A stretch of 25,211 nucleotides of DNA from a virus (taxonomy: Duplodnaviria; Caudoviricetes), in the IMG/VR virus record IMGVR_UViG_3300035148_000116, positions 1-25,211 of that record, one strand, 5' to 3'. A program made the position numbers and the translations under genes. The notes under the pieces were generated by a model that saw only the letters and a program-made list of their open reading frames with translations, ran no database searches and was not told the DNA's origin. How positions within the stretch are numbered: position 1 is the stretch's first letter; each line of letters starts with the position of its first letter. Shown piece after piece: positions 1-25,211 of this stretch.

Positions 1-160
1 GGGTGGTTCTGAGGCCGGAGGAGATGGAGATGTGTAATTTCCTGTAGGGCAAAGAGACGACGACTGTGACTTCGTCGAGGTCAACCCACTATGGCTTCAC
101 ATACAGATACTCTTGTGCGTGGCGCTATGGTCACTGATCTATCTAGGGATCGCTGAAATC

Positions 161-364
161 CTATCCGCCCTTGGACTTTAAGCCCCCGAGAGGGGGCTTT
201 TTCTTATCAGGGGCGGCAACGTCAACCTGCTCATCAACTTCAATGTCTGCCTTCGCATCCACCGTGGTACGATCAACGTGCACCGTCGCAGTCGCGTTGC
301 CGCCGATAGATAAGGCGCAACTATTGAGGAGGGGCAACAGCAGGAGGGGGATTTTTCGCTTCAT
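161..364 (-). CDS. Small predicted lipoprotein (67 aa), last gene of the late operon
   Basis: Basic N-terminus MKRK, hydrophobic core IPLLLLPLL, lipobox-like LNS-C. Overlaps the upstream 51-aa ORF. Function unknown (o-spanin-like or exclusion lipoprotein is inference). Confidence 0.55.
   Translation of the reverse strand: MKRKIPLLLLPLLNSCALSIGGNATATVHVDRTTVDAKADIEVDEQVDVAAPDKKKPPLGGLKSKGG
180..202 (+). terminator. Intrinsic terminator for transcription entering from the left of the window
   Basis: AAGCCCCC-GAGA-GGGGGCTT hairpin (8-bp stem, GNRA loop) running into TTTTTCTT. Confidence 0.75.
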
Positions 365-476
365 TCACCTGCCTCGTTATTGTTCCGACTAGCTGAGCGA
401 CCTGCGCATACGGCTGCGACACGATGGCGCGCATCACGAGATCGAGTTCTTGGTCGGTGAGCTTGATGGTGTTCAT
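321..476 (-). CDS. Small hypothetical protein (51 aa, MNTIKLTDQELDLVMRAIVSQPYAQVAQLVGTITRQVNEAKNPPPAVAPPQ), not in the ORF track
   Basis: ATG at 476 with AAGGA SD upstream, TAG at 321-323. The L..PY..V..L...I..Q pattern resembles small proteins often found after phage tail-fibre genes. Confidence 0.7.
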   Translation of the reverse strand: MNTIKLTDQELDLVMRAIVSQPYAQVAQLVGTITRQVNEAKNPPPAVAPPQ

Positions 477-500
477 TCGATTTTCCTTTTAGTGGTGAAG

Positions 501-1334
501 CTACGAGATTCGCGTGACCTTCACGCGCACGACATTTAAATGGCCGTCGGCCTTGTTGCAGGTGAACATCGCACCGAGCCGGATGGCCCAGTAGTTCGAG
601 TTCGCCCAGTAGAGATACGGTGCCATCTGACCGTAGTAAGTCGACCCCGGAGGTGACACGTCGAACACGTTCATCGGGTCTTCAATGTACGGTGGATTGT
701 TGGAGCAGAGCGGAATGCCGCCAGTGTGAACCGTGGTCCAACCCGGTGCCCACTCTGTCGTTTCACTGACTGTGCGCTCCAGAGATGCGGAACCGGGGAG
801 GTTGTCGGTGTAGACCTCGAAGCGCAGCCGCGCCGTCGCTGGCAGCCGATACACTGTGAGCCGATTGAACCCGCCGAAGTCGTTCCACGCGTTCGCGTTC
901 GCCGTGGCAAGACCGGGGCAGAGGTTGAAGCGATCCGCGATGAGATTCTGGCCGTATCCCGTATCACTGAGCACACCGTTCAGGTTCTGGTACTGCCACG
1001 TCAGACGCCCGCTGAGTGCGGTGACTGTGTCCGTGACGAAGCGCTCCTGTCCGTTGTTGCCGATGACGAAGCCGCCGTTGACAGGCCATTGCGTGCCCAT
1101 CGTTCCCCGCTTGCAGAACCAGTCTGATATGTCGCGACCGTCCTGTGCAACGAAGCCGGTGTTGAAGCCGATGCTGTCGCCGTAGGAAAGCGGTGCGAAG
1201 TAACCCGCGAGATCGATGCCTGCATCGTCCCAGAAGCCGGTGATGCCCTGCCCCGGAACGTAGTAGTTCTCGAAGACATCGAACAGGTCTTGCCTGCTGC
1301 CGCCGTACTCTGTGAAGTATTGCCCGCGTGCCAT
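501..1334 (-). CDS. Putative tail-fibre tip/adhesin (receptor-binding) protein, 277 aa
   Basis: Directly downstream of the tail fibre, GAGG SD. N-terminal ~75 aa made of three G.D[LI]...F pseudo-repeats, followed by an aromatic/Gly/Asn-rich beta-type domain. Confidence 0.6.
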   Translation of the reverse strand: MARGQYFTEYGGSRQDLFDVFENYYVPGQGITGFWDDAGIDLAGYFAPLSYGDSIGFNTGFVAQDGRDISDWFCKRGTMGTQWPVNGGFVIGNNGQERFVTDTVTALSGRLTWQYQNLNGVLSDTGYGQNLIADRFNLCPGLATANANAWNDFGGFNRLTVYRLPATARLRFEVYTDNLPGSASLERTVSETTEWAPGWTTVHTGGIPLCSNNPPYIEDPMNVFDVSPPGSTYYGQMAPYLYWANSNYWAIRLGAMFTCNKADGHLNVVRVKVTRIS

Positions 1335-1343
1335 CGTGACCTC

Positions 1344-2777
1344 TTACGGGTTCGGTGTTGCCGTGAATTGTTTCGCGCGAAACACGCCAACTGCATCCAA
1401 CGAGCAACGCGCACCTACTGACGCGGGCCAGTTGAATGCCTCGATAACTGCCTTTTCAGCTTCAGTACGAAACCGTGCGAAGCCGACACCGTCTTGACTT
1501 GAACGGAAGCCAACGCCGGAGTTGTTACACGCGATAGTTCCGGTCGCTAAAATATCGTTATTGACGGTAAGCAGTCCTCCAAGAGTTACTGCACCGTTAC
1601 TTGCGAACAGCACTTCACCATACGGCGATGACCATATGCCGTTGACCTCGGTGCGAATGCGAGTAAAGGCTACGCCGCCACTCTCATAAGTGGTGATGTT
1701 CGTACCTATGCCTCCATCTGTTCCTTGTCGTATCCCACCGACGGCCTTGCTGTACCCCGTCACGCCAATGTCCGAAGCGAACAGCACGGAGTTGTCAGAC
1801 CTTACGAACCATGCGTGAGTGCCTGTTCCGAGGTTATACATTCCGATGCCGTCATCGCCGGGGTTGCCCGACGTAACGATCCACCACTTGTCGCTACCGT
1901 CTTCACCTTTGAAGCGCGGCCCCTGCACGTCTTTAAAGGTGAGGTTGCCGCCTGCATAAATCTCGGACAGGAACGTCGCTGCGCCGTTGTTCGGGGCGAA
2001 GTACATCGCCCATTGCGAGAGCGCGTAGTTGTAGACACCAAACAGATCGTCCGCCACGCCGCTGACTCCGACGCCCCAGAGGTATGTGGTGTTCGCGAAG
2101 TTGCGGTACTTGACGGTCCCTGCTGTCGCCTTCGTAAATTGAATAACGTTCGTCAGCGAGAAGATGCCACCGTCATCGATGCCACCAAGAAACCCCGGTA
2201 CGCCGTTCCACGCCCAAGACTTTCCTGCGGGCAGGTAGACTGCAAGGGAGTCAACGAACGTATATATCGATGTCGCGTTCTTGAAGACCAGACCATTAGG
2301 CGCATCACTATCGAACGTGATGGGGCCGGTCATCGTGCCGCCAGACTTCTTAAGAAAGACTAAGTCGGCAGCGTCAAACGCGGCATCAACATAGTCCTTG
2401 CGAACTGCTGAAGCAGCATTCGGTGGAATGGCGGTGAGCAGTTGAAGGTCAATACCGTCCGGTACGCTTACAAGAGTAGGAGTGATTTCCACCACCGGCA
2501 CCGAACCCGCGACCAGCCACCAGTCGTCAACCCCTTCACGGTAGAGGCCGTTGTTGGGGTCGGTGGTAAAGCGAAGTCCAGGTGCGGAGGGCGAACCGTC
2601 CACCACTCCAAACGGCCCGGTCATACCTCCGCGCCCAGACCTGTCCAGGGAGTTGGTAATTTCGTTGCCGATGTCCGACAACGTCGGGTTCGCCCAGCCA
2701 TCCGACTCAATGATGGTGTTCGGAATTACCGGGTTTCCGAGAGGTAGCGTGTAGACGCCGGCACTATTACGGGGCAT
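1344..2777 (-). CDS. Tail fibre protein (477 aa, start MPRNSAG)
   Basis: N-terminal anchor-like MPRN..GVYTLP.GNPV...T.I.S.WAN.TLSDI, AVRKDYVD and GGTMTG fibre motifs, Gly-rich beta repeats. GGAGG SD spaced correctly for ATG 2777 rather than 2783. Confidence 0.85.
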   Translation of the reverse strand: MPRNSAGVYTLPLGNPVIPNTIIESDGWANPTLSDIGNEITNSLDRSGRGGMTGPFGVVDGSPSAPGLRFTTDPNNGLYREGVDDWWLVAGSVPVVEITPTLVSVPDGIDLQLLTAIPPNAASAVRKDYVDAAFDAADLVFLKKSGGTMTGPITFDSDAPNGLVFKNATSIYTFVDSLAVYLPAGKSWAWNGVPGFLGGIDDGGIFSLTNVIQFTKATAGTVKYRNFANTTYLWGVGVSGVADDLFGVYNYALSQWAMYFAPNNGAATFLSEIYAGGNLTFKDVQGPRFKGEDGSDKWWIVTSGNPGDDGIGMYNLGTGTHAWFVRSDNSVLFASDIGVTGYSKAVGGIRQGTDGGIGTNITTYESGGVAFTRIRTEVNGIWSSPYGEVLFASNGAVTLGGLLTVNNDILATGTIACNNSGVGFRSSQDGVGFARFRTEAEKAVIEAFNWPASVGARCSLDAVGVFRAKQFTATPNP

Positions 2778-5220
2778 TCTCATCCTCCAATTGACTACGA
2801 ATGGCCTGCCCGAGGGCCTGACCAGCCGCCTGAGTACCGAACTGATAGGCGCGACGCGCCGGTGTTCTAATCAACTTCCCTGCCGCATCCTTGGCCCCAA
2901 ACGAGCCTTTGGACATGAGCATTCTACGACCAGCCTGCGTGTTCAGCGCCGCCCCAGCTCCGGCCAGAGCAAGCGGGGCTCCAACAAGACCAGCGAGCCT
3001 CTGATCCTCTGCCAGGATAGCGCCCAGACCTAAGCCCGCCGCACTCAGACCTCCAAGCTGGCGAGCCATACGAGCGGTGGACGCCCCTTGATTCTTGCCT
3101 GGGATTTGCTCTAGATCGATGCGCTTGATTAGCTCACGAAGTGTATCAAGTTCCTTGAGCTCATCAGGCGTGAACACCTGACGCCCCGCCTTACCGAAGT
3201 CCAGCCTGCGGGCCGCTTTCGCAGGATCGCTAGCGAAGTCAGACAACGCCCGCTCAACGAGCAACTGCTTCGCGGCCTGCTGTCCTTCCGGGTCCAGAGC
3301 CTTGATAAGATTAGCGGCCTTCGCACCGTGTTCAGGCAGCAGACTTGACGATACCACCCGGTCAGGGTCAAAGTCTGGGCGCATCATCTTGCGGACGTTG
3401 CCCGGTTGCTTGAACACTTCGAAGTAATCAGTCTTGTATTGATCGCGGGCCTTATCCCACAGACCCTTGACCAGCTGGTTCTTTTCGCCCCACTTATCAA
3501 GGTCGCCCTCCAGTCCCTTAAACAGGGTCTTGAGCGCGCCTACCTCTTTCTCGGTAGCTCCTCCGGTATACGACGCTTTTTCAGCAGCCTTAATCGCCGA
3601 ACCAATGTCTTCACGCAGAGCGCGGGCCTCGTCAAATGACAGGGTGACTTGGCGCATGACGGGCTTGCCCTGAGCATCAAGGATAGTCCCGGCTTGAGGC
3701 TTCGTTCCCTCGATGATTTGCCCCACCCGTCCCCGCAGTTTGGACAGTCCGAACTTATCAAACACATCCTGCAGTTCAGAGCTGACATTTTGTGCCGCGC
3801 TCCGTAGGTTGTCAACCCCGACCGTAGTCGTACCGGTCTTCTTGGCTGCCTCGGCCACCTTGTCAAACGAGGCGCTGACGCTTTCCTTGGCCTTCGCCGC
3901 CGCCTGCGCGACTGAATCAAGAACCACGCGCTCAGCCCCTTCTTGCTGAATGCGCGGGGTTGAGAACTTCTGGGTTGTACGAGCCACGAGGTTGCCAAGC
4001 TCCCCAGCCTGCTCTTTCTCAGCCTGCTGAAGAATGCCGCCAGCAACGGGAGTGTACCGCTGCGCCTTCTCAACCAGCCCGGCGATCTTGCTGCCTTGCT
4101 GAGCTGGCCTAAGACCTACTCCCGCAGCGGCAGCGGCCTGAGCCAACTGCTGCTCTTGGGGATTGGCCCAGACGTTGCGAACGGCGTTGGTGACCTTGGC
4201 GGGCGCCCACTCAAGCGCCTTCTCAATCGGCCTAGCGACCGCACCACCGAGTGCTCCAGCGCCAGCGCCGATGGCCGCATTCTGAAGCCTGCTTTCGCCA
4301 GTACCGACGCCTTCAATCCCAGCCTGTACGCCGGATCCAAGTGCCCCGAGACCGATACGGCCCGCCGTCGTAGCCGCGCCAGCGGGAGCGACCATAGACG
4401 TAGCGACGTCAGTAAGAAGAGCGCCAGCCTTGCCAGCGCCGGTCTTCATCAGCGGGGCGTCCAGCCTACGCTTCTCGTCCATGTCAGCAGCCGTCGCGTT
4501 ACCGGTCAGCTGCTTGATGCCCTGCCAGTAGTCCATGAAGCGCCCACCGGCTCCAGCCATGACCTTACCGGCGGTGCTCATGCCTGCCGTCGGGTCTACC
4601 TTGTCACGTATGAAGTTCGTGTAGGCGTCGCCACCGGCAGACTGTAGAACCTGCTGGGGAGTGGCACCGGCCTTCAGCGCTCCCTGAACCTTCGGCCCCC
4701 AAGTCGGGTGTTTGGCGAGGCTGGCGACAATGTCCTCTTCCTTGATACCTTCGGATAGGGCACCGACGATGCCCATACGAAGCTTCCTCTTTTCTGATTC
4801 CATAGATTGCCCCCCGGCTGCACTACCCCCTTGCGCCTGTTGCGTTTGAGCACCCTGTGGAATCACAACTGACACATACTTCTTAGTTTCCGGAAACGTC
4901 GGCTCTTTACCCTCAGCTACGAGCCTACCCTGCGAAGTTCCACCGTTATAGTGGGCGACCGCCGCAGCCGTGTTCCCCTTATACTGCTTGATCAGGTCGG
5001 CCATGTACCGCGCACCGGCATCAATGTTCTGTGTCGGATCAAACGGGTCGGTAACTCCATAGGCTTTCGCCGTGGCAGGCATCAGTTGCAGAGAACCCTG
5101 CGCTCCCTTCGGGGATACCGCTTTCGGGTTCCCGCCGCTCTCTTGCCTGAGCATCCGAGCCAAGACATCAGCCGGGACGCCGTACCGCTCTGCTGCTTCC
5201 CGAACAAGGATGTCTGACAT
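2767..5220 (-). CDS. DNA ejection / internal virion protein with N-terminal SLT lytic transglycosylase domain (817 aa)
   Basis: QESGGNPKAVSPKGAQGSLQLMP (catalytic Glu and G..Q motif), N..AGARY, AVAHYNGG and ETKKYV motifs of SLT/GH23. Remainder Ala/Gly-rich helical. Synteny with podovirus ejection proteins. Confidence 0.88.
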   Translation of the reverse strand: MSDILVREAAERYGVPADVLARMLRQESGGNPKAVSPKGAQGSLQLMPATAKAYGVTDPFDPTQNIDAGARYMADLIKQYKGNTAAAVAHYNGGTSQGRLVAEGKEPTFPETKKYVSVVIPQGAQTQQAQGGSAAGGQSMESEKRKLRMGIVGALSEGIKEEDIVASLAKHPTWGPKVQGALKAGATPQQVLQSAGGDAYTNFIRDKVDPTAGMSTAGKVMAGAGGRFMDYWQGIKQLTGNATAADMDEKRRLDAPLMKTGAGKAGALLTDVATSMVAPAGAATTAGRIGLGALGSGVQAGIEGVGTGESRLQNAAIGAGAGALGGAVARPIEKALEWAPAKVTNAVRNVWANPQEQQLAQAAAAAGVGLRPAQQGSKIAGLVEKAQRYTPVAGGILQQAEKEQAGELGNLVARTTQKFSTPRIQQEGAERVVLDSVAQAAAKAKESVSASFDKVAEAAKKTGTTTVGVDNLRSAAQNVSSELQDVFDKFGLSKLRGRVGQIIEGTKPQAGTILDAQGKPVMRQVTLSFDEARALREDIGSAIKAAEKASYTGGATEKEVGALKTLFKGLEGDLDKWGEKNQLVKGLWDKARDQYKTDYFEVFKQPGNVRKMMRPDFDPDRVVSSSLLPEHGAKAANLIKALDPEGQQAAKQLLVERALSDFASDPAKAARRLDFGKAGRQVFTPDELKELDTLRELIKRIDLEQIPGKNQGASTARMARQLGGLSAAGLGLGAILAEDQRLAGLVGAPLALAGAGAALNTQAGRRMLMSKGSFGAKDAAGKLIRTPARRAYQFGTQAAGQALGQAIRSQLEDENAP

Positions 5221-6798
5221 TTAGCCTCCAAAGAACTTGTCGGCAGGGTTGCCTTCCTGCTCTGGGGCAGCAGTCGGGACCGCACCTCCACCCGCGCCAC
5301 CTCCAAGAATCTTAGGCCGTGGAACGCTGAACTTCATACCCGGATTGCGCTTGGAGTACTCACCAATGACCTCGGGATGGTACGCGCCCTTGAAGTTGTC
5401 CAAGCGACCCTGCACCTCATTCAGCACCCGATTCCAGCCGGTAACGAAGTCAGTATCATTCATGAACACGCCCTGCTGGAGCTGGTCCAGGAAGCGCCGG
5501 TTCTCTTGATCAGTGACCGCCAAGCCTGACTGCGCCTGCAAGAGCTTATTGGACACAGACTTGGCCGCACTCCGCAGATCCTTGCCTTCTTGACTGAGCG
5601 CCCACTTCGGCAGCATACCAGCGACTGTACCAAACCCCGGCACGTCTCCCTGGATACCACCACGCACTCCCTTCTTGAGCTCCAGCTTATCAAGCAGCGA
5701 GTTCACCTCGTTGATGCCCGCAAGAGTCGTGGGCACCATCTTAACCTCAAGCTCCTTGCCCAGCTTCTCAGTGTCGTTGGACAGAGCCTCTTGGCCCTTG
5801 ATCGACGTTGGTGACCTCGGGCTCACCTGCCCTGGGAGCGGCCTAGCGGGGCTGTAGGGAGTCGCAGGGGCAGGGGTGGCACCACCCCCTACCGGGGCGG
5901 TTTGAGGGGCGCTAGAGGGCTGTAGAGGGGCCGTAGGGGCTCCCGCAGCGGGCGGGGCGTTTACCCCCGGCGGAGCAATCCCAGGAGTGGCAGACGGCGG
6001 CGCTCCACCGTTCCCCCACGTCCGTTTGTCCACCAGAACCTGCTCACCGCGCTCATTGGTCGCCAGTACCAGAGCACCGTAGGCAATCCCCTGAGCAATC
6101 TCAGGCGGGATACCCATGTTGATGAGCTCTTTCATCTTCTGGTTGGCATCCGTCGGGCTTTCGCGCTTCTGCCCACCGAACGGGATGGCAGGGCCAGACG
6201 GTCCAGCGTTCTGGTCAATCCAGACCTTCTCTTGCTTACCCGTCTCGGGGTTGAACCGCTCAGAAATTTCCCACTTCGGCATACGGTTCTGCTGGGCCAG
6301 AATGCCCGTCATGCCCTGCTTGCTGATGTCAGCGGCAGGCCCACCGAGGCTCATGCCCTTCATGTAGTGACCCAGCAACTCGGCCTTGGAAAGAGGCCGC
6401 TGCGTCTGGGACTGAAGTCCCTGTGACGCTTGCGCCACATCAGCTTCATCGAAGCCTGGAGCCACGAACGGCTTGGTCTCGGTCTTACCCTCCACCAACG
6501 GCTTCATCCAATCCTGAATTGCGGTTTGCTGACGGTTCCGCATTTCAGAGATCTTACCAGACGTTTCCTTGCCCAGCATCATACCGCCGATGCCAGAGAA
6601 AGCGTTCTGAATACCCGTCGCAGCGCTCGGGCGAATGAACCGGCCCCCTACGATACGGCCCTGATCAGTGTCTTGCGAAAAGAGGCCCTTGTTCGTAAGA
6701 GCGTCTGCGAGCGCCCGCTGGCGGGCAAGGTCTTCAGCCTCTTGCTCAAAGTCCGCGTACTGCGGAAGAGGCTGCTGAGGGCTAAAGAAGTTACGCAT
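5221..6798 (-). CDS. Putative DNA ejection / internal virion protein (525 aa) with central Pro/Ala-rich linker
   Basis: Position between the pilot protein and the SLT protein, Gly/Ala/Gln-rich helical composition, stop-start coupling with neighbours. Confidence 0.65.
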   Translation of the reverse strand: MRNFFSPQQPLPQYADFEQEAEDLARQRALADALTNKGLFSQDTDQGRIVGGRFIRPSAATGIQNAFSGIGGMMLGKETSGKISEMRNRQQTAIQDWMKPLVEGKTETKPFVAPGFDEADVAQASQGLQSQTQRPLSKAELLGHYMKGMSLGGPAADISKQGMTGILAQQNRMPKWEISERFNPETGKQEKVWIDQNAGPSGPAIPFGGQKRESPTDANQKMKELINMGIPPEIAQGIAYGALVLATNERGEQVLVDKRTWGNGGAPPSATPGIAPPGVNAPPAAGAPTAPLQPSSAPQTAPVGGGATPAPATPYSPARPLPGQVSPRSPTSIKGQEALSNDTEKLGKELEVKMVPTTLAGINEVNSLLDKLELKKGVRGGIQGDVPGFGTVAGMLPKWALSQEGKDLRSAAKSVSNKLLQAQSGLAVTDQENRRFLDQLQQGVFMNDTDFVTGWNRVLNEVQGRLDNFKGAYHPEVIGEYSKRNPGMKFSVPRPKILGGGAGGGAVPTAAPEQEGNPADKFFGG

Positions 6799-8024
6799 TA
6801 GAACAGTCCTTTACCGACGCTACCGCCAATGCTGGAACCGATGGATGCCCCAAGAGGCCCGCCGAAGAACGCACCTCCCACTCCGCCAATTAGCGAACCG
6901 ATGCCGCCACCCGTAGCAGAGCTCTGAGCCTGATTCGCGTTGTACGCGTCCATATTCGCGCCGTACTGGTCTTTCGTGGCGCCGTAGTAATTCACGCCTT
7001 GCTGACCGCTGGCGGGCATGAAGCTCGGCATGGTTGGCATCCCAACCTGTTGGCCGGTCAACAGCGCGTTCATTTCGTTGAGGCTCATGCCACGCTTCAT
7101 GGCCTCTTCGGCGATGGCCTGCTGACGCAACTGGTTCGCGTACTGCGCTCCCTGCATATTCTGGTTAAAGTTCTGGCCGCTGGCGGCGAGCTGCTGACGG
7201 AACTGCTGCTCCTGCGCCGTGTTGCCGAACTGTCCGCTCTGGAGCATCTGCTGAAATAGCTGCTGCTGAGCTTGGTTGCCGAACTGCCCGCTCGTAACGT
7301 CCATGCCCTGAAGCCGTTGCGCTTCCTGACCGCCGCCAATGATTGACCCCATCTGGGCCTGATTGTAGGCGTCGGTGCGGCTTCGGTTGAAGTTCTCCAT
7401 CTCGCGCTGGAAGGCAGAACTTCCACGCGTGATGCCCCGGTTGGCGAGCTGCGTTTCGAGCTGTTGCTGTCTCTGCTGCCACTGAGGATCAAGTCTAGAA
7501 GCCTGCTTCTGATACAAAGCTTCTTCCGCATTGGAGACGTAGTCCTTAGACCCGCCGACCTTGCGGTTGATGTCGCCAGCGTTGCCGATCTGGCTTTGGA
7601 TGCCCTGACCGGCACCTGGGACGCCGGTCTGTATGCCCTGACCGCCCTGCACCTCTTGGCCCGGCTTCAGCTGTCCATACCCCGGCATCTTGGACCAATC
7701 GAACGGCCGACCGTACTCGTCTTTGACACGGCCCATAAAGGACTCGGCCAAGTTGGAGCGCTGGTTCTGCAGAGCCTGCTGCTTGTCCAGCGCGGCCTGC
7801 GTTTCGGGTGTAAGAGTCGTATTCTGAACCCACCGTGTCGTTGGAAGGCCAGTCGCCGGGTCAATGTCCTGCTTCGCAGTCCACGCCTGTGAACCCCACG
7901 GCGTGTTGATGTCAGGACGGTTCGCCCACGTATTCCGGGTCGCGGCCTCGTTAGACGACTGAGCTGTTTTCTCAGCTGCGGCCGTGTAATCAGGTGCGGG
8001 CGGTGGTGATGACTTCTTTCCCAT
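6798..8024 (-). CDS. Putative DNA ejection / pilot protein (408 aa)
   Basis: MGKKSSPPPAPDY N-terminus, Gln-rich repeats, C-terminal glycine-zipper GGIGSLIGGVGGAFFGGPLGASIGSSIGG. GGAGG SD. Synteny after the GNAT gene. Confidence 0.7.
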   Translation of the reverse strand: MGKKSSPPPAPDYTAAAEKTAQSSNEAATRNTWANRPDINTPWGSQAWTAKQDIDPATGLPTTRWVQNTTLTPETQAALDKQQALQNQRSNLAESFMGRVKDEYGRPFDWSKMPGYGQLKPGQEVQGGQGIQTGVPGAGQGIQSQIGNAGDINRKVGGSKDYVSNAEEALYQKQASRLDPQWQQRQQQLETQLANRGITRGSSAFQREMENFNRSRTDAYNQAQMGSIIGGGQEAQRLQGMDVTSGQFGNQAQQQLFQQMLQSGQFGNTAQEQQFRQQLAASGQNFNQNMQGAQYANQLRQQAIAEEAMKRGMSLNEMNALLTGQQVGMPTMPSFMPASGQQGVNYYGATKDQYGANMDAYNANQAQSSATGGGIGSLIGGVGGAFFGGPLGASIGSSIGGSVGKGLF

Positions 8025-8427
8025 ATCGGGCCTCCAGCCAGCGGCAGTCTTCTGGCCGCATGGTCATCAGTAAAAGCGAACCATCAGGGTGCGCGTCTTT
8101 AATTTCATCAATCAACTTGAATCCAAGCCGTTGATTGAACCGGAAAGCGGCTTCGTTGCCACTCGGCACGAGGCCTATAACGATCTTGCACCCGAGCTTT
8201 CTGAACGGGTAATCAAACGCCGCGAACAGCATCGACTTAGTGACCCATCCAGGATCACCCGCAACGTGCATCATAACGCTTGCACCGTTGAATCCGTCGT
8301 AGCCAATGACGCCCGCAATTTGTCCATCGATCACCTGACCAATGCACTTGATGGACTGGGAAGGGATGTACCCAATCCTCTTGCACAGCCATGAAGCCAG
8401 GATATCCTGATTGGCGGTGTGGATCAC
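7990..8427 (-). CDS. GNAT-fold (N-acetyltransferase-like) phage protein, 145 aa
   Basis: FDYPF..LGC..VIGLVPSGNEAAFRFNQRLGFK matches the GNAT/RimJ N..A..F...LGF motif. Position between nozzle and ejection genes is analogous to P22 gp14 / T7 gp13. Confidence 0.8.
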   Translation of the reverse strand: MIHTANQDILASWLCKRIGYIPSQSIKCIGQVIDGQIAGVIGYDGFNGASVMMHVAGDPGWVTKSMLFAAFDYPFRKLGCKIVIGLVPSGNEAAFRFNQRLGFKLIDEIKDAHPDGSLLLMTMRPEDCRWLEARYGKEVITTART

Positions 8428-10067
8428 AGGATGCCTCCAGACTCAACTACGATAACGTAGTTGGTGAAGATGGTTCCAGGAAGACCACGAATCAGAATGC
8501 GGATGCTACTAAAGTGACCGATGCCGTTTGTACCCGTCCACGCCTTGAATGAGTTAACTGACCCAACCCACTTGGCCTCGTCCCAACGAACTACGTCCCA
8601 CCGAGCGTAGTCATCCATTGCGAACGATGGCGATCCCGGCACAGACTGGAACGACCAGTCAGAGTTAATCTGTACCTTAACAGAAGGAGCCATGGGAGCG
8701 ATGAAGTACGGCTCAACCATGATGTACCGCTTGACCTTAGAGGGGTCACCGCACGGCACCCAAGCCGTCTGAACTTCGCCCTCTATGTCTAGTCCGGGCA
8801 TACCATCTAGGGTCTGTCCATCGGTATTACCTACGAACGCAACGTTCACTTCCCCAGAGTCTGTACCGAAGTACAGGTTGTCCTTAAAGAAGTTACACGT
8901 CCGCATGGTCATGCCGCGAAGCCACACGAACCCAAGACTGTTAATCTCAAATGCAAGCTGTCTATCAGAAATAGCCCGCGTGTCGGGCGTATTAATGATA
9001 ATCAGCTGCTCTGACAGCAGGTACTTGATTTCCCAGTAGGGAGAATTCAATGACTCCGATACTGTCCGGGCTAGTACCTGATTAACCTTTCCAGCGGCCT
9101 GCACGAAGTCGCGGAACTTCCCTGCGAACTGTAACAGCTCCGATAGAAACAGCAATCCGCGAGTGGTGATAATAGCGATGTCACCACCGTACTCGCTAAA
9201 GAACCTGCGGCCCACCGGAGGGCGCCCGTAGAACCATCGCCCAACAAGGCTGAACAGCGCCGGGTCAGCAGGGTCGGTGCCCTCGTAGATCAACAGGTCG
9301 CCGCCAGAGCCAAATACCACGAGCCTGTCGTCGATACCGTTGCCGCCGTCCATCGTCCACGTAGACAGCGCCTCAAGCCTGCCGCCGTTCGGGAACAGCG
9401 CACCAAAGTCAAACGTCTCCAGCGCACCAGCGACTTGGCCGATTGGAAGAAAGTAGGCGATAGTGGAGTCATTTTTAATGAACCACAGGCGCCCTTTCCA
9501 TATCGTAACGTAGTCCAAATCCTCTAGTGTCGTAGTGTCGCCCGACGGAAAGGTTACTTGACCCGGTCCAGCTCCAATCGTAACCTGAACCCATCCATTA
9601 ATCGAGTCGTATGTCCAGTACCCGGCCCGGTCAGCTACGATACACAGGTACGACTGTCCATCGGTAGAGAAGTTCGTGAAGCTAAAATTTCCAGGCTCAA
9701 GCTGAACAGGAACCGTAACCGCAAGAGTTGGGGAACCAGCGTCAGTTACGTCCCAGATCTCATTGTTATTGAGAGCGGCGAACAGCTTACTGAAGTCACG
9801 CCCTTCCTTTGGCGTGTAGTCCATCAGCGTATTCACCACTCCGCCCAGCGTATTCTGGTGAACTCGCCATCCCCTACGAAGCTCTACCCCATACGGCCTC
9901 GGGATAAGATTCGTAAGCACGACAGCATCCTTTGGATCCTGCTGCGTGATAGGGTTTAGATAATTCAGCCCTGCGACAGGCGCAGGGAAGTTGAACGACT
10001 GGTTCGACTGAACCGTCGCTACGCGCCTACCGAACCTCGTGCGTGGCTTGACTGTCTGTAGAGGCAT
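8424..10067 (-). CDS. Tail nozzle / hub protein (P22 gp10 / T7 gp12 position), 547 aa
   Basis: FPAPVAGLN...DAVVLTNLIPRPYGVELRRG N-terminus, beta-propeller-like W/Y/G-rich strands (WKGRLWF, NLYFGT), size and synteny after the adaptor. Confidence 0.75.
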   Translation of the reverse strand: MPLQTVKPRTRFGRRVATVQSNQSFNFPAPVAGLNYLNPITQQDPKDAVVLTNLIPRPYGVELRRGWRVHQNTLGGVVNTLMDYTPKEGRDFSKLFAALNNNEIWDVTDAGSPTLAVTVPVQLEPGNFSFTNFSTDGQSYLCIVADRAGYWTYDSINGWVQVTIGAGPGQVTFPSGDTTTLEDLDYVTIWKGRLWFIKNDSTIAYFLPIGQVAGALETFDFGALFPNGGRLEALSTWTMDGGNGIDDRLVVFGSGGDLLIYEGTDPADPALFSLVGRWFYGRPPVGRRFFSEYGGDIAIITTRGLLFLSELLQFAGKFRDFVQAAGKVNQVLARTVSESLNSPYWEIKYLLSEQLIIINTPDTRAISDRQLAFEINSLGFVWLRGMTMRTCNFFKDNLYFGTDSGEVNVAFVGNTDGQTLDGMPGLDIEGEVQTAWVPCGDPSKVKRYIMVEPYFIAPMAPSVKVQINSDWSFQSVPGSPSFAMDDYARWDVVRWDEAKWVGSVNSFKAWTGTNGIGHFSSIRILIRGLPGTIFTNYVIVVESGGIL

Positions 10068-10840
10068 TACATCGGTCCGCGGCCATAGCCTGTATCAGGC
10101 AGATTGGCGAGACCGAGGTAGGGGAATCCGGTGTCCCGAGCAAGGGTCAGGACCGGAGCCGCTACCGACTGGTCAATCACCTGCTCGATCCGACGCTGGT
10201 AGTCCAGCTCGGCGGCGGCGGTGTCAAATCCCTTCGCGGCCAAGAACTTAACGCGGCCGAGAAGCAGGATTGCCAATCCATCCAACATGAAAATGTCGCC
10301 ATTCTTCGAGGCGTAGTTCTTGTAGACTGCCGGGTTATCCCCGTCAATGACGGTTGCCCCTGACACATACATGAACGAAAACTTCGGGTACGCCGCCGGA
10401 TCTGTTAGATACGGCGGGTTCAACACCCAGAGCTTACCACCACGAAGCTGGAAGAAAAACGTCAGTTGCGGAACCCAATTACGAACTTGGTACATCCGCC
10501 ACGACTGGTCAGACACCGGCCCCATCGCTGGAAGCTGAGTGCTGTTGTTCCACTGAGTCTGGTCGATGAAGTACTGGAAGTCGTTTGGAAGATCAAACGC
10601 CTTTTCCTTCTGCCCCGGCGCATCCGCAAAGATTGGAATCTCACCGGTTACAACAAGAGGGCGCCACTTATAGTCACCAAAAATTTCTTGGTTGGCGTCG
10701 TTGGTGTGCGCGATAATCTGCGCGTACAGAGGGTCGGTACTTCCAGCAGGGTCACTGGACTCAGGCAAGTTCGTCCGCTTGCAGATGCCGTTTACTACGG
10801 TCGCCAGGTCTATCTGGGAGTAGAAATTTGAATACGACAT
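10067..10840 (-). CDS. Head-tail adaptor (gatekeeper) protein, 257 aa
   Basis: Helical N-terminus, FDLPNDF motif, C-terminal FLAAKGFD helix. Synteny immediately before the nozzle. Confidence 0.7.
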   Translation of the reverse strand: MSYSNFYSQIDLATVVNGICKRTNLPESSDPAGSTDPLYAQIIAHTNDANQEIFGDYKWRPLVVTGEIPIFADAPGQKEKAFDLPNDFQYFIDQTQWNNSTQLPAMGPVSDQSWRMYQVRNWVPQLTFFFQLRGGKLWVLNPPYLTDPAAYPKFSFMYVSGATVIDGDNPAVYKNYASKNGDIFMLDGLAILLLGRVKFLAAKGFDTAAAELDYQRRIEQVIDQSVAAPVLTLARDTGFPYLGLANLPDTGYGRGPM

Positions 10841-10851
10841 CTGCTATTCCC

Positions 10852-11493
10852 CTACTTCTTAGCCGGAACCGCTGCGGGCTTCGGCGGTGCGACTACCGGG
10901 GCGGCATCCTCTTCATCCTGGTGAGCCTTCACAGCCTGAAGCTGTTCTTCCAGCTCCTTGATACGCTTGAGAAGGGTCTCGCCGCTGGTGGAGGAGTCAA
11001 GCCACGCTTTCGCCTTGGCCTTCAGGTCGTGCGCGCCCATGAACCGGCCCATAATGCCGTCGTTCAGGTTGGCGAGCTGCTCCACCGTCTTGATGTTGAA
11101 GAAGCCGAACTCTTCGACTTGCGCCGGGGTCAAGAACGGAACGACAGCCAGCGGGGTGCCGATGACCTGATCCACGCCAGCCTTGAACTTGTTGTAGAGC
11201 TCACCGAACCGCACGATATCCTGCGACCACACCGGGCGCTGGATGATGTTGTGCTTGTCGCCGGGAATCATGATTTCTACGTACTCGGTGTCTTCGTAGA
11301 TCGCCCGGTTGGCCTCAGCGCTCTTATCCGGGTTCAGCCGAGGCTTCATGTAAAACCGAACGTGCAGGTTCTTGTCCATCGCAAAGCGATTGGTGTCCCA
11401 GTTGCTACGATCGGCGAGTTGCTGGTCGAGCTTGTTCCAGTCGGTGGGGGATGCGTTCTGCAGGCTTTCGACCTGCTGAGCGTTGAGTGCCAT
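10852..11493 (-). CDS. Hypothetical protein (213 aa, start MALNAQQ) with HhH-like segment and C-terminal coiled coil
   Basis: AAGGA SD before ATG 11493 (the ORF-track start at 11598 overlaps the previous gene). VRFY...YVEIMIPGDK motif, strong GC3 bias. Confidence 0.75.
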   Translation of the reverse strand: MALNAQQVESLQNASPTDWNKLDQQLADRSNWDTNRFAMDKNLHVRFYMKPRLNPDKSAEANRAIYEDTEYVEIMIPGDKHNIIQRPVWSQDIVRFGELYNKFKAGVDQVIGTPLAVVPFLTPAQVEEFGFFNIKTVEQLANLNDGIMGRFMGAHDLKAKAKAWLDSSTSGETLLKRIKELEEQLQAVKAHQDEEDAAPVVAPPKPAAVPAKK

Positions 11494-11540
11494 TTGGATT
11501 ATCCTTTTGAGGTTGCGACGGTGGTAGAGCACATCGTAGG

Positions 11541-11831
11541 TTAGTCGCGCAGCCCACGAAGAATTGGAATAAGACGCAGCCACGAACCACCGGCGCATTG
11601 GTCAGCCGCCGTAAGGTCAAACTTGCCCTTCATGGCCTTACAAAGCTCTTCCTTCTTGCCGGCGAGCGTAGCGACTGGAAGAATGACCGGGCCAAGTACG
11701 AGCGCAGAAACGCCTTCAGCGACATAGAGGCCAGCGATCAGCTTCTGCTCGGGCGTAAGCTCAAGCTTCTTGTCTTGCGCGAACGCGCCGAACGACAACG
11801 CAACGAGCAGCAGGGCAACAATCTTCTTCAC
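11541..11831 (-). CDS. Predicted exported/membrane protein (96 aa)
   Basis: GTG start overlapping the upstream TGA (GTGA), AGGAG SD. Sec signal peptide MKKIVALLLVALSFGAFA|Q, second hydrophobic stretch, two Cys. Confidence 0.65.
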   Translation of the reverse strand: MKKIVALLLVALSFGAFAQDKKLELTPEQKLIAGLYVAEGVSALVLGPVILPVATLAGKKEELCKAMKGKFDLTAADQCAGGSWLRLIPILRGLRD

Positions 11832-12391
11832 ACGAAGCTCCTAACAGGTTGGGATTGGGCAAGAATTGCGACGTCGTTAAACGTGAAGCTTCCTGCGGGA
11901 GCAGCAGCTCGCAGGTCGTACGTTGCATCGACCATCGTGTAGTCGAAGCCTATGATGTTGAATCCGATGCGGTTAGCGGCGCCGCTCGTGGTAACGGTCT
12001 GCTTGAACAGCGTCGGCGTACCGTTCTTGTATAGCGTGATCGTTACCTCGTTGCCGTTACCCCCTGCGATATCGCCAGTCGCGATCAGTTGCACCGTCGA
12101 GCCAGTAACGCCGTTCAGCGTACGAGTCGTAGACCCATTTGTCAGGTTGTTCGTGAAGAGCCCTGCCGTTGCCGCAACCGACTGCGTCATTGGCGCAATC
12201 ACAACTGGCGGAGTTGGGGCCAACGTCAGTGTCTGAGTCGCAAGCCTCAGTGCTCCGTACCCCGGAGACATCGTGTCAAGAAAGTCTTTGATGATAGTGC
12301 GTACGTCAGCCGCGCTGATTTCGCCCAGCGTGTTATCGGGCAGCGTAGCGTCCGCCTGCGCGAGTAACTCGTTGATGCTTTTGATGGTCAT
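11828..12391 (-). CDS. Putative virion fibre/decoration protein (187 aa) with possible C1q/TNF-like C-terminal jelly-roll
   Basis: Helical N-terminus LPDNTLGEISAADVR, Thr/Gly-rich beta C-terminus (VTITLYKNGTP). TAATG coupling. Fold call is inference. Confidence 0.55.
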   Translation of the reverse strand: MTIKSINELLAQADATLPDNTLGEISAADVRTIIKDFLDTMSPGYGALRLATQTLTLAPTPPVVIAPMTQSVAATAGLFTNNLTNGSTTRTLNGVTGSTVQLIATGDIAGGNGNEVTITLYKNGTPTLFKQTVTTSGAANRIGFNIIGFDYTMVDATYDLRAAAPAGSFTFNDVAILAQSQPVRSFV

Positions 12392-12654
12392 TAATTGAAC
12401 TCCAGCGGGGCGAAGGCGTTACTGAACGCCTTCAAATCAAAAGGGGGCGTCGGTGTCGCACAGCACACCCGCCCGTCGGCGTCAAGAGGGATGCCAGCGA
12501 CCCACGTTACAGGAGTTTGGTCGTATGAAACTACAAGAGCCCCCAGCTCATCTACTGGAAGGCCTCCAGCGTACGATACGATCGGCGCTCCAACGGCCAC
12601 ATGAATGGCCCCGTCAGCTTCATCGTAGGCGATACCTGCCGTCCACGCGCTCAT
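12391..12654 (-). CDS. Small structural protein (87 aa) with three internal repeats
   Basis: ATGA coupling. Three G[IL]..D..G.[ILV] repeats, FSNAF C-terminal motif. Confidence 0.65.
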   Translation of the reverse strand: MSAWTAGIAYDEADGAIHVAVGAPIVSYAGGLPVDELGALVVSYDQTPVTWVAGIPLDADGRVCCATPTPPFDLKAFSNAFAPLEFN

Positions 12655-13178
12655 GCTGGGAACACCATCTGAATGTTAAACTTCGGGTGCCCGTCACCAC
12701 CATCAACCTCAGCCGTCGCCGTCATAGTGTCACCAGCGTCGATTAGGTCAGCCAGTTCGCTGATCGTAAGCTCGACGCCACCGGGCGCGTAGACCTTGCC
12801 GAGGTTGCCGTTGTTATCAAACCAGACAGCTCCAGACATCGCGCGCAGCGCCGTCGTGTCTGGTATATTCGTACCACCAGGATTCGTGCCGCCCGTCTTA
12901 AGCACGAAAATGAACTTGTGCTCGTTGCCGTCGAAGATGTCTGTGCCCTGTCCCAGAGCTGCAGTCCAATACCCACGCACAAATCCGCCAGCGTAGTCAT
13001 CAAACTTCAGCAGGAACGTTTTGCCCGGTGGAGGAGTTGGGGCTTCTTCGCTGACCACCAGCGATCCAAGGTCTCCCGTCGGGGTTCCACCGTTGAAGTG
13101 CGGGTTGGGGAAGGTCGCGACCAATAAGGTCTTGATCCTTCCCTCCGCATCAAACGCGAGTACGCCCGCGTTAAGCAT
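12651..13178 (-). CDS. Hypothetical structural protein (175 aa)
   Basis: Operon position and coupling to neighbours. N-terminal repeats like those of the 87-aa protein, then a PTPPP linker. Confidence 0.65.
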   Translation of the reverse strand: MLNAGVLAFDAEGRIKTLLVATFPNPHFNGGTPTGDLGSLVVSEEAPTPPPGKTFLLKFDDYAGGFVRGYWTAALGQGTDIFDGNEHKFIFVLKTGGTNPGGTNIPDTTALRAMSGAVWFDNNGNLGKVYAPGGVELTISELADLIDAGDTMTATAEVDGGDGHPKFNIQMVFPA

Positions 13179-13181
13179 CTA

Positions 13182-13811
13182 TCACACCGGGGCCGCGTTC
13201 GCCGCAATGGACGAGCCAAACACCGACGCACCTGTCGGGATTGTCACGCCGCTGCGATTGACCCAGCCTGCTTCAACTGCGGCACCATTGGCCGTTGAGC
13301 CAGTAGCCGTCACAGTCTTAACAGTGAATCCAGTGAACGCCGGGCCAGCTCCAGCATCACGAGAACCGCCGTTGCCCGCCATGCAGAGGGCAACCGCCGT
13401 TTCGTCGTACGGGTTCGGCACAGCAACACCGTCAGATCCCGGCGCGTTGGACTGAGCGTTGCACCGGCCTCCGCCGATGTAGACCAACGTGGAGTCAATC
13501 GCCGGAAGCAGATTCGGCCTCGTGATGCCCGGTGTGTAGTCGTCGTTGAAGCCCGCCGCCCTGATCGAAGCCGGTGCTGTCAGGCCAAAGATGGGTGGCG
13601 AGCCGAACCCGATGCCGGTCTGCAGAGCGCCGGTGCTCAGATTCGTATCGTCCGCCGCGTACTCGGGGTGGCCTTGAGCGTCAAACGACAACGTCCTTCC
13701 ACCAAACGGCGAACCTTTCGGCCCCGACAAGGGGTCCAACATTACTGCGCGACCTGTCGCCGGGTTTCCGGCGTTTTCAGCTGCGCTTGACCCAGGAAGG
13801 GATGCTGCCAT
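13182..13811 (-). CDS. Putative capsid decoration / minor head protein (209 aa)
   Basis: Immediately downstream of the major capsid gene, AGGAG SD, Gly/Ala/Pro/Thr-rich. Confidence 0.55.
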   Translation of the reverse strand: MAASLPGSSAAENAGNPATGRAVMLDPLSGPKGSPFGGRTLSFDAQGHPEYAADDTNLSTGALQTGIGFGSPPIFGLTAPASIRAAGFNDDYTPGITRPNLLPAIDSTLVYIGGGRCNAQSNAPGSDGVAVPNPYDETAVALCMAGNGGSRDAGAGPAFTGFTVKTVTATGSTANGAAVEAGWVNRSGVTIPTGASVFGSSIAANAAPV

Positions 13812-13823
13812 TTACTTCTCCTG

Positions 13824-13875
13824 AAGAAAAAGGGCCGTAGAAGGGGTCTTGGACCTCAACTACGGCCAAGACCCC
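13824..13875 (-). terminator. Terminator-like element with two overlapping alternative stems after the capsid gene
   Basis: mRNA GGGGUCUUGGCCGUAG-UUGAGGU-CCAAGACCCC-UU-CUACGGCC-C-UUUUUCUU: 10-bp and 8-bp perfect stems interleaved, then a U-tract. Confidence 0.6.
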
Positions 13876-13884
13876 ACCACAGGG

Positions 13885-14850
13885 TTACGCGGACTCCAGA
13901 CGTCCCTGGAACTGAGCGCCGGACGTGGTCAGGTTGCCCGCCCACGCCAGGATCTGCACCTCAGCGTCCTGGTTGATCGCGTAGCGCCGGTTCGGCGAAA
14001 GCGGAACCATGTTGCGAGCGCTGTGCGGACGCAGGAAGATGTACTTCGTGTTCAGGAAGAACATCGTTTTGCTCGGGCAGAAGCCGCCGATACCGCCGTC
14101 CAGGACCACGTCAGCGGTCATGAACTTCAGCGTCGGGAAGCCGAGCTGGCCCACCGTCGGCTCAGTGAAACGCTGCTGAGCTTGCAGCGACGCCACATAG
14201 AGCGCCCACATCGTGGTGTCCATGGGGATGAGGTCCGGCCGGTCGTTACCGCGAACCAGCTGACCCCACACGGCGTTCATCGCACCTTGGATGGTGGACG
14301 ACGTCAGGGCCGCACCCGGCTTCGAGTAGACCGACTTCCAGAACGCCCACGTCGCGCGGTCGATGCCGCCGTAGGTTCCCGTGGTCGGGTCGACCGGCAC
14401 GGCAGCGTTCAGGCCCGTAAGCTCTTTGCCGCCAGAACCCGTACCGTCGGCGTAGACGCCAGCGGCCAGCAGGTTCGCCATCGTGCTTTCCGCAACGCCG
14501 ATGCGACCTTCCATCAGGTCAATCATCTGCTCACGCCCAGCGTTCTGGAGCTGCTCCAGGCCGGACATGATGACCGGCACGGCGAGCTGCTTGATCTGGT
14601 ACTCGGCGGCGCTGATGACGTCAGCAGCGGCGACCGGCAGCAGATCGTAACCCGAATACCATCCGCCGTTGGCGTTCTGCGCGAACGACAGCTCTTGGTA
14701 AATCACGTTACCGCCGGAGAACGGCTTCTGGTTGCCGTTGAGCTCCAGCTTCTTCAGGAGGGCGTTGTTCTTGGTGACGTTGTCCGCGATTTCGCGGGTA
14801 CGCGATTGGATCGTCGTTGCGACGATGTCCGATACATTAGGGAATGCCAT
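13885..14850 (-). CDS. Major capsid protein (321 aa)
   Basis: SDIVATTIQSR...ADNV..NNALL, W.SGYD.L, GTYGGIDRATW.FW, FLNTKYIFLRPH motifs of a widespread phage MCP family. Follows the scaffold gene, very strong codon bias, GGAG SD. Confidence 0.88.
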   Translation of the reverse strand: MAFPNVSDIVATTIQSRTREIADNVTKNNALLKKLELNGNQKPFSGGNVIYQELSFAQNANGGWYSGYDLLPVAAADVISAAEYQIKQLAVPVIMSGLEQLQNAGREQMIDLMEGRIGVAESTMANLLAAGVYADGTGSGGKELTGLNAAVPVDPTTGTYGGIDRATWAFWKSVYSKPGAALTSSTIQGAMNAVWGQLVRGNDRPDLIPMDTTMWALYVASLQAQQRFTEPTVGQLGFPTLKFMTADVVLDGGIGGFCPSKTMFFLNTKYIFLRPHSARNMVPLSPNRRYAINQDAEVQILAWAGNLTTSGAQFQGRLESA

Positions 14851-14897
14851 TTAAGGGCTCCAAATTGGGTTGAGTTTGGTATTTCTCTCGACCGTTC

Positions 14898-15938
14898 TCA
14901 GAGACGATCCCCTGCCGAATCGAACGCAGACGCAATGACCGCGCGAAGGTTAGCAGGATCCACCTGATGGGTGACCGGTTCCCCGGAGCCATTGATGGAC
15001 GAGCTTGCTTCGCGTGCCGCCGCAGCCCTCTTCGATACGTTCTTGGAGAGTTCCACTGCCTGTCGGTCCAACAAGACCTGTCGCGTTTCCGGGTTGGCCC
15101 AGATCGCCTTATCATAGGCGTCCTGAAGGTCCTTGGCCCTCCCAGACTCGAGCAACGTCGCCATATCAAGGCGGACATCTCGGTAAAACTCGTTCTTCGG
15201 GTCGCTGGCGAATGTTTCCAGCTCCGTCTTGAGCGATGAAACGAACTGCTCCTGCTGGCTCTGGTTGCCCGACTCCAGCGCGGCTAGACGCTGTTGGAGA
15301 GCAGCCACCTGCGGGTCGACTTGCTGTTGAGGAGGCTGCTCACCCATGATCAACGCGCCGAGGGCTTGAACATCCACTCCGTAGTACGAGAGGATTTCGT
15401 AGGCCCGCTGCGCCTTGTCAATCGGTGTGCCGTAGCGGAGGACAGCATCTGTCTCCAGCAGCTTACTCACGGCAGTCTTCGCGTCCGTACCCGCAGCACG
15501 GAAAGTGTGCTGATACGGAGCAACGATTTCGTTGATCTCACGGCCGAACGACGCGTCCTTCGTGGACTGGTTCAGGCCGCGTGAAATTTCAGCTTCGCGA
15601 CGGTAGATCTCTTCGCGAATTGTCGGGTCAACCGACGCCCACTTCTCGCGAGCGGCAGGCTTCCAGCTACCGGGAGCCTTCTCCAGCTTCTGAGCCAGCG
15701 GCGCTTCAGCCGGGGCTGCTTCTTTCTGGGTGCCGCCCTCTTGAGGCGCCTGAGCTTTGTCGGCCGGAGGTTCACCTTGAGGCGGCGACTGGTCGCCCTT
15801 CGATTCGGGCTCCGTGGCGGCGGGAGTCTCAGAGGGCGGCGAGGCGTCAGCGGCAGTCGCCGCTACTTTGTCTTCAAGCTCCGGCTTCTCGGCTTCGGTA
15901 ACCGAAAAGGCTTCTTCAAGGGCGTCGCGGATTCCCAT
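14898..15938 (-). CDS. Capsid scaffolding protein (346 aa)
   Basis: Acidic disordered P/E/A-rich N-terminus, APGSWK...W...DP..REEI.RRE motif, coiled coils, L.DAYDKA.W. Directly upstream of the MCP gene. Confidence 0.78.
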   Translation of the reverse strand: MGIRDALEEAFSVTEAEKPELEDKVAATAADASPPSETPAATEPESKGDQSPPQGEPPADKAQAPQEGGTQKEAAPAEAPLAQKLEKAPGSWKPAAREKWASVDPTIREEIYRREAEISRGLNQSTKDASFGREINEIVAPYQHTFRAAGTDAKTAVSKLLETDAVLRYGTPIDKAQRAYEILSYYGVDVQALGALIMGEQPPQQQVDPQVAALQQRLAALESGNQSQQEQFVSSLKTELETFASDPKNEFYRDVRLDMATLLESGRAKDLQDAYDKAIWANPETRQVLLDRQAVELSKNVSKRAAAAREASSSINGSGEPVTHQVDPANLRAVIASAFDSAGDRL

Positions 15939-16273
15939 TATCTCTTCCGTGTGGTGAGTTCGTGAATGGCACGTTCAATGTGCTCTCTTTTGACGGCGGC
16001 TCCCTTACCTTGAGTGACGTACTCCGCCTTCTTCTTTAAGGCCACGTCCCAGGTGGACTTGAAATCGTCCATGGTGGTCAGGCCAGTTTGCTTCAGGAAC
16101 TCACGGTGCTTCGTGCGGCTGGAAAGGTCTTCACCGTTCGGCCCGCGAGTGTTGGCATAGTGCGCGTCACCCCAGAGGGCACGGTCAGTGTTAGGAGCTT
16201 TCTCGGGAATTGGATCCACGCCGCGCTCATACGCAACGCCGTCCACATACACCCAAGACCTACGCCCTCCCAC
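15938..16273 (-). CDS. Hypothetical phage protein (111 aa)
   Basis: GTG start with GGAG SD, stop-start coupling. GP.GE.LSSRTKHREFLK motif of the kind seen between portal and scaffold genes. Confidence 0.7.
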   Translation of the reverse strand: MGGRRSWVYVDGVAYERGVDPIPEKAPNTDRALWGDAHYANTRGPNGEDLSSRTKHREFLKQTGLTTMDDFKSTWDVALKKKAEYVTQGKGAAVKREHIERAIHELTTRKR

Positions 16274-16476
16274 TACGCTCCCCTTGACTGTATTAGTGCT
16301 TCAGCCTGTTGACGGCAGTTGTCTTCGTAAGCCCCGGCGTACACGACATTACCTTGCGGATCCTTACAGCGCCAGGACTCACGCGTAAAGGTAATCGTGT
16401 ACGGCCAGTCAGGTGCGTGAAGAGTCGTAATTGTTTCGGTATACGGCTCGACGATGTACCCGACTGGGAGGCCCAT
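16273..16476 (-). CDS. Hypothetical protein (67 aa), probably leaderless
   Basis: Fills the gap between the portal and the 111-aa gene, TAGTG coupling. ATG lies 5 nt after a -10 box and no SD is visible. Confidence 0.55.
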   Translation of the reverse strand: MGLPVGYIVEPYTETITTLHAPDWPYTITFTRESWRCKDPQGNVVYAGAYEDNCRQQAEALIQSRGA

Positions 16477-16481
16477 ACGCT

Positions 16482-16510
16482 ACTGTACCACAGTCCTTGT
16501 CGGATTGCAA
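16482..16510 (-). promoter_or_regulatory. sigma70-type internal promoter
   Basis: TTGCAA-17 nt-TACAGT with extended -10 TG. Near copy of the terS promoter. Confidence 0.6.
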
Positions 16511-16513
16511 GAG

Positions 16514-18670
16514 CTACTTCTGCTCCGTTTGTTGCGCCGCAGCATTGGCTTCAGCCTGCTCAAGCTGAAGTTCGTGCTGCTGTTGACTATGCTCCATGTC
16601 CTGCATATGGGTCATAGCATTGGTCGCCATCTTGGTCTCTGCCTTGATGACTTCCCCCTCTGCCTGGATTTGATACTTCTCACGCAGAGCCTGCATCTCC
16701 AGCTGGTGACGCTCACGTGCGAACGCCAGCTCCTGCTGCATCATGGTCAGCTTGGCGTTGTTCAGGGCATTATCGGAAGCCATTTCCGCTTGCAGCCGCG
16801 CCATCTCTTGCTCGTGCTTCTGCTGAGCGGCCTGCATATCCTGCTGAGCCTTCTGCTGGGACGCCTGCATTTCAGACTGCGCCTTCTGCTGTTCAGGGTC
16901 AGGCTGCGGCGGTTCAGCTTGCTTCTTCTGAAGCGCCGCCATCGCCGCTGCCGCGCCCTGATCGATGATGCCCTCAATGTCACGGGAAGCTCTAAAGCCA
17001 GCCACCGCGAACTTGAGCAGCCCGAACATCATGGGGGCCGTCTCAGGCGCTTTCTCAGCAGCCATCGCAGCCTTCTCAATGAACTGCGAGGCATTAATCA
17101 GGAAGTCCATCCGCTCTTCCTTCTCCCGCTGCCAGTCCACGTCAGTGAACGTGTCGGCGGTGACCAGGATGCGAAACTTCGCGTTGAACTTATCCTTCAG
17201 CAACTGGACAGCAGGCTCCAGCAACGGCTGGTCTTCCTGAGGAAACGTTCCGGCCTGCTGAAGCAACCGCTCCGGCTGGTAGAACGTGCACATCAGGTGC
17301 GCCTTGATCGTGAACACTCGCGAGAAGAAGTACGCGACCTCGTCCTGCTGGGAAGTCAGCCGAACTGAGGCATACTGCGCCTTGATCTTCTGAGCGGCAG
17401 CGGTCTCACTAGCTTGAGAGGCTCCCCGGATAATATCCGCGAGGCCTGTAAGCTCATAGATCTGCTGCTTGATCGTGTCACGAGCTTGGTTCAGCTGCTG
17501 GATGACCGTGGCAACGTGCTCCACCGGCAGCCAGTCCACAACACCCTTCAGCCCACCCTTTTCGCTGAACGCCGCCCACTGATCCACAGGAATCAGCTGG
17601 TTCTCCGACGCCTGCTGGAGCATACGCTGAACGCCGTCGGCTTTCTTGTCGTACACACCGACGACCTTACACGCCTGCACCAGATAACTGATGCGGGTGT
17701 TGATAACGTCCAATTCCTCGTACTGATCCTGGCACAGCAGGTAGTCAGCATTGGGAATCATGTTCGTTGTCGTCGTAGAGGCGAACAACGGCTTCGGCAT
17801 TGGGAAGAATTCCGGAAGCTTCAGGAAGTCCTTCTTCTCATCGAGCGGCTTTTTCAGCCCTTTCGCGAGCCAAATGACCGTTTTGCTCTTGCGGTCCCAG
17901 ATCTCGTAGACCAAGCCCTTCTTAAGGACCTGATTCTTCGGCCCCATCGGGTTGCCCGACGATGAACGGGCGTCCATGTTCCGCGCACCGATCTTGTCAA
18001 GCGGAACATTCTTGAATTCATCGCCAAAACGTCGCACTCCCTCGTCGCGGCTGAGGTATACCTTCCGTGCGACCCACCAAACCTCCTTCCAAACCCGAGC
18101 CGGCGACCACAGCAGGTCTTCCCAGTAGACGTAATCCAGCGGGGTGGACTCAGATTGGATGGTTTCGACCGGAGTAATCTGATTTCCGGTCTTAATTTCC
18201 GAGTTAACCGTCACAGCCTCGTACCGCTGCCAGACCGTACCCATCCCCGGGATCAGCCGGTCAAGAATTACGGCCTTGAACACCTCGTCGTACGAGTCGC
18301 TTTCCTGAAGTTCATACTCCAAATTCCGCTCAAGGATCTTGGCCGCGACCCGCGCAACGTCATCGTCGGGGTCTTTGAACCGCCGTACGACCTCCGGCCT
18401 CGGCAGCTTGGAGTAGAGCGCCGCCTTCATGATGTTGACGTTGCTGTGGAACAGATTGAAGCGTCGGCTGGACTCCGTTACCCGCCCGATATCCGTGACG
18501 CCCCGCTCATCCAGGTAACGTCCTACGATCTGGTTCCCTCGCTTGTGGAACCGTTGCATCTCCTTTTCGGCCGCGATGATCTGCGTCTGCCAAAAAGTCT
18601 GCCGCTCGTCAGGAGTTCTGGTGCTGCTCGCGTACGAGTCGTAGACCGCGCCGGGCTGAGAGGTGCTCAT
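16514..18670 (-). CDS. Portal protein, P22-like, with long C-terminal coiled-coil barrel (718 aa)
   Basis: Size and position after TerL. FNLFHSNV, W..VWWVARKVY, VYEIWD, YELTGLADIIRG motifs. About 130-aa Gln/Ala/Met-rich heptad tail. Confidence 0.88.
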   Translation of the reverse strand: MSTSQPGAVYDSYASSTRTPDERQTFWQTQIIAAEKEMQRFHKRGNQIVGRYLDERGVTDIGRVTESSRRFNLFHSNVNIMKAALYSKLPRPEVVRRFKDPDDDVARVAAKILERNLEYELQESDSYDEVFKAVILDRLIPGMGTVWQRYEAVTVNSEIKTGNQITPVETIQSESTPLDYVYWEDLLWSPARVWKEVWWVARKVYLSRDEGVRRFGDEFKNVPLDKIGARNMDARSSSGNPMGPKNQVLKKGLVYEIWDRKSKTVIWLAKGLKKPLDEKKDFLKLPEFFPMPKPLFASTTTTNMIPNADYLLCQDQYEELDVINTRISYLVQACKVVGVYDKKADGVQRMLQQASENQLIPVDQWAAFSEKGGLKGVVDWLPVEHVATVIQQLNQARDTIKQQIYELTGLADIIRGASQASETAAAQKIKAQYASVRLTSQQDEVAYFFSRVFTIKAHLMCTFYQPERLLQQAGTFPQEDQPLLEPAVQLLKDKFNAKFRILVTADTFTDVDWQREKEERMDFLINASQFIEKAAMAAEKAPETAPMMFGLLKFAVAGFRASRDIEGIIDQGAAAAMAALQKKQAEPPQPDPEQQKAQSEMQASQQKAQQDMQAAQQKHEQEMARLQAEMASDNALNNAKLTMMQQELAFARERHQLEMQALREKYQIQAEGEVIKAETKMATNAMTHMQDMEHSQQQHELQLEQAEANAAAQQTEQK

Positions 18671-18825
18671 TTCTGCTTCCTGATCGCGGCTGCAAGATGC
18701 TTGGCCTTGTCAGCCTGATTGAATTCCTTTGCGACGCTAACGGGTGGGCCTCCACCTCCAGGCTTCTTCCACCCGTGAGCGACTGCGGCCATGAGCCGCG
18801 CCTGTGCTGCCGACTTACTTGGCAT
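18667..18825 (-). CDS. Small basic phage protein (52 aa, MPSKSAAQARLMAAVAHG...VAKEFNQADK)
   Basis: Recognisable MPS.S..Q...MAAVAH...V.KEF..AD small phage protein pattern. ATGA overlap with the portal start. Confidence 0.7.
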   Translation of the reverse strand: MPSKSAAQARLMAAVAHGWKKPGGGGPPVSVAKEFNQADKAKHLAAAIRKQK

Positions 18826-19102
18826 CGCCCATCGCTTCGTCGAGCGCTCGCTCAATCTGACCACGACGGCCGGTGTACGACTTGGCGGCCCTCGCAGCTA
18901 CGCCGTCGCCCAGCATTCCGGGTTTGGGCTTCTCATACTCTTTGGCCTCTTCACGCGCCCACTTCTTGCCGGTCGCGCCTCCGTGCTCCTTGCGCTCTTC
19001 CTTGGCCCACGTGTCTGACGGCGGCATCGCCTTATGCTCGCCCTCCGACTCTTCCTTGTTGAGCCACTTGATCAAACCGGCCAGAATTCCGTTCTTGTCC
19101 AT
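18815..19102 (-). CDS. Hypothetical charged protein (95 aa)
   Basis: TAATG coupling to the TerL stop, Lys/Glu-rich, internal WAKEE/WAREE repeat. Confidence 0.65.
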   Translation of the reverse strand: MDKNGILAGLIKWLNKEESEGEHKAMPPSDTWAKEERKEHGGATGKKWAREEAKEYEKPKPGMLGDGVAARAAKSYTGRRGQIERALDEAMGDAK

Positions 19103-20439
19103 TACCTGATCCTCCCTACGAATTGACGCATATGTTGTTCATGGTCCTGCCAGAGCGCGTCAAGAGTATACGCGGGCGGAGGCAGAGTAATGATGCTCGA
19201 TTCACGCTTCGGGGCTGTGAGCGTGGCGGGCTCAATGGAGAGTGCCAACTGCCGGAAGGCGTCGGCGAAGTCTGATGCCCAGTTGTGGAGGGGCTTGTCC
19301 AGGTATCGCTTGTTCTCTTCGTCATACTTCTTCTGGTAGACCTTCAGCGCCTCAATGCCGATGTAGCACTTCTCCGCATCAAAGTTGCATCGCTTCAGAA
19401 GTTTCCGGGTGGCCTGAATCCCATCCTGCAAGTCCAAGCGGGGAACGATCTCACACTTCAGCTGGTGGTCATACGCGAGCTGTTCGATAACTGAGCGTTT
19501 CGTCGCCAGAGTTTTCGCCTTCGCGTCATGCGGCAGGAAGTGAGTGTCGTAATCGTAGTCCTTGGACCTCAGCACCTCTACGAAGTGGTCCACGTCCTTG
19601 CCGTTCGCGGCGTACACGTCCAGGACGCGTATCTCCTTCGCCACCTCTTGCGCGAACCAGATGACCGTGTTGTCGTTGCGCCCGATGTCCCAGTAGGTGT
19701 TGACCTTGAAGCTCTCCTCCCATGGGACGGCACCGATGCGCCCTTCCACGGAGGCCTTCTTCATCTCAGCTCCGTAGTACGCCCCGACAATCGCCGCTTC
19801 AAAGTCGCACTCGTACTCTTGGTTGTACTGATCCTCCGTCATCGACTTCCGCGCGTCCTCCAGCTCGTCTGCTGGAATGATGCCGGTTTCGGAGGCCTTC
19901 AGTTCTAGATACAACCAGTCCGGGTCGTTGCGGGCCTGCTCCCGAACGTCGTAGAAGGCATTGTGTCCCTTCGGGGTGCCGATGAACGTCGCCCATCCAC
20001 GTCGGTCACTCAGCAGCGGACGGATAACCGTACCCCAGATGGCCGGGTTCATGTCCGCGAACTCGTCCAGGATGACCCCGTCCAAGTAGATACCCCGGAG
20101 GGCGTCGATGTTATCCGCGCCAAAGAGCCGTATCAGACTCCCGTTCATCAGGCTCACACTGAGCTCTGACTCCAGCACCTTGGACTGTATCCCCTCCGTA
20201 CCTTTCTTCAGGTAGTCCCACGCGATCATCTTGGCCTGACCGTAGTACGGCGCGATGTACGCATATCGCGCGTCCTTCTTTCGCGTGTAGAGCGCCCGCG
20301 TGACCGTGTCGTTAACGACCCCTACGGTCTTCCCCGCGCGGCGGTGGGCGACGATACAAGTCCATCGGTTCGCCCGTTCGTGGTACGGGAGGAACTGGAT
20401 CCGGGGCTCGTATGGGAGCTTCCGGAGTACTTCATTCAT
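19102..20439 (-). CDS. terL: Terminase large subunit
   Basis: Q-motif PRIQ, Walker A HRRAGKT, Walker B VILDEFA, FIGTPKG coupling motif, RNase H-like nuclease residues WDIGRND and SDFADAFR. Confidence 0.95.
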   Translation of the reverse strand: MNEVLRKLPYEPRIQFLPYHERANRWTCIVAHRRAGKTVGVVNDTVTRALYTRKKDARYAYIAPYYGQAKMIAWDYLKKGTEGIQSKVLESELSVSLMNGSLIRLFGADNIDALRGIYLDGVILDEFADMNPAIWGTVIRPLLSDRRGWATFIGTPKGHNAFYDVREQARNDPDWLYLELKASETGIIPADELEDARKSMTEDQYNQEYECDFEAAIVGAYYGAEMKKASVEGRIGAVPWEESFKVNTYWDIGRNDNTVIWFAQEVAKEIRVLDVYAANGKDVDHFVEVLRSKDYDYDTHFLPHDAKAKTLATKRSVIEQLAYDHQLKCEIVPRLDLQDGIQATRKLLKRCNFDAEKCYIGIEALKVYQKKYDEENKRYLDKPLHNWASDFADAFRQLALSIEPATLTAPKRESSIITLPPPAYTLDALWQDHEQHMRQFVGRIR

Positions 20440-20758
20440 CAAGGGCCGTCCGGGGAAGGACCATCTTCAGCGTCGCGTCCACGTTGGCATTCATCTCTTG
20501 GGGAAGCATACGCGAGTAGAGCTTGTAGAATTCGGTGGGCTGCTGATCAGCCCATAGCGCGAAGCGGGGAACCCCTCCAATCAACTCAAAGGCCGTGTGG
20601 AAGGCCCGCTCGACGTTCTTACGGCCGACGCTGCGTGGAACTGGGTACGGACGGGTTCGTTGCGCGAGGGCCTGGAACGTATTGTCCATTTCCTGCTCAG
20701 CCAGAGCTTCATACTCGGCCTGAGTCAGGACCTCAACTTTCGCTGGTGCGTTCGCCAT
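20432..20758 (-). CDS. terS: Putative terminase small subunit (108 aa)
   Basis: Overlaps the terL start. AF..IGG...F..WA...P.EFYKLYSRMLP pattern resembles small-terminase-position proteins. Confidence 0.7.
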   Translation of the reverse strand: MANAPAKVEVLTQAEYEALAEQEMDNTFQALAQRTRPYPVPRSVGRKNVERAFHTAFELIGGVPRFALWADQQPTEFYKLYSRMLPQEMNANVDATLKMVLPRTALDE

Positions 20759-20764
20759 ACGCGC

Positions 20765-20793
20765 ATACTACCACAGTACGGATCGGAATGCAA
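20765..20793 (-). promoter_or_regulatory. sigma70-type promoter of terS / late operon
   Basis: TTGCAT-17 nt-TAGTAT with extended -10 TG. ATG follows 6 nt later. Confidence 0.65.
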
Positions 20794-20956
20794 GAGGTAG
20801 ACTCCCCACATGATGGTGCGGTGCAGCATATACTGTCTACTCCACATCTAGGTGGGCATGAACTCCACACTCCGGATTTTAGTAGATCCTATGGTTGGAG
20901 GTCCACTGCGTGTTTTTAGCCGTACTCCCCTGCCTTTTTCATCCCCTCCCCGAGTC

Positions 20957-21038
20957 GCCCAGTCTGGGCATCGTCGTCGTCCGCCCAGAATGGGCTCGTG
21001 CCCAGAATGGGCAGCTCCGCGCTCCGCCCAGTCTGGGC
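20957..21038. repeat. Four 13-bp palindromes GCCCAG(TC/AA)TGGGC
   Basis: Copies start at 20957, 20983, 21000 and 21026, in A-B-B-A order with start spacings 26/17/26. Confidence 0.9.
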
Positions 21039-21043
21039 GCTGA

Positions 21044-21216
21044 TAGTGGGCGCTTACGAACAGCGCACCAAGATGGGGCAGTCGCTAGTGGGCGCTTACG
21101 AGCGAAGACCCTCCACGACAGTAGGGTATCGAAGTGGTCGCTAACTAGCGATGACCCCACGAGTTAGTGGGTCTTTACGTTAGTGGTCACTTGCACTGAA
21201 GTGGGCGCTTACGAGC
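21044..21216. repeat. AGTGGGCGCTTACGA direct repeats (3 exact, 3 degenerate)
   Basis: Exact copies at 21045, 21087 and 21200. Degenerate copies near 21133, 21166 and 21182. Confidence 0.85.
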
Positions 21217-21249
21217 ATACCCTAGCGCGACGTGGGGTCATCTCACGTC

Positions 21250-21339
21250 CTGGCACGGAGTTTGCTAGGGCAAGGACCATGCCAGTCAGCGCTCGCCGCT
21301 CCGCTGGCACGGAACGTGCTAGGGCAAGCTCCGTGCCAG
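21250..21339. promoter_or_regulatory. Two 36-bp palindromic units, each made of two head-to-head sigma54 -24/-12 boxes
   Basis: Plus TGGCACGGAGTTTGC (21251-21265), minus TGGCATGGTCCTTGC (21284-21270), plus TGGCACGGAACGTGC (21305-21319), minus TGGCACGGAGCTTGC (21338-21324). All are GG-N10-GC. Confidence 0.75.
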
Positions 21340-21487
21340 GACTCCGTCTGTACCGAGACCTTCCGTTTGGCGGCTGGAGCGAAGTGTTGCGTCTTTACAA
21401 CCTTCTGCGACGCGGTTGACCTTACACTACGCTTGTTGGGTGGTTCGGGGGCAGTCGCCTACCGGCCCAACGTCTAGGGTGTCCATC

Positions 21488-21886
21488 ATGGCGAAAACCG
21501 CCAAGCAAGTCCAGGCTCCGGCCTCCGCCGAAGCTCAACCCGCTCGCATCACGCTCGGCGTGGCGCGCTCCATCAACTTCGGCAAGACGGCTAACCCGTC
21601 CGCGCTGGAGCCTGCGGGCGTCGTCAAAACCGCGAAGGGCGAAAACGCCAAGCGGGTCCGCGTTTACGGCTACGACAACGGAGCGCAGGGTGGCCGGGTC
21701 AACAAGGCCGCCTCCATCGCCATCGTCCCGGGCACGACGGGCACGCCGAAGGGCGTTACCGCCGGACAGTGGGCGGCGCTCACCGAGCAGTCGGGCAAGT
21801 CGGTTGAGTCCGCGTATGCGGCCGGCGTCACGGCCCGTACCGTCCGCCGCGCGTATCGCGCCGGCTTCATCCGCTTCGTAGCCTAA
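21488..21886 (+). CDS. Basic Ala/Lys/Arg-rich hypothetical protein (132 aa), possible DNA-binding protein
   Basis: ATG 21488 (MAKTAK), very strong GC3 bias, followed by a hairpin. C-terminal SVESAYAAGVTARTVRRAYRAGFIRF is HTH-like. Confidence 0.75.
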   Translation: MAKTAKQVQAPASAEAQPARITLGVARSINFGKTANPSALEPAGVVKTAKGENAKRVRVYGYDNGAQGGRVNKAASIAIVPGTTGTPKGVTAGQWAALTEQSGKSVESAYAAGVTARTVRRAYRAGFIRFVA

Positions 21887-21892
21887 CGGAGT

Positions 21893-21912
21893 GGGGCGGG
21901 GAAACCCGCCCC
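21893..21912 (+). other. GC-rich GNRA hairpin without U-tract (stabiliser, pause or processing site)
   Basis: GGGGCGGG-GAAA-CCCGCCCC directly after the stop at 21886, followed by TCCTCTCC. Confidence 0.6.
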
Positions 21913-21920
21913 TCCTCTCC

Positions 21921-21983
21921 ATGAGCCTACTCGCGTTCGTCGTCATCTGGGTCGTCCTCGGCCTGCTCTTCAACGGAGACTGA
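21921..21983 (+). CDS. Putative 20-aa single-pass membrane peptide MSLLAFVVIWVVLGLLFNGD
   Basis: ATG..TGA, nearly all codons end in C/G, fully hydrophobic core. No clear SD. Confidence 0.45.
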   Translation: MSLLAFVVIWVVLGLLFNGD

Positions 21984-21984
21984 C

Positions 21985-22020
21985 ATGGAAGTGGAAGAGA
22001 TCTGGGACATCGTCCTCTAG
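21985..22020 (+). CDS. Putative 11-aa peptide MEVEEIWDIVL
   Basis: GGAG SD at 21975-21978, starts 1 nt after the previous stop, ends just before a terminator. Confidence 0.3.
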   Translation: MEVEEIWDIVL

Positions 22021-22025
22021 TCACC

Positions 22026-22050
22026 GACCCGCTCCGGCGGGTCTTTGATT
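22026..22050 (+). terminator. Intrinsic terminator of the small plus-strand unit
   Basis: GACCCGC-TCCG-GCGGGTC followed by TTTGATT. Confidence 0.6.
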
Positions 22051-22100
22051 GACCTGACCAGATGACTCCGTGACCTGAGCTCGGAGTATCAAGCTCCGGG

Positions 22101-22133
22101 TCGCCTATAAGGATCCAGCTCGCCTATAAGGAT
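22101..22133. repeat. 14-bp direct repeat TCGCCTATAAGGAT x2
   Basis: Copies at 22101-22114 and 22120-22133. Confidence 0.85.
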
Positions 22134-22234
22134 AGTCTTGTCGGTACTCCCCACTCCGTTGGATTTCCAGCCTGTTTGGGCGTCCAGCGCCCCGTTTTCC
22201 CGAGGTGCGGAGGTGAACATCTGCGGCAGCTCGT

Positions 22235-22416
22235 TTACCCCCCCTACCACTCTAAACCACCCACTTGCCCTTAATCTATATTCTTATTCAATTTGTTGCT
22301 ATGTAGAGGCGAGTAAAAAGGGTGGTAGGGGTGGTAAGGACCAAAAACCCCTGTAAAAACAAGCACTTAGAGCACCACCCCTAAGGGTGGGTCAAGGGTG
22401 GTTCCAAGGGTGGTAG
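22235..22416. other. Probable replication origin
   Basis: 16-bp inverted repeat (22235-22250 / 22322-22337, 1 mismatch) around an AT-rich core. AAGGGTGG iterons at 22318, 22383, 22394 and 22406. Two IHF-like boxes. Immediately downstream of the primase-helicase gene. Confidence 0.6.
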
Positions 22417-22417
22417 C

Positions 22418-24502
22418 CTAGAACTTGGCACGGAGTTCCCCGCATTCCCAACGATCCACTGGGATAACGTAGGGCTTCCGTATCCCAGCCAAGACCGTGT
22501 CGTATCGCTTCCAGCCCCAAGTTGACAGCTGGTTCGCGATTAGCTTCGTAGTTCCTGGCGAGCCGTGGTCACGTGCGGAGTACCCGGCCATCGCCATAAT
22601 CTCCGACAGCTTCATTACGAACACATCCGCTCCGTGATGCTTCGCCCGCTTGAGGTTACTGGCGTCCCGCAGCACATCCTCCAGCAGCGTAAGAGATTCG
22701 TTGTGAACCACATACTCTTCCACACCCGAAGTCTTAACGGCCAGAACCTGTGATGGATCGACACTCCCGAGGCCGTGCAGATACATGGCCTCCGCCCAGA
22801 GCTGTTCCCTATCATCCTCCAGCTTCTTGAACATGACCTGTTCAGCGGGAACGATCACATACCGACGGTAGCCTGACGGGTCGTGCGACAGGAAGTGGGC
22901 GTTGTTCGTGCTGCCGTACAGGACGCACCGCCGCTTGTAGGTCTTTTCAATGCGACCGTAGGGAGGGCGGAATACGTCGGTGGGGCTGGTGATAATAGCC
23001 TTCAGCCCTTCCACGTCCCGCTTGTTCATGGCCTCCAGCTCTTCGAAGCTGACGCACCACCCGCGATGGAACAGCGCCTTGAAGTCCTTGCCATCATCGC
23101 TGTGAGTCATGGGCACGACCTCGTCAGGCCCGAATAGTATTCGCGGGAGACTGGACTTGCCGATGGCCTGCGGGCCGTTCGTGATTAGCATCCAATCCAC
23201 TAGACAGCCGGGCTCGAGGCGGCGCTTGACCGCAGCGACCATGAACTTGAGACCTGCCTCCCGTACGAGGGGAGTGTCGGGTGCGCCGATGTAATCAATG
23301 AGCCATGTATCCAGGCGGGGCTTGCGATCCCACTTTAGGGACTTGAGCCACTCGTTGATGGGGCTGCGCTGGTCGTTTTCAGCTATCTGGCGGATGGCCT
23401 CGTACACGTCCTGACGCCGTGCGGTGGGGATGCTGAGGTTGTACTGAAGATAGCACAGGACGGCGTTGGTGTCGCCCTCTTTGAAGGGCTGATCACCGTT
23501 CATCATCTGGTTGCTGTCCAGGTTGACCCAGAACTGGTCGGCGAAGGCCTCGTGCTGCTGAACTAGGGTATGGACGTTGGAGGCGTTGGGTATGATCTCC
23601 TGCCGCTGATTCTCGGCCCGGCCCACGAGCTTCGTTACGAGGTTGAAGCGGTTAATGAGGGCGATGGGCGGTTCCACCATATCCACCCGCCCGTTGACCA
23701 TAGGCTCGGGGGTAAGTCCCTCAAACTGCTCTGGGCCTTCCCACTCGACTATAAGGTCGTCGATCTTCTTGTCTCGGGGCGGAACGCGGACTTCCACCTG
23801 GAAGCCAAGTTCGTTTATCAGTCCGATCATGCCGCCGTAAGCGGTCTTTATCTGGAAGCGCCGATAGTCACCATCCGGCACGACTATAACGAGCTCGGGG
23901 GCGCGGCGCTGAATTGCCTGAACTATCCACGGATGCAGCCGGTTGTCGCCCGAAGAGGCCCGCCAGTTCCAGCACCCGCCGATGGCAATAGCCGGTATCT
24001 TCAGGTGGGCCATGATTGCTGCGGCCTTTTTCTCACCTTCCGTGATGATAATGCGCTTGCTATCCAGAGACCAGAAATCTGGGTGGATGTACGGAATGTG
24101 AGCCAGCGTTTCGCCGATTAGCGAAGCAGGAGGCTGGAGGTACTTTCTCTTGCGTTCCTTAGGGTCAGCCGTTTCCGGTACGAAACGACGCCTGCGGTGC
24201 ATTGTCAGGAAGCCGTTGTTGTCCTTTAGGACGTTGCCCTGCAGATCGAAGTATGGGATGTAATACGATACGCGGCCAATCTGGTCACCGAGTGGTGCGC
24301 TGATCGCGTTGGGAACCGACTTGATATAATCTGGCGTGAGGCCGCTTCGTGCAAGGTCTTGCTTCATGGCCGCTTCGCTGTCTGCGAAGAGGTCCTCGGT
24401 CTTTAGGCCGATGAATGTTACCTTGGCTGATGCGGCCTGCTCAGTGGGACGATGCCAGTTATACCAGTCGTATGAATACTTCTGTGACGACGGTAGCCTC
24501 AT
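22418..24502 (-). CDS. Primase-helicase: N-terminal TOPRIM-like (DUF3854-type) primase plus C-terminal VirE/VapE-type SF3 helicase (694 aa)
   Basis: IIITEGEKKA and VPDGD TOPRIM motifs. WL.SL.WD..PRL, Walker A GPQAIGKS, Walker B VSFEEL, FRPPYGR, motif C GSTNN and D.SG.RRY. Confidence 0.88.
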   Translation of the reverse strand: MRLPSSQKYSYDWYNWHRPTEQAASAKVTFIGLKTEDLFADSEAAMKQDLARSGLTPDYIKSVPNAISAPLGDQIGRVSYYIPYFDLQGNVLKDNNGFLTMHRRRRFVPETADPKERKRKYLQPPASLIGETLAHIPYIHPDFWSLDSKRIIITEGEKKAAAIMAHLKIPAIAIGGCWNWRASSGDNRLHPWIVQAIQRRAPELVIVVPDGDYRRFQIKTAYGGMIGLINELGFQVEVRVPPRDKKIDDLIVEWEGPEQFEGLTPEPMVNGRVDMVEPPIALINRFNLVTKLVGRAENQRQEIIPNASNVHTLVQQHEAFADQFWVNLDSNQMMNGDQPFKEGDTNAVLCYLQYNLSIPTARRQDVYEAIRQIAENDQRSPINEWLKSLKWDRKPRLDTWLIDYIGAPDTPLVREAGLKFMVAAVKRRLEPGCLVDWMLITNGPQAIGKSSLPRILFGPDEVVPMTHSDDGKDFKALFHRGWCVSFEELEAMNKRDVEGLKAIITSPTDVFRPPYGRIEKTYKRRCVLYGSTNNAHFLSHDPSGYRRYVIVPAEQVMFKKLEDDREQLWAEAMYLHGLGSVDPSQVLAVKTSGVEEYVVHNESLTLLEDVLRDASNLKRAKHHGADVFVMKLSEIMAMAGYSARDHGSPGTTKLIANQLSTWGWKRYDTVLAGIRKPYVIPVDRWECGELRAKF

Positions 24503-24505
24503 TAC

Positions 24506-24559
24506 TCACCCTGATAGTTGACGCTTGCTATTTGAGGCCGGCTGTGGTATGCTGCACAT
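24506..24559 (-). CDS. Putative 17-aa leader peptide MCSIPQPASNSKRQLSG upstream of the primase-helicase
   Basis: ATG 24559, TGA 24508-24506, ending one codon before and in frame with the primase ATG. Both starts follow GGGTGAGT. Confidence 0.3.
   Translation of the reverse strand: MCSIPQPASNSKRQLSG
24525..24553 (+). promoter_or_regulatory. sigma70-type promoter of a small antisense RNA
   Basis: TTGCTA-17 nt-TATGCT with extended -10 TG. Confidence 0.65.
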
Positions 24560-24624
24560 ACTCACCCGGTCCCGCAAAGGACCAGACCCCAGGGAGGCCA
24601 GCGACAACTGGCTTCCCCTTTTTT
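24560..24624 (+). ncRNA. Putative ~65-nt counter-transcribed antisense RNA
   Basis: Promoter, then a short single-stranded 5' tail, hairpin GGTCC-CGCAAA-GGACC, terminator GGGAGGCCAG-CGACAA-CTGGCTTCCC-CTTTTTT. Lies wholly within the predicted primase mRNA leader. Confidence 0.6.
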
Positions 24625-24654
24625 CCGACCTACTCGCAGTAGGGGCAAGTGCCA

Positions 24655-24683
24655 AGTGTACGCCGGGGCGGGGTCAAATGCAA
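24655..24683 (-). promoter_or_regulatory. sigma70-type promoter of the primase-helicase gene
   Basis: TTGCAT-17 nt-TACACT, giving a ~145-nt leader. Confidence 0.65.
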
Positions 24684-24790
24684 GCAGACATAAATCCCGC
24701 CAGTCTACAGCCTCATAGAGAGCCGCTGGAGCGTTTCGGCTATATTAGCCCACGCCCTAGTCATGGAATCACCTTGAGCGCATTTGACAG

Positions 24791-24819
24791 TTGCGCTGAC
24801 CACCGTGTGAGGGTATACT
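24791..24819 (+). promoter_or_regulatory. sigma70-type promoter of the rightward early operon
   Basis: TTGCGC-17 nt-TATACT, followed by an AAGGAG SD at 24846-24851. Confidence 0.65.
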
Positions 24820-24857
24820 GCCCTTGTACCACCCCGGTACGTCACAAGGAGAGCCAA

Positions 24858-25091
24858 ATGGCTGAGACCAAATCCCCAGCAATCGTCGAGTTCTTGGACA
24901 GCATGAGCAAGCAGTTGTTCGGCCGCTCACGCAGCGAGAGTATCGGCAACCGAGTGTGCGTTTCGTGCGGCAAATCGGCGCAAGGCTTCAGCAACGAGCA
25001 AGCCGCCAAAGAGTACACCATCAGCGGCCTGTGCGAAACCTGCCAGGACAAGGCGTTCGGCGCCGACGGCAACTACGTCAACCAGGACTAA
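24858..25091 (+). CDS. Small zinc-finger phage protein (77 aa)
   Basis: AAGGAG SD and ATG 24858. CVSC...EYTISGLCETCQD gives two CxxC pairs. Confidence 0.8.
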   Translation: MAETKSPAIVEFLDSMSKQLFGRSRSESIGNRVCVSCGKSAQGFSNEQAAKEYTISGLCETCQDKAFGADGNYVNQD

Positions 25092-25095
25092 GAAC

Positions 25096-25211
25096 ATGGC
25101 GCTCGCTAGGCCGTACAGAGTAGAGTATTTCAGGAACAGGGCAGGCAAGGCGAAGATTGTGAAGGTCGGCCACGCGGCGACAATCACCGGAGCGCTGAGG
25201 GCTGCCGTGAA
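25096..25211 (+). CDS. Hypothetical protein, truncated by the window end (MALARPYRVEYFRNRAGKAKIVKVGHAATITGALRAAV...)
   Basis: ATG 4 nt after the previous stop, AGGA upstream, open to the window edge. Confidence 0.6.
   Translation, partial: MALARPYRVEYFRNRAGKAKIVKVGHAATITGALRAAV

Follow-up and report, generated by a model that had tools for sequence, protein, structure and literature searches.

In the non-coding gap beside the terminase genes of a podovirus-like phage contig, four sigma-54-type boxes are arranged as two head-to-head pairs, and our searches show that such pairs are real and widespread and form a sigma-54 version, apparently not described before, of the host-box clusters found at phage terminal regions. 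The four boxes match the binding motif of host sigma-54, and their binding by the holoenzyme is predicted. As the best explanation, to which we give a probability of about 45%, we propose that the boxes are non-firing docking sites for host sigma-54 within an interchangeable host-protein platform predicted to grip or shield the entering DNA end. Whichever explanation holds, hundreds of uncultured phage sequences would engage a sigma factor that has been little studied in phages. Throughout, the window denotes the whole stretch of DNA analyzed, 25,211 nucleotides in length.

Four sigma-54-type boxes in the gap upstream of terS

Head, tail and terminase genes occupy the minus strand of the window to 20758 and are followed by a gene-free gap of 730 bp, after which come ORF132 on the plus strand and then a VapE-type primase (Table 1). 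Among cultured phages, the closest TerL is that of Rhodoferax phage P26218. The terS candidate had no matches in comparisons with PHROG and Pfam; its sigma-70-type promoter is kept in all three relatives described below. A second sigma-70-type promoter, matching that of terS, is found on the minus strand at 16477-16510, before a 67-aa gene that precedes the head genes. In both promoters the -10 element lies 5-6 bases before the ATG, and terS and the 67-aa gene are thus predicted to be expressed from leaderless mRNAs. The homologs of ORF132 share many invariant residues and its structure model is a confident one (pLDDT 88), with no fold matches to the model in the PDB. We considered ORF132 as an activator or an anti-sigma factor and rejected both roles, as there were no matches by family, PDB sequence or PDB fold. 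It co-occurs with a sigma-54 box in all four phages, the window and its three relatives.

Table 1. Features in and around the gene-free gap of the window
Feature	Position	Strand	Remarks
Terminase large subunit (TerL)	19102..20439	-	40-45% identical to P26218 and HTVC010P-type podoviruses
terS, 108-aa gene directly upstream of terL	20432..20758	-	Called by position
Sigma-70-type promoter for terS	20759..20793	-	TTGCAW-N17/18-TANNNT-N6-ATG, placed for leaderless mRNA
C-rich tract	20925..20951	+	Conserved in the three relatives; ~170-200 bp upstream of terS
Four GCCCA-N3-TGGGC palindromes	20957..21038	.	Sequence pattern
Five copies of the AGTGGKCRCTWAC-type repeat	21044..21214	+	Tentatively resembles a SlmA box with one good half-site
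NtrC-like site, one mismatch	21065..21079	.	Three such sites, two of them perfect, at the corresponding place in relative L126
Whole two-pair unit with 14-bp outer inverted repeat	21247..21342	.	Sequence pattern
Sigma-54-type box 1 (-24 GG, -12 GC)	21250..21266	+	Predicted start ~21277
Sigma-54-type box 2, facing box 1	21269..21285	-	4-bp centre 21266-21269; predicted start ~21258
Sigma-54-type box 3	21304..21320	+	ORF132 begins 169 bp after the -12 element; predicted start ~21331
Sigma-54-type box 4, opposite box 3 and nearly a copy of box 1	21323..21339	-	Predicted start 21312
ORF132, conserved protein, 132 aa	21488..21886	+	84 homologs

The initial annotation had described two 36-bp units 54 bp apart, with four GG-N10-GC boxes forming two head-to-head pairs, and all of this was recovered, the units lying at 21250-21285 and 21304-21339 and being 83% identical. 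The distance from GG to GC is exactly 10 bases in all four boxes. The described full or near matches to TGGCAC-N5-TTGC resolved into two exact boxes and two with one mismatch, and the 4-bp centre between the opposing -12 elements was likewise present. Shuffling the window 300 times with a first-order Markov model never produced a head-to-head pair, compared with the two observed; single boxes were unremarkable in number across the window (6 observed vs. 2.35 expected), so that the significance rests in the clustering. The outer 14-bp inverted repeat, which had been thought to frame the arrangement, is exact, but 11 of its 14 bases belong to the box itself and it is not kept in the relatives. 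We rejected it as a frame, as it reflects no more than the close likeness of boxes 1 and 4. The 54-bp distance had also been read as five helical turns, a reading that was not established, the pair-to-pair helical phasing being weak (p ~0.02 at 11 bp and 0.10 at 10.5 bp, with four periods tried and families that are not independent); a pair-to-pair period of 54-56 bp recurs in six loci, including that of Vibrio phage VpV262. As a whole, the unit is a tidy but ordinary example of the feature. At the end of the primase gene (22426-22440) there is an 11-base copy of the start of box 1, which has the -24 half only and lacks the -12 GC.

Conservation, distribution and genome position of the pairs

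Searches with terS and ORF132 yielded three distinct phages as relatives: L126 (complete record G050), with one pair and a 4-bp centre; L128, with one pair, a 5-bp centre and a third box; and L407, with one full box and a -24 half-site. The box counts are four in the window and two, three and one in L126, L128 and L407, respectively. As two relatives have a single pair and L407 a single full box, the conserved unit is the pair or the single box, and not the four-box device envisaged in the initial annotation. Across the relatives the N5 bases vary, and the GG, the GC and their spacing are constant. The box that faces ORF132 keeps a distance of 157-177 bp to the start of that gene in each of the four phages, including one with an inverted block. 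The inversion is seen in L407, in which the block with ORF132 and the sigma-54 box is turned against terS, the junction lying just past the conserved C-rich tract. We regard this tract as a candidate terminus or packaging site. The GCCCA-N3-TGGGC palindromes are present in three copies in L126 and in none in L128, and the AGTGGKCRCTWAC-type repeat is found in two of the three relatives as well.

A conservation scan of the kind suggested in the initial annotation found the pattern in the relatives and also in unrelated phages. From 9 of the 64 parts of the IMG/VR collection, we estimate that the head-to-head pattern occurs in ~940 stretches, whereas the spacing controls gave 14 (N6) and 20 (N4) stretches in the whole collection. 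The centre is 3-7 bp long in 127 of 151 distinct matches and is 72% A/T. At positions left free in the query, a purine follows TGGCAY in 97% and A/T follows TGC in 85% of 254 half-sites, in agreement with the RpoN motif (PMC8743547, in part). The spacing controls and the consensus at these unconstrained flanking bases support the sigma-54 identity proposed for the boxes. Among GTDB genomes (596 Gb), ~690 stretches matched and the spacer lengths were nearly flat; there were 33 matches with a centre of 3-7 bp, 16 of them belonging to one Leptospira attC-like repeat and 17 being at the background per length. The head-to-head pair is a phage feature, with no excess in cellular genomes except for the one Leptospira repeat. 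Direct pairs are equally common (~1000 stretches, with an 11-14-bp gap in 101 of 159), the same box also occurs singly and as direct repeats, and the largest arrays have 12 boxes of mixed orientation in ~320 bp or 27 boxes in 8 kb. The N5 arms of the pairs are complementary at 1.49 of 5 positions, in comparison with 1.79 +/- 0.09 for shuffled pairs, which argues against a hairpin. With complementarity below the shuffled level and an Rfam search giving no credible match, we rejected a structured RNA or hairpin.

The initial annotation had noted that no sigma-54 activator is encoded in the window, and this extends to other phages: the activator domain PF00158 was found in none of 50 records (of 65 loci; 8 of the records are at least 90% complete). 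The sigma-54 DNA-binding domain PF04552 was likewise found in 0 of the 50 records, 8 of them at least 90% complete. Given these two zero counts and the division of the TerLs beside the pairs into nine groups, the binder does not appear to be made by the phages. A T7-type polymerase was found in none of five records, with the control search likewise giving no match, so that this zero carries no weight.

The Leptospira repeats lie between single-gene cassettes and have the pair in mid-repeat, with a 4-bp centre and unpaired N5 arms. Their end motifs make these repeats resemble integron attC sites. In Leptospira yanagawae L204, the repeats are at 771-933, 1960-2125, 2930-3100, 4637-4800 and 5556-5720, and the head-to-head pair was seen also in the Leptospira repeats of L147, L152, L156, L162, L175-L177 and L202-L207. 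The Leptospira pair is either a chance match on a palindromic family or a set of sigma-54 sites within attC.

A TerL was present within the 4-kb flanks of 28 of the first 80 loci (31 once the window and two of its relatives are added). Of the 34 contigs having a phrog_2 TerL, 32 place the pair no more than 12 kb upstream of terL, in comparison with 13.0 expected under uniform placement (a single contig was read across its ends, and one pair or TerL was chosen in contigs with more than one); the distance to terL has a median of 4 kb and a range of 0.6-11 kb. The 31 TerLs beside pairs form nine groups at 50% identity, two of which are short fragments, and as a single group holds 18 of the 31 loci the counts are not independent. 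In larger phages the boxes are spread over 4-14 kb, and one 354-kb record has 15 of its 17 boxes within 4 kb. These placements, together with the left end of VpV262, bear out the suspected association with terS and with the end of the genome. The gap upstream of terS is also simply the largest free space, which weakens the positional argument.

VpV262 (46 kb) was found by its match to the array of L071. All six of its boxes are at 173-346, that is, 35-208 bp inward of the annotated left terminal repeat (1-138, 138 bp); they include two head-to-head pairs 55 bp apart, and the first gene starts at 1034. The order at the junction, with terminase genes pointing away, a gap, the boxes and then early genes, is the same as in the window and suggests that the phage genome of the window ends in the interval from terS to the pairs, possibly at the C-rich tract. 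This placement is drawn by analogy with one cultured phage. In T7 the left end enters first, and a left end of the VpV262 type may be read in the same way; the predicted first-entering end would then be the platform end. After the sigma-54 array, the left end of VpV262 carries three FadR-like repeats (L399:404-487). The array is absent from four other phages of the VpV262 family, RIO-1, CVT22, PS32B.1 and 1.077.O. The box pattern had no matches in YuA and three in V22, and the strict box was absent from 10 of 13 other GenBank records, including that of P26218. As arrays are missing from members of the VpV262 family, from P26218 and from YuA, the feature is dispensable or replaceable. BLAST searches with five arrays or platform stretches returned VpV262 as the sole sigma-54 array among cultured phages, and protein searches for cultured relatives gave no cultured matches.

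Other host-protein boxes near the pairs

An unbiased scan for spaced palindromes near the pairs placed an NtrC-type motif among the top ranks. We then counted the matches of 15 host motifs within 400 bp of the pairs at 90 loci (64 kb, boxes masked) and compared them with 30 shuffles. Enrichment was seen for Fur (11 observed vs. 0.07 shuffled, at 9 of the 90 loci), SlmA (12 vs. 0.17, at 8 loci), NtrC (11 vs. 0.13, at 8 loci), IHF (31 vs. 3.9, at 23 loci) and DnaA (24 vs. 7.1, at 14 loci), as well as for parS (3 vs. 0.17) and a GlrR-like motif (5 vs. 0.67). At the same 90 loci, CRP, CtrA, PhoB, matS, NrdR and gammaproteobacterial LexA were not enriched near the pairs, and for FNR, NifA and alphaproteobacterial LexA any enrichment was marginal. 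The motifs of NtrC and SlmA were checked in PMC8743547 and PMC3020112, respectively (both in part). Counting all types, another host box is present at 36 of the 90 pair loci, or at 22 when IHF is left out. The strict NtrC, SlmA, Fur, IHF and DnaA patterns had no matches in the window, where only one-mismatch versions occur; in L126, three NtrC-type sites lie 224-270 bp upstream of its pair.

The AGTGGKCRCTWAC-type repeat of the window occurs in tandem in 48 viral stretches; SlmA-type palindromes are present in 33 of these, a perfect DnaA box in 23 and a sigma-54 box in just 2. The presence of SlmA-type sites in 33 of 48 stretches vs. sigma-54 boxes in 2 makes the type of box appear swappable. 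The SlmA-type palindromes are dense in L413-L460 (e.g., L414:600-800, L421:450-650 and L454:600-900), with up to about ten in L454; these arrays often have a DnaA box and lie beside a G/C tract, and L414 has a small terminase-like gene. DNA-bound SlmA blocks FtsZ, and SlmA-type arrays might thus delay host division. One stretch, L025:2560-3160, has within 600 bp an NtrC site, two Fur sites, three SlmA sites, one IHF site and a sigma-54 pair, and its Fur-type repeat matches non-coding DNA of T5-like, Munch-like and other cultured phages. Sigma-54, SlmA, NtrC, Fur, IHF and DnaA follow unlike regulatory logic, but all of them bind DNA tightly and do so without phage gene expression.

Docking, promoters and other readings

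Sigma-54 holoenzyme binds its sites and remains closed without an activator (PMC4591121, in part). On the docking explanation, the host holoenzyme would bind the pairs and stay closed for want of an activator. A face-to-face pair would provide a site in either orientation within 34 bp, probably for one enzyme per pair, and the A/T-rich centre shared by both boxes would be where each closed complex starts melting the DNA. Sigma-54 and the neighboring host proteins may load immediately as the leading end enters, hinder back-sliding in the manner of a ratchet and cover the end. Tentatively, and with some doubt, we extend this to many unrelated lytic phages, which would have at their leading end a platform of interchangeable boxes (sigma-54, SlmA, NtrC, Fur, IHF, DnaA, parS) where an idle sigma-54 polymerase serves as an energy-free clamp that ratchets the genome in and caps its end. 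Evidence against docking comes from the textbook NtrC sites near some pairs, which fit real activation.

Real activation would mean that a host activator, for instance NtrC, fires the pairs as bidirectional sigma-54 promoters or regulatory sites and that they tie phage expression to the state of the host, as CtrA sites do in some alphaproteobacterial phages; we consider this rather unlikely. Placed 12 nt beyond each GC, the predicted starts point away from each other at a distance of 19 bp in both pairs of the window, so that the layout is not impossible for a promoter. It resembles that of sigma-70 bidirectional promoters, with starts 18 bp apart (PMC12825309, in part), which weakens the earlier view that the geometry is poorly suited to promoters. 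Activation is also favored by the enrichment of NtrC and IHF near the pairs, the three NtrC-type sites upstream in L126, the constant distance of the ORF132-facing box in all four phages and the sigma-54-like promoter carried by YuA (PMC10914365, in part). The placement of the boxes points the other way. After 11 near-duplicate loci had been dropped, a gene start with a ribosome site was found within 60 nt of the predicted start for 5 of 219 paired boxes and likewise for 5 on the opposite strand (5.9% at random); single boxes were slightly promoter-placed, 10 of 87 vs. 3 of 87, which favors activation. The counts for paired boxes suggest that these are not placed like promoters, in line with the doubts about ordinary promoters in the initial annotation, and the test is suggestive only: it is blind to leaderless genes and to long leaders, this phage is predicted to use leaderless promoters, and some sigma-54 promoters have leaders of 360-760 nt (PMC4591121, in part). 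With terS having a sigma-70-type promoter of its own, the left-facing boxes are not needed for terS. Arrays of 9-12 boxes in mixed orientation are beyond any promoter need, NtrC sites occur at only 8 of the 90 loci, and the SlmA, parS and DnaA boxes fit no single regulatory logic.

In one further explanation, replicated genome copies would titrate host sigma-54 holoenzyme, together with such proteins as SlmA and DnaA, with the effect of damping sigma-54-dependent stress or motility programmes or of changing division. The high-scoring boxes in large arrays, the absent activator and the apparent irrelevance of orientation would suit such a sponge; we find it improbable, as titration needs no fixed position, yet the boxes keep to one sector, the relatives hold only 1-3 of them, and IHF and Fur are too abundant to be titrated. 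In another, improbable to much the same degree, a stable complex would pause the terminase motor or mark the concatemer junction for duplication of the terminal repeat and cutting. The boxes are near terS and terL and, in VpV262, near the mapped end; IHF-type boxes lie ~160-320 bp from the pair in several loci, and the cos site of lambda is served by IHF. As the last-packaged end is the first to be ejected, position is unable to separate packaging from entry, but the spread of boxes over 4-14 kb in larger phages and the distances of 0.6-11 kb to terL are too loose for a landmark of cutting. Very improbable, finally, are a hairpin or cruciform, a phage-dimer operator whose likeness to sigma-54 sites is incidental, and a roadblock between the early and late arms. 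The position at the strand switch and the DNA folding energies (-14.5 kcal/mol for unit 2 and -35.7 kcal/mol for the whole 96 bp) are in favor of these; the low complementarity of the N5 arms, the centre varying from 3 to 7 bp and the occurrence of the same box singly and in direct repeats are against a hairpin or operator. The variable centre, the lack of an RpoN-like domain (PF04552) in the 50 records and the flanking gene clusters, which share no regulator, speak against a phage-dimer operator. The roadblock, an idea of the initial annotation, loses ground with the finding that intragenic sigma-54 sites in Escherichia coli neither blocked transcription nor repressed the overlapping genes (PMC4591121, in part).

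In motif and in the exact GG-N10-GC spacing, the phage boxes are like the -24/-12 promoters of bacterial sigma-54 (RpoN) (PMC8743547 and PMC4591121, both in part), to which the holoenzyme binds without firing; some phages even have NtrC and IHF boxes nearby. Unlike those promoters, the phage boxes form face-to-face pairs or dense arrays in gene-free DNA, without proximity to genes and without a dedicated activator. The lytic phage YuA, which has no polymerase of its own, is reported to use host sigma-54 at the sigma-54-like promoter P015 (PMC10914365, in part), but this is a single promoter, and pairs and arrays are absent in YuA. Sigma-70 bidirectional promoters similarly have overlapping opposite sites with mutually exclusive binding and starts ~18-19 bp apart; they share one -10 element, whereas the phage pairs have separate -12 elements 3-7 bp apart and need an activator, and the available text of PMC12825309 does not mention sigma-54.

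The nearest precedents are clusters of CtrA and DnaA boxes. In alphaproteobacterial phages, CtrA binds sites in terminal repeats or gap regions and activates or represses promoters (PMC9437464, in part). Like those clusters, the boxes described here are for a host regulator, lie in terminal or gap non-coding DNA of unrelated phages and turn over rapidly: they are clustered in a non-coding gap, recur across nine TerL groups and differ in number among close relatives. The differences are that a sigma factor is involved, that the pair geometry is fixed and that several unrelated host boxes are mixed; no mention of sigma-54 was found in the available text of PMC9437464. Our literature searches, at the level of titles and abstract openings, found no description of such sigma-54 arrays, and the original paper on VpV262 may mention left-end motifs. 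How tailed phages complete DNA entry and how their naked ends survive are long-open questions, and the motif at the mapped end of VpV262, with RpoN in the host species, makes them testable. If the boxes do act as a clamp, a sigma factor would have a non-transcriptional job, and there would be a general, sequence-encoded way of completing phage DNA entry. The boxes also hint at the host, which would be among RpoN-bearing bacteria only, and may mark genome ends in metagenomic contigs.

The injection-stop region of T5, with eight DnaA boxes, is similarly a terminal non-coding block for which a role in DNA entry was proposed in silico (bioRxiv 10.1101/866236, in part). It differs in having boxes for DnaA and not for sigma-54, in lying ~9 kb inside the end and in being proposed to stop entry. 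In the T5-like phage DT57C, we found Fur, DnaA and LexA-type boxes, and no sigma-54 box, at the injection-stop region. In the cultured Limnohabitans phage DC31, five perfect DnaA boxes are intermingled with two sigma-54 boxes (L396:3100-3350, corresponding to 20108-20350 of the phage), and the cluster sits within a gene-free gap of 930 bp.
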